From the NCBI GenBank assembly GCA_950097015.1, contig CATNEN010000005.1, positions 1,798,001 through 1,862,000 on the forward strand: a stretch of 64,000 nucleotides of DNA, written 5' to 3'. This DNA is from Macrostomum hystrix (taxonomy: Eukaryota; Animalia; Platyhelminthes). Shown one piece after another: positions 1-64,000 of the stretch. Both the position numbers and the translations under genes were made by a program. Under the pieces are notes generated by a model. The model saw only the letters and a program-made list of their open reading frames with translations, searched no databases and had not been told where the DNA came from. How positions within the stretch are numbered: the stretch's first letter is position 1; each line of letters opens with the position of its first letter.

Positions 1-528
1 CCGGTCGGCCTTCAATCACAGTGACGTCGGTTCGATCGCGCAGACTAGTCACATTGGTGATAGTTTCTAAAGCGCTAATGCTAGCTGGTTGGCGCCTATT
101 AAACTGCCGCTGCTGCTGATGGGCTACTCCGGCTGCTTGAGAGTCGGCATTTTGAGCGGCAACCGCTGAATGAGCCTTCATGTAATCGTCAATTCCGATA
201 GACTCCACTTGTCTGACAGCCTAAAATTTATCGGATTAACAAATTTTGTAGAATATGTAGGGCACAGTTTAAACGGTAAAAAATTCTGAATAAAGGGAAA
301 AGATTTTAAAAGCATAATTAGTAAGATGTAAGTGGCTTAAAGCGACTCACCTGCATATAAGCAGGAGAATTGTCTGGGCCTTGATTCCGACTAGAATCTG
401 GTCGAGGCAACGAACCAGCTGCTGTAGTGGAGATCCTGCGCAATCCAGTTGGATCAAAAGTTTCGCCGTGTACAAATGTGCGAACCAGCTGATTGATGAA
501 TGCCGGATCGCCGCCAGCAAACTGCGCC
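1..528 (-). CDS. Two internal exons of an unidentified protein-coding gene, truncated by the window edge
   Basis: Exon 528..351 (cccag acceptor, gtgagt donor) and exon 220..<1 (ttttag acceptor) join in phase to give AQFAGGDPAFINQLVRTFVHGETFDP...PAYMQ|AVRQVESIGIDDYMKAHS...; no stops; GC-richer than flanks. Family not recognised. Confidence 0.7.
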
Positions 529-1508
529 CTGGGAATTAAAAATTCAAGAATAGCTTTGTACTACTATGCACACTATATCCTAATTCGGGCTTATGTGATT
601 ACACTAGCCTTGGTTTAGTTTAGTACAGATTACTAAAGTAGAAGCTAAAATTCAAACAGGTTTTGCTGTGCATCTAAGGCTCTAGAAATTACAGTTGAAT
701 AGCACACTTGGTAATACACATTTAGACTAATAAAAAAACTAAAGAAATAATTACATTGCAAAATGGTGATGCTGATAGACAAATTGCAAGATGGTGCTGT
801 CAGTGGCCGATAGTTGATTTTACAAGCTGCAAAATGAAGTGAATTTCATTTTGTAAAACATATTGAGTTTAAAAACAACTTTGTTTAAAAATATTTTATC
901 AAACACTAAACAACATAATACTTGTTTTAGCAATAAAAGTAAAGTAGGCCTAGCTGCCTAGCAAAACAAGCTAATAAACTATAAAATGAATACAAACTAC
1001 TTATGCTTTATTTTATCTTCTTAGAAGTTAAAATTGTACATAAATATTTAACTTATATAATTGGTTCTATATTTTATAGGAAAAAATTCTAAGTAAATCA
1101 CCTAGTTGACATATGAAGTCAGGACTACATTGCAGTTTTTTATGTGGAAAAAGTTCCATTTGAAATCAATTTTATAGAGAAAAACTAGGCTATCAATTAT
1201 AACAGTGAAAAAGCTATTTAGGATTGACAGAAAAATTGTGCATTATTGATTCAAAAAACGACCCTAACTCATTGATTGGAAGCCTGAACATGACTTTGTA
1301 TATTAAACCATTGCAATATAAACTGTGATATATTTATTGTATCTATGAATTTATATAGCATCTAGCTAGGTCTACTTCAACACACTATTTGCAAACTGTG
1401 ATTTATGCCTATAAAATAGAAGGGAATCACAAGATCTTTTAAGAATCAAAATTGGTTTTAAAGAATAAAAATAGGAAAAATAAGACAGGATAAGCCTATT
1501 TATTACAT

Positions 1509-1825
1509 CCATAGTCAGCTATCAGGAAGGTGGCACAGCATGAGCTGGAATAAATTTTGGAAGGGCAATCTGTGCGCCATCTGTGCACCATCTATGCGCT
1601 GTTTTGTCCTCTAACCCTGACCCTACACAGAAAAGCACCCTTCATATAGGGCCTAATCATATGTCCTTCATACCCCTTATTTGCCACGCTTATGTACCAA
1701 TGTGTGCCTAGACCCTTTGTGTATGCCGCGCTTGTGCACCAATGTGTGCTGAGACCCTTTGTGTGCAATGAGACCCGTTGTGTGCACAGTAATTTCCCCC
1801 TCAGAGGCCACCTTCCTGACTATGG
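1509..1825. mobile_element. MITE-like non-autonomous element
   Basis: Left end CCATAGTCAG(ctatcag)GAAGGTGGC; right end GCCACCTTCCTGACTATGG (reverse complement CCATAGTCAGGAAGGTGGC). Interior has repeated TGTGCACC/TGTGCGCC motifs. No clear TSD. Confidence 0.55.
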
Positions 1826-3232
1826 TAGGGGCCTACTACATTAAAGCTGCTATATTAAAATTATAACTTCAAAAAATAGCTAATAAAATAATATAATAAA
1901 ATAAACACATAGTATTAGCCGATATTCAGCATTACCATTCTAGCTAATATAGGCCCTATTTCTAGATATATAACATTGCTAATGTTTTTATCACTGTCAA
2001 GACAACACATGATAAAAGAAGGTAATAAAATATATTTAAAAACATATAAAGTATATTAATTTATTAAAATCAGACCCTCGTTCAGGGACACTATGCGCAC
2101 AACTTTTAAATTTTAACAGGGGAAATAGGCCTACTGATTAAAATGAAATAGCTTGTGATGATGTGGATACGTGGATATGAGAGGTGCCAACCTCAAGAGA
2201 GATCATATGAGAGGTAAAAATCACAGCCAAAGTTTTTAATTTTGTTCTTTTTGTCAGCTTTCACACAAAGTTTCTGTCTTAATTGCTTAGGCATTTAAAA
2301 GAAAGCTTTACTGTTTTTTACATTCTTTTCAAACCTACTTGTAGACACTAGAAAATATTTATTTAACTTTGTTTAAGACTAGGCCTAAGAAATTAAGTTT
2401 TGCGCGAGATCGACTTTCCATGAAATAGACTTAACCGTTTTTCCACAAAATATGCTGGTTTGTCATAACGTTTCAGTTTTTCTATATAAAATGCGAAAAT
2501 AGTCAGATCATGCAGAAATTATTTTTTCGAAGCTGTTTGCAACATTTATACTATACAAAGCACATGTCTTAGCGGTTTCGATTTGACATTTTTCATGCTG
2601 CGACTTTCAAACAGAAACTATACTATCTATACCAGTCAAACGCGACACGAGTTGCCACTTCGCTTAAGCATGACGAATATAGAATAGGCAGAATGGCTAG
2701 TTTTAGTTTTTTAACGCATTTTATGATATTTTAACTGTCAATAACGTGAATATTAAATAAAAAATTAATAATACCAATTCCAGTAGTGACCCTATACTAT
2801 ACTTGATATGCCAGACAATCAGACATGCTTTTAGTTGTATATCAAAATGGCTGTCCTGTGCTTGTACCCAACACAATGGCCACATGGCCCCTCCTCCCCT
2901 GCTTTAGTTGTGTAATGAGGCTAATACTATTATATAAATATTTCACTTTTGTTTTTTAATCCTAAACTAATGGAACTCCTGAGTGTAAGGTGAAACATTA
3001 ATTTATACTGTCACAAATGAAAAGCTCTTATTATTCACCAAACTAAAAAGGTTGTGCTATGTTTAAAAAACAGTTAATAAATTTAGTTTTTTTTATATTT
3101 TTAACTATTTAAAATTAGAATTCATAGGCCTGTATAATGTTTGTCAAGTCATTGAAGTTGTTAAATTTTCATTTTTTTTAATTTTTTTTTATAAAAACAT
3201 TTTGGCAATGCTTCGGATTCCCACTCTAAATT

Positions 3233-3463
3233 ATTTTGACCCCATTTTCGATTTTTTAAGTCTCAAAGTGTAGCCATAAAATGATGTTTTTTCTGAGTAA
3301 AGATTTTTCCAAAAGTCAAATTGGCAATATCCTCTACTTGATAACACACTACCACCCTGTTTAGTCTGAACTTGAACTGCTTTTGTACTTTTATAAGTAT
3401 GGACCTCTATAACTCTTTTTGTTTGCCTCAGGAGTCTAAAAAGTTCAAAAATAGGGTCAAAAT
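3233..3463. mobile_element. Degenerate inverted-repeat element (MITE remnant)
   Basis: ATTTTGACCCCATTTTCGATTTTTT at 3233 versus the reverse complement of the 3432-3463 end, ATTTTGACCCTATTTTTGAACTTTTT; imperfect ~30-bp inverted repeat. Confidence 0.4.
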
Positions 3464-5155
3464 GACTTAGAGCAGAAATCTGAAGGATTGCCAACATTTT
3501 AATAACAAAAACTGTAATTTGTTGTCATAGCTGTAATCTTAAATACTGTAATATGCTGCCACAGTTGTAATCCCAAAAATTGTATTATGCTGCCACAGTT
3601 GTAATCTAGAGTCATTCTAGGCTCTAGAATGTAGGTAGCTAATTCACAACAACTAGGTACTGGGTAATGTTTTCATAAGCATTTTAGGTATATGGTATAG
3701 AATAGCTGAAATCAAGGTAGTGTACTGCCATACTGGGTAGTTACTATGTAGTGAGTACTAGGAATTCTTTAAGGGTTATTTTTTACCATTCCTCATTATT
3801 TGTATGTTAGGCATATCACACATCTATCCAAACCTTCATTTTCATTTAATTTCATCTCAGAATAGTTGCTTTTATTCATTTGTACCTTTGTGTGACACAA
3901 AATAAGTTAATTAATGATTCAAAAATGTTACATTTTATGAATATATTGTTGGCCTGCTAAAATTTTATGGAATTTCTCACCTTTACACTCTTCTCTTCTT
4001 AACTCCACTCTTACTCTCTTCTTCTCTCTACTTTTCAACTATACTCTCTTCTACTCTACTTTTATTTTCTTTCTTTACTTCTTCTTTCACTTTATAATAA
4101 TTTCAGAATTGTTCTATTTAGTTTTAATCCCAAAATATTAAAGTTATTGCATGAGAAAATCTGACAGAATCTGTCTGATTTTATTATTTACCCAGCTCAT
4201 TACCCAATGAAAATACTGTGACTAGGCACTAGGTAATATTGTCAAAAATTACAAGCCAATCTCGGTACCAGGTACCCACACAGCCCTGAGCCATTCACAA
4301 TTTTAAAAGCTTAGTTAGCTTAGTTCTTGATGCCCTCACTAGACCTTAGTTATCTCCATGCAGAAATAATTAAAATCACCTTTATAAATGGTATTTAATG
4401 ACTGGTACATGTGTTGATCTCTCATTTCATCATTGTAGTGGATAGGCATGTCATATTGTGGTTCCACAGTGCTAGCCAACAGATTTATCTGTTGGGATCA
4501 GCTATTTAAAGAGCAAAATTGTGCATAAAAATTATCATTGAAATTCATATACCTGAAAATGTAAAATATATCACGACATCTATACAAAAATGTAGTGGCT
4601 CAGAGAACAATAGCTGTTGAAAACCTCAGCCGAAAGAGTTGTTCTAGGTCACTGTTAGACAAGTAGCCACTCTTTAATTTTACTAAATAAGGAAATTCAT
4701 TCTGAAAACTTATGATCTTGAAAGTTAAAGCAGCTTTGTTTGCATCAGTACAATTAAAAAGCTTAATATGGGCTGGTTATTATAGGCTTTTCTATGACTC
4801 GGGCATGATAGAAAAAGTCCTGATGAGTAGTTACCTAGTGCATACTAATGTCTAGATTTTGGAATACTCTTAAATTGCAGCATAATTTCCATTAAAGTAT
4901 ATTCATATTCATTAAAACTGCATGACTGAAAGTGCTACATCATTATCCATTGGTATATTAGCATAAGTGGATTTGCTATTTTGTGCTGCATTTATTAGTT
5001 TTATTGAACAGCCTCTGTGGGAGAACTTATTTTGATTCACTTATGGGAATATTTGTTAACTGCTTTGCGACTCACCTATAAAAATAAATATCTTAAGAAC
5101 ACTTTCCATCCTACTATTCAGATTAAAAAAGCATCCGAGTCTAATTAGACCATTT

Positions 5156-5626
5156 ATGACTGACAGCAATCAGTCGAACAGTAGGCAGGCTGTAATTCAA
5201 CTAGCTCAGACTCTAAACCTCAGCAATGTTGGCAGCCTCGCTAAAGATATTTCGCCGCAGGAGCGCACTATTTTGCAACTGTACGCTGCCACTGAACAGA
5301 AGCGTGCCATCTGTTTGCAACAGCACGCCGAACAGAGCGAGAAAATCACAGACAGTATTGTTGATTGCAAATTAACTCTACAATTGATTGATAGACGTCG
5401 GGCTGAGCTGTGCCGACTGCGGCAGATTGTTGGCGAATCCGCTCTGGAATCGCACGCCCTAAATCTGCGCTTCGATTGTCTGAATAGGAACGAAGAGCTC
5501 ACACTGAGACAGTTGGACGAGCTGCGAAAGCAGGACCGAATGCTTCAACGGCAGAGACTGAACATTATTCATATAGAAGAGGTTAGAGATGGCATTGTTA
5601 ATAGATTTCTCAATGGATCTAATTAA
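5156..5626 (+). CDS. Small predicted coiled-coil protein (156 aa); may extend to an upstream acceptor at 5121
   Basis: GC-richer ORF in AT-rich flanks, rich in L/Q/E/R with heptad-like spacing. The frame stays open upstream through ttcag|a tta aaa, so it may be a terminal exon. Confidence 0.6.
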   Translation: MTDSNQSNSRQAVIQLAQTLNLSNVGSLAKDISPQERTILQLYAATEQKRAICLQQHAEQSEKITDSIVDCKLTLQLIDRRRAELCRLRQIVGESALESHALNLRFDCLNRNEELTLRQLDELRKQDRMLQRQRLNIIHIEEVRDGIVNRFLNGSN

Positions 5627-5769
5627 CTAATTTTGGTTGCCAAGTTGCATAGGGAATCGGTTTTTTACAATTGGAGGTTGTAAGGTACAAGTCTTAGTTA
5701 AAATATTTGCTTTTCTAACTTTTATCTTCTGTAATAATAATAATAATAAATGATTACACCAGCCCCAAT

Positions 5770-5909
5770 GGGGCCAGATGTGCAGCAAACAGCAGGCGCA
5801 CAGTTAAGTGTCTTTCTAAAGGACACAAATTGTTCCAGTGGAGTCAGGTATCGAACCCCCGACCTTTAAGTCGTGAATCCGACGCTCTAACCACAAGGCT
5901 ACAGCCTCC
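5770..5909 (-). mobile_element. tRNA-derived SINE family 1, internally deleted copy
   Basis: Minus strand: A-box-like TAGCCTTGTGG, B-box GGTTCGATACC, then CACTGGAACAATTTGTGTCC...GACACTTAAC shared with the copies at 28820 and 29285; tail GCTGCACATCTGGCCC. Confidence 0.8.
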
Positions 5910-6201
5910 ATCTACTGCCTATAATATAATTTACTGGTGGACTCTGGTCACTGGTGCAACATTTGGTGACAATAGACCAGCAGAGTCCGACGCTCTAACC
6001 ACAAGGCTACAGCCTCCATCTACTGCCTATAATATAATTTACTGGTGGACTCTGGTCACTGGTGCAACATTTGGTGACAATAGACCAGCAGAATCCGACG
6101 CTCTAACCACAAGGCTACAGCCTCCATCTACTGCCTATAATATAATTTACTGGTGGACTCTGGTCACTGGTGCAACATTTGGTGACAATAGACCAGCAGA
6201 A
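5876..6201. repeat. 108-bp tandem triplication that captures the SINE 5' end
   Basis: TCCGACGCTCTAACC recurs at 5878, 5986 and 6094. Confidence 0.95.
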
Positions 6202-7208
6202 AGCACACGGATACATTATGCAGGTACACATCCAGAAATGTACATCTGCCATAACTTTCTTAAAAGGGTACTCTCTCAATATTACTTTAGACTGTTCGGA
6301 TTTTAAAGGTTCTTAAAGTAAAAAAATTGACCGACAATGCGGATTTGAGTTGACTGACTTTTTGGTGCCAGAATCGGACGCCTTAACCGTCCTTCCACTA
6401 AATCCCCACTCTATGTACTGAGTAGGTGACGAAGTACTCGACTGTAAGATAAGATCACCTGAATGTAATTTAGTAGTGTCATAGGATGTCAACGCTTTAA
6501 TTAGACTCGCTTCCTTAGTACTTTATTGTGTTTTTAAAAGTACCTTTATTTCAATTGCAGTGTCATTCTTTCAATTAGTGTAATATATATTTTTATGTAA
6601 TATGTGCCTAAATATTAGCTGATTCACATTTTAATCAATTTTGCGTCTGTTTTATTCCACTCCTGTTAACATTTTATTCAGTTTTTTTGTCACTTTTTTT
6701 CTAATATAATTGGATAGGTGAAATGGGGTCAGAATTCCAGTATTATAAATTGAAATAGCAACATAATGTTACTTTTTAGTTTTTTAGTCTTTAAAGTGCT
6801 AAAATGATGATGTTGTTTAATTTGCTAAAGGTTTTTGTTGTTTTTTTTCGTTTGTTAGCAAAGCATGACAATTTCAGTTCAAGGATTCTGAAGCGATTAT
6901 AAAAATAAACGAATAATCAATTGCAATTAAGATTATTGAGTCCAATTCATTAATAGATTTTTGGCAGAATTTTTGTTCTCATTAATTCAATATTAATTCA
7001 ATAATCACCTTTTAAATATTAAACGTGTTTAGTTATTTGCTCAATCCCATGTTAATGTGATAACTCAGGTAACTATTTTATTGACAACTGGCATTGATTT
7101 TTTATTATCTATGAATTAGAATCTTATATCGCAATATTGCTGTGTAAATTGCGATTTCTGAATAACAAGTCTAAACTTAAGTATATTCAATAAATTATAT
7201 TTTTGTCT

Positions 7209-7450
7209 ATACTCAACTACCATCTCCCTATACTCTTACACTTCCCAACTACCATCTCCCTAATCTGTTCCACTTCCCAACTGTCAACTCCCTAAACTGT
7301 GCCACTTCCCAACTGTCATCTCCCTAATCTGTTAAACTTCCCAACTACCATCTCCCTAATCTGTTCCACTTCCCAACTGTCATCTCCCTAGTCTGTTCCA
7401 CTTCCCAACTGTCATCTCCCTAAACTGTGCCACTTCCCAACTACCTTCTC
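7209..7450. repeat. Minisatellite, 32-bp unit, ~8 copies
   Basis: Unit ~CTTCCCAACTACCATCTCCCTAATCTGTTCCA (starts 7241, 7273, 7305); lies just upstream of a probable acceptor at 7518. Confidence 0.9.
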
Positions 7451-7509
7451 CCTACCTACGAGTCTCCTACTCTATCCACCTTCCACAAAGTCTTTCCAAT
7501 CCCAACTAC

Positions 7510-8661
7510 ATGTTCCAGGCTTTCTCCATTAGTATGATGAGCAGCGCTACCTGGACAGGCATTGTGGCGGGTGCTGGCGGCTGCTGCCTTCTGGCTCTCC
7601 TGCTCGTCCGTCGCCGTCGAAGTCATCGTCTCAAGGAGGCGTCGAGCCTGTTGCCGCAGGCAGATCTCGCCAGCCTGACTGAAGGCATTGTTGTTACAGG
7701 TGCCGGCGCGGGCATTGGCGCCGCTCTTGTCCGCCTACTTGTCAATCATTGTCACGCGGGTTTAGTTGTTGCCACTTGTCGGGCTCGAACTTCTGATGTC
7801 GTCCTCGACAGCCCGAACGAAAAAGACGACAACGACGAGGTTCATTGTCGTCTGCCCGTGGATCTCGCCGATCTGGCATCGATTCGCCGTTTCGCCGACA
7901 ATTTGGCTGAATTGTTTCGCTGTCGGCGTGTTCGCCTAAGTCACCTGGTCTGCAACGCTGGCATTTTCTTTCCGTCAACGCCAACCTCAGTCGACGGTCT
8001 GCCTATCCATGCGGCGGTCAACTTTATTGCCAACGTTGAACTAATTCGCTCGTTGCTTAGCAACGGTTTGCTGTTACCCGGCTTCACTAGGGTTATATTT
8101 GTCTCTTCTTCGCTTAGTCGACGCGGGGTTGCTAGGGACACATTTGGCGTACCAGTTTGCTCCGATTCGATTGCTAAGGAAGCCAGTTCCGTTGCTAAGG
8201 ACTCTAGTTCCGTTGCTAAGGAAGCCAGTTCCGCTGTTGCTAAAGATGCAAAGTCGTCAATTTCAATGATGCAGCAGTTCACTGCGATTTCTTCAATGGT
8301 AGCATATGCCGATAGCAAACAATGCTTGAATTTGTTAGCCCAGCATTTGCACGCCAATGTCGGTGTAGAAACTTTAGCAGCTTTTACTGGCGGCCCTGTT
8401 GCCACGCGCCTGCTGCTGCCAAAGTGGCTGCCGAAATCTGTTCAGCCATTAACACTCTGGTTGTTGTCTTTAATTATCCAATCGCCTGAATGCGTGGCAG
8501 CCCACCTACTAGGCCTAATGTGCCGTCGAGATGTTTCGTCGGGCCGTGTCTATTCTGCTGGTATCAATGTTGCTTGGCCTTGCGTATTGCCCAATGAGAA
8601 ATTGGCCGAGTTTATTGCCGGCTACGAGCGGCTAATTGACCAACTGCGCTTAGAAGCTTGA
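7510..8661 (+). CDS. Short-chain dehydrogenase/reductase (RDH/DHRS-like) with N-terminal membrane anchor
   Basis: TGAGAGIG Rossmann motif, CNAG, RVIFVSS and YADSK (YxxxK); hydrophobic N-terminus. The real start is probably ATG 7534, after gttccag| at 7518. Confidence 0.85.
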   Translation: MFQAFSISMMSSATWTGIVAGAGGCCLLALLLVRRRRSHRLKEASSLLPQADLASLTEGIVVTGAGAGIGAALVRLLVNHCHAGLVVATCRARTSDVVLDSPNEKDDNDEVHCRLPVDLADLASIRRFADNLAELFRCRRVRLSHLVCNAGIFFPSTPTSVDGLPIHAAVNFIANVELIRSLLSNGLLLPGFTRVIFVSSSLSRRGVARDTFGVPVCSDSIAKEASSVAKDSSSVAKEASSAVAKDAKSSISMMQQFTAISSMVAYADSKQCLNLLAQHLHANVGVETLAAFTGGPVATRLLLPKWLPKSVQPLTLWLLSLIIQSPECVAAHLLGLMCRRDVSSGRVYSAGINVAWPCVLPNEKLAEFIAGYERLIDQLRLEA

Positions 8662-9006
8662 TTAAAATGCTACTATTTCTACTAAGAGTAGTGTAGTTTG
8701 ATTGATGAAAAATATATATAAAGCAAATCTATTTTAGTCTGGTTTTAATTACTGATTTATATATAATTAAATAATTATTCAAAGATTTATTTATTCAGAT
8801 GAATATTTTAAGTAGTATGAAAGTATATCCAGCTAGAAAGGAGTGTTCAGAAAATTACTAAGATATTATCAGTTTTACTCGCTTCGTGAAATGTTAATGA
8901 ATTATATTAACAAATATATTTTATTCCCATAGATCCCTATTCATAGTGGCAAGAATATATTACATTCAAAACCTACCAATTGAATTTCAGTGAGGGCATT
9001 TAAGAC

Positions 9007-12000
9007 ATGCATTTAACACTAGCCTTCGGTAGAAGATTATTAACTGGTAGCTGTAAAAAGTTGCTTGCGGGTCGACCTATTAATGACACTATAACAGCTG
9101 GAACCAATTTCACTCCACGATGCGTTCGTTACTGTACTGGTAGTAATGTTAGTGCCACATCTGCTAGTGCAAAGGTAAGGCTTTATGTATTGTCAATGCA
9201 GCTTTCTATTCTGCCTGTCCGTCAGGCTCCATTCAGCCTATCAGCCTTTTCATGAGGATTTGTTTCAAACTATTCTTCACAACCTTATCAAAAGTTTCGA
9301 ATCCCCTTCGAACTCCCCTTCAGATCCCCTTCGAACTCTCCTTCAGATCCCCTTCGAACTCCCCATCAGATCCCCTTCGAACTCTCCTTCAGATCCCCTT
9401 CGAACTCCCCTTCAGATCCCCTTCGAACTCTCCTTCAGATCCCCTTTGAACTCCCCTTCAGATCCCCTTCGAACTCTCCTTCAGATCCCCTTCGAACTCT
9501 TAATCCCATTCTTCAATCTACCCAGAAACCCAGGCGTCGTGGCTACGTTGTCACCTGCGCTGTTGGAGCTTCAATCAGCGACTTGGGCTCGACCGGGTCC
9601 GCTGTCAACGAATTGCCTCAGCCAGTGCTGAGCTCCGCCGTCTCCGATTTGCAACGAAAATTCAATCGCGACATTGCCACCATGGTCGAATCCGCGGCCA
9701 GACCGGCCCGCCCCGGCCAGCTGCTGTTGCTGCCAGGCGCTCTTGGACGCGACGCCGATGGCTACATTGCCGACCTGTGCGTAGTCGGCGTAGCCGCAGA
9801 TTCCAAATCTGGTGGCTTGGCCGAACGCGTCGCTGCCGGCGCCGAACCGTTGGAGCCCTGGGAGGCGCGTGAGGACCGGCGAACCGCTGTGCGACAGGCT
9901 GTGGCAGCTCTGCGCGATCTGGGCTGTCGGCAGGTGAACTTTACTTAATTAATTAACATAAACTTTCGTAGTTTGTTATCTTTCTCAAGCTGCATTCAGC
10001 ATCTTCCTCAGGCTGCATTCAGCATCTTCCTCAGGCCACATTCAGCATCTTCCTCAGGCCACATTCAGCATCTTCCTCACGCCACATTCAGTATCTTCCT
10101 CAGGCTGCATTCAGCATCTTCCTCAGGCTGCATTCAGCATCTTCCTCAGGCCACATTCAGCATCTTCCTCAGGCCACATTCAGCATCTTCCTCAGGCCAC
10201 ATTCAGCATCTTCCTCAGGCCACATTCAGTATCTTCCTCAGGCTGCATTCAGCATCTTCCTCAGGCCACATTCAGCATCTTCCTCAGGCTGCATTCAGCA
10301 TCTTCCTCAGGCCACATTCAGCATCTTCCTCACGCCACATTCAGCATCTTCCTCAGGCCACATTCAGCATCTTCCTCACGCCACATTCAGTATCTTCCTC
10401 AGGCTGCATTCAGCATCTTCCTCAGGCTGCATTCAGCATCTTCCTCAGGCCACATTCAGCATCTTCCTCAGGCTGCATTCAGCATCTTCCTCAGGCTGCA
10501 TTCAGCATCTTCCTCAGGCCACATTCAGCATCTTCCTCAGGCCACATTCAGCATCTTCCTCAGGCCACATTCAGCATCTTCCTCAGGCTGCATTCAGCAT
10601 CTTCCTCAGGCTGCATTCAGCATCTTCCTCAGGCCACATTCAGCATCTTCCTCAGGCTGCATTCAGCATCTTCCTCAGGCCACATTCAGCATCTTCCTCA
10701 GGCTGCATTCAGCATCTTCCTCAGGCCACATTCAGTATCTTCCTCAGGCTGCATTCAGCATCTTCCTCAGGCTGCATTCAGCATCTTCCTCAGGCTGCAT
10801 TCAGCATCTTCCTCAGGCCACATTCAGTATCTTCCTCAGGCTGCATTCAGCATCTTCCTCAGGCTGCATTCAGCATCTTCCTCAGGCTGCATTCAGCATC
10901 TTCCTCAGGCCACATTCAGCATCTTCCTCAGGCTGCATTCAGCATCTTCCTCAGGCTGCATTCAGCATCTTCCTCAGGCTGCATTCAGCATCTTCCTCAG
11001 GCTGCATTCAGCATCTTCCTCAGGCTGCATTCAGCATCTTCCTCAGGCTGCATTCAGCATCTTCCTCAGGCTGCATTCAGCATCTTCCTCAGGCTGCATT
11101 CAACATCTTCCTCAGGCTGAATTCAGCAGCTCTTGCTTAGCTTTATTTAAATTACTTTTTATTTAAATCGAGTAGTTTCTTCTTTATTCCGAGATGCAAA
11201 CTCTATTTGAACAGAATGATAAATTTAGTATATTGGATTAGCTTTTTGGCCCCCCTTCAAGTCCCTACGTAGAGAATTCCTAGAGTCCTTAAAATACCTT
11301 GCAGTGTTAGTAAACTTTCCTATTCTGTCCAGGTAATGTTGGACACAGGTATGCAGCCTGCGACGTCTGCCTCCATAGGAGCCGAAAATGACGACGTCAC
11401 TGACGTGGCCGAATCTGCCCAGTCTGCCGCCCAGGTCTATCGACGCGCGCCTCCACGACGGCCCCTAGCAACTGACGACGCCGACGCTAACGACAATGCG
11501 CCAACCCTTATTGGCCGTATTCATGGCAACGCCGGCAACTCGGAAGCGTGGGATTACGGCCTTACTCTAGGCTTAGCCGAGGCTCGAGCTCGCGACCTCA
11601 TGGAACGGCCGGCTAATCTGTGCACACCGGAATGGTTCTGCCGACAGGCTGTTGAAGCCGCAGCCGCGCTCGGTCCCGGAGTTCAAGTCGCTGTTCACGA
11701 TGAAAATTGGATTAAGGATAGGAAAATGGGCGGCTTGTTGGCTGTATCCAAGGGATCAAAGGAGCCGCCGAGATTTTTAGTTGCTAAGTGAGATAGTTTT
11801 TGTGAAAATGCAATTGAAATTCTAGCAGAAAAAAATATTTTAATCATATTAGACTACTCGCTCAGTAGAAATATAAGCCTATTACCCTCTTAATATTAAT
11901 AAAGCAAGTAATATGAGTAACGAGGGGATTTTTTCCAACATTAATTTTCTTTCGCTTGAACAAAAGGCAGACAGGCGAGGGTCGATGGCGAAGCGTTAGC

Positions 12001-15000
12001 GCGTTAGCTCTCGCGCCAAGGACCCTATGTTCGATTCCGCGGCGAGGCCGCCGCCGAGAGAAGGCTTGGGGGTTTGTCATGAAATTTACGCTCTTGCTGG
12101 TCAACAGTGAAATGTACACTGCCTGACGGTTAGAAAGTGTCAGGGCAGATGTGCACACATGTGTGAACGTGTGCCTGCGTACGGTGTCTGTGTGTGTGTG
12201 CTCAGGAGTCAGCGAAATGGGCAGAATTGCCTCCTCGCTGGCTGAGTGTCTACTGAAGGGGTCGGCAAACTCCGGCCCGCAGGCCAGATGCGGCCCTCGA
12301 AGCTCCCAAATCCGGCCCGTTGCCCCTTCTGACATCTACAGTGTCCTGTTTCATCTCTCCCGTGTCTAATCTCTCCCGTGTCTTATCTCTCCCGTGTCTT
12401 ATCTCTCCCGTGTCTAATCTCTCCCGTGTCTCATCTCTCCCGTGTCTAATCTCTCCCGTGTCTAATCTCTCCCGTGTCTAATCTCTCCCGTGTCTCATCT
12501 CTCGCGTGTCTCATCTCTCCCGTGTCTAATCTCTCCCGTGTCTCATCTCTCGCGTGTCTCATCTCTCCCGTGTCTAATCTCTCCCGTGTCTTACCTCTCC
12601 CGTGTCTAATCTCTCCCATGTCTCATCTCTCCCATGTCTAATCTCTCCCGTGTCTAATCTCTCCCGTGTCTAATCTCTCCCGTTTCTCATCTCTCGCGTG
12701 TCTCATCTCTCCCGTTTCTCATCTCTCCCGTGTCTCATCTCTCCCGTGTCTCATCTCTCGCGTGTCTCATCTCTCCCGTTTCTCATCTCTCCCGTGTCTC
12801 ATCTCTCCCGTGTCTCATCTCTCCCGTGTCTCATCTCTCCCTTATCTCATATTTATACAGTCAATGCGGCCCGCTGTCGTCTTTTATGTTCTCTCTTTGG
12901 CCCGCCAGCAAATAAGTTTGCCTACCCCTGGTCTAGTGTCACTAAATCATGCGCCATTGCCCGCAGCCCTCCTGCCATTGTTATTATTATTATTATTATT
13001 ATTATAAGGCAGACAGGCATATGAAATTTGAGAACACGGGCTATTGCACCTTCTGAAACGATATTCAATTCGAGATATTCAACGGTTCTGACCGAAGGTC
13101 AGATTTTTTCATTAGAGCTAGTGTATTTCATACATTCCTAAACAAGAATTAGCACTGCGCCTCAGTGCGGCTTTGCCAGGCCTTCAAACTTTATCAGCAC
13201 GTCGCCCGAATGTGCCTGGTTGCTCTTGCTAGCTCTTTTTTTATTAACGCTATAAAAATGAAACTTGCTTGTTACACCCACACCAGATACGACGGACTGA
13301 GCGGCACAGCAGCTACCGACGAGTCCGCAGCAGCCGACGTGTGCCTAATTGGCAAAGGCGTCACCTTTGATTCGGGCGGCATCAGTATCAAACCGTCGGC
13401 TAACATGGCGGATATGCGTGGCGACATGGGCGGCGCTGCGGTAGCTCTGAGCAGTTTCCTAGCCGCCTGTGAGCTCCGACTGCCGCTAAGGCTGGTGCTG
13501 TGTACTCCGCTGTGCGAGAACATGCCAGATGGGGGCGCTGTTAAGCCCGGTGATGTCATTGAACTGGCCGCAGGAAATCTCACCTGCCGAGTAGATAATA
13601 CTGATGCCGAAGGTGAGGCATGGACATCTTGCCTTATTAGCGGGGTTTCTAGTCTAATTAGTGCTGGGGTTTCTAGCCTAATTAGTGCTGGGTTTGTAGC
13701 CTAATTAGTTCTGGGGGTTCTAGCCTAATTAGTGCTGGTTTTCTAGCCTAATTAGTGCTGGGTTTGTAGCCTAATTAGTGCTATGGGTTCTAGCCTAACT
13801 AGTGCTTTGGTTTCTTGCCTAATTAGTGCTGGGTTTTTTGCCTAATTAGTGCTGGGGGTTCTAGCCTAATTAGTGCTGGGTTTGCAGCCTAATTAGTGCT
13901 GGTTTTCTAGCCTAATTAGTGCTGGGTTTGTAGCCTAATTAGTTCTGGGTTTGTAGACTAATTAGTGCTGGGTTTGTAGCCTAATTAGTGCTATGGGTTC
14001 TAGCCTAACTAGTGCTTTGGTTTCTTGCCTAATTAGTGCTGGGTTTTTTGCCTAATTAGTGCTGGGGGTTCTAGCCTAATTAGTGCTGGGTTTGCAGCCT
14101 AATTAGTGCTGGGGTTTCTAGCCTAATTAGTGCTGGGGGTTCTAGCCTAATTAGTGCTGGGTTTATAGCCTAATTAGTGCTGGGTTTATAGCCTAATTAG
14201 TGCTGGGTTTGTAGCCTAATTAGTGCTGGGGTTTCTAGCCTAATTAGTGCTGGGGGTTCTAGCCTAATTAGTGCTGGGGTTCTAGCCTAATTAGTGCTGG
14301 GGTTTCTAGCCTAATTAGTGCTGGGTTTGTAGCCTAATTAGTGCTGGGGTTTCTAGCCTAATTAGTGCTGGGGTTTCTAGCCTAATTAGTGCTGGGTTTC
14401 TAGCCTAATTAGTGCTGGGTTTCTAGCCTAATTAGTGCTGGGGTTTCTAGCCTAATTAGTGCTGGGTTTGTAGCCTAATTAGTGCTGGGGGTTCTAGCCT
14501 AATTAGTGCTGGGTTTGTAGCCTAATTAGTCCTGGTGTTTCTAGTCTAACTTTGTTATCAGTAGTTTGGCAAGCTTCTAGTCTAGCTATCCTGAATTTGA
14601 ATCCATTCTATCGCATTGTTAAGGCCGTTTAATCCTAGCGGACGCGCTTCACTACGCCACAAACAATGGGCAGCACCCGCGCCTAATCCTGGATTTAGCC
14701 ACCCTCACCGGAGCCATCGCCATCGCATTGGGCGGACAGCGAGCCGGATTGTTTGCCAATCGAGCAGCCAGATTGGCCAGATATGAGCGACGACTGTTGG
14801 ATAGCGGCTTCGTCAGGGGCGACCCGTTGCATCCAATGCCAACCGATAGGCGCTACAGGGCGGCTGTGCAGGATAAATCTGGTACGTGGGATTAGCGCGT
14901 CATTGATCGCAACCAATCTGAGATTGGAGGCACTGTGGCATCGTCCCGAATCCCCAGATGCGCCTTTTCAAATCCCCAGATGCGCCTTTTCAAATCCCCA

Positions 15001-16056
15001 GATGCGCCTTTTCAAATCCCCAGATGCGCCTTTTCAAATCCCCAGATGCGCCTTTTCAAATCCCCAGATGCGCCTTTCCAAATCCCCAGATGCGTCTTCC
15101 CGAATCCCCAGATGCGCATTTCCAAATCCCCAGATGCGTCTTCCCGAATCCCCAGATGCGCCTTCCCGAATCCCCAGATGCGCCTTCCCGAATCCCCAGA
15201 TGCGCCTTCCAAATCCCCAGATGCGCCTTCCCGAATCCCCAGATGCGCCTTTCCAAATCCCCAGATGCGTCTTCCCGAATCCCCAGATGCGCCTTCCCGA
15301 ATCCCCAGATGCGCCTTCCCGAATCCCCAGATGCGCCTTTCCAAATCCCCAGATGCGTCTTCCCAAATCCCCAGATGCGTCTTCCCAAATCCCCAGATGC
15401 GTCTTCCCGAATCCCCAGATGCGTCTTCCCGAATCCCCAGATGCGCCTTTCCAAATCCCCAGATGCGCCTTTCCAAATCCCCAGATGCGTCTTCCCAAAT
15501 CCCCAGATGCATCTTCCCAAATCCCAGGATGCATCTTCCCAAATCCCAGGATGCGCCTTCCCGAATCCACAGTAGGATCTTCCTAAATCCCCAGTAAGAT
15601 CTTCCCAAATCCCCAGTAAGATCTTCCCAAATCCCCAGTAAGATCTTCCCAAATCCCCAGTAAGATCTTCCCAAATCCACACTAAGATCTTCGGAAATCC
15701 CAAGGGATGCCTTACCTAATTCTAAGTCAGACCTTCCCAAATCCTGAAAGACGTCACCCCTAAAATCCCCCTAAAATCACCCCGTAGATTTGCTCAAAGC
15801 CTTACCATCATCCTCAGGCTTGGCCGATCTCTCCAACATCGGCACCCCGGATCGCATGGCTGGCGCATGTACAGCAGCGGCGTTCTTGTCGCATTTCGTG
15901 CCGGCCTCCGTGCCATGGATGCACATCGACATGGCCGGAGTTATGGACAGCGACGGTGGCGGCGGCGGCGGCTCCTCAGCTGGCAGGAAAATGAGCGGGC
16001 GGCCCACTCGCGCTGTGGTACAATTTCTGCGGGCTCTGGCCGCTGACCGAAAGTGA
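9007..16056 (+). CDS. LAP3: Cytosol/mitochondrial leucine aminopeptidase, M17 family (LAP3-like), 6 exons, 627 aa
   Basis: join(9007..9174,9526..9933,11333..11787,13287..13612,14624..14881,15788..16056) = 1884 nt, all GT-AG, phases 0,0,2,1,1 consistent. Motifs [44 protein letters not shown] and GRPTR; metal ligands intact. The basic N-terminus resembles a mitochondrial presequence. Confidence 0.93.
9293..9500. repeat. Minisatellite, 23-bp unit, ~9 copies (LAP intron 1)
   Basis: Unit CAGATCCCCTTCGAACTC(T/C)CCTT. Confidence 0.95.
9985..11125. repeat. Minisatellite, 23-bp unit, ~50 copies (LAP intron 2)
   Basis: Unit CATTCAGCATCTTCCTCAGGC(TG/CA). Confidence 0.97.
12256..12930. mobile_element. 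Charlie-type hAT MITE nested in SINE2
   Basis: TIRs AAGGGGTCGGCAAACT (12256-12271) and AGTTTGCCTACCCCTG (12915-12930), 14/16 match. 8-bp TSD GTCTACTG / GTCTAGTG. Subterminal GGCCCG motifs at both ends. Confidence 0.85.
12353..12850. repeat. Minisatellite, 16-bp unit, ~31 copies, inside the MITE
   Basis: Unit TCT(C/A)ATCTCTCCCGTG. Confidence 0.97.
13630..14548. repeat. Minisatellite, 23-24-bp unit, ~39 copies (LAP intron 4)
   Basis: Unit CTAGCCTAATTAGTGCTGGG(G)TTT. Confidence 0.97.
14944..15700. repeat. Minisatellite, 22-bp unit, ~34 copies (LAP intron 5)
   Basis: Unit AATCCCCAGATGCGCCTT(CCCG/TTCA), grading into CCCCAGTAAGATCTTCCCAAAT at the 3' end. Confidence 0.97.
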
Positions 16057-16119
16057 TCTGTCTGGGTAGGTTTAGTAACTATGCACAGCCCCGTAATTAT
16101 CACTGCATTCTCGTCCAAC

Positions 16120-16674
16120 CCATCCTGTAACTGTACCCCGTCCTGTTACTGTACCTGATCCTGTACACCTCATCTCGTTACTGTACCCGATCCTGAACAC
16201 CATATCTCATTTCTGTACCTGATCCTGAACACCCCATCTCCTGTGCCCAATCCTGTACACCCCATCTCGTTACTGTACCTGATCCTGTACACCCCATCTC
16301 GTTACTGTACCTGATCCTGTACACCCCATCTCGTTACTGTACCTGATCCTGTACACCCCATCTCGTTACTGTACCTAATCTTGTACACCCCATCTCGTTA
16401 CTGTACCTGGTCCTGTACACCCCATCTCGTTACTGTACCTGATCCTGTACACCCCATCTCGTTACTCTACCTGATCCTGTACACCCCATCTCGTTACTGT
16501 ACCTGATCTTGTACACCCCATCTCGTTACTGTACCTGGTCCTGTACACCCCATCTCGTTACTGTACCTGATCCTGTACACCCCATCTCGTTACTGTACCT
16601 GATCCTGTACACCCCATCTCGTTACTGTACCTGATCCTGTACACCCCATCTCGTTACTGTACCTGATCCTGTAC
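16120..16674. repeat. Minisatellite, 32-bp unit, ~17 copies, just after the LAP stop codon
   Basis: Unit CATCTCGTTACTGTACCTGATCCTGTACACCC. Confidence 0.95.
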
Positions 16675-17274
16675 TGCCATGTAGCCGATTGCCGATTATG
16701 TATTTCAAGTCCTCTAAAGATACTTTACCTGGTAAAACTTTATTATGAACTTAAACCAAATCTTTAAAGCCGCTCCAATTAAATTAAACTCATGCATATT
16801 CTATAAAAATTGCTTGAAATTTGGTATTAGTAAATGTGCATGTTCGTCGAATTAGAAAATATAATGTTCAAAGCAGTGTCTTCTTAGAATCAAGGTGTGA
16901 AAATTTCTTTGAGTAGTTTTTTTGTTTTGAAATACGAGCTAAAAATAGCTTTTTGTTTATTTTTTTTTCTAAGAAATGAATTAACCACTCTTTAATGCAT
17001 GTAAGTCTTCAATCAGCAGTGGAGCTAGGCCTGATAAAACTGAACAGGGCTTCATGCTTTTAGACGTTAGACGATTTCTAAAAGGCCTATCAAAGTCATA
17101 TCTAAATGTGCCATCCAAAACTGGTTTCTATTCAGTGATTTCAGCTCTCAAAATGTTTGTTTCATGAATGCTTTGGAATCTGTCTTGAGGGCAGGTAGAA
17201 CTCAAGCTTCGCTACTTGCTATCCCATATTCTTCAAATCATTTATTTTACATTTACATACCATTCTGTCCAGAT

Positions 17275-18468
17275 CCCATCTCTCTCATCCCATTTCATTT
17301 CCTCCAAATCCCACATCTTTCATCCCATTCCATTTCCTCCAAATCCCACATCTTTTATCCCATTCCATTTCCTCCAAATCCCACACCTTTCATCCCATCT
17401 CATTTCCTCCAAATCCCACATCTTTCATCCCATCCCATTTCCTCCAAATCCCACATCTTTCATCCCATCCCATTTCCTCCAAATCCCACATCTTTCATCC
17501 CATCCCATATCCTCCAAATCCCACATCTTTCATCCCATCCAATTTCCTCAAAATCCTACATCTTTCATCCCATCCCATTTCCTCCAAATCCCACATTTTT
17601 CATCCCATCCCATTTCCTCCAAATCCTACATCTTTCATCCCATCTCATTTCCTCCAAATCCCACATCTTTCATCCCATCCCATTTCCTCCAAATCCCACA
17701 TCTTTCATCCTATCCCATTACCTTCAAATCCCACATCTTTCATCCCATCCCATTTCCTCGATCCAAATCCCACACCTTTCATCCCATCCCATTTCCTCCA
17801 AATCCCACACCTTTCATCCCACCCCATTTCCTCCAAATCCCACTTCTTTCATCCTATCCCAGTACCTTCAAATCCCACATCTTTCATCCCATCCCATTTC
17901 CTCGATCCAAATCCCACACCTTTCATCCCATCCCATTTCCTCCAAATCCCACTTCTTTCATCCTATCCCATTACCTTCAAATCCCACATCTTTCATCCCA
18001 TCCCATTTCCTCGATCCAAATCCCACACCTTTCATCCCATCCCATTTCCTCCAAATCCCACACCTTTCATCCCATCCCATTTCCTCCAAATCCCACATCT
18101 TTCATCCCATTCCATTTCCTCCAAATCCCACATCTTTCATCCTATCCCATTGCCTCCAAATCCCACACCTTTCATCCCATCCCATTTCCTCCAAATCCCA
18201 CACCTTTCATCCCATCCCATTTCCTCCAAATCCCACACCTTTCATCCAATCCCATTTCCTCCAAATCCTACACCTTTCATCCCATCCCATTCCGTTCAAA
18301 TCCCGCACCTTTCATCCCATCCCATTTCCTCCAAATCCCACACCTTTCATCCCATCCCATTTCCTCCAAATCCTACACCTTTCATCCCATCCCATTCCGT
18401 TCAAATCCCGCACCCTTCATGCCATCCCATTTCCTCCAAACCCCAAATCTTTCATCCCATTCACTTCC
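17275..18468. repeat. Minisatellite, ~35-bp unit, ~34 copies
   Basis: Unit TTCCTCCAAATCCCACATCTTTCATCCCATCCCAT. Confidence 0.95.
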
Positions 18469-19194
18469 CTTTAAATATCCAATTTCGTGTTTTTCTCAGC
18501 TGCCGCTGCCTACAAGCCAAATCCCATTCACAGCAATGTCACCCAAACCAGAATTGTCCCAACTCATCTATCAAGTTTAGCCGGAAAGGAACTAGTGTTT
18601 TCCTATTCTGTGACCTCCGTTTGTACCCAGTGCCAGGGACCAACTCATTGCATAGCAACGATAGATGATTTATAAATAACATGAACTTAACTTTCAGTTG
18701 AAACCTTGTCAACGGAAAACTCTCAACAATGGGTCACGTCAATCTTTATTTATTTTTCTTTGAGCAGTAATCGCCTGGTATCCGTGACAGGAGGGATTTT
18801 GAGAGCAAGAGATAGATAGATGTCTTTGTCAGGCGGATGTGAGTTTCGGCTTTGGGATCGGGAAATTTTGGTGTTGAGAAAGTCGTGAAACCAAGCAGGC
18901 CTTTGAAGAGAAGGAATGGGGTTCTTGTCTTCATATTTCAATCAGTTCAATTGGCTCTATCGCATTCTTTGATATAATTATTTTGCTGAAATCTTTAATC
19001 TGCCTCAAAGCAATGATGCTCTTGTGGGTGTCAGATTCAGGCCTAGGTTGAAGATTTTTCGCTTAATTAGTCAGTCATCTCACATCACTGCTCAGGAAAA
19101 CAGGAAATCTGAAATTTGATCAACGATTTAGAAGATAAATTCTGTGTTGAATATTTTTATGCAAGAATTTTTATCGCCTGTAGCTACATAATAA

Positions 19195-19938
19195 AGTGTC
19201 TTGAAGGGTGTCTTATGTACCTGGAGTGTCTTGAAGGGTGTCTTATGTACCTGAAGTGTCTTGGAGTGTGTCTTATGTACCTGGAGTGTCTTGGAGTGTG
19301 TCTTATGTACCTGAAGTGTCTTGCAGTGTGTCTTATGTACCTGGAGTGTCTTGCAGTGTGTCTTATGTACCTGGAGTGTCTTGGAGTGTGTCTTATGTAC
19401 CTGAAGTGTCTTGCAGTGTGTCTTATGTACCTGGAGTGTCTTGGAGTGTGTCTTGTGTACCTGGAGTGTTTCGAACAGTGTCTTATGTACCTGAAGTGTC
19501 TTGCAGTGTGTCTTATGTACCTGGAGTGTCTTGGAGTGTGTCTTATGTACCTGGAGTGTCTTGGAGTGTGTCTTATGTACCTGGAGTGTTTTGGAGTGTG
19601 TCTTATGTACCTGAAGTGTCTTGCAGTGTGTCTTATGTACCTGAAGTGTCTTGCAGTGTGTCTTATGTACCTGGAGTGTCTTGGAGTGTGTCTTATGTAC
19701 CTGAAGTGTCTTGCAGTGTGTCTTATGTACCTGGAGTGTCTTGGAGTGTGTCTTATGTACCTGAAGTGTCTTGGAGTGTGTCTTATGTACCTGGAGTGTC
19801 TTGGAGTGTGTCTTGTGTACCTGGAGTGTTTCGAACGGTGTCTTATGTACCTGAAGTGTCTTGGAGTGTCTTTTGTACCTGAAGTGTCTTGCAGTGTGTC
19901 TTAAGTACCTGGAGTGTCTTGGAGTGTGTCTTATGTAC
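19195..19938. repeat. Minisatellite, 30-bp unit, ~25 copies
   Basis: Unit TTG(G/C)AGTGTGTCTTATGTACCTG(G/A)AGTGTC. Confidence 0.97.
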
Positions 19939-20360
19939 CCGTACTAATGTACCATAGCATTAAGTGTATGTAAGAATGCATAGTTTACCATAGCAGCTTT
20001 TTATGTACTCAAATCAGCCAAGTGCTTTATTTTCCTAGAAGTGCAGCCAAAAATAACATCTCCAAGTAAACACTTGTGCGTGGGTTGAGTGTGACCAGCA
20101 GATGGTGTTGCATTATACATATTGGACAGCCTTGACAGCTCTCGGGGTTTGAAGTCCTTCTCAACGACTAACCGCTGATAGGTGAAGCTTAACTAAATCT
20201 CATTTTCCTAATCGATTGATTGAGGCATCGATCGGAACTGCAGAGGAAGCTGCATGGCATCCCAAAGTGTGTACACTGGGCCATTGTAGCGAAACCCGTT
20301 GAAACGAAACCTTGTTGAAATCATGTTTGGGATCATTTTTGTCACAGGCCTAGCACTGTT

Positions 20361-20559
20361 GGGCCAGATGTACAGCCACAGCCTTCCAAAGCTGTGTACA
20401 ACTGTTCAGTCCATGGACTGTGGAGGCCCACCCGAATTTCTACACCAGCTGATAGCCAATTTACAAGTGAGTAAAATAATGAATTTTCTTCCCTTTGGCC
20501 TGAGAATCGAACTCTTGACCTCCTAGTCACAATCGCAAATCTCTAATTACTGGGCTGCA
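20361..20559 (-). mobile_element. Divergent SINE1-related copy
   Basis: Minus-strand head TGCAGCCCAGTAATTAGAG...GTTCGATTCTC; tail carries CAGTCCATGGACTG, and GGGCCAGATGT(A/G)CAGC is shared with the other SINE1 copies; middle differs. Confidence 0.6.
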
Positions 20560-21079
20560 GTGATTTCCCCTATCTCTACTGGATAATTTTTTGCTGTGAA
20601 AGATAAAAGAACTCACTTCTTTGCAACATTTTCCCAATTTTTGAGTCGCTCCAATCAGTGGCAACATACATCCAAGTGCTCAACTGAGATGATCAGTTAG
20701 TATCTGTGCATGTCGTTTGCCTAATGAGGCTGCATGCTAATACTCCACATATACCTATCTAGTCTGTAGATAGGCCTCATTTCCTACATACTAAAATTCA
20801 TTACATTCTAGCCACTTCAATAGTAGCCTGATAATAAGTAGTGTAAAGTACTTTTTGTATGCTTTAGTAATTTGAGTACATGAGGACTCATTTGTAATCA
20901 CTTTTTGATGTGTGAACTAATAGATGGGCTGGCGACACAGACTAAATATCTCTTATTTCGTATGTGTCAGAAGTGCAGCTAAAATCAAATTAATGCGGCT
21001 CAATTCTGGAAAATACAGATCCTCGTTTTCAGATCCCGTTGTTTACTTGGCAGGGAGATTGTCAATCCTAAGGATTACT

Positions 21080-21628
21080 TCCAGATCCTCAGGTTTGAGC
21101 TGTGATTGTCTCAGATCCTCAGGTTCGAGCTGCCATTGTGTCAGATCCTCATGTTTAAGCTGTCATTGTCTCAGATCCCCAGGTTCGAGCTGCCATTGTC
21201 TCAGATCCCCAGGTTCGAGCTGCCATTGTGTCAGATCCTCATGTTTAAGCTGTCATTGTCTCAGATCCCCAGGTTCGAGCTGCCATTGTGTCAGATCCTC
21301 ATGTTTAAGCTGTCATTGTCTCAGATCCCCAGGTTCGAGCTGCCATTGTCTCAGATCCCCAGGTTTGAGCTGCCATTGTCTCAGATCCTCATGTTTAAGC
21401 TGTCATTGTCTCAGATCCCCAGGTTCGAGCTGCCATTGTCTCAGATCCCCAGGTTTGAGCTGCCATTGTCTCAGATCCCCAGGTTCGAGCTGCCATTGTC
21501 TCAGATCCCCAGGTTCGAGCTGCCATTGTGTCAGATCCTCAGGTTTAAGCTGTCGTTGTCTCAGATCCTCACTTTTGAGCTGTGATTGTATCAGATCCTC
21601 ACTTTTGAGCTGTCACTGTGTCAGATCT
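21080..21628. repeat. Minisatellite, 30-bp unit, ~18 copies
   Basis: Unit CAGATCCCCAGGTTCGAGCTGCCATTGTCT, interspersed with CAGATCCTCATGTTTAAGCTGTCATTGTCT. Confidence 0.97.
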
Positions 21629-22778
21629 CACCAGCGACTCAAATTGCAGTGTCAAAATTCAGTATTCTTGCTACAACAAGCCACTCACACAGATAACTTG
21701 TTGAGCAGCTGAAATAAATCCATATTTAATGTGCCTTAGAATCTGAGAACACAGTTTGAACATCTTCGCTCCCTTTTGTTATAGTTTAATATTTGCAGTG
21801 TGCCATCTGCTTGCTAGTAGGACAAGAGCTGGTGCAGCGATGTGGGCAGCTGAGAGACCGTGAGATGGAGAGCCAGTAACTGAGTAACAAGAGCCTTGAC
21901 TGCATTTGTCAGTGAAAGTGATCAATAAAATAATTGATTGGCAAAGCGACCAGACGCCTCACAGTCGACTCAAACAGCGCTGCTCAATCTGCGGTTTTGA
22001 GCAGTGCTCAGGCAAAGCAGTTTATCGCACTGGCGAGTAAAAGTACATTTGCAGTAGCTAAATACCGCCTGTTTGATTTGTCAGTTATCCTTTAATGGGA
22101 TAATTTTTTTAAAAATAGCAATGCAATGATTTCTATCGTGTTTGAGTCCAATCTGTTGATTCTATTTAAGTTAACGCGAGTCGCATTTTCAATATTGAAA
22201 TAGCTAAACTCATCTTGTCCATGTAAATAGAAAATAGCAGACTCAGTACTAAATACACACCATATTACTGGTGTCATTGATATTTTTCAACTACTTTAAA
22301 GAGTTCAGGCCGAAACAAATATTTTAATTATAATATTAGGCGCCATGTAGCGCCTTATTAAACGAATTGAGTCTTCGCATACTTAAGAGCCAGTGTTGAC
22401 GGCCTGAAAGAATCGAAAACGGCTGGCCGAAGCCCTCTAGTCGAGAATCAAATATTTTAACCAAGAGATAAGGAGGGGCAGAAGGGTAACACGAGTAAGG
22501 ACGGGCCAGAGGGTAAGAGCTGAAAAGGAGAGGGTGAGGAAAGAGAGACGACCAGACGAGCCAATCAGAGATGATGGAAAGGAAAGAGAAGTGAAGGTTA
22601 GATAATAAGTTGAACAGATAGAGGGAGATAGGAGAAAGTACAAATAAGAAGGATAAGAGCGAGCGTAAACAACTTAAACAAGCACAGAGAAGGGGGAAGT
22701 AAAGGACAGGGTAATTTATATATTTCAAATAATTTTAGTCTACCAATGTTAAGTAATGTCACTTTAAAAATAGCAGAG

Positions 22779-22915
22779 AAATGTACACTGGAGTGTACAT
22801 TTTTCATTGTCAGGCAGTGTACACTCTCAACTGTGCCTTTCCAGCGCCCTAAATTAATAATGCCTGGCCGCGGATTCGAGCTCATGACCTTCAGTGCGAC
22901 ATGCGTGCCAAATAC
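22779..22915 (-). mobile_element. Degenerate SINE2 copy
   Basis: Minus strand GCTCGAATCCGCGGCCAGGC...GAGAGTGTACACTGCCTGAC matches the SINE2 head and body; ends in the hairpin AAATGTACACT-GG-AGTGTACATTT (22779-22802). Confidence 0.6.
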
Positions 22916-23407
22916 TTTCTCTCGCTACGGGAAGTTATTTAGATTAGAAAATTGCCAGGCCACTCAAATAGACGGGAAAACACAGCCTCCACACAGCTCC
23001 AGCATTTTCTTTGCAGATTTCCCCTTCCATTCTCTGTCTCTCCAAGCCAGAGTCCTCTGTATTTTCTTCCCACCAGAAGTCCCCAGCGGTTTTGAGGAGA
23101 AAATTGAGCTCAGTCGACCACGCAGCCCGCTAAAAATGCTATGGAGCAGGCACCGCTCAATTTTCAGGGCCGCGTTGGAAGCGACTTGTGGGACGGAATT
23201 GAGAAACTTTCCTAAGGAGAGTCCACGCCTGCATATGTGAGGGCGTTTGAGCTGGCAGATTGCTTTTTTAGTTGCAACACCATTTTTCTCTAACCTGATT
23301 AGGGATATAAGTAAATGAGCCCAGCTAGGTAAGAAAAGTTCTGGGCATCGAAAGTTACTTAGAGATAAGGTAGAGATTAGAGAGATTAGAGACAAGCTAA
23401 CAGCACA

Positions 23408-23841
23408 ATCCCATCTCTCTCATCCCATCTCTCTTATCCCATCTCTCTGATCCCATCTCTCTCATCCCATCTCTCTCATCCCATCTCTCTCATCCCATCT
23501 CTCTCATCCCATCTCTCTCATCCCATCCCTCTCATCCCATCTCTCTCATCCCATCTCTCTCATCCCATCTCTCTCATCCCATCTCTCTCATCCCATCTCT
23601 CTCATCCCATCCCTCTCATCCCATCTCTCTCACCCCATCCTCTCTCATCCCATCTCTCTTATCCCATCTCTCTCATCCCATCCCTCTCATCCCATCTCTT
23701 TCATCCCATCCCTCTCATCCCATCCCTCTCATCCCATCTCTTTCATCCCATCCCTCTCATCCCATCTCTCTCATCCCATCTCTCTCATCCCATCTCTTTC
23801 ATCCCATCTCTCTCATCCCATCTCTCTCATCCCATCTCTCA
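23408..23841. repeat. Minisatellite, 14-bp unit, ~31 copies
   Basis: Unit CATCCCATCTCTCT. Confidence 0.97.
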
Positions 23842-24933
23842 CATTGGCATTTCTCCTGAAATATAAATGTCGAATCTATGAATGATTGATAGTCTGACAG
23901 ACAGCATGTTCTTGAACCCTTATCAATGGAAATGCAAAGATAGTTTTCGTAAAACAATAGCGAAATACAATAACTTCCTGTGTAGTCATGCGCGCAGACG
24001 CATGGCTAGCATTGACGTGGCATTTTTCCTCAGCCCTTAGCAACAAAACACATGTTAGCACAATGTCAACAAGACGCCTGTCTAGGACTAGAAATCGATG
24101 GCCAACAATTTATTCAAGAACAGAAAGACTTACCATCAATATATAATAGGATTACTTTATAAGTGCGGACTCGTCAAGGCTTCAATAAGATTTTAATTCT
24201 GATAAGAGTTCCTCTTGTATGCAACCATGGACTTCTATAGCTAGCATCCAGCTGTAGAAGTCCATGTATATTTTTATAAGCTAAAATGTGTCCAACCGTA
24301 AAGCATAATGAATGATGTTTTATGGACAATATGACGGATTGTGCCATTGACACTGGCCCAGTCAAGTTCATTTGTTTTAATAGGTTGCTTACTGTTGCTT
24401 ACTGTACAAATAAATTAATTAAGAACATAGAATAAATAGTGTTTGAATGCTGTGAAATCCGTCATTGCTCAGTGCAGAGTCCATCTTGAACTTTTTCTCT
24501 CTTCCCGACGAGACTCAATAAAATTTATTAACAATCAGTGACTTTGCGGTTACATTCTTTTGCTTAACAATAATTATATCGAAAGAGTGTTTGAACTGTC
24601 CTTTAAAGTACATTCGTTATTCGGGGTTCCTGAATGTCACAAAAGGAATCGTTACAGTTTCATTTGAACTAACAGTTGCCAACAGACAGCTGTTTAAATA
24701 AAACATGAATAATTTACTTTAGTGGGCAGCAGTCACAAAACAACGCGCTTTGCTTAACTGCCCCGACATGAGAGATGAACTGTTATCAGCTGAGCTCAAT
24801 GCGTTAATTTTCATTTCTCTTCTTGCACTGTCTTCATGTACTACAGCCAGTCCTCGAGTATTTTCCCTGAGCCGGCTTCATTCACGAAGATGATTAATTC
24901 CCATGTGGAGTTCGGCATTGCTACTGTGAGCCG

Positions 24934-26499
24934 TCAAGGTTTGTCCAAATCGGCTGCTTCGTTGGACTCTCCGGTTGAACGCTGACGAACTCGATGCACA
25001 CTGATTCCTGGCTTGCCCCGCTCCGTTCCGGCGATGGGCGTCAGCTCGCCGTTGACGTCCCCGCCGCAACCGGCGCCCTCCTCGGCGCCAACCAACGCCT
25101 GTTCGTTGTCATCAGCGTCACCGCCGCTTAGGTAGATCTTCAGGAAGCAGCAGAGCAGAAGAAAGTGCACTCCAGCGTCAAGGCTAAAGATCATTCCAGG
25201 AAACAAGTCGACGGTGGCGGCGTAGATCGGCGTGAACACCGCCGGACCAATCAGATTGGCTAGTGCTTCAGCGCAGGACAGCAGCGAGAATGTCTGGCCT
25301 ATCTCGGCTTCGTCGACCAGTTTGGAAGTCATCGACTTGGTGGCGGACACAATGAACCCCGCGAAGCAGCCAAGCACGGCGCTAGCGAACAGCAGCCAGG
25401 TGGTCTGGGCGAGGCTGGTGATGACGAGGCGAATAATCTTCATGAGCAGGCCGATCATGATCAGGGCGGAGTCTCGAGGCTTCATAGAGCGCGTCAACAG
25501 CGGCAGGATGAGCACAAGGTTGAGTCCCATGCAGGCATAGTACACGGACAGGTAGTAGCCGTAGTACTGGCCGGGCCAGTTGAATGGAGCGTGCTCGACC
25601 AGCAGCAGAATGACATCCTGCTCTCCCTGCTTGCAGATCTGGTTGACGCAGAGAGAAGCGAACAGAAACACCAGCATCAGCTGCTGCGGTCGACTGCGCA
25701 GCAGGAAGCCGATGGAGTCGCGCACAGAGAGGCTCCTGGTGCTGGTGTTCACACACGGACAGGCCAGCTGAAGGCAGGGAGCGACGTCGGCGGTGTCTAC
25801 AGACTCTCGGACGAGCAGCACAATGGTCAGCTCAAGAGCTAGATTGACCACAAGAATGATAATCAGTACAGCATGGATGCTGCCGTAGGTCTGGATCACT
25901 CCCGTGAGCAGTGAGCCCAGGAAGATGCCGAAGAAGTTCATTGCCAGAAGGCGACCGAGAAGCTCCGTGCGCTCCTCGCGGCTGCTCGTGTCGGCGACGT
26001 AGCTGCTGCAGGCCATGGTCATGACGGTGGACTTGCCGAAGAATCCGTACACGGTGGCGCCCGCCAGCACCCAAGCGAGGGTGGCGGCGCCGCTGACTGC
26101 GCTGCCGATCGCGAAGCAGCCGACAGCGAGAACCGCACCCAGTGGCGGCAGCATCATCGGGTACTTGCGGCCAACGCGATCGCTCCACGAGCCCGCGAAC
26201 AGGCAGAAGAGCACGGCGGGCAGGTTCAGCAGAATCCGGTACGCCAGCAGGTAGTTGGACGCCTTTCGCTGCAACTCGTTCTCTTCCTGGGCTGTCATGC
26301 GTCGCAAGCCGATCGAGTGCCAATCGTCCGGTTGTTGAGATTCGCACACTGCGAGAGGCATGCCTTCGCCAAGGCACACCTGCTGGTAGATGTAGATCCG
26401 GACTGACGGCTGCAGAAGGCTCTCGGACGCCTTGTAGAGAAAGAACACGAGCATCACCAGGTAGGAGGAGATGCGTCGCTTGGCAGCGTCTGTCAGCAT
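24934..26499 (-). CDS. SLC46-family MFS transporter (PCFT/HCP1-like), single coding exon, 521 aa
   Basis: About 12 hydrophobic helices; GSWSDRVGRK (MFS motif A), SYVAD, SMTSKLV...GQTFSLLSCAEAL and IYAATV are typical of SLC46. Confidence 0.88.
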   Translation of the reverse strand: MLTDAAKRRISSYLVMLVFFLYKASESLLQPSVRIYIYQQVCLGEGMPLAVCESQQPDDWHSIGLRRMTAQEENELQRKASNYLLAYRILLNLPAVLFCLFAGSWSDRVGRKYPMMLPPLGAVLAVGCFAIGSAVSGAATLAWVLAGATVYGFFGKSTVMTMACSSYVADTSSREERTELLGRLLAMNFFGIFLGSLLTGVIQTYGSIHAVLIIILVVNLALELTIVLLVRESVDTADVAPCLQLACPCVNTSTRSLSVRDSIGFLLRSRPQQLMLVFLFASLCVNQICKQGEQDVILLLVEHAPFNWPGQYYGYYLSVYYACMGLNLVLILPLLTRSMKPRDSALIMIGLLMKIIRLVITSLAQTTWLLFASAVLGCFAGFIVSATKSMTSKLVDEAEIGQTFSLLSCAEALANLIGPAVFTPIYAATVDLFPGMIFSLDAGVHFLLLCCFLKIYLSGGDADDNEQALVGAEEGAGCGGDVNGELTPIAGTERGKPGISVHRVRQRSTGESNEAADLDKP

Positions 26500-27300
26500 C
26501 TCGCGGCCTTTTTATCGCGAGCGCACCGCCCTGAAAGCGTCTTCTCTGACGTCCTCTCGGATTCCGGAACGAGCCCTTTTGGTGGGGGCTCGCAGAACCT
26601 CGGACGGAAGAAGCGAGCCGAAATGCTGCTTGTCACACTTTAATTTGAGTAGCTTCTCGCACTGGCTCACCACGGGAACTTGAGAGATGCGGGCCATGGA
26701 AGAGTTGGAGAAGGAGATTTTAAGGCAAGACACGACAGCTGGCGATTCGTCAGCCAATCAGCTCTCTTCAGCTGCAAGGATGCGGAGCGGAGCTGAAATA
26801 CTTTTTTAGCCCCCAAACATCTCAACTGGGTTTGTCGCCACTCCAAAACTCCAATAATAATATATTCTTCTTGTTTTCCTCCCCTTTTTCATCTCCCCAT
26901 CGCCCAATCTTTTCTATTCCCATCGTCTGTCTTGCTCCACGCGACATGCGGAACCCACACCATACTCAGCCTTTCTTTGCTCTTCCTGAGTGCTGCACGA
27001 TTGCTCAAACCCAACTCTCAGACTCACTGCTTCCAGTAGCTACTTTTCTTTCACTCCTGCATTGTACAACTCTTGGCTCTCAGTTTGAGAAGGCTGCCTC
27101 TCTGCTCAATATCTGTCCGATTATGCTTATTTTAATAACATGGATTCGATTCATGGTCAGTTAGTCGTATCGATTTAGGAGGCGTGAAAGTCATTTAAAT
27201 GAAGTCTCACTAATTCACACAATTCACTACAACAGTCAAACATCAAACACGATTTCTTTAATCCTTCTCAATAAGCAATCATTCAGTATTGCTTCATGTA

Positions 27301-28111
27301 CCTGAACCTTCAGTGTGTCACAATCTCTTCTGCTGATCCCTGAACCCTCAGTGTGTCACAATCTCTCCTGCTGATCCCTGAACCCTCAGTGTGTCACAAT
27401 CTCTCCTGCTGATCCCCGAACCCTCAGTGTGTCACAATCTCTCCTGCTGATCCCTGAACCCTCAGTGTGTCACAATCTCTCCTGCTGATCCCTGAACCTT
27501 CAGTGTGTCACAATCTCTCCTGCTGATCCCTGAACCTTCAGTGTGTCACAATCTCTCCTGCTGATCCCTGAACCTTCAGTGTGTCACAATCTCTCCTGCT
27601 GATCCCTGAACCCTCAGTGTGTCACAATCTCTCCTGCTGATCCCCGAACCCTCAGTGTGTCACAATCTCTCCTGCTGATCCCTGAACCCTCAGTGTGTCA
27701 CAATCTCTCCTGCTGATCCCTGAACCTTCAGTGTGTCACAATCTCTCCTGCTGATCCCCGAACCCTCAGTGTGTCACAATCTCTCCTGCTGATCCCCGAA
27801 CCCTCAGTGTGTCACAATCTCTCCTGCTGATCCCTGAACCTTCAGTGTGTCACAATCTCTCCTGCTGATCCCTGAACCTTCAGTGTGTCACAATCTCTCC
27901 TGCTGATCCCTGAACCTTCAGTGTGTCACAATCTCTCCTGCTGATCCCTGAACCTTCAGTGTGTCACAATCTCTCCTGCTGATCCCTGAACCTTCAGTGT
28001 GTCACAATCTCTCCTGCTGATCCCCGAACCCTCAGTGTGTCACAATCTCTCCTGCTGATCCCCGAACCCTCAGTGTGTCACAATCTCTCCTGCTGATCCC
28101 TGAACCTTCAG
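27301..28111. repeat. Minisatellite, 38-bp unit, ~21 copies
   Basis: Unit CTGAACC(T/C)TCAGTGTGTCACAATCTCTCCTGCTGATCC. Confidence 0.97.
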
Positions 28112-28819
28112 TAGTCCACATGGCCCCTTAGCCTTAAACTTAAAAGCACACAGCCATGTAAACTGATCGTTCGTATTTGACTTAAACAAATGTTTGTTTT
28201 ACTAAATAATTTTTATACCAGGCCTGTATTTGAGTGCATAACTCGCACCACATATGAATTGGCGGATATATTCAATTTGTTCTTCCAGTTTAAATTTGAT
28301 CTACTTTAACTATTATACAAGCATATAAATTAGTAAGTCGGCAATTATGTACAGACTTGATATTATAGTACCTTTTTGTGCCAGCTATGGATTAGCATAA
28401 ATTGTAATTATTTGAATCCAAGATCTACTTTTCTGGACGAAAAATTAGCATTGGATGGCGATTGAGAAATGAGAAAATGCATTCTCTGCTATATAGGAAT
28501 TAATGGCTGTGGAAAATGGGAGTGAGAAGTCGCTACTTTAGCCATATTAAGGTCTCAAGGGTGCCTGAAGCTGAGAAGGGGCAATACATGGCTGTTCTTC
28601 ACAGATATATTTCATACCAATCTTCAAAACTGCCAATTCCTGTGGGATTTTTTACTGTGTAATATATATACAGATTTCCAGCTCAAGAGATTGATTATAT
28701 TTTCAGTTTTTAAATAAAAAGTTGTGATTGGCGACACAAGTAGGAGGCCCGAGGCCGGACACGCGTGTCTTACGCGCTTTTAACACTTGCAGCGTTGTAC
28801 ACTCATAGAAAAGAGTTTT

Positions 28820-29020
28820 CAGCCTAGTGGTTAGAGCGTTGGACTCACGACTTGAAGGTCGGGGGTTCGATTCCCGACTCCACTGGAACAATTTGTGTCC
28901 ATTGGCAAGACACTTAACTCTGCATTGCTTCAGTTCACCCAGCTGTTAAATGGGTACCAGCATCTGCTGGGTAATTGAGGGTGGGTGTGGCGTCCCCCCA
29001 GTCCATGGACTGAAGACCTC
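28820..29020 (+). mobile_element. tRNA-derived SINE1 with CORE-like domain
   Basis: tRNA-like head with B-box GTTCGATTCC (28865-28874), a CORE-like block at 28894-28954, and the palindrome CAGTCCATGGACTG (28999-29012). Confidence 0.85.
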
Positions 29021-29284
29021 CATTGCACGAGCTGAACTGCACGAAAATTCATGCTAAAATATTACTTATTAGTAGCCAGGCTGGACAAGTTGCCATTAAA
29101 TAAATTGCAAGTTAAAAAAACGATTTGGTACAACCTCGTTGCATTTTTAATAGTTGCATTTCTCCTTTATAATTTTTTCTGCATCTAGTAGTTCAATAGT
29201 TTCTTGGGAGGCCACTGTTATGCGTGAAAATGTAATCTAACATTTCCTGGAAATTTCTATCGAAAGTAAACAAAAGTAAAATTT

Positions 29285-29498
29285 GGTCAGATGTGCAGCG
29301 CGGCGCATCTGAAGGCTGCGTACGGCTGTTCAGTCCATGGACTGGGGGGACGATGCTGATACCCATTTAACAGCTGGGTGAACTGAAGCAATGCGGTGGT
29401 AAATGTCTTGCCAATGGACACAAATTGTTCCAGTGGAGTCGGGAATCGAACCCCCGACCTTCAAGTTGTGAGTCCAACGCCCTTACCACTAGGCTGCA
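29285..29498 (-). mobile_element. tRNA-derived SINE1 with CORE-like domain, inverted relative to the 28820 copy
   Basis: Reverse complement is nearly identical to 28820-28960 over the head and CORE-like block; same palindrome; tail matches the 5770 copy. Confidence 0.85.
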
Positions 29499-30316
29499 TA
29501 TACTGATAAATGTAGATAAATGAGCAGATAAAAAATGAGCTCTACGTTGCCTGCTCTGCTCTTCAGCTGAGCACACCCACACCCACACACACACACATGT
29601 TCGGTTTGCGTAGCTTGTTCAAACATAAGCAACACAAATAATGTAATTTGCTCACGGGTCGATAAATGAGTTATGTGCGCTATATATATATGAGCTGATG
29701 TCTCAGATGTTGCAATGCAGATTTTGCCTTGCCAGCCAACTAGCTCGTATAGGGTACTGCAGAGATTTCATTTATGCACATCTGATGTACCGTAGATATA
29801 TTATTGATGTACTTTTATCTATCGATGATAAACACGTGACAAACTGAGTAATATAAAACAGAAACTGCATTTTTTATTGTGTAATTATATTTCTACCAGT
29901 CTGCCAAACACTAGGCTGTAACTTGATCTGCAGCAGTCAAATAGTGTGCGAATCCAACCCTGAGCGTAGAGAGTCAATGAGAAACCTGCAGCTCATGTGC
30001 TCCAATCAGAGGCTAGATTTTGAAGCTCCTGCATCTATCCCCCAGCATTTTCCGTCACCCGCCTCAGCAAACTGCCAGCTGCAATGCTGAAATCTCTCAG
30101 ATTTCAGTTGGCGCGAGATTAGAAATAAAACTAGACTGACACTCGAATTACTGCAGAATATTCAAATTTCTTTCACATATGGTGAGCTCTGTTTGTTTGA
30201 CGTCTTCATATCCGAAGTTTTTAGATCTCGTATAGTCTAGTCTCTACTTTAACCTCACAGTCGAATAATAATTGTACTATAAGCGGGAACTGAAGGCTTT
30301 GGACACTGGTAAATAA

Positions 30317-30396
30317 ATTGGTGACACTGGACCCGAGGCAGCGATGAGGCAATTCTGCCCATTCCGCTGACTCCTGAGCACACACCACGCAGATAC
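30317..30396 (-). mobile_element. SINE2 3' fragment (empty site for the MITE)
   Basis: Minus strand TGTGTGCTCAGGAGTCAGCGGAATGGGCAGAATTGCCTC...GTCCAGTG-TCACCAAT carries a single copy of the 8-bp target at 30325-30332. Confidence 0.75.
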
Positions 30397-30451
30397 TGTA
30401 CGCAGGAACACGCTCACGCAGGTGATAAATCAAACTTCGGCCTATCCATAG

Positions 30452-33400
30452 ATGCAAAGGTCAGTGGTTCGAGTCGGCGGTCTTGACGGCGCCGGAGGCA
30501 GGCGAGGCCGTTCTCAAGCGGTGTTTGAAGCTCCGCCAAGCACCGGCAATCGGCTGGTGTCGGCGCTGCGTCGAGTGTCTCTGGCGCCCAGCGGCATCCT
30601 GAACCAAATTGACGAACTGAGAAAAAAGTCCAGGACACTGTTTCACCTCAGGCACAACATGGCCGACATCGAGGAGCTGCTGGCTTGTCGGGGTGGCACT
30701 CGCCAGCGACCAGTCAGCATCTATCAGCTTGCCAGGGTTACACGGTTCTCGGCTCAGGAGCTCAGGTCACTTTACCGCGGATTCAAGGCTGAATGCCCAG
30801 ATGGTGAGTGACCAGGTGTGATCTAGGGTGAGCAGGTGTGATCTAGAGTGAGCAGGTGTGATCTAGAGTGAGCAGGTGTGATCTAGGGTGAGCAGGTGTG
30901 ATCTAGAGCTTGAGCAGGTGTGATCTAGAGCTTGAGCAGGTGTGATCTAGAGTGAGCAGGTGTGATCTAGAGTGAGCAGGTGTGATCTAGAGTGAGCAGG
31001 TGTGATCTAGAGCTTGAGCAGGTGTGATCTAGGGTGAGCAGGTGTGATCTAGGGTGAGCAGGTGTGATCTAGAGTGAGCAGGTGTGATCTAGAGTGAGCA
31101 GGTGTGATCTAGGGTGAGCAGGTGTGATCTAGAGCTTGAGCAGGTGTGATCTAGAGCTTGAGCAGGTGTGATCTAGAGTGACCAGGTGTGATCTAGAGTG
31201 AGCAGGTGTGATCTAGAGTGACCAGGTGTGATCTAGTGTGAGCAGGTGTGATCTAGAGTGACCAGGTGTGATCTAGAGTGAGCAGGTGTAATCTAGAGTG
31301 ACCAGGTGTGATCTAGGGTGAGCAGGTGTGATCTAGAGTGAGCAGGTGTGATCTAGAGTGAGCAGGTGTGATCTAGAGTGAGCAGGTGTAATCTAGAGTG
31401 ACCAGGTGTAATCTAGAGTGACCAGGTGTGATCTAGAGTGAGCAGGTGTGATCTAGAGTGAGCAGGTGTAATCTAGAGTGACCAGGTGTGATCTAGAGTG
31501 AGCAGGTGTGATCTAGAGTGAGCAGGTGTGATCTAGAGTGACCAGGTGTGATCTAGAGTGACCAGGTGTGATCTAGAGTGAGCAGGTGTGATCTAGAGTG
31601 AGCAGGTGTGATCTAGTGTGAGCAGGTGTGATCTAGTGTGAGCAGGTGTGATCTAGAGTGAGCAGGTGTGATCTAGAGTGACCAGGTGTGATCTAGAGTG
31701 AGCAGGTGTGATCTAGTGTGAGCAGGTGTGATCTAGTGTGAGCAGGTGTGATCTAGAGTGAGCAGGTGTGATCTAGTCTGAGCAGGTGTGATCTAGAGTG
31801 AGCAGGTGTGATCTAGAGTGAGCAGGTGTAATCTAGAGTGACCAGGTGTGATCTAGGGTGAGCAGGTGTGATCTAGAGTGAGCAGGTGTGATCTAGAGTG
31901 ACCAGGTGTAATCTAGAGTGACCAGGTGTGATCTAGGGTGAGCAGGTGTGATCTAGTGTGAGCAGGTGTGATCTAGGTTGAGCAGGTGTGATCTAGGGTG
32001 AGCAGGTGTGATCTAGAGTGACTGGGTCTGATCTTACACCAACTTAAGTAAAAAACCGCTGAACACTGGAGTTATTATCAATATGGACACTCCAAATGAG
32101 AGAATAATAAATTGAAATTGGCTGTTGTTGTCATGTTAATGTGGTCAATAAATTGGAGCACCGCTTTCGAGTGTGTCGCTGTTTGAAAGCATAATAAAAC
32201 ACGATTAAAATCGCATTTGAGATTTGAAATACGAGTCTGCTCAACACGGGATGCGAACCTTATCTTGCTTAGATGGTATAGATGGAAGGAATATGGACGT
32301 TTTAATCGCTAATTTTTTTGTGATTCCAAAAATGATGGATTTTTTTAAGATATACAAGCTAAAAGAGCTAAAAGTCTATTTAGATTCCGCAATCAGTGTT
32401 TTTAGTTTTTTGTTCTCTAAGGGCCAATCCTATTTCCCTTTTTTGCTTTCCTTAAGAAAGCTAGTTTCTTGGTGTACCAATTAGATTTTCGCAGACTAAA
32501 AGCAATTACCTTGAAAGCAATGTAGTGTAATTTTAATAAGCGTTAGTTAAATATTTTTCAGCCTAAAGTCTAATTAAATTAAGCAGTTTTGTACCTTTTA
32601 AAATAAAAAAGTCCTGTTTCTTTAGATAGAAAAAATTCAAAGCTTTAAACTTAAGAATGCAATTAAATATTAGTAAGAAAATAAATTCTATGTAATCCGA
32701 GTGAAATCTGAGTGAAATCCAAGTGAAATCTGAGTGAAATCCGAGTGAAATCTGAGTGAAATCCGAGTGAAATCCGAGGGAAATCTGAGTGAAATCTGAG
32801 TGAAATCCAAGTGAAATCTGAGTGAAATCTGAGTGAAATCTGAGTGAAATCCGAGGGAAATCTGAGTGAAATCTGAGTGAAATCTGAGTGAAATCCAAGT
32901 GAAATCTGAGTGAAATCCTAGTGAAATCCGAGTGAAATCTGAGTGAAATCCTAGTGAAATCCGAGTGAAATCCTAGTGAAATCCGAGTGAAATCTGAGTG
33001 ACATATGAGTGAAATCTGAGTGAAATCCGAGTGACATCCGAGTGAAATCTGAGTGAAATCCGAGTGACATCCGAGTGAAATCTGAGTGACATCTGAGTGA
33101 AATCTGAGTGAAATCCGAACGAAATCCCAATGAAATGCGAGTGAAATCCGAGTGAAATCTGAGTGAAATCTGAGTGAAATCTGAGTGACATCCGAGTGAA
33201 ATCTGAGTGACATCCGAGTGAAATCGGAGTGAAATCCTAGTTAAACACAGGTGAAATCCGAGTGAAATCCGAGTGAAATCCGAGTGAAATCCGAGTGAAA
33301 TCCTAGTGAAACCCAGGTGAAATCCGAGTGAAATCCTGGTGAATTTGGAGTGAAGGCGAAAAACTACGTCCAGCAAAATTTTCTGTCAAAGGCTGGCTGG

Positions 33401-36400
33401 GAGGCGGGAGAATAAGTGTCAGTCGAGGGCGGCTGATTAGACATCGAGCTGAAGAAAATTCAATCAACAGCCGTCGCTATGACTTGGCAGCTCTGGAGTA
33501 TTTTGGGAACACAAAATGAATGAGAATGAATAGAGGAAATATGCAAATTTATTGTAACTCGACGTCTAGAACTGGCTATTCAACTTTCTTCTCAACCGAC
33601 TAGCCGGTAAAAAAAATGACGTCTTTTACTTGCTCGACCGCGTGTGAACCAGAAATAAATGACATTAACTCAATCAAAAAGACTGCCGCACATCTACTAA
33701 AATTTATTCTTTTCTCTACGTCTCCGTAATACGAAAAATAAAGTGATTTCTTAGTAAGTATATGTCGCCTCACGGGTCTGAGCAGTGCTCAGAACTTTTT
33801 TTAGACACTGCTCAGACATTTAACTAAGCATAATGAACGATACAACATATAGCATAACAGATTTCACTTTCAAGTCTAACATATTTGTCCTTCATGTCTA
33901 ACAGATTTCACTTTCAAGTCTAACATATTTGTCCTTCATGTCTAACAGATTTCAACCTCGTGTCTAACATATTTCACCTTCGTGTCTAACATATTTCACC
34001 TTCGTGTCTAACAGGTTTCACATTCGTGTCTAAAATATTTCACGTTCATGTCTAACAGATTTAAACTTCGTGTCTAACATATTTCACATTCGTGTCTAAC
34101 ATATTTCACCTTCGTGTCTAACATACTTCACCTTCATGTCCAACAGATTTCACCTTCGTGTCTAACAGATTTCACCTTCGTGTCTAACATATTTCACCTT
34201 CGTGTCTAACATATTTGTCCTTCATGTCTAACATATTTCACATTCGTGTCTAATATATTTCACATTCGTGTCTAAAATATTTCACGTTCATGTCTAACAG
34301 ATTTAAACTTCGTGTCTAACATATTTCACATTCGTGTCTAACATATTTCACCTTCGTGTCTAACATACTTCACCTTCATGTCCAACAGATTTCACCTTCG
34401 TGTCTAACAGATTTCACCTTCGTGTCTAACATATTTCACCTTCGTGTCTAACATATTTGTCCTTCATGTCTAACATATTTCACATTCGTGTCTAATATAT
34501 TTCACATTCGTGTCTAAAATATTTCACGTTCATGTCTAACAGATTTAAACTTCGTGTCTAACATATTTCACATTCGTGTCTAACATATTTCACCTTCGTG
34601 TCTAACATACTTCACCTTCATGTCCAACAGATTTCACCTTCGTGTCTAACATATTTCACCTTCGTGTCTAACATATTTGTCCTTCATGTCTAACATATTT
34701 CACATTCGTGTCTAATATATTTCACCTTCGTGTCTAACATATTTCACCTTCGTGTCTAATATATTTCACCTTCGTGTCTAACATATTTCACCTTCGTGTC
34801 TAACATATTTGTCCTTCATGTCTAACATATTTCACCTTCGTTTCTAACAGGTTTCACATTCGTGTCTAACATATTTCACATTCGTGTCTAACATATTTCA
34901 CCTTCGTGTCTAACAGGTTTCACATTCGTGTCTAACAGAATAATATGTTTGAACATGATAGCACAACAAATAGTAGATTTCCCTATAATCTGTCAATTTA
35001 AGTTATTTTTATTTCAATACTGTACATTGAAAGTACTTTTTTTCTCTAACAGTAATCACTAAGCGTTGTTAAATTAAGACATCCGAGTGATCAAGTAAAC
35101 AGATAATTGTTTCTAGTTTTTATGTTGACACAATGAATTCTACATTATCTTTTCAATGAATCGAGATTAAAACATCCATTATGAACGTGAGCTATCTGAA
35201 GTCAGGTGGCACGATAACTAGGCTGCATGTAAAGCACAACAGATTCCCCCTAAATAGATGGGGAATCGGTAAAAAGCAAGAATACTGAACAAGAAATAAT
35301 TCAGATAATTTGACTATAATGTACTCGTAATTCAGCTTCTGGAAAAGTTATAGAAAGTATAGAATAATTAGAGAGTGACAAAAATGAGTAGAAAGGGACA
35401 GAAATGAGTAGAGAGTCTGAAAGAAATGAGTAGAGAGGGACAGAAATGAGTAGAGAGATACAGAAATGAGTAGAGAGAGACAGAAATGAGTAGAGAGTCT
35501 GAAAGAAATGAGTAGAGAGTCTGAAAGAAATGAGTAGAGAGGGACAGAAATGAGTAGAGAGGGACAGAAATGAGTAGAGAGAGACAGAAATGAGTAGAGA
35601 GATACAGAAATGAGTAGAGAGTCTGAAAGAAATGAGTAGAGAGTCTGAAAGAAATGAGTAGAGAGGGACAGAAATGAGTAGAGAGGGACAGAAATGAGTA
35701 GAGAGGGACAGAAATGAGTAGAGAGGGACAGAAATGAGTAGAGAGGGACAGAAATGAGTAGAGAGTCTGAAAGAAATGAGTAGAGAGTCAGAAAGAAATG
35801 AGTAGAGAGTCTGAAAGAAATGAGTAGAGAGTGACAGAAATGAGTAGAGAGTCTGAAAGAAATGGGTAGAGAGTCTGAAAGAAATGAGTAGAGAGTGACA
35901 GTAATGAGTAGAGAGTGACAGAAATGGGTAGAGAGACAGAAATGAGTAGAGAGGGACAGAAATGAGTAGAGAGAGACAGAAATGAGTAGAGAGGGACAGA
36001 AATGAGTAGAGGTACAGAAATGAGTAGAGAGTGACAGAAATAAGTAGAGAGAGACAGAAATGAGTAGAGAGAGACAGAAATGAGTAGAGAGTGACAGAAA
36101 TAAGTAGAGAGAGACAGAAATGAGTAGAGAGTGACAGAAATGAGTAGAGAGTGACAGAAATGAGTAGAGAGTGACAGAAATAAGTAGAGAGAGACAGAAA
36201 TGAGTAGAGAGAGACAGAAATGAGTAGAGAGTGACAGAAATAAGTAGAGAGAGACAGAAATGAGTAGAGAGAGACAGAAATGAGTAGAGAGTGACAGAAA
36301 TGAGTAGAGAGTGACAGAAATAAGTAGAGAGAGACAGAAATGAGTAGAGAGAGACAGAAATGAGTAGAGAGTGACAGAAATGAGTAGAGAGAGACAGAAA

Positions 36401-38817
36401 TGAGTAGAGAGGGACAGAAATGAGTAGAGAGTGACAGAAATGAGTAGAGAGTGACAGAAATGAGTAGAGAGTGACAGAAATGAGTAGAGAGTGACAGAAA
36501 TAAGTAGAGAGAGACAGAAATGAGTAGAGAGAGACAGAAATGAGTAGAGAGTGACAGAAATGAGTAGAGAGAGACAGAAATGAGTAGAGAGGGACAGAAA
36601 TGAGTAGAGAGTGACAGAAATGAGTAGAGAGTGACAGAAATGAGTAGAGAGTGACAGAAATGAGTAGAGAGTGACAGAAATAAGTAGAGAGAGACAGAAA
36701 TGAGTAGAGAGAGACAGAAATGAGTAGAGAGTGACAGAAATAAGTAGAGAGAGACAGAAATGAGTAGAGAGTGACAGAAATAAGTAGAGAGAGACAGAAA
36801 TGAGTAGAGAGTGACAGAAATAAGTAGAGAGAGACAGAAATGAGTAGAGAGTAACGCCAGCCGATGGCAAATGTGCCCGATGACATCGAAGAAATTGACA
36901 AGATTTTTATCATGTTTTAACAATATTTTTTTCATCAATATAACAATTTAAACAAGAAATCAATGGCCTTGATGATCATCCCTAAAGTCAGTTTTCATTG
37001 TCGCTTAATTAAAAAACGGAATCATTTAGAAGGCATTATCGTGGCATTGTGTGAACACGTCTATAAATCAACTGCGACGCAGTGGTAGTGATTGCGTGAC
37101 TGTCTCAATAGGAATAGGAAAATACGACCGTAATTAAACAAATTTTCTAGACTGGCTGGAAAATATTGTCGAAACAGAAACGATTTGCAAGCGGCTTGGC
37201 AACTCAAAGCCTGTTTCACCTTTTACACCTCCCCTGGAATAGACCACAATGGAATATCAAATACCCATTGCCTACTTCGTGATAGATCCAAAACAGGATG
37301 ACCGATTTGCGTGAAAGTCCACAATATAGATAGAAACCCTGAATTTACAGTCTAACAGGTTGCTCTACTGTCTAACAGGTTGCTCTGCTGTCTAACAGTT
37401 TGCTCTACTGTCTAACAGTTTTCACTACTGTCTAACAGTTTGCTCTACTGTCTAACAGGTTGCTCTACTGTCTAACAGATTTCACTACTGTCTAACAGTT
37501 TGCTCTACTGTCTAACAGTTTGCTCTACTGTCTAACAGTTTGCTCTACTGTCTAACAGTTTGCTCTACTGTCTAACAGTTTGCTCTACTGTCTAACAGTT
37601 CGTCCTACTGTCTAACAGGTTGCTCTACTGTCTAACAGGTTGCTCTACTGTCAAACAGTTTGCTCTACTGTCTAACAGTTTGCTCTACTGTCTAACAGTT
37701 TGCTCTACTGTCTAACAGATTTCACTACTGTCTAACAGTTCGTCCTACTGTCTAACAGGTTGCTCTACTGTCTAACAGGTTGCTCTACTGTCTAACAGTT
37801 TGCTCTACTGTCTAACAGTTTGCTCTACTGTCTAACAGATTTCACTACTGTCTAACAGTTCGTCCTACTGTCTAACAGGTTGCTCTACTGTCTAACAGGT
37901 TGCTCTACTGTCTAACAGGTTGCTCTACTGTCTAACAGTTTGCTCTACTGTCTAACAGTTTGCTCTACTGTCTAACAGATTTCACTACTGTCTAACAGTT
38001 CGTCCTACTGTCTAACAGGTTGCTCTACTGTCTAACAGGTTGCTCTACTGTCTAACAGGTTGCTCTACTGTCTAACAGGTTGCTCTACTGTCTAACAGGT
38101 TGCTCTACTGTCTAACAGGTTGCTCTACTGTCTAACAGGTTGCTCTACTGTCTAACAGGTTGCTCTACTGTCTAACAGGTTGCTCTACTGTCTAACAGTT
38201 TGCTCTACTGTCTAACAGGTTGCTCTACTGTCTAACAGGTTGCTCTACTGTCTAATAGGTTGCTCTACTGTCTAACAGGTTAACATAAAGTCAGACAGTA
38301 GAAGATTATAATAATTTCTATTATACCAGGAAACCCTAACCAACAAGCGCAATGCCCCTATCCAGGCACCCTGAACGAGGACGTCTTCCGCTCAGTGTTC
38401 GCTCAGTACTTTCCCCAGGGCGACCCCGGCGCCTATGCCCGTTTCGTGTTCTCAGCCTTCGACAGGAAGCGGTGCGGCTGTCTGACCTTCAGCGACTTCG
38501 CCCTCGGCTTGTCAGTCATGTGTCGGGGCGGAGAGACTGAAAAATTGCATTGGATTTTCGACATGTACGACATCAACCAGGATGGCGAGGTGACTAAACG
38601 CGAGCTGAACGAAGTTCTGACTGGAATCTACGAACTGCTGGGGCCAATGGTCAGACCACCCGTCCATAGCCTGAGTGTGCTTGAGCACGCAGATCAAGCC
38701 TTTGAACGAATGGATCTCGACGGTGATGGAGTGATCTCCTTTGACGATTTTAAAGGCTACTTTCTGCAGAACCCTGAACTCACGGCCTCACTGGCTCACT
38801 TTGACACCAAAATCTAG
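30452..38817 (+). CDS. KCNIP: Kv channel-interacting protein (KChIP/KCNIP-like), neuronal calcium sensor family, 2 coding exons
   Basis: join(30452..30803,38366..38817), phase 1, gives TRFSAQELRSLYRGFKAECPDGTLNEDVFRSVFAQYFPQGD. EF-hands DRKRCGCLTFSD, DINQDGEVTKRE, DLDGDGVISFDD. The exact start is uncertain (ccatag acceptor directly before the ATG). Confidence 0.9.
30804..32035. repeat. Minisatellite, 20-bp unit (22-bp variant), ~61 copies, starting at the KChIP splice donor
   Basis: Unit GTGA(G/C)CAGGTGTGATCTAGA. Confidence 0.97.
32695..33350. repeat. Minisatellite, 11-bp unit, ~59 copies (KChIP intron)
   Basis: Unit GTGAAATC(C/T)GA. Confidence 0.97.
33850..34940. repeat. Minisatellite, 22-bp unit, ~49 copies, with a 242-bp higher-order repeat (KChIP intron)
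   Basis: Unit GTGTCTAACATATTTCACCTTC. Confidence 0.95.
35370..36853. repeat. Minisatellite, 20-bp unit, ~73 copies (KChIP intron)
   Basis: Unit GAAATGAGTAGAGAG(A/G/T)GACA, with a GAGTCTGAAA variant concentrated on the left. Confidence 0.97.
37349..38283. repeat. Minisatellite, 20-bp unit, ~46 copies (KChIP intron)
   Basis: Unit TCTAACAG(G/T)TTGCTCTACTG. Confidence 0.97.
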
Positions 38818-38824
38818 TACGGTT

Positions 38825-39290
38825 CAGTCAGTCACTCCATCCAGCTGTTCAGTCACTTCATCCAGCTGTTCAGTCACTCTATTGAGCTGTTCATGTCACT
38901 CCATCCGGCTGTTCAGTCACTCCATCCAGCTGTTCAGTCACTCCATCCAGCTGTTCAGTCACTTCATCCAGCTGTTAAGTCACTTCATCCAGCTGTTCAG
39001 TCACTCTATTGAGCTGTTCATGTCACTCCATCCGGCTGTTCAGTCACTCCATCCAGCTGTTCAGTCACTCCATCCAGCTGTTCAGTCACTCCATCCAGCT
39101 GATCAGTCACTCCATCCAGCTGTTCAGTCACTCCATCCAGCTGATCAGTCACTCCATCCAGCTGTTCAGTCACTCCATCCAGCTGTTCAGTCACTCCATC
39201 CAGCTGTTCAGTCACTCCATCCAGCTGTTCAGTCACTCCATCCAGCTGTTCAGTCACTCCATCCAGCTGATCAGTCACTCACTCAGTCAC
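38825..39290. repeat. Minisatellite, 21-bp unit, ~22 copies, right after the KChIP stop
   Basis: Unit CAGTCACTCCATCCAGCTGTT. Confidence 0.97.
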
Positions 39291-39644
39291 TGTTAATGTT
39301 TTAAATCAACAGCAAAATTTCATACAATTAAAAAAAAAGAAAAATGACGGATAAGACATTTATGTCAGCAATAACCAATAGAAGTGTGGCTTTGATTGAT
39401 TCAGTATAATTTAAGTGAGAAAAGCGTTAAAAAATAAATGATTCGCTTTACACACTACTGAAGTTCTAGATTGCAAGTAGCCAGGCATTGCTTTTTATGC
39501 TTTAAAATAAACTAAAACGCTCATTGAATAGAGTTTAGCGCAGTATTTGTGAAATAAACTAAAAGTAAATTCGATGATCAATGCCCAATGAAATTCTGGT
39601 CATATTTGGCCATTAAAATAGGTCATAGCAATTAAAAGACACGA

Positions 39645-40043
39645 AAGTCCCATTCTGGTCTTTTGATTGGCATAAAAATCCCATTCCGATCATTGAGAGA
39701 TGTAAAAATCCCATTCTGGCTACTGACTGGCACGGAAAGCCCATTCTGGTCATTGAGAGTGACATAATAATCCCATTCTGGTCATGGAGAGTGGCATAAT
39801 AATCCCATTCTGGTCATTGAGAGTGACATAATAATCCCATTCTGGTCATTGAGAGTAACATAATAATCCCATTCTGGTCATTGAGAGTAGCATAATAATC
39901 CCATTCTGGTCATTGAGAGTGACATAATAATCCCATTCTGGTCATTGAGAGTGACATAATAATCCCATTCTGGTCATTGAGAGTGACATAATAATCCCAT
40001 TCTGGTCATTGAGAGTGACATAATAATCCCATTCTGGTCATTA
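39645..40043. repeat. Minisatellite, 32-bp unit, ~12 copies, abutting the SLC22 stop
   Basis: Unit ATAATCCCATTCTGGTCATTGAGAGTGACATA; the leftmost copies are degenerate. Confidence 0.95.
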
Positions 40044-42488
40044 GTCATTCGCTGGCAGGCTGACTAAAATGCCGCCTTGGACTAGTTTCGTTGAAGCCTG
40101 ATGCCTCTTCTGCCTGAGGCGGCCCAGCCTGTCACCGTCGTCCATCGTGGCTGGCAAATCGACGCGTCCGCCAGTCTCCGGCATTTGGTAGACTGCAATC
40201 AGTGTTACCATGGCAACGCAGCCAAAAACCGCGAAAGGAGCCGGTGGCCAATATTTGTCCAGCATGGCAACCAAAGTGCTGAGCAGGGCGCCGACTCGAG
40301 CCAAGGTGGATCCGCTGCCGGCACCGACAGTGCGCACTGGGGTCGGGAAGGCTTCGTTCGCGTACAGCCATACGGTGGTGAAGGCCAAGCAGCTCCAGAA
40401 GGTGCCGAAGATGGCGCAGGCGGCTCTTGCCGGTCCCAGGCCCGGCCGTTGGAACATCAGGCTGCAGGCGATGATGGAGGCGCCGATGGAGGCGAAGCAG
40501 ACGCCAAGGACTTGTCGGCGTCCAAATCTGGCGCACAGAACACCGCCGAGGAATCTGGAAGGCGGCTCAACCATGGCCATCAGGACGCAGCTGAGAACCA
40601 CGTTGCCGCCCAGGCTGCCGATGCCAAGGCCGACACCATAGTAGCACATGGAGATGGAAAAGAACAGAGCCCAGCTCAGCAGGGTGATGCGACGCAGGCC
40701 TCTACGGCGAAACAGCTGCGATATTCCAGCTGCCGACTTCTCGGCGACATCCTTGACGCTGTCCTGCTCACGAATGATCATCGGTGGCATCGAGCGACGA
40801 TTCAAGCGGGCGATGCGTTGCAGCGCCTCCCGAGCCTGAAGTTGCCGTCCGGAGGCCAGCAGCCACCGGGGCGACTCGCCGAGCAGCGGAGCGCAGGCGG
40901 CACCGACCAGGCCGACGCAGCCGGCGATGGCGAGTTGGTGCCGATAGTCCGGCATTAGCCAGGCGGCGAGTCCTGCCACCAGGATGCCGAGACACCAGCC
41001 GTGGGAGCCGTTAAAGAGCATCTGGGAGCGCAGCCGGCGCGCAGTCAGCTCGACCATCAGGGCGCAGGACACAGTGACGACACCGGCTGTGCCAGTGCCG
41101 GCGAACACCTCAGCCAGGAGCAGCAGCCAGTAGGTTGGCGCGGCGGCAATGCCAAAGGCAAACAGGCTGACATTCAGTGCCGCGATCAGCAGGGCCAGCC
41201 GGCGCCCGATGCGATCGCTGAGCAGGCCGTAGCCGGTGCTGCCGAGCAAAAAGCCAACGAAATAAAGCGTCGCTGGCAGGCGCGACAGTGCGGATCGATC
41301 GCAAATCAGCAGAAATCGCGTTACCATGGTAACAGTCAGTTGGGATGTATCAAAGTTCCATGCGGTGCAGGGCAGGTGGCGAGATGTACTGCAGTTTGTT
41401 ATAGTCAGGCTGCATTGGTCAACGCTTGCGATCACATCGCAGGAGCTGTCTAGATGAGCATTGGCGAGTGCCTCGGAGACTGTGGCATTGATGTCGCAGT
41501 AGAAGTCGGGTGTGTAGAGGAATAGTGCGTGACCAAGTGACACGGCGCCCGGGCAGATGCAGCAGACAAAGCTAACGATGAGAACTAGCCAAGTGAAGCG
41601 ACCTGAATCGCACACCTTCTCTTGGAGGTCCTCAATCTGCTGAGCACTGCTGCTCACGTTAGGGTCTGCGGGATGCATTGCGAAAATGATGAGCAATATA
41701 CTCTCCTATTTCTCTGCTGCATGTCTAACTTGTTCCTCAACTATATGTCTAACATGTTCCTCAACTAGATGTCTAACATGTTCCTCAACTAGATGTCTAA
41801 CATGTTCCTCAACTAGATGTCTAACATGTTCCTCAACTAGGTGTCTAACATGTTCCTCAACTAGATGTCTAACATGTTCCTCAACTAGGTGTCTAACATG
41901 TTCCTCAACTATATGTTTAACATGTTCCTCAACTAGATGTCTAACATGTTCCTCAACTAGATGTCTAACATGTTCCTCAACTAGATGTCTAACATGTTCC
42001 TCAACTAGATGTCTAACATGTTCCTCAACTAGATGTCTAACATGTTCCTCAACTAGATGTCTAACATGTTCCTCAACTAGATGTCTAACATGTTCCTCAA
42101 CTAGATGTCTAACATGTTCCTCAACTAGATGTCTAACATGTTCCTCAACTAGATGTCTAACATGTTCCTCAACTAGATGTCTAACATGTTCCTCAACTAG
42201 ATGTCTAACATGTTCCTCAACTAGATGTCTAACAGATTTTTCGAACAGAAAAATCGTTAAGTTTTGTTCCCTGAAATATAATTTAGAGTTAGTAGGGTTC
42301 CTTCAGAAGATTCGAAGCTGTCACGAGCCGCTAAAATTACCTTCGAAATTGGCTTTGTCTTTAGCATCGACCGCAGTTGCATGATCGAGATCCATGCACT
42401 TTGGTTCATCAGCGAAAATTTCAGCTGGTTCACTTGTCAACAGTACATTGCTGACTGCTGGCTCAGGGTCTGTTGTCCGCTGACCCAT
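40041..42488 (-). CDS. SLC22-family organic cation transporter, probably 2 coding exons (590 aa)
   Basis: Motifs LSDRIGRR, ESPRWLL, ANEAFPTPVRTVGAG and PET, plus a Cys-containing extracellular loop 1. Proposed complement(join(40041..41665,42341..42488)) uses gaa g|gtaatt and cccgcag|ac in phase 1. An alternative single-exon start is ATG 41678. Confidence 0.88.
41720..42236. repeat. Minisatellite, 24-bp unit, ~21 copies (SLC22 intron)
   Basis: Unit CTAACATGTTCCTCAACTAGATGT. Confidence 0.97.
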
Positions 42489-43500
42489 TTGTTTAACTAT
42501 ATGCTGCTCTGTAACAGACCTAGAGAAATTTGAAGAATAAAAATATTGTAGGTTAATCACAAAACACATTTAATACAGTTGGGAGCCCAGGTGTCCGATA
42601 ACTGAATCCAGGCCAGAGCCAATGCAAATCCATAAGTTTGAATTAGAAGTCTTATCGGTCGGTCGCTGCCTGTTCGACTGACCGAGTGGCCAAGTTTTTA
42701 AACGGTCTAATCTAACAATTTAAACTTCTAGTAGGTTAGGAAATAATTGATTAAAATACAATTGCTGTCTTGATCGTCAAGTAAACACATTCGAGTTTTT
42801 TTTTCTAACAATTTTAGTAGCAAGAAATGTTTGTAACGTTCGTCGAATTCAACGAGGTTGCCTCTCGATTTTCACCATTATCCCCACTTTCTTATAAGTG
42901 GCGTCAAAAAAATCTAGGGAAGACGACCCTGGGCCAGGAACGAATTATGTACTTTTATATACTCATTCGCTGCTCGCTGATTGGTCAGGCGCTTTTCTTC
43001 ACTATCCACGCAGTGTAACCCTCTTTCTCGCAGCCGCTCTGTGATTGGTTGGCGAAGCATAACTGCGATTGTTAATAAGTTAAAGTGGTAGAATAAAAAG
43101 CTAAAAAATCGGTAATTAAACATTCAGGACACATTATTACATCTCAGTCTGTAAGAAGTTAGAAAATTTGTTTTATTTAGGTTCTCATTTCGATCAGCAG
43201 AACGCAAGCGAACTTTTATCACGGAACACAAATTAATTAATCTAAATTATTTTCAAGCAGTTTCTGCATAGTTTTTAATCTGCTGTGGCAGCAAAGTTGA
43301 GTGATTGAAAGTTTGCTTCGTTGAAATGTGTTAAAAGCATAAACGATTGCAAATCGAACAAACCATTTTTACGCACTGCGACGAACTACAAGAAGACGAA
43401 CAGACTACAAAAACACGATCTGTAGACAAATGTTCTTTAATCTTTCAATATGGACTCGACATTGACTGTTAGGAAAGAAAAAAATGAGACGCGATGATCT

Positions 43501-44650
43501 CTAAACCAGCAGCAGTTCCATCTCCTTCATGGAGTACGAAGAGCCGAAGGGGTACTTCCAGACGATGCCATCCAAGGCAGAGACGTTGAATGCAATGGGT
43601 GGTGTATAGTAGAAGCCATTGGGAGTGCACATATAACAGTTATTGTGCCACCATCCGCCTCTGTAGTAGCGACAGCAATCAGAACTGCTGGCATCGTTGT
43701 CCGAGTCGATTGTGCTGAACATCATTCCATTGTGATAGTCCATGGCATTGAATAGCCAAGACGGACTGCCGCGGAAACCACCGATGCTCAACCGGAACTT
43801 GGAGGCCTCGCTGGCCACGGAGAAGCTGGAGTAGTCAGCCCAGAACTCCGTGTCATTCCACAGCCTCATTCGAATGCGAAGCGCTCGACCAGACGGCCAG
43901 GTGAGAGAGAACAGTGCCTGCAAACCTGTGAAAAATTGAGCACTGCAGCTCAGGACTCAGTCAATGACCTCAGTGAGCATTGAATCTGGTTGAATTGAGG
44001 TCTCACCGATCCAGTGGTTGGTGTGGGGTCCGTCTCCGAAGCCCGCTGCGTACTCGCTCCAGTTGCGATAGAAGTCCGTGGAGTTGTCCACCCGACGTTG
44101 GACGCTGATCCAGCAGTCGCTGAGTGACGTCACGAACACCTGCATGGTTGCAGCAAAAGTCAGGAGTCTTAGACCATGCAAATCATCGACACAGGAACCA
44201 CTGGACGGCACGTCTAGTCAATCATTAACGTTTCAACTCACCCGGATGCAGCACGGAGACTGCGGAGTTCGTGTCGTCAGTCTGCGACACGGAGCGCCGC
44301 CTCGGTTTGCTGGAAATATTTAAAAGTGCATACATGAGGTATGTACGCCTTTTAAAAGTACATTATAAGCAGCACTCACCCAGGATGCACTGCGGCTGCT
44401 GAGTGGCGGCTCCTCCGATGAAGACCAGCAGCTGGTCAGTGAGCAGGTGCTTGGCAGCGAGTGCAGCGCACTCCAGCACATCGCTGGCTTGGCTGACGAA
44501 GGAGAGAGCGAACTGGCGAACTCGACCGTCACCCGACCAGCTGCTGCTGTGCACCTCGTAAAGCTTGAGGTTTGGTACTTCACCGAAGGCAGTCAGAATT
44601 GGCATAGCAATGCTAATTACATAGATTGTGCAGCAGATAGTGATTTTCAT
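43501..44650 (-). CDS. Secreted fibrinogen-related protein (FReD/fibrinogen C-terminal domain), 4 exons, 298 aa
   Basis: complement(join(43501..43925,44007..44139,44242..44309,44380..44650)), phases 1,0,1. Signal peptide MKITICCTIYVISIAMPILTA; motifs VQRRVDNSTDFYRNWSEYAAGFG, HWIGL, HNGMMFSTIDSDND, GGWWHNNC, NG and GIVW. Confidence 0.85.
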
Positions 44651-45281
44651 AGCTGTTCATCCACTGCATGGGTTGTGATCCTATTGTATACCAAAGAGTT
44701 TGAACAATAGCTTGATCCGAGTAAGAACAATCGTTTACTTTTATAGCATCAACGAGTTTGTGAAGCGTACCGCGCTACGTCGCGCCAGTCGAAACAGCAC
44801 CCTGAACCGTATTTGAACTATAGCTGTTTGCTTCTTGTTAATATAGGCATTGGGGCATTGCCAGTACCTTCGTGCCAGCTAACACGCAGTTGTTAAACCC
44901 TGACGCATGGCATAATTGGATCCAGAGAAACAGAAAAGAAATTCATTCATTTGTTTGAGAATGAAAGATCGTGTCTCAACAAAGGGAAGAGGCAACGAAA
45001 GTTAGGTTCTATAATGTTTGCTCCAAAAATCCATCAGAAATTTTTTACTGACGAAAAGGACAGAAAAACTCAACTGCAGTGTGTAGCGCCATTCAATTTA
45101 TTCGAAAAATCACCGGAAAATGTGACAGAAATAATTGAAAACAGAAATATTTTTTAAATTTAGCAAGTGTAAGTCAAATTAATAAATGCTAACAAAATAG
45201 AAGTAGATATAAAAATACACCCGCTCGCTGCGAAGCTGCAGGTACCGCCTTTCGTGCTGAAAGGACTCTAAAATACGAGAA

Positions 45282-45842
45282 GGGGGCGTCACTACCAGGG
45301 GGCGTCACTACCAGGGGACGTCACTACCAAGGAACGTCACTACCAGGGGACGTCACTACCAGGGGGCGTCACTACCCCAGGGGACGTCACTACCAGGGGA
45401 CGTCACTACCAGGGGACGTCACTACCAGGGGACGTCACTACCAGGGGACGTCACTACCAGGGGCGTCACTACCAGGGGGCGTCACTACCCCAGGGGGAAT
45501 CACTACCAGGGGACGTCACTACCAGGGGACGTCACTACCAGGGGGCGTCACTACCAGGGGACGTCACTACCAGGGGACGTCACTACCAGGGGACGTCACT
45601 ACCAGGGGGCGTCACTACCAGGGGGCGTCACTACCCCAGGGGGAATCACTACCAGGGGACGTCACTACCAGGGGACGTCACTACCAGGGGGCGTCACTAC
45701 CAGGGGACGTCACTACCAGGGGGCGTCACTACCAGGGGGCGTCACTACCCCAGGGGGAATCACTACCAGGGGACGTCACTACCAAGGGGCGTCACTACCA
45801 GGGGACGTCACTACCAGGGGGCGTCACTACCAGAGGACGTCA
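45282..45842. repeat. Minisatellite, ~17-bp unit, ~32 copies
   Basis: Unit GGGG(A/G)CGTCACTACCA, with CCCAGGGGGAATCAC variants. Confidence 0.95.
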
Positions 45843-46767
45843 AGGAATCGGATGAGGAATCTAAGGAATCGGATGAGGAATCTATAACTAAGGAATCGGA
45901 TGAGGAATCTAACTAAGGAATCGGATGAGGAATCTAACTAAGGAATCTGATGAGGAATCTAACTAAGGAATCGGATGAGGAATCTAACTAAGGAATCGAA
46001 TGAGGAATCTAACTAAGGAATCGGATGAGGAATCTAACTAAGGAATCGGATGAGGAATCTAACTAAGGAATCGGATAAGGAATCTAACTAAGGAATCGAA
46101 TGAGGAATCTAACTAAGGAATCGGATGAGGAATCTAACTAAGGAATCGGATGAGGAATCTATAACTAAGGAATCGGATGAGGAATCTAACTAAGGAATCG
46201 GATGAGGAATCTACCTAAGGAATCGGATGAGGAATCTAACTAAGGAATCGGATGAGGAATCTAACTAAGGAATCGAATGAGGAATCTAACTAAGGAATCG
46301 GATGAGGAATCTAACTAAGGAATCGGATGAGGAATCTAACTAAGGAATCGGATGAGGAATCTATAACTAAGGAATCGGATGAGGAATCTATAACTAAGGA
46401 ATCGGATGAGGAATCTAACTAAGGAATCGGATGAGGAATCTAACTAAGGAATCGGATGAGGAATCTAACCAAGGAATCGGATGAGGAATCTAACTAAGGA
46501 ATCGGATGAGGAATCTAACTAAGGAATCGGATGAGGAATCTATAACTAAGGAATCGGATGAGGAATCTAACTAAGGAATCGGATGAGGAATCTACCTAAG
46601 GAATCGGATGAGGAATCTAACCAAGGAATCGGATGAGGAATCTAACTAAGGAATCGGATGAGGAATCTAACTAAGGAATCGGATGAGGAATCTAACCAAG
46701 GAATCGGATGAGGAATCTAACTAAGGAATCGGATGAGGAATCTAACTAAGGAATCGGATGAGGAATC
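45843..46767. repeat. Minisatellite, 25-bp unit, ~37 copies, directly abutting the previous array
   Basis: Unit AAGGAATCGGATGAGGAATCTAACT. Confidence 0.97.
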
Positions 46768-46825
46768 AGACGGGAAATATGACATAAGAATCGAAAGGTA
46801 ACAAACATAAACAAATCGAAGTCGC

Positions 46826-47236
46826 TCAAAAATAATTTCGATTCTCGACAAGACCAGTTGAGTCGCAGAAAGTGCATCGTCTGCAATGTCGTCTAGTCAC
46901 TGGCACATAACCGACTCCGTTACAACGAGAGCATCTATATTTCTGTCTAGTCTGCCGATGCCACTGCTGCTGCTGCAGGCGGCTAAACAGTAGCCTCAAG
47001 TAGCCGGTCTCATTCAACTGCTCAATCTCGCTAAGCCCACCCAACCAGCCCAGTTGGTCAATCCATACAGCTGGCAGTTGTCTATTGGTGCAAATTGACC
47101 TCGAAGCCGCATCAGAAACAGCATTGCACTCAATAAACGGCACTCCGTGACAGTGTAGAATTCGGCGAATCGTTTGACAGTCAGCGTGGGTTGAACGAAC
47201 AGCTGACAGGCCGGTTGAGAATAGGACTATTCGCAT
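46826..47236 (-). CDS. Glutaredoxin and cysteine-rich domain protein (GRXCR-like)
   Basis: IVLFSTGLSAVRST..DC..IRRIL, LPAVWID..WLGG..EIEQLNETG.L and C-terminal CSRCNGVG and CTFC match the GRXCR1 domain pattern. The 5' end is uncertain. Confidence 0.75.
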   Translation of the reverse strand: MRIVLFSTGLSAVRSTHADCQTIRRILHCHGVPFIECNAVSDAASRSICTNRQLPAVWIDQLGWLGGLSEIEQLNETGYLRLLFSRLQQQQWHRQTRQKYRCSRCNGVGYVPVTRRHCRRCTFCDSTGLVENRNYF

Positions 47237-47312
47237 CGTTTGCTTTGATCAGCTGACTCACTGGAACACTATCAGGAACGAAATTTTGATTGACACCTCT
47301 AAAACTTGACGC

Positions 47313-47525
47313 AGCCGCGGAGAGAAGGCTTGGGGGCTTGCACAGCGAGAGTGTACACTGCCTGACGATGAGAAAGTCAGGGCAGATGTACACACCTGTG
47401 TGAGTGTGTGCTCAGGAGTCAGCGAAATGGGCAGAGATCGCCTCTCGCAGGCTTTACTGTCACCAAATGAAGTGCTGTACGCTCGTACTGCCCCTCAGCC
47501 CTCCTACAAATGAACGAAAAAAAAC
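47313..47525 (+). mobile_element. 5'-truncated SINE2 copy lacking the MITE
   Basis: GAGAGAAGGCTTGGGGG...GTACACTGCCTGAC...TGTGTGCTCAGGAGTCAGCGAAATGGGCAG...TGTCACCAAAT...CAGCCCTCCT matches both sides of the MITE insertion in the 11977 copy; A-rich tail. Confidence 0.8.
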
Positions 47526-48111
47526 AACTGAAGTTTTTCAATTTATATTCACAAAAACTAAATAAAAAATATCTCTTTTTTTTGTAAAGAAATGAAGCAG
47601 TTTTATTTTTAAATATGTTACACAAAAGTATCTACTGCAAACTTAAAAAATTGGTCGATGCAGTTATAATTTTAGTTGGAAAAAACGAAAATAATGTTCG
47701 TTAGAAACTAATGCTTTTAACAGACGAACTGGCAAGGTAAGGGGAATAGATTCCTAGGAAATAATTAACAATAGTCAACTTTCCCATCAGCGCAAAGGCA
47801 TTCAGTATTTACAATGAAGCTGTGACAATTTTTCAGGGGTATTTACGTGTACAACAATAAAATCGCTTATAAATTTAAAAGAGATTTTTGCAGCCGATTA
47901 TTTTGTTAAGAGCGGATGTGAAAACATCACTGTCAGTTTGTGTGAGCGAATCTGATGAGGAAGGAAGCCTCATTTTAGCGAAATAAAAAAATATATAAAA
48001 AACAAAGAGAACAATAACATGAGTATAAATCCTTAAATACGTAAAAACTAAAAATTATAAAAATAATATTCTCTTTTAACAGAGATCACAAAATACGGAT
48101 TGATAGTGGGG

Positions 48112-48397
48112 ATATGAGACATCAGAGAGATGAGACATGAGAGAGATGAGACAGGGGAGAGATGAGACCCGGGAGATAAGAGACAGGGGAGAGATGAGAC
48201 AGGGGAGAGATGAGACATGAGAAAGATGAGACAGGGAGATATGAGACGGAGTGATAAGACGGGAGAGATGAGACACGAGAGATAAGAGACAGGGAGAGAT
48301 GAGACATGAGAAAGATGAGACAGGGAGATACGAGATGGAGAGATAAGACGGGAGAGATGAGGCACGGGAGACAAGAGACGGGAGATATGAGAGACGG
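48112..48397. repeat. Minisatellite, ~16-bp unit, ~18 copies, just after the TM7SF3 stop
   Basis: Plus strand GAGAC(A/C)GGGGAGAGAT; the minus strand reads TCTCATCTCTCCCCTG, the same family as the 12353 array. Confidence 0.9.
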
Positions 48398-48457
48398 AGA
48401 GGTGACTCCCTCTCAATTGAAGCACCGCTGCGATCAGTACAATCTTCGGCAACAGAG

Positions 48458-51400
48458 TTACCGTTGTCCACGCAGCAATGGCGTGCGTTCGTCGTTAACA
48501 ATGGCCGGATCTTGAAAAATGGCGTCACTAGCACCGCCGCCAAATGAAAAATACAACACGCGCCGCTGCCTCTCACGTCTCTGATCAGCATCGCGATTGA
48601 GACTCGAAGCCAAAGAAGAAACTAATGGAGGCGGTGGCAATGTCACATGTTCGATTCCTCTACGACTCGGATCAAGACCGTAGTGCCGATTGAAGCGGTA
48701 CTGCAGAAGGCAGCAGGCAGCGGTCAGTGCCGGCCACGCCACTAGCGCGACTAGGTCTGGAAGATCCGACCGATTGAGACAGTTTTGCTAACTTTAGAGT
48801 TCACATTTTTGAGCAAAAAATAAAATCACTAAATTAAGTATCACGCTCTGGGAACCAAAGCGAAATCTGTCCTGGGAATCTGTCCTAGGAATCGGAGTAG
48901 GGAATCTTAGGGAATCTGTCCTAGGAATCGGAGTAGGGAATCTTCTAGGGAATCTGTCCTAGGAATCGGAGTAGGGAATCTTAGGGAATCTGTCCTGGGA
49001 ATCTGTCCTAGGAATCGGAGTAGGGAATCTTAGGGAATCTGTCCTAGGAATCGGAGTAGGGAATCTTAGGGAATCTGTCCTAGGAATCGGAGTAGGGAAT
49101 CTTCTAGGGAATCTGTCCTAGGAATCGGAGTAGGGAATCTTCTAGGGAATCTGTCCTAGGAATCGGAGTAGGGAATCTTAGGGAATCTGTCCTAGGAATC
49201 GGAGTAGGGAATCTTAGGGAATCTGTCCTAGGAATCGGAGTAGGGAATCTTCTAGGGAATCTGTCCTAGGAATCGGAGTAGGGAATCTTAGGGAATCTGT
49301 CCTAGGAATCGGAGTAGGGAATCTTAGGGAATCTGTCCTAGGAATCGGAGTAGGGAATCTTCTAGGGAATCTGTCCTAGGAATCGGAGTAGGGAATCTTA
49401 GGGAATCTGTCCTAGGAATCGGAGTAGGGAATCTTAGGGAATCTGTCCTAGGAATCGGAGTAGGGAATCTTCTAGGGAATCTGTCCTAGGAATCGGAGTA
49501 GGGAATCTTAGGGAATCTGTCCTAGGAATCGGAGTAGGGAATCTTAGGGAATCTGTCCTAGGAATCCGAGTAGGGAATCTTAGGGAATCTGTCCTAGGAA
49601 TCGGAGTAGGGAATCTTAGGGAATCTGTCCTAGGAATCGGAGTAGGGAATCTTAGGGAATCTGTCCTAGGAATCGGAGTAGGGAATCTTAGGGAATCTGT
49701 CCTAGGAATCCGAGTAGGGAATCTTAGGGAATCTGTCCTAGGAATCGGAGTAGGGAATCTTAGGGAATCTGTCCTAGGAATCGGAGTGGGGAATCTTAGG
49801 GAATCTGTCCTAGGAATCGGAGTGGGGAATCTGTCCTAGGCATAGAAGTGGGATTTTAGGTAAAGAGCTATCATAAAAAATGAGACGTACTTACCAGCAA
49901 CTCTGCGAAATTCGTAGTACAACAGAGCGCTGTTGTAATTCTCTGTAGCCGTTCTACGAAACAAATCCATAAAAACGTATGGAAAGCTGGTCGGTATTGG
50001 CAAGTTGGCAATAAGCCCGCTTGCTAGCAGGAACGTACCAACAAATGATAGAGAAAAGATTGCGCCCTGCAAGAAACCAATTAAGGGACACATAAGTAGC
50101 ATAATACACTGAAGTAGCTGAGGGAAACACCATGAAGTAGCTGAGGGAAACACCATGAAGTAGCTGAGGGAAACACCATGAAGTAGCTGAGGGAAACACC
50201 ATGAAGTAGCTGAGGGAAACACCATGAAGTAGCTGAGGGAAACACCATGAAGTAGCTGAGGGAAACACCATGAAGTAGCTGAGGGAAACACCATGAAGTA
50301 GCTGAGGGAAACACCATGAAGTAGCTGAGGGAAACACCATGAAGTAGCTGAGGGAAACACCATGAAGCAACTGAGGGAAACACCATGAAGCAACTGAGGG
50401 AAACACCATGAAGCAACTGAGGGAAACACCATGAAGCAACTGAGGGAAACACCATGAAGCAACTGAGGGAAACACCATGAAGCAACTGAGGGAAACACCA
50501 TGAAGTAGCTGAGGGAAACACCATGAAGCAACTGAGGGAAACACCATGAAGCAACTGAGGGAAACACCATGAAGTAGCTGAGGGAAACACCATGAAGCAA
50601 CTGAGGGAAACACCATGAAGCAACTGAGGGAAACACCATGAAGCAACTGAGGGAAACACCATGAAGTAGCTGAGGGAAACACCATGAAGTAGCTGAGGGA
50701 AACACCATGAAGTAGCTGAGGGAAACACCATGAAGCAACTGAGGGAAACACCATGAAGTAGCTGAGGGAAACACCATGAAGCAACTGAGGGAAACACCAT
50801 GAAGCAACTGAGGGAAACACCATGAAGCAACTGAGGGAAACACCATGAAGTAGCTGAGGGAAACACCATGAAGCAACTGAGGGAAACACCATGAAGCAAC
50901 TGAGGGAAACACCATGAAGTAACTGAGGGAAACACCATGAAGTAGCTGAGGGAAACACCATGAAGTAGCTGAGGGAAACACCATGAAGCAACTGAGGGAA
51001 ACACCATGAAGCAACTGAGGGAAACACCATGAAGCAACTGAGGGAAACACCATGAAGCAACTGAGGGAAACACCATGAAGTAGCTGAGGGAAACACCATG
51101 AAGCAACTGAGGGAAACACCATGAAGTAGCTGAGGGAAACACCATGAAGTAACTGAGGGAAACACCATGAAGTAGCTGAGGGAAACACCATGAAGCAACT
51201 GAGGGAAACACCATGAAGTAGCTGAGGGAAACACCATGAAGTAGCTGAGGGAAACACCATGAAGTAGCTGAGGGAAACACCATGAAGTAGCTGAGGGAAA
51301 CACCATGAAGCAACTGAGGGAAACACCATGAAGTAACTGAGGGAAACACCATGAAGTAGCTGAGGGAAACACCATGAAGTAGCTGAGGGAAACACCATGA

Positions 51401-54400
51401 AGCAACTGAGGGAAACACCATGAAGTAGCTGAGGGAAACACCATGAAGTAGCTGAGGGAAACACCATGAAGCAACTGAGGGCAACATTATGAAGCAACTG
51501 AGGGAAACACCATGAAGTAACTGAGGGAAACACCATGAAGCAACTGAGGGAAACACCATGAAGTAACTGAGGGAAACACCATGAAGCAACTGAGGGAAAC
51601 ACCATGAAGTAACTGAGGGAAACACCATGAAGCAACTGAGGGAAACACCATGAAGCAACTGAGGGAAACACCATGAAGCAACTGAGGGAAACACCATGAA
51701 GCAACTGAGGGAAAAACCATGAAGCAACTGAGGGAAACTCCATGAAGCAACTGAGGGAAACACCATGAAGTAACTGAGGGAAACACCATGAAGCAACTGA
51801 GGGAAACACCATGAAGCAACTGAGGGAAACACCATGAAGTAACTGAGGGAAACACCATGAAGCAACTGAGTGAAACACATGAAGCAACTGAGTGAAACAC
51901 CATGAAGCAACTGAGGTAAACACCATGAAGTAGCTGAGGGAAACACCATGAAGTAGCTGAGGGAAACACCATGAAGCAACTGAGGGAAACACCATGAAGT
52001 AGCTGAGGGAAACACCATGAAGTAGCTGAGGGAAACACCATGAAGTAGCTGAGGGAAACACCATGAAGTAGCTGAGGGAAACACCATGAAGCAACTGAGG
52101 GAAACACCATGAAGTAACTGAGGGAAACACCATGAAGTAGCTGAGGGAAACACCATGAAGTAGCTGAGGGAAACACCATGAAGCAACTGAGGGAAACACC
52201 ATGAAGTAGCTGAGGGAAACACCATGAAGTAGCTGAGGGAAACACCATGAAGCAACTGAGGGCAACATTATGAAGCAACTGAGGGAAACACCATGAAGTA
52301 ACTGAGGGAAACACCATGAAGCAACTGAGGGAAACACCATGAAGTAACTGAGGGAAACACCATGAAGCAACTGAGGGAAACACCATGAAGTAACTGAGGG
52401 AAACACCATGAAGCAACTGAGGTAAACACCATGAAGCAACTGAGGGAAACACCATGAAGTAACTGAGGGAAACACCATGAAGCAACTGAGGGAAACACCA
52501 TGAAGCAACTGAGGGAAACACCATGAAGCAACTGAGGGAAACACCATGAAGTAACTGAGGGAAACACCATGAAGCAACTGAGGGAAACTCCATGAAGCAA
52601 CTGAGGGAAACACCATGAAGCAACTGAGGGAAACTCCATGAAGCAACTGAGGGAAACACCATGAAGCAACTGAGGGCAACATTATGAAGCAACTGAGGGA
52701 AACACCATGAAGTAACTGAGGGAAACACCATGAAGCAACTGAGGGAAACACCATGAAGTAACTGAGGGAAACACCATGAAGCAACTGAGGGAAACACCAT
52801 GAAGTAACTGAGGGAAACACCATGAAGCAACTGAGGTAAACACCATGAAGCAACTGAGGGAAACACCATGAAGTAACTGAGGGAAACACCATGAAGCAAC
52901 TGAGGGAAACACCATGAAGCAACTGAGGGAAACACCATGAAGCAACTGAGGGAAACACCATGAAGTAACTGAGGGAAACACCATGAAGCAACTGAGGTAA
53001 ACACCATGAAGCAACTGAGGGAAACACCATGAAGTAACTGAGGGAAACACCATGAAGCAACTGAGGGAAACACCATGAAGCAACTGAGGGAAACACCATG
53101 AAGCAACTGAGGGAAACACCATGAAGTAACTGAGGGAAACACTATGAAGCAACTGAGGGAAACACCATGAAGCAACTGAGGGAAACTCCATGAAGCAACT
53201 GAGGGAAACACCATGAAGCAACTGAGGGAAACTCCATGAAGCAACTGAGTGAAACACATGAAGCAACTGAGTGAAACACCATGAAGCAACTGAGGTAAAC
53301 ACCACAAAGTGTTCAATCGATTCAGGGAAGGATTCAGGGAAGGATTCAGGAAGCACTATACAGCAAATGATAAAATCCCTACCGAGCTTTGAAAGAGCAA
53401 CAGCAGCAGCAGGCAAAGTATCAGGGCGACGCCAAGCGCACCGAGAAACGCGGCCTCGTGTTCAGTTAGCCACCAAAGTCTGCCAAACGGTGTGACAAAC
53501 AATATACAAACCAGAGCATAGCAGCATGGCAGGTGCAGTATTAGGTAGGCCAAAGCGTTGCAACGCTTGCGTAGCCACACAGCCAGTACTAGGCCGCCAA
53601 CTATGCAGCCAGGTGCTAAACAGCCTAATAGTAGGCTGACGAATAGCGGCAGTTGAGTGGCAGTGTGGCGCAGCGCCACTGGTAGAGTAGCCAACGAGCC
53701 AACAACGAAACCGCTTAGGAACACACCTAAATATTTAATCACAGCGAGGTAATCATTATTGTCGATAAAACATAGTCTACAGCATATTCAAAATGAATAA
53801 CTAAATACTTACTGGCGGCAAAGAAACGAAATCCAACGGTACAAAGAAATAATCCGATACAGACGGCCAGAATTGTTACAATGCGACACTCGACACCTGT
53901 TTAAAGTTATTTAGATAAAATACTTTTAAATACGTTAAACTAAGTTTTAGCCTTTCATGGAGGCTGTGGTCTAATGCTTCGAGCTTTGAAATATTAATCC
54001 AGTTATCTCGAGTTCAAATTATTGCGCAGAGCACACATAATTTCATACAGTTCTCAAAGTCGTACGAGTGTATTACAAAGCCAAAGTTCAATATGATACT
54101 GTTAAGACCAATCAAAACATATAAAAACACATTCAAATGCTTTTTGTTTTCGCGTGGTCCCAAAGTTTTGTTGAGCCTATGTTTCGAGTTCGTGAATTTT
54201 TCTTTATTTTTTTCTGCTGGTTGCTGGCTGCTGCTTGAGTAAAATCTTTTTTCCTTTGTGTTTTTTCTCAAAGAATATTTTTGCCCAAAACTGCTCTTCT
54301 TCTGTTGCCACATGAACTAAAATAAAAGGTTTTTGCGTTGTGTTGCTTTTTTCTGCTGATTTCTGCTGCGCTTTGCTTTTTCTGAAATAATTCCTTTAAT

Positions 54401-57400
54401 TACGAAGTAGAAGGCGTCGAAATTGTGAAGGGATCGCCTTGCTCTATCAGCATTACTCGGTAGTAGCACTAGTAGGAAGTTAGGAATTTAACTGAAATGA
54501 TATTTTAAAAGTCAGTAAAAACTGTAGCAAATCTGACGCGTCACAGGGAAGTAGCTGATTGAAAAGAATGGTAGCTAATCTGACGCGTCACAAGGTAGTA
54601 GCTGATTGAAAAGAATGGTAGCAAATCTGACGCGTCACAGGGAAGTAGCTGATTGAAAAGAATGGTAGCAAATCTGACGCGTCACAAGGTAGTAGCTGAT
54701 TGAAAAGGATGGTAGCAAATCTGACGCGTCACAAGGTAGTAGCTGATTGAAAAGAATGGTAGCAAATCTGACGCGTCACAAGGTAGTAGCTGATTGAAAA
54801 GAATGGTAGCAAATCTGACGCGTCACAAGGTAGTAGCTGATTGAAAAGAATGGTAGAAAATCTGACGCGTCACAAGGTAGTAGCTGATTGAGAAGGACGG
54901 TAGAAAATCTGACGCGTCACAAGGTAGTAGCTGATTGAAAAGAATGGTAGAAAATCTGACGCGTCACAAGGTAGTAGCTGATTGAGAAGGACGGTAGAAA
55001 ATCTGACGCGTCACAAGGTAGTAGCTGATTGAAAAGAATGGTAGCAAATCTGACGCGTCACAAGGTAGTAGCTGATTGAAAAGAATGGTAGCAAATCTGA
55101 CGCGTCACAAGGTAGTAGCTGATTGAAAAGAATGGTAGCAAATCTGACGCGTCACAAGGTAGTAGCTGATTGAAAAGAATGGTAGCAAATCTGACGCGTC
55201 ACAGGGAAGTAGCTGATTGAAAAGAATGGTAGCTAATCTGACGCGTCACAAGGTAGTAGCTGATTGAAAAGAATGGTAGCAAATCTGACGCGTCACAAGG
55301 TAGTAGCTGATTGAGAAGGACGGTAGAAAATCTGACGCGTCACAGGGAAGTAGCTGATTGAAAAGAATGGTAGCAAATCTGACGCGTCACAAGGTAGTAG
55401 CTGATTGAAAAGGATGGTAGCAAATCTGACGCGTCACAAGGTAGTAGCTGATTGAAAAGAATGGTAGCAAATCTGACGCGTCACAAGGTAGTAGCTGATT
55501 GAAAAGAATGGTAGCAAATCTGACGCGTCACAAGGTAGTAGCTGATTGAAAAGAATGGTAGAAAATCTGACGCGTCACAAGGTAGTAGCTGATTGAGAAG
55601 GACGGTAGAAAATCTGACGCGTCACAAGGTAGTAGCTGATTGAAAAGAATGGTAGAAAATCTGACGCGTCACAAGGTAGTAGCTGATTGAGAAGGACGGT
55701 AGAAAATCTGACGCGTCACAAGGTAGTAGCTGATTGAAAAGAATGGTAGCAAATCTGACGCGTCACAAGGTAGTAGCTGATTGAAAAGAATGGTAGCAAA
55801 TCTGACGCGTCACAAGGTAGTAGCTGATTGAAAAGAATGGTAGCAAATCTGACGCGTCACAGGGAAGTAGCTGATTGAAAAGAATGGTAGCAAATCTGAC
55901 GCGTCACAAGGTAGTAGCTGATTGAAAAGAATGGTAGCAAATCTGACGCGTCACAAGGTAGTAGCTGATTGAAAAGAATGGTAGCAAATCTGACGCGTCA
56001 CAAGGTAGTAGCTGATTGAAAAGAATGGTAGCTAATCTGACGCGTCACAAGGTAGTAGCTGATTGAAATGGACGGTAGCAAATCTGACGCGTCACAAGGT
56101 AGTAGCTGATTGAGAAGGACGGTAGAAAATCTGACGCGTCACAGGGAAGTAGCTGATTGAAAAGAATGGTAGCAAATCTGACGCGTCACAAGGTAGTAGC
56201 TGATTGAAAAGGATGGTAGCAAATCTGGCGCGTCACAAGGTAGTAGCTGATTGAAAAGAATGGTAGCAAATCTGACGCGTCACAAGTAGTAGCTGATTGA
56301 AAAGAATGGTAGAAAATCTGACGCGTCACAAGGTAGTAGCTGATTGAAAAGAATGGTAGCAAATCTGACGCGTCACAGGGTAGTAGCTGATTGAAAAGAA
56401 TGGTAGCAAATCTGACGCGTCACAAGGTAGTAGCTGATTGAAAAGAATGGTAGCAAATCTGACGCGTCACAAGGTAGTAGCTGATTGAAAAGAATGGTAG
56501 CAAATCTGACGCGTCACAAGGTAGTAGCTGATTGAAAAGAATGGTAGCAAATCTGACGCGTCACAAGGTAGTAGCTGATTGAAAAGAATGGTAGCAAATC
56601 TGACGCGTCACAGGGCAGTAGCTGATTGAAAAGAATGGTAGAAAATCTGACGCGTCACAAGGTAGTAGCTGATTGAAAAGAATGGTAGCAAATCTGACGC
56701 GTCACAAGGTAGTAGCTGATTGAAAAGAATGGTAGAAAATCTGACGCGTCACAAGGTAGTAGCTGATTGAAAAGAATGGTAGCAAATCTGACGCGTCACA
56801 GGGTAGTAGCTGATTGAAAAGAATGGTAGCAAATCTGACGCGTCACAAGTAGTAGCTGATTGAAAAGAATGGTAGAAAATCTGACGCGTCACAAGGTAGT
56901 AGCTGATTGAAAAGAATGGTAGCAAATCTGACGCGTCACAAGGTAGTAGCTGATTGAAAAGAATGGTAGCAAATCTGACGCGTCACAAGGTAGTAGCTGA
57001 TTGAAAAGAATGGTAGAAAATCTGACGCGTCACAAGGTAGTAGCTGATTGAAAAGAATGGTAGCAAATCTGACGCGTCACAGGGAAGTAGCTGATTGAAA
57101 AGGATGGTAGCAAATCTGACGCGTCACAAGGTAGTAGCTAATTGAAAAGAATGGTAGCAAATCTGACGCGTCACAGGGTAGTAGCTGATTGAAAAGAATG
57201 GTAGCAAATCTGACGCGTCACAGGGTAGTAGCTGATTGAAAAGAATGGTAGCAAAACTGACGCGTCACAGGGTAGTAGCTGATTGAAAATAATGGTAGCA
57301 AATCTGACGCGTCACGAGGTAGCTGATTGAGTTGGCTGCTGGTTGAGAAACATATTTTATCCTTTGTGTTTTTGTCTAAGAATATTTTAGCCCAATATTG

Positions 57401-60400
57401 CTCTTTTTCTATTAACACATGAACTGAACTGAGTCGCGGTTTTACTTTAGCTTTGATGAGCTGTGTCCTTCACTAATCCCCCTGGCCGCCACGTTGTTTT
57501 CTTCATCCTCGCCTTCGTTTGCTTCGCCCTATTCGCCGAGGCCCTCATCATCCTCACCTCCACTGAGGATCTGCCAGTAGAATTATATTTGCCTCATTAG
57601 TGTTGCCCGCCGCAACAATCCTGGACCACCAAGCCCTAATCTTCACAATAGTTCGTTAGGGTTAGGGTTAGGGTTAGGTTAGCTGCGTCACGCTCAAATT
57701 TGTTTCATTCTCATAGGACACACTGCGTCATTTCTGGCGTCATTATTTTTTTTCCGCTGCGTCAGATTTTTTACTGTTCGTCATTCACGAACCCTTTAGG
57801 ACAGTTTTAAGGATGAAAGGGGTCAATCGACACCAGCACACAAAAGTCCAAATCGGACCTTCTTAATATTCCCTGGAGGAGACCAAGTTAACTCCAGATC
57901 ACCAGTGGCTTTTCATGTCCCGAAATTCGAGATCTAGAGTTTAGGGTCCACTGAATTTCCCTGTAAGACAACAAAACCCACAAAGTCTTAAAAGACGATA
58001 TTATTGCAACTTAAGACACAAAACTATACAATAATACTATAAACTCGTAAACGCCCTAAGAGAGTTTCGGGAAAACAAAAGCGACAGCAATGCCTGGTAT
58101 CAACTTACTAAGACAAAAGCAGGTTGACGAATTTTTCAGCTCATCGCCATCCTGCAGCAGAAGTAACACAGGAGCGTAGGCCGAGAACTGCGATGTATCA
58201 ATCCGCTCTGCTACCACGGTAGCAATCAAATTAAGATTATCTCGAACTCCAACGGTAAAACGGCAACAATCGGAGTCTCTAACCCTGTTAGTATTGCTGC
58301 CAAGAAAGCCAATCAAGTGTCCATAAACTACTGCCTCCTGAGCAGTCGACATTAGCCGCAGAGCTGCAACCCAATCAGGCAGCCCGGAGCTGCTATTTCT
58401 AGGCGCCTCGCTAACATACAATCGATAGCGCATTTTGTACCGATTTTGATGATCATTCAAATCATTGACACAGATCCGCTGGCTTGGTTTGGCAGCATTC
58501 AAAGCGGCCGCCGGTTCGAAGTCGAGATGCCAGAGTGCGCCAGAAGTGTCATCAGGCCTGGATAGACGAACTGCAGGGCCGATGGCATCGCAACTGGTAA
58601 TTGCTGCTGATGAAGTGCCTGCGGGTGAAGTTGTCCGGTCTGTATCAATTAGAATGATAATAGGTCAACTCCAGTTAACTTATGAAAAAAGCATTGGAAA
58701 TTCAACACAAAACAATAAATAGACGACTCAATTAATTGAAAAAATGTTACCTACCTGAGTTGCTATTTACAATATTTGGCACTAGCAGGGTCCTTGAAGC
58801 AGATCTGTTCGCACAGCAACCGCCTGGCATAGGTTCGCTCCAATCCTTTGCAACAAATAGCAGCCAAGCATTTCTGGAACTGTTTCCACGCAATACATTT
58901 TTAGCTTCTGCTAGCCTAGTGTACCACTGCTGAATGTGGATTGTTGTTGAAATTAGGCCAACATGATGGCCTGAAGACACAGGTGATGATTGATTAAATT
59001 CTGGTTTTGTAGACAACTGTAGCAGTTGATTAGTGTTTGACAAAGAGCTTGGAAGCTGGTGTCCCTGCAGCATTATGAATGCTGTATCACTAGGCACAGC
59101 AGTTGGAGTGTCTATGGCCAAAAGCTTACTGCCAGTACTAAGACTGACCTGTGTTAGTTGATTCCACTCGAATTTGTATTTTTGGTTGCTGTTGGCAATG
59201 ATGGACTTGTGTGTAGCAGCTGTTTTAATGAACAAAATGGAGGACTTTAAATACATAGCACTTAGGCCTACTTAAATAAAATTAATAAATAGGCCCCCTA
59301 CTGCAAAATACTAAGGAGGTGGGCACTAGAAATAAAATATCTTTATAAAGCCAATAGATATATATGAATAACCAGCTAGTCATTTTCACTGGCAGATAAT
59401 TTTCCTTTTAACTGCCACATTCAAAAGATTTCTGATTGGCTAGAAACAGCTAAAATAAAAAATGTGCGTCGCTGGGGCACCCTTTGTAGAACAAGGAGAG
59501 TCTATGTAAAAACTTAATTAAATAATAACAGACTATAATGAATTTAAATTAGGCATGCCAATTTGTTCAACTTTAAAAACCCTAAAGGTAAAGTTTTTTA
59601 CTTTTTTACTTTCCCTAGGGTTCCTTCCCAGAGGACTCTTTTAAGGAGGGATAAGAGGCTAAAATGTAATTGTGACAAACAAAATTTTTTCACTCATTTT
59701 TTCTGTTTTTTTATCTCTTTTTACATAAAATTATATATAAATTATTTGTCTAAACTGAACAACATTTTATTTTTACTAAAGTATTAGTTTATTTTGTTGC
59801 AAATAGTTTTTGCAAATCACAGTTTTGTGTTTTATAACATGTCATTTCATTTTTATGTCATTGATTTTGGTTGTCTGGCTTGTGACCATTATGAGCCAAA
59901 ACATTAAAAGAATTAGAGGCCCAAAACCCAAAATTTTAAAGATTTACAAAGCTTAACTTTAAATAAAAAATAAAAAATAAAAATACTTTCATCTTTTCAT
60001 GTGCTATTTACAATTGAAGAATTGGCTAGGGCCTAACTCAAATTAGGCTAAACATATGGGCCTACAGAAATTTCTTGTGAAACAGCAGAGGTAGGCCCCT
60101 ATAAAGAAATTTATGCTTATAATCAAGAAAATCCCAAACCTTTTCACTTCCTTTTTAACCTTTCTTATCAAGTTTGCAATCTACATTGTGACTTGCAATT
60201 GAAATAGGCATAGGCCTATGTCTACTCTACTTTTAAACTAAGTAATATGCCTAAAAGTATAGGGCCTAAGTCTCTCATCCCATCTAGGCCCTACCAGAAT
60301 TTTTGACAATTTATAGAAAAAGAACAAATAAACAATATTACTTAAAATTTAACATAGTTTTTCTATAATTAATAATTTCTGTCTTCGCCTAACATTGAAA

Positions 60401-60691
60401 TGTGATAATTAATAAGTTATTAGGTTATACAGTAGGGCCTAACAAGGCACCTAGGCATATATAGGCCTATCACTGTAGGCCTATAAGATATCAACAAGGC
60501 GAATATTAGTCTAATACTAAGAGTTAGGCCTAGTTAGTCAGGCATTTTAAACAGCAAAATATGTGCAAAGCACATATATGTCATATATCGTTTGGCCTAC
60601 CTGTTTTTGATGATGGACTGATAAGCAAAGTAATGGCAAAAATTATTAGGCATCTCTCCATCTCAAGGAAACTCAAGCCTTTTGCTTTCAT
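48458..60691 (-). CDS. TM7SF3: Transmembrane 7 superfamily member 3 orthologue (DUF4203), 7 exons, 661 aa
   Basis: complement(join(48458..48756,49895..50066,53383..53726,53813..53896,58109..58639,58755..59219,60601..60691)) = 1986 nt, all GT-AG with consistent phases. Signal peptide MERCLIIFAITLL; motifs EPMPGGC, FEPAA, SAYAP, LCTVGFRF, VGGLVLAVWLR, FVTPFG, TSFPY, AWPAL..LQ, RERQRRV and C-terminal ERTPLL parallel vertebrate TM7SF3 as recalled. Confidence 0.85.
48865..49838. repeat. Minisatellite, 36-38-bp unit, ~26 copies (TM7SF3 intron 6)
   Basis: Unit CTAGGAATCGGAGTAGGGAATCTT(CT)AGGGAATCTGTC. Confidence 0.97.
50110..53305. repeat. Minisatellite, 23-bp unit, ~139 copies (TM7SF3 intron 5)
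   Basis: Unit CATGAAG(TAG/CAA/TAA)CTGAGGGAAACAC. Confidence 0.98.
54520..57328. repeat. Minisatellite, 47-bp unit, ~60 copies (TM7SF3 intron 3)
   Basis: Unit AGCTGATTGAAAAGAATGGTAGCAAATCTGACGCGTCACAAGGTAGT; period confirmed by TGACGCG at 54534 and 54581. Confidence 0.98.
57656..57682 (+). repeat. Short interstitial telomere-like tract (TTAGGG)3 TTAGG TTAG
   Basis: Direct reading; too short to be a telomere. Confidence 0.8.
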
Positions 60692-61949
60692 TTTGATGCA
60701 TGCAATACTTAGCATAGTTCTAATGACTTAGGCTACTAATAGACTAATGCTAGAAAAGTCACGCTAAATTATTTGCTTTTAGTAGGCCTATGATTACGAT
60801 TTCTCTACAACCTAAATATCTTGAAATCTTAATGAAAGGGCAAGGGAGCCACAAATAGCCTTTTGTGTTGATGTCACCTAGTGATTTCATGAGCGATTGT
60901 TTATACTCTAATGTGTTTTATTTATTACATGCTTAACATTTTATGTCTGCCTTTAAAGACGACTTAATTTGATGCCATGTATTTTTGTATTCGTTTTTTA
61001 TAATGTAACTATTCGTAGAAACGTTCACTGAATTTAAATAATCGATTTAAACTTTAGCTCAGTCCACTACTGAGTCCGGAGCTCGTGCTCAGTGGCGCAA
61101 CCAGGGAGTGGGCGGAGAACCAAAACGACAGTAAGGGGACACAAAGCGATTTTTGACCAAAATAGCCGTTGAACCACATCCGCCACTCGTCCAGTATGCT
61201 GATCACCTTTTTGGACAGTCCTTCTCCAACCCCTTCGGAAAATCCTGCGTCACTGCTCGCGCTACAACCGTTCCCATTTTCATTTCATTTAATGTTACTC
61301 GGCCTCCCTACATACGTGTTTCCCAAAATGATACTGCTAAAATAAACAATAAACATAAGCATAATAAACAGAAACATAAGCTAAAAACGATAAAACGATA
61401 TGATAAAAAAGGAAAAGAAAAACAAATGAGAAGACACACGAGAACAAATTGGAGAACGACAAGAAAATAAAACGAGGAGGAAGCACTTGAGAACAGAAAA
61501 GCGAAGGAAAGAAAAAGAGGGAGAGACAAATACGAAAGGAGGAGAAAAGGGACACCAGAAGGTAGGGAGCAAGGAGGACAGTTTGTTAAGGCTAACTTAA
61601 TTTTTTAATTTATGACAGTGGCTACTTATTAAAGTAGTCAAGATTTGTGTACAATAGTATGCAATTTTTCACCTAAAAAAGAAATGTGCGAAAGAAAATA
61701 CGTCGCATGCGTATTGATTTCGTGAAAATTGCTGTTGGGCAACCAAAATGACGATTTAGATATGCAAATTCGTGATAATATCGGACATTTGTGCTCAAAC
61801 GTCACCTAATATAGATATTGTTTCTTTATTCGAGATATTCGAGTCAAAGTCCACATTTTTCAAAATTTCTCACGCAGTTACAATGAGCCGCATGTTGTTA
61901 TATATGTAGTATTTTATCTCATCACGTTGACTCCAAGCATCGTGGCCTG

Positions 61950-63011
61950 TCACTTCAACCATCGATGGGTATCAGTCGAATGCACCGAGGCACGTACGCC
62001 AAGCAATGATTGTACCAGGCCTGGCAGTTGGCAGGAGTAACAACACCAACCGTATTGTTTGCAAATCTTTTCGAGCATGTCTCGTCGGTACGCTGCCTTT
62101 GTTCGTCCTGCTAGTTCAAGCTGGCCAAGATTCAGGAATGCATTCATGTTGGTGGCTAGCTCCGCCTTGATGGCGGCCTAGCGCTTCCATGCAGAAATTG
62201 CGTTCTCAACAGGCGTGAGAAACGCTAATTCTTCTCGACGACGCCAGGCAGTTCTTGGTCTTCACCACCGTTGTGGCTGCTCACATTGTCAAAAACTATA
62301 TAGGTCGGCTCGTTGAAAGCTTGCTGCATGTTGCCCACCAAGATGTTCAGAAATTCGGCTAACAGCTCCCTCGTCATGCCGGTCGGGTAACTTTGGAAGT
62401 GAATGACTCCGACGGTTCGAGAAATTGCACAACAAATAGTCAGCCGTGGTCCCTTCGATCCAGCGACACGTCGATTAGGCTCTCCGACCTTGCTGCGCTC
62501 TGCCAAATGATCTTCTCGTCCAGCAATCAAATCCGAACTCATCAACATAGACCTTTGGGCGGTTCACGACCTCGGCAGAACACCACCACTCGCAGTAGGC
62601 TCGACGCTGTTGGAGATTCTCTGGTGAGTTCTGCTCCACGGACAGGTTCCTCACCAGCCTTGTCGTGTAGAGAAGCCCATCGAGATGACGACTAATGGTT
62701 GTAAGCGACACTTCAGGCTTCGCCGGAAATCGAGCGTGCAGTCCAGCTTTGATCTCAGCCAGAGTAACACTGGGATTTGTCTCGATTGTATTCTCCATGA
62801 ACTCCAGCATGTCCTGATCCACTCGTGCGAATGTACGGCCACCTTTTGGTAACTTTTCTACTCGTCCACTGCTAACAATAGCATACGTAGTGGTTCTCTT
62901 GGTACCTAAAGCATGAGCAAGGTGAACGAAGTCGTCACCATTTTCATGGGCAATAATTAAGCGCCTCCTGTCGTTGTCGCTGACTTTGACGTTGACACGC
63001 GCCACGGCCAT
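61950..63011 (-). pseudogene. Decayed IS630/Tc1-mariner superfamily DDE transposase
   Basis: N-terminal HTH region (RRRLIIAH...TLAEIK...SLTTISRHL), first Asp in VYVDEFGF, a frameshift near 62475, second Asp in IVFDNVSSH, then FLTPVE (Glu) after an apparent deletion and an in-frame TAG. No TIRs identified. Confidence 0.8.
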
Positions 63012-63526
63012 ACAAAAGGCTAAACGGCAGGGCTAACCGAGAAAATGTTTAATAGGACAACAACTATGTATTCATCTGAAGCCTAAATCCATGTTACATG
63101 TAGGCCGCATAGCTCGTAAATGGTACACGTAGTCTATGGCAAAAAGGAATAGTTTGTGGAAAAGTTACGACTTGTGTTGTGTCAATAATGTTGTGATGGA
63201 GACGAAAGAGGGGAGGAAAACAAGAAGAATATATTATATTATATTAAATTGGAGTTTTGGAGTGGCGACAAACCCAGTTGAGATGTTTTGGGGCTAAAAA
63301 AGTATTTCAGCTCCGCTCCGCATCCTTGCAGCTGAAGAAAGCTGGTTGGCTGACGAATCGCCAGCTGTCGTGTCTTGCCTTAACATCTCCTTCTCCAACT
63401 CTTCCAAGCTTCTTCCGTCCGAGGTCCGAGGTGCGAGCCCCCACCAAAAGGGCCCGTTCCGGAATCCGAGAGGACGTCAGAGAAGACGCTTTCAGGGCGG
63501 TGCGCTCGCGATAAAAAGGCCGCGAG

Positions 63527-64000
63527 ATGCTGACAGACGCTGCCAAGCGACGCATCTCCTCCTACCTGGTGATGCTCGTGTTCTTTCTCTACAAGGCGTC
63601 CGAGAGCCTTCTGCAGCCGTCAGTCCGGATCTACATCTACCAGCAGGTGTGCCTTGGCGAAGGCATGCCTCTCGCAGTGTGCGAATATCAACAACCGGAC
63701 GATTGGCACTCGATCGGCTTGCGACGCATGACAGCCCAGGAAGAGAACGAGTTGCAGCGAAAGGCGTCCAACTACCTGCTGGCGTACCGGATTCTGCTGA
63801 ACCTGCCCGCCGTGCTCTTCTGCCTGTTCGCGGGCTCGTGGAGCGATCGCGTTGGCCGCAAGTACCCGATGATGCTGCCGCCACTGGGTGCGGTTCTCGC
63901 GGTCGGCTGCTTCGCGATCGGCAGCGCAGTCAGCGGCGCCGCCACCCTCGCCTGGGTGCTGGCGGGCGCCACCGTGTACGGATTCTTCGGCAAGTCCACC
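63527..64000 (+). CDS. Second SLC46-family transporter copy (partial, runs off the window), inverted paralogue of 24934..26499
   Basis: ATG 63527; by eye only three differences in 474 nt from copy 1 (one Ser to Tyr, two synonymous). Confidence 0.9.
   Translation, partial: MLTDAAKRRISSYLVMLVFFLYKASESLLQPSVRIYIYQQVCLGEGMPLAVCEYQQPDDWHSIGLRRMTAQEENELQRKASNYLLAYRILLNLPAVLFCLFAGSWSDRVGRKYPMMLPPLGAVLAVGCFAIGSAVSGAATLAWVLAGATVYGFFGKST

Follow-up and report, generated by a model that had tools for sequence, protein, structure and literature searches.

The analyzed window, a 64,000-nt stretch of Macrostomum hystrix DNA, contains the gene for a flatworm aminopeptidase (Peptidase_M17), one intron of which houses a set of nested repeats. 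This intron (donor GTGAG, acceptor CAG) is delimited by the joint 11787 to 13287 in the spliced contigs of three runs from two studies (X2, X3, and X8), bearing out the predicted intron setting, and the exons beside it match PF00883 at profile positions 3–66 and 73–169. A SINE and one copy of its duplication take up 1042 of the 1499 bp. The original prediction had read the locus as a SINE split by a Charlie-type hAT MITE that is itself largely filled by an expanded minisatellite, and every feature of this nest was recovered in its predicted place.

11788–13286, forward strand: host intron of the Peptidase_M17 gene, 1499 bp, GT..AG
11964–11976, forward strand: left 13-bp SINE target-site duplication, exact match to 13006–13018
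11977–13005, forward strand: SINE, 1029 bp including the MITE
11977–12255, forward strand: SINE 5′ part, with a tRNA-like head (~11977–12051), followed by the body as far as the MITE target
12248–12255, forward strand: left 8-bp MITE duplication, GTCTACTG, inside the SINE 5′ part
12256–12930, forward strand: MITE, 675 bp, termini matching at 14/16 positions
12256–12346, forward strand: MITE left arm, 91 bp, with the 16-nt terminal inverted repeat and subterminal GGCCCG motifs
12347–12850, forward strand: minisatellite, 504 bp, 31.5 units of the 16-bp TGTCTCATCTCTCCCG
12851–12930, forward strand: MITE right arm, 80 bp, with the inverted terminal repeat at its end
12931–12938, forward strand: right 8-bp MITE duplication, GTCTAGTG, the same as the SINE consensus
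12939–13005, forward strand: 3′ part of the SINE, including the (ATT)n tail (12977–13005)
13006–13018, forward strand: right 13-bp SINE target-site duplication, exact match to 11964–11976
30336–30424, reverse strand: partial SINE copy, MITE target empty, reading GTCCAGTG
47308–47453, forward strand: partial SINE copy, MITE target empty and uninterrupted

The SINE is bounded on both sides by AAGGCAGACAGGC, which occurs exactly twice in the window, confirming the proposed 1029-bp retroposon with an exact 13-bp duplication; the predicted simple-repeat tail is also present and is given here as (ATT)n. This copy is 90% identical to the family consensus and carries deletions of 18 bp and 11 bp. A genome search with its 5′ part yielded 3067 or more first-look candidates, and the MITE target was found unoccupied in 5,566 copies across the genome. 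The consensus head contains A/B-box-like motifs (TGGCAGAGCGG and GTTCGATTCC), and ARAGORN run at 85% of its default threshold called a tRNA-Glu(CTC) at positions 2–77 of the consensus only. At default thresholds, neither ARAGORN nor Rfam called a tRNA in the window SINE or in 9–12 better-preserved copies. A tRNA origin of the “tRNA head” of the original prediction is thus weakly supported. The family resembles tRNA-derived SINEs with simple-repeat tails in its ~75-nt head with such motifs, its (ATT)n 3′ tail, its variable duplications (10–15 bp at other copies), and its thousands of copies; it differs from them in the divergence of its head, which neither ARAGORN nor Rfam recognizes at default thresholds.

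The MITE has the 16-bp terminal inverted repeats (14/16) and 8-bp duplication expected of it, the two flanks, GTCTACTG and GTCTAGTG, agreeing at seven of eight positions. Two mutations are private to the window copy, namely an A as the first base of the left terminus and a C in the left duplication: the MITE consensus begins with C, and the SINE consensus has GTCTAGTG at the target. The consensus termini, CAGGGGTCGGCAAACT and CAGGGGTAGGCAAACT (the latter being the reverse complement of the right end), start with CAG and match at 15/16 positions. Across the genome, the 25-nt left terminus was counted 864 times, against zero in a reversed control, and the 8-bp duplications are perfect in 28 of 35 full copies examined (with one mismatch in five others); the observed structure is therefore not due to chance. 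Over 90 nt of the left arm, the best 40 genomic matches are 99% identical, the right arm is 95–99% identical in other copies, and the window arms depart from the consensus at 3 of 171 positions. GGCCCG occurs five times in the 171 bp of both arms; its density in the window is 0.19 per kb. The copies are 227–1544 bp long, with arms of 171 bp together and no coding capacity. Most of the 35 copies were picked as best matches to the left arm, which skews age estimates drawn from them to young copies. Two loci considered as a longer form of the element (L009 and L029) proved to be a duplicated ~1 kb segment with a truncated MITE and were discarded.

Minisatellites are difficult to assemble, and the contigs of the runs are short across repeats, so we considered whether the nest or the array lengths could be artefacts of a repeat-rich long-read assembly. 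Against this, the nest has base-perfect junctions, duplications, and arms, which recur at dozens of independent loci, and the published assembly has high base accuracy (PMC10468722), which makes such an error very unlikely.

Across copies, the 8-bp target duplications have the consensus nTCTAGAn, with the central TA (positions 4–5) in 33 of 33 copies. The CAGGGG-type termini and the nTCTAGAn preference would also be shared with mammalian Charlie/MER-type hAT MITEs, such as the MER58 type named in the original prediction, a putative likeness that would lie within the first dozen bases. The central-TA target consensus is that of the Buster family (TcBuster, PMC3499496), and it is also given for the Mar MITE (PMC3517528). 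The target duplications of the M. hystrix MITE fit the Buster/Charlie branch of the hAT superfamily rather than the Ac type. This Buster mark is the one feature on which the predicted “Charlie-type” label stands; no matching transposase element was found among three multi-copy loci. The PF05699 profile gave 64 genome matches, and the MITE termini were absent within 5 kb of the three multi-copy transposase ORFs (L071–L073; 601, 716, and 816 aa). A full-text literature search for the terminus strings returned only unrelated papers.

A close comparison is with Mar, a hAT MITE from Drosophila willistoni that belongs to the Buster family. Mar (PMC3517528) shares the 8-bp duplications with central TA, and its 11-nt terminus (CAGGGGTAGGC), CAG(G/A)GGTAGGC, is that of the right terminus of the M. 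hystrix MITE. Both are young families with mostly intact duplications. In the passages of that source consulted here, an internal minisatellite goes unmentioned, whereas the M. hystrix MITE carries an array, and Mar has a transposase-bearing relative, whereas none was found for the M. hystrix MITE among the three transposase loci checked.

The SINE was in place before the MITE. Beyond the 5,566 empty sites and the uninterrupted target of the SINE consensus, the SINE is ~10% diverged from its consensus, against 3/171 positions for the MITE arms, and both partial SINE copies of the window are MITE-free. These two copies, predicted at 30317 and 47313, do span an intact target, although they proved to be only fragments (30336–30424 and 47308–47453). 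GTCTAGTG is a near-ideal target for the MITE. At ~16 loci a MITE sits in this one SINE site, with both orientations in similar numbers and in diverged SINE hosts. These are independent insertions.

The repeated filling of one SINE site, together with the presence of the nest at two further sampled loci (L005 and L019), could also be explained if a SINE transcript containing the MITE had been retroposed as one unit, a possibility raised with the original prediction. Yet neither orientation predominates, and the SINEs at L005 and L019 have ~86% identity with the consensus, against 95–99% for the MITE arms. The GTCTAGTG that the SINE has only once is duplicated separately around every MITE, the genomic SINE copies, even the best, are at most 85% identical to the window copy, and none was seen with common junctions, orientation, and array map together with new outer duplications of the SINE type. 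Movement as a composite is thus very unlikely, and independent hits replace it.

The predicted ~500 bp of array within the 675-bp MITE was found as 504 bp, for which Tandem Repeats Finder gave a period of 16, 31.5 copies, and 92% matches. An array lies between near-identical arms in all 35 full MITE copies, ranging from 3.5 to 86 units or more (lengths taken from a single long-read assembly), and its borders are constant across copies, which agree in the variant of the first unit and in the half unit at the end, TATCTCAT. Since 35/35 copies carry the array, it is a cargo of the family, as the original prediction had proposed; copies lacking the 16-mer would have spoken for a later local event, and none was found. 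L002 and L019 agree exactly in 10 units at the start of the array and 6 at its end but differ by 14 internal units, and 5 + 1 units are common within each of the pairs L061/L062 and L068/L069. With boundary units common and the interior different in L002/L019, we conclude that arrays are carried along by the element and afterwards altered where they have landed. The notion of minisatellite “seeds” carried into introns therefore holds as to cargo but understates it, as at least 16 units, not a seed only, are common between loci.

A local origin of the array, with a MITE free of repeats inserting first and the 16-mer emerging and growing only at this locus, is very unlikely: ~25 other arrays of the window lack hAT ends and some unit variants are near-private to the window copy, but the identical unit, first unit, and terminal half unit in 35/35 copies, the 3.5 units still present in the shortest copies, and the 16 units exactly common to L002 and L019 all contradict it.

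We consider it highly probable that the locus was built in layers by a SINE, then an array-bearing hAT MITE, then change of the array in place. A tRNA-related SINE of ~360 bp would have retroposed into the Peptidase_M17 intron, generating the 13-bp duplication. Much later, a non-autonomous hAT MITE, putatively of Buster/Charlie type and presumably moved by a hAT transposase supplied in trans, would have been cut and pasted into GTCTAGTG within the SINE, generating the 8-bp duplication. It would have arrived with the family's internal 16-bp minisatellite already aboard, and the array would then have been altered in place through duplication of unit blocks, its length probably changing by slippage or unequal exchange. 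In the window array, near-private unit variants occur in repeated blocks. Array length and arm divergence gave a Spearman rho of 0.22 (p = 0.21) in this biased sample, which does not support longer arrays in more decayed copies.

The window contains ~25 tandem arrays, of which one is MITE-borne: a search for inverted termini with an 8-bp duplication around 25 window arrays found only the known MITE. A related array at 48114–48405 has no significant similarity to either MITE arm (z below 1). With a single MITE-borne array among ~25, carriage by transposons does not account for most of the intron minisatellites here; the predicted route by which mobile elements bring minisatellites into introns is true for this array and covers 1/25 of the arrays in the window.

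MITE-borne tandem repeats are known from Xmix/Xstir of Xenopus laevis, miDNA4 of X. tropicalis, pearl/CvA of bivalves, and the microsatellite MITEs of Lepidoptera (PMC9659126). The M. hystrix family is like these in consisting of short, non-autonomous DNA transposons whose conserved arms enclose an array, in the variation of array copy number by insertion, and in the spread of the repeat by the transposon. It differs in its 16-bp unit and hAT affiliation, miDNA4 being a Tc1-mariner element (PMC9659126), and in its host, a macrostomid flatworm whose repeats have been undescribed so far (PMC10468722). The nest cleanly illustrates a process that is already known and does not represent an element of a new kind. 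What it adds is a junction-level record of two previously undescribed M. hystrix families, a SINE (at least 5,500 copies) and a hAT MITE (~860 copies), and of a transposon that distributes a hypervariable minisatellite into genes. The MITE family offers hundreds of candidate variable-number markers, and its copies form a natural replicate series on array growth in a minisatellite-crowded genome.

A tentative reading, which we regard as possible but somewhat doubtful, goes further and takes the ~860 near-identical MITEs as replicate seeds of one minisatellite in a genome unusually prone to array growth. It is based on arms that differ by at most 3% and arrays of 3.5 to 86 or more units with locus-specific higher-order blocks. 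If this is true, array turnover would be far faster than point mutation, and the family could serve to quantify the forces behind the extreme load of intron minisatellites in Macrostomum.

The sense strand of the array is 79% pyrimidine, contains zero AG and 28 CTNAT motifs, and is followed within 18 nt by TACAG. More speculatively, this pyrimidine-rich, AG-free tract with its CTNAT motifs and TACAG suggests that the MITE could act as a mobile cryptic 3′ splice site.

All the features that the original prediction listed for the nested element in the Peptidase_M17 intron are present:

11964-11976 and 13006-13018: SINE target-site duplication AAGGCAGACAGGC, an exact 13-mer with only these two occurrences in the window
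12256-12930: MITE of 675 bp, its 16-nt inverted termini matching at 14 of 16 positions
12347-12850: array of 16-bp units inside the MITE (Tandem Repeats Finder: 31.5 copies, 92% matches)

The AAGGCAGACAGGC pair encloses a 1029-bp element whose 3′ end is an (ATT)n tail, and GTCTACTG and GTCTAGTG border the MITE within it.

The window covers 1798001-1862000 of contig 5 in the Macrostomum hystrix assembly (220,453,370 bases, 42 contigs). In this assembly the left arm of the MITE (91 bp) gave 1135 first-look candidates, and the 40 that were scored were each 99% identical across 90 nt. The left terminus (25 nt, at most two mismatches) occurred 864 times in the genome and never in the reversed control. 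Arm and duplication statistics were taken from 35 full MITE copies in sampled loci, whose arms differ from their consensus by at most 3% (mean 0.9%; 3 of 171 positions in the window MITE).

The 16-mer behaves as cargo of the MITE, as had been proposed: the array is present in 35 of the 35 full copies, and none without it was found among them. Its length ranged from 13.5 to 86 units in 24 copies sampled via the left arm, and a dedicated pattern search recovered 10 copies with no more than 130 bp between the arms, the shortest having 3.5 units. The array nearly always starts with one particular variant unit and ends, in 30 of 35, with the half unit TATCTCAT; since these boundaries are conserved, length changes occur in the interior. 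Arrays are inherited between loci, as seen at two loci on different contigs (L002 and L019) in which the first 10 units are exactly identical, as are the last 6, L019 having 14 additional internal units in a two-unit alternation. They are also modified in place. Many copies have private higher-order blocks, and the variant unit TGTCTCATCTCTCGCG of the window array, found in only one other sampled copy, is organised there in repeated three- and four-unit blocks. An increase in array length with arm decay was not supported by the sampled copies (rho 0.22, p 0.21).

The 8-bp duplications are perfect in 28 of the 35 full copies, with TA at positions 4-5 in 33 of 33 and the consensus nTCTAGAn. The motif GGCCCG occurs five times in the 171 bp of the arms, compared to 0.19 per kb in the window, and we infer that these copies may resemble subterminal transposase-binding repeats. 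Together, duplication length, TA-centred target, termini and GGCCCG motifs point to a probable hAT affiliation. Charlie elements, the type originally proposed, were reportedly placed within the Buster branch by Arensburger et al. 2011. The nTCTAGAn, central-TA type is the Buster-family pattern reported for TcBuster (PMC3499496). The report on the Drosophila MITE Mar gives the same target pattern and an 11-nt terminus identical to the right terminus of the M. hystrix MITE (PMC3517528). An autonomous partner was not found among three multi-copy hAT reading frames, which lack the MITE termini.

The 5′ part of the SINE returned at least 3067 genomic candidates. A consensus of ~360 bp, built from 29 copies with their own 10-15-bp duplications, has a ~75-nt head with A/B-box-like motifs and an (ATT)n tail. 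The predicted tRNA nature of this head fared less well: ARAGORN and Rfam recognised no tRNA in the SINE at default settings, but ARAGORN at 85% of threshold called tRNA-Glu(CTC) on the consensus, which tentatively suggests a tRNA origin. Because the consensus includes GGGTCTAGTGTCAC, the MITE target was a single ancestral GTCTAGTG, and the C of the left MITE duplication in the window is a later mutation. This target is uninterrupted in 5,566 genomic SINE copies and likewise in both partial copies in the window (30336-30424, minus strand; 47308-47453, plus strand). Identity to the consensus is 90% for the window SINE, which has 18-bp and 11-bp deletions, and 95-99% for other copies. This divergence and the empty targets elsewhere indicate that the SINE clearly predates its MITE guest, the order originally proposed.

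The possibility that SINE and MITE moved as a composite did not hold. About eight MITEs adjoin GGTCTAGTG by their left end and about eight by their right end, so both orientations occur; the nest at a second locus, L005, is oriented as in the window and that at L019 is opposite. The host SINEs at these two loci are ~86% identical to the consensus, versus 95-99% for the MITE arms, and at L067 the MITE lies at another position of a SINE. No other copy more than 85% identical to the window SINE was found in the genomic SINE search. The nests recur because a near-ideal target is available in thousands of SINE copies. Nested insertions are routine.

The nest is a well-resolved case of a known process: carriage and dispersal of tandem repeats by MITEs is established for Xmix/Xstir, miDNA4, bivalve pearl/CvA and lepidopteran microsatellite MITEs (reviewed in PMC9659126). 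Repeat content was left uncharacterised in the M. hystrix genome paper (PMC10468722). The MITE family is chiefly of value as a set of replicates, ~860 arrays within a genome prone to minisatellites.

In three runs of two studies, contigs connect 11787 directly with 13287, leaving out 1499 bp bounded by GT..AG, and show no depth over unique intron parts; these runs therefore behave as RNA, the record annotation being silent. Searched singly, the flanking exons match successive portions of the catalytic domain of Peptidase_M17. The nest occupies 1042 of the 1499 intron bp and the array 504 bp. On the gene sense strand, the array is 79% pyrimidine, lacks AG and holds 28 CTAAT/CTCAT motifs. A TACAG at most 18 nt past the array (12347-12868 in all) resembles a strong 3′ splice site; its use was seen in no contig. 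In the same intron, contig depth at 13108-13241 is ~500-960, compared to ~30 in neighbouring exons in the same runs, indicating a further multi-copy repeat.

The window holds ~25 minisatellite arrays, including:

9978-11128: minisatellite array
13643-14549: minisatellite array
30806-32021: minisatellite array
50110-53304: minisatellite array
54524-57322: minisatellite array

The window arrays are unrelated, with periods of 11-47 bp and lengths of 0.2-3.2 kb, span 7214-57322 and often lie just a few hundred bases apart. Among them, hAT-type termini with an 8-bp duplication were found only around the MITE array. The proposed MITE route into introns stands for this array, which was carried into its intron, but only one of the ~25 is MITE-borne; carriage is real, yet not the main source of arrays in the window. 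A related-looking, degenerate array lies at 48114-48405; it has a higher-order period of 89 bp and 15-16-bp units, GAGAGATGAGACAGG, which correspond to the core of the MITE unit in reverse complement. No MITE arms are detectable there, so the array is a relic or else arose independently.

At 5875-6201, a 108-bp unit stands in three tandem copies (99% identical); its start resembles the reverse complement of a tRNA-like segment, and the repeat may be SINE-related. SINE copies lie within or adjoining minisatellite arrays at four further loci (L032, L036, L044 and L054), and at L036 one repeat unit occurs on both sides of the SINE, which therefore inserted into an existing array. Finally, ~1.06 kb is duplicated at 98.5% identity between L074 1-8801 (contig 5, near 1.687 Mb) and L075 1-8801 (contig 1, near 14.61 Mb). 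The segment comprises a MITE left arm, ~20 units and then unrelated CAG-rich sequence, and is a truncated MITE copied within a larger piece.
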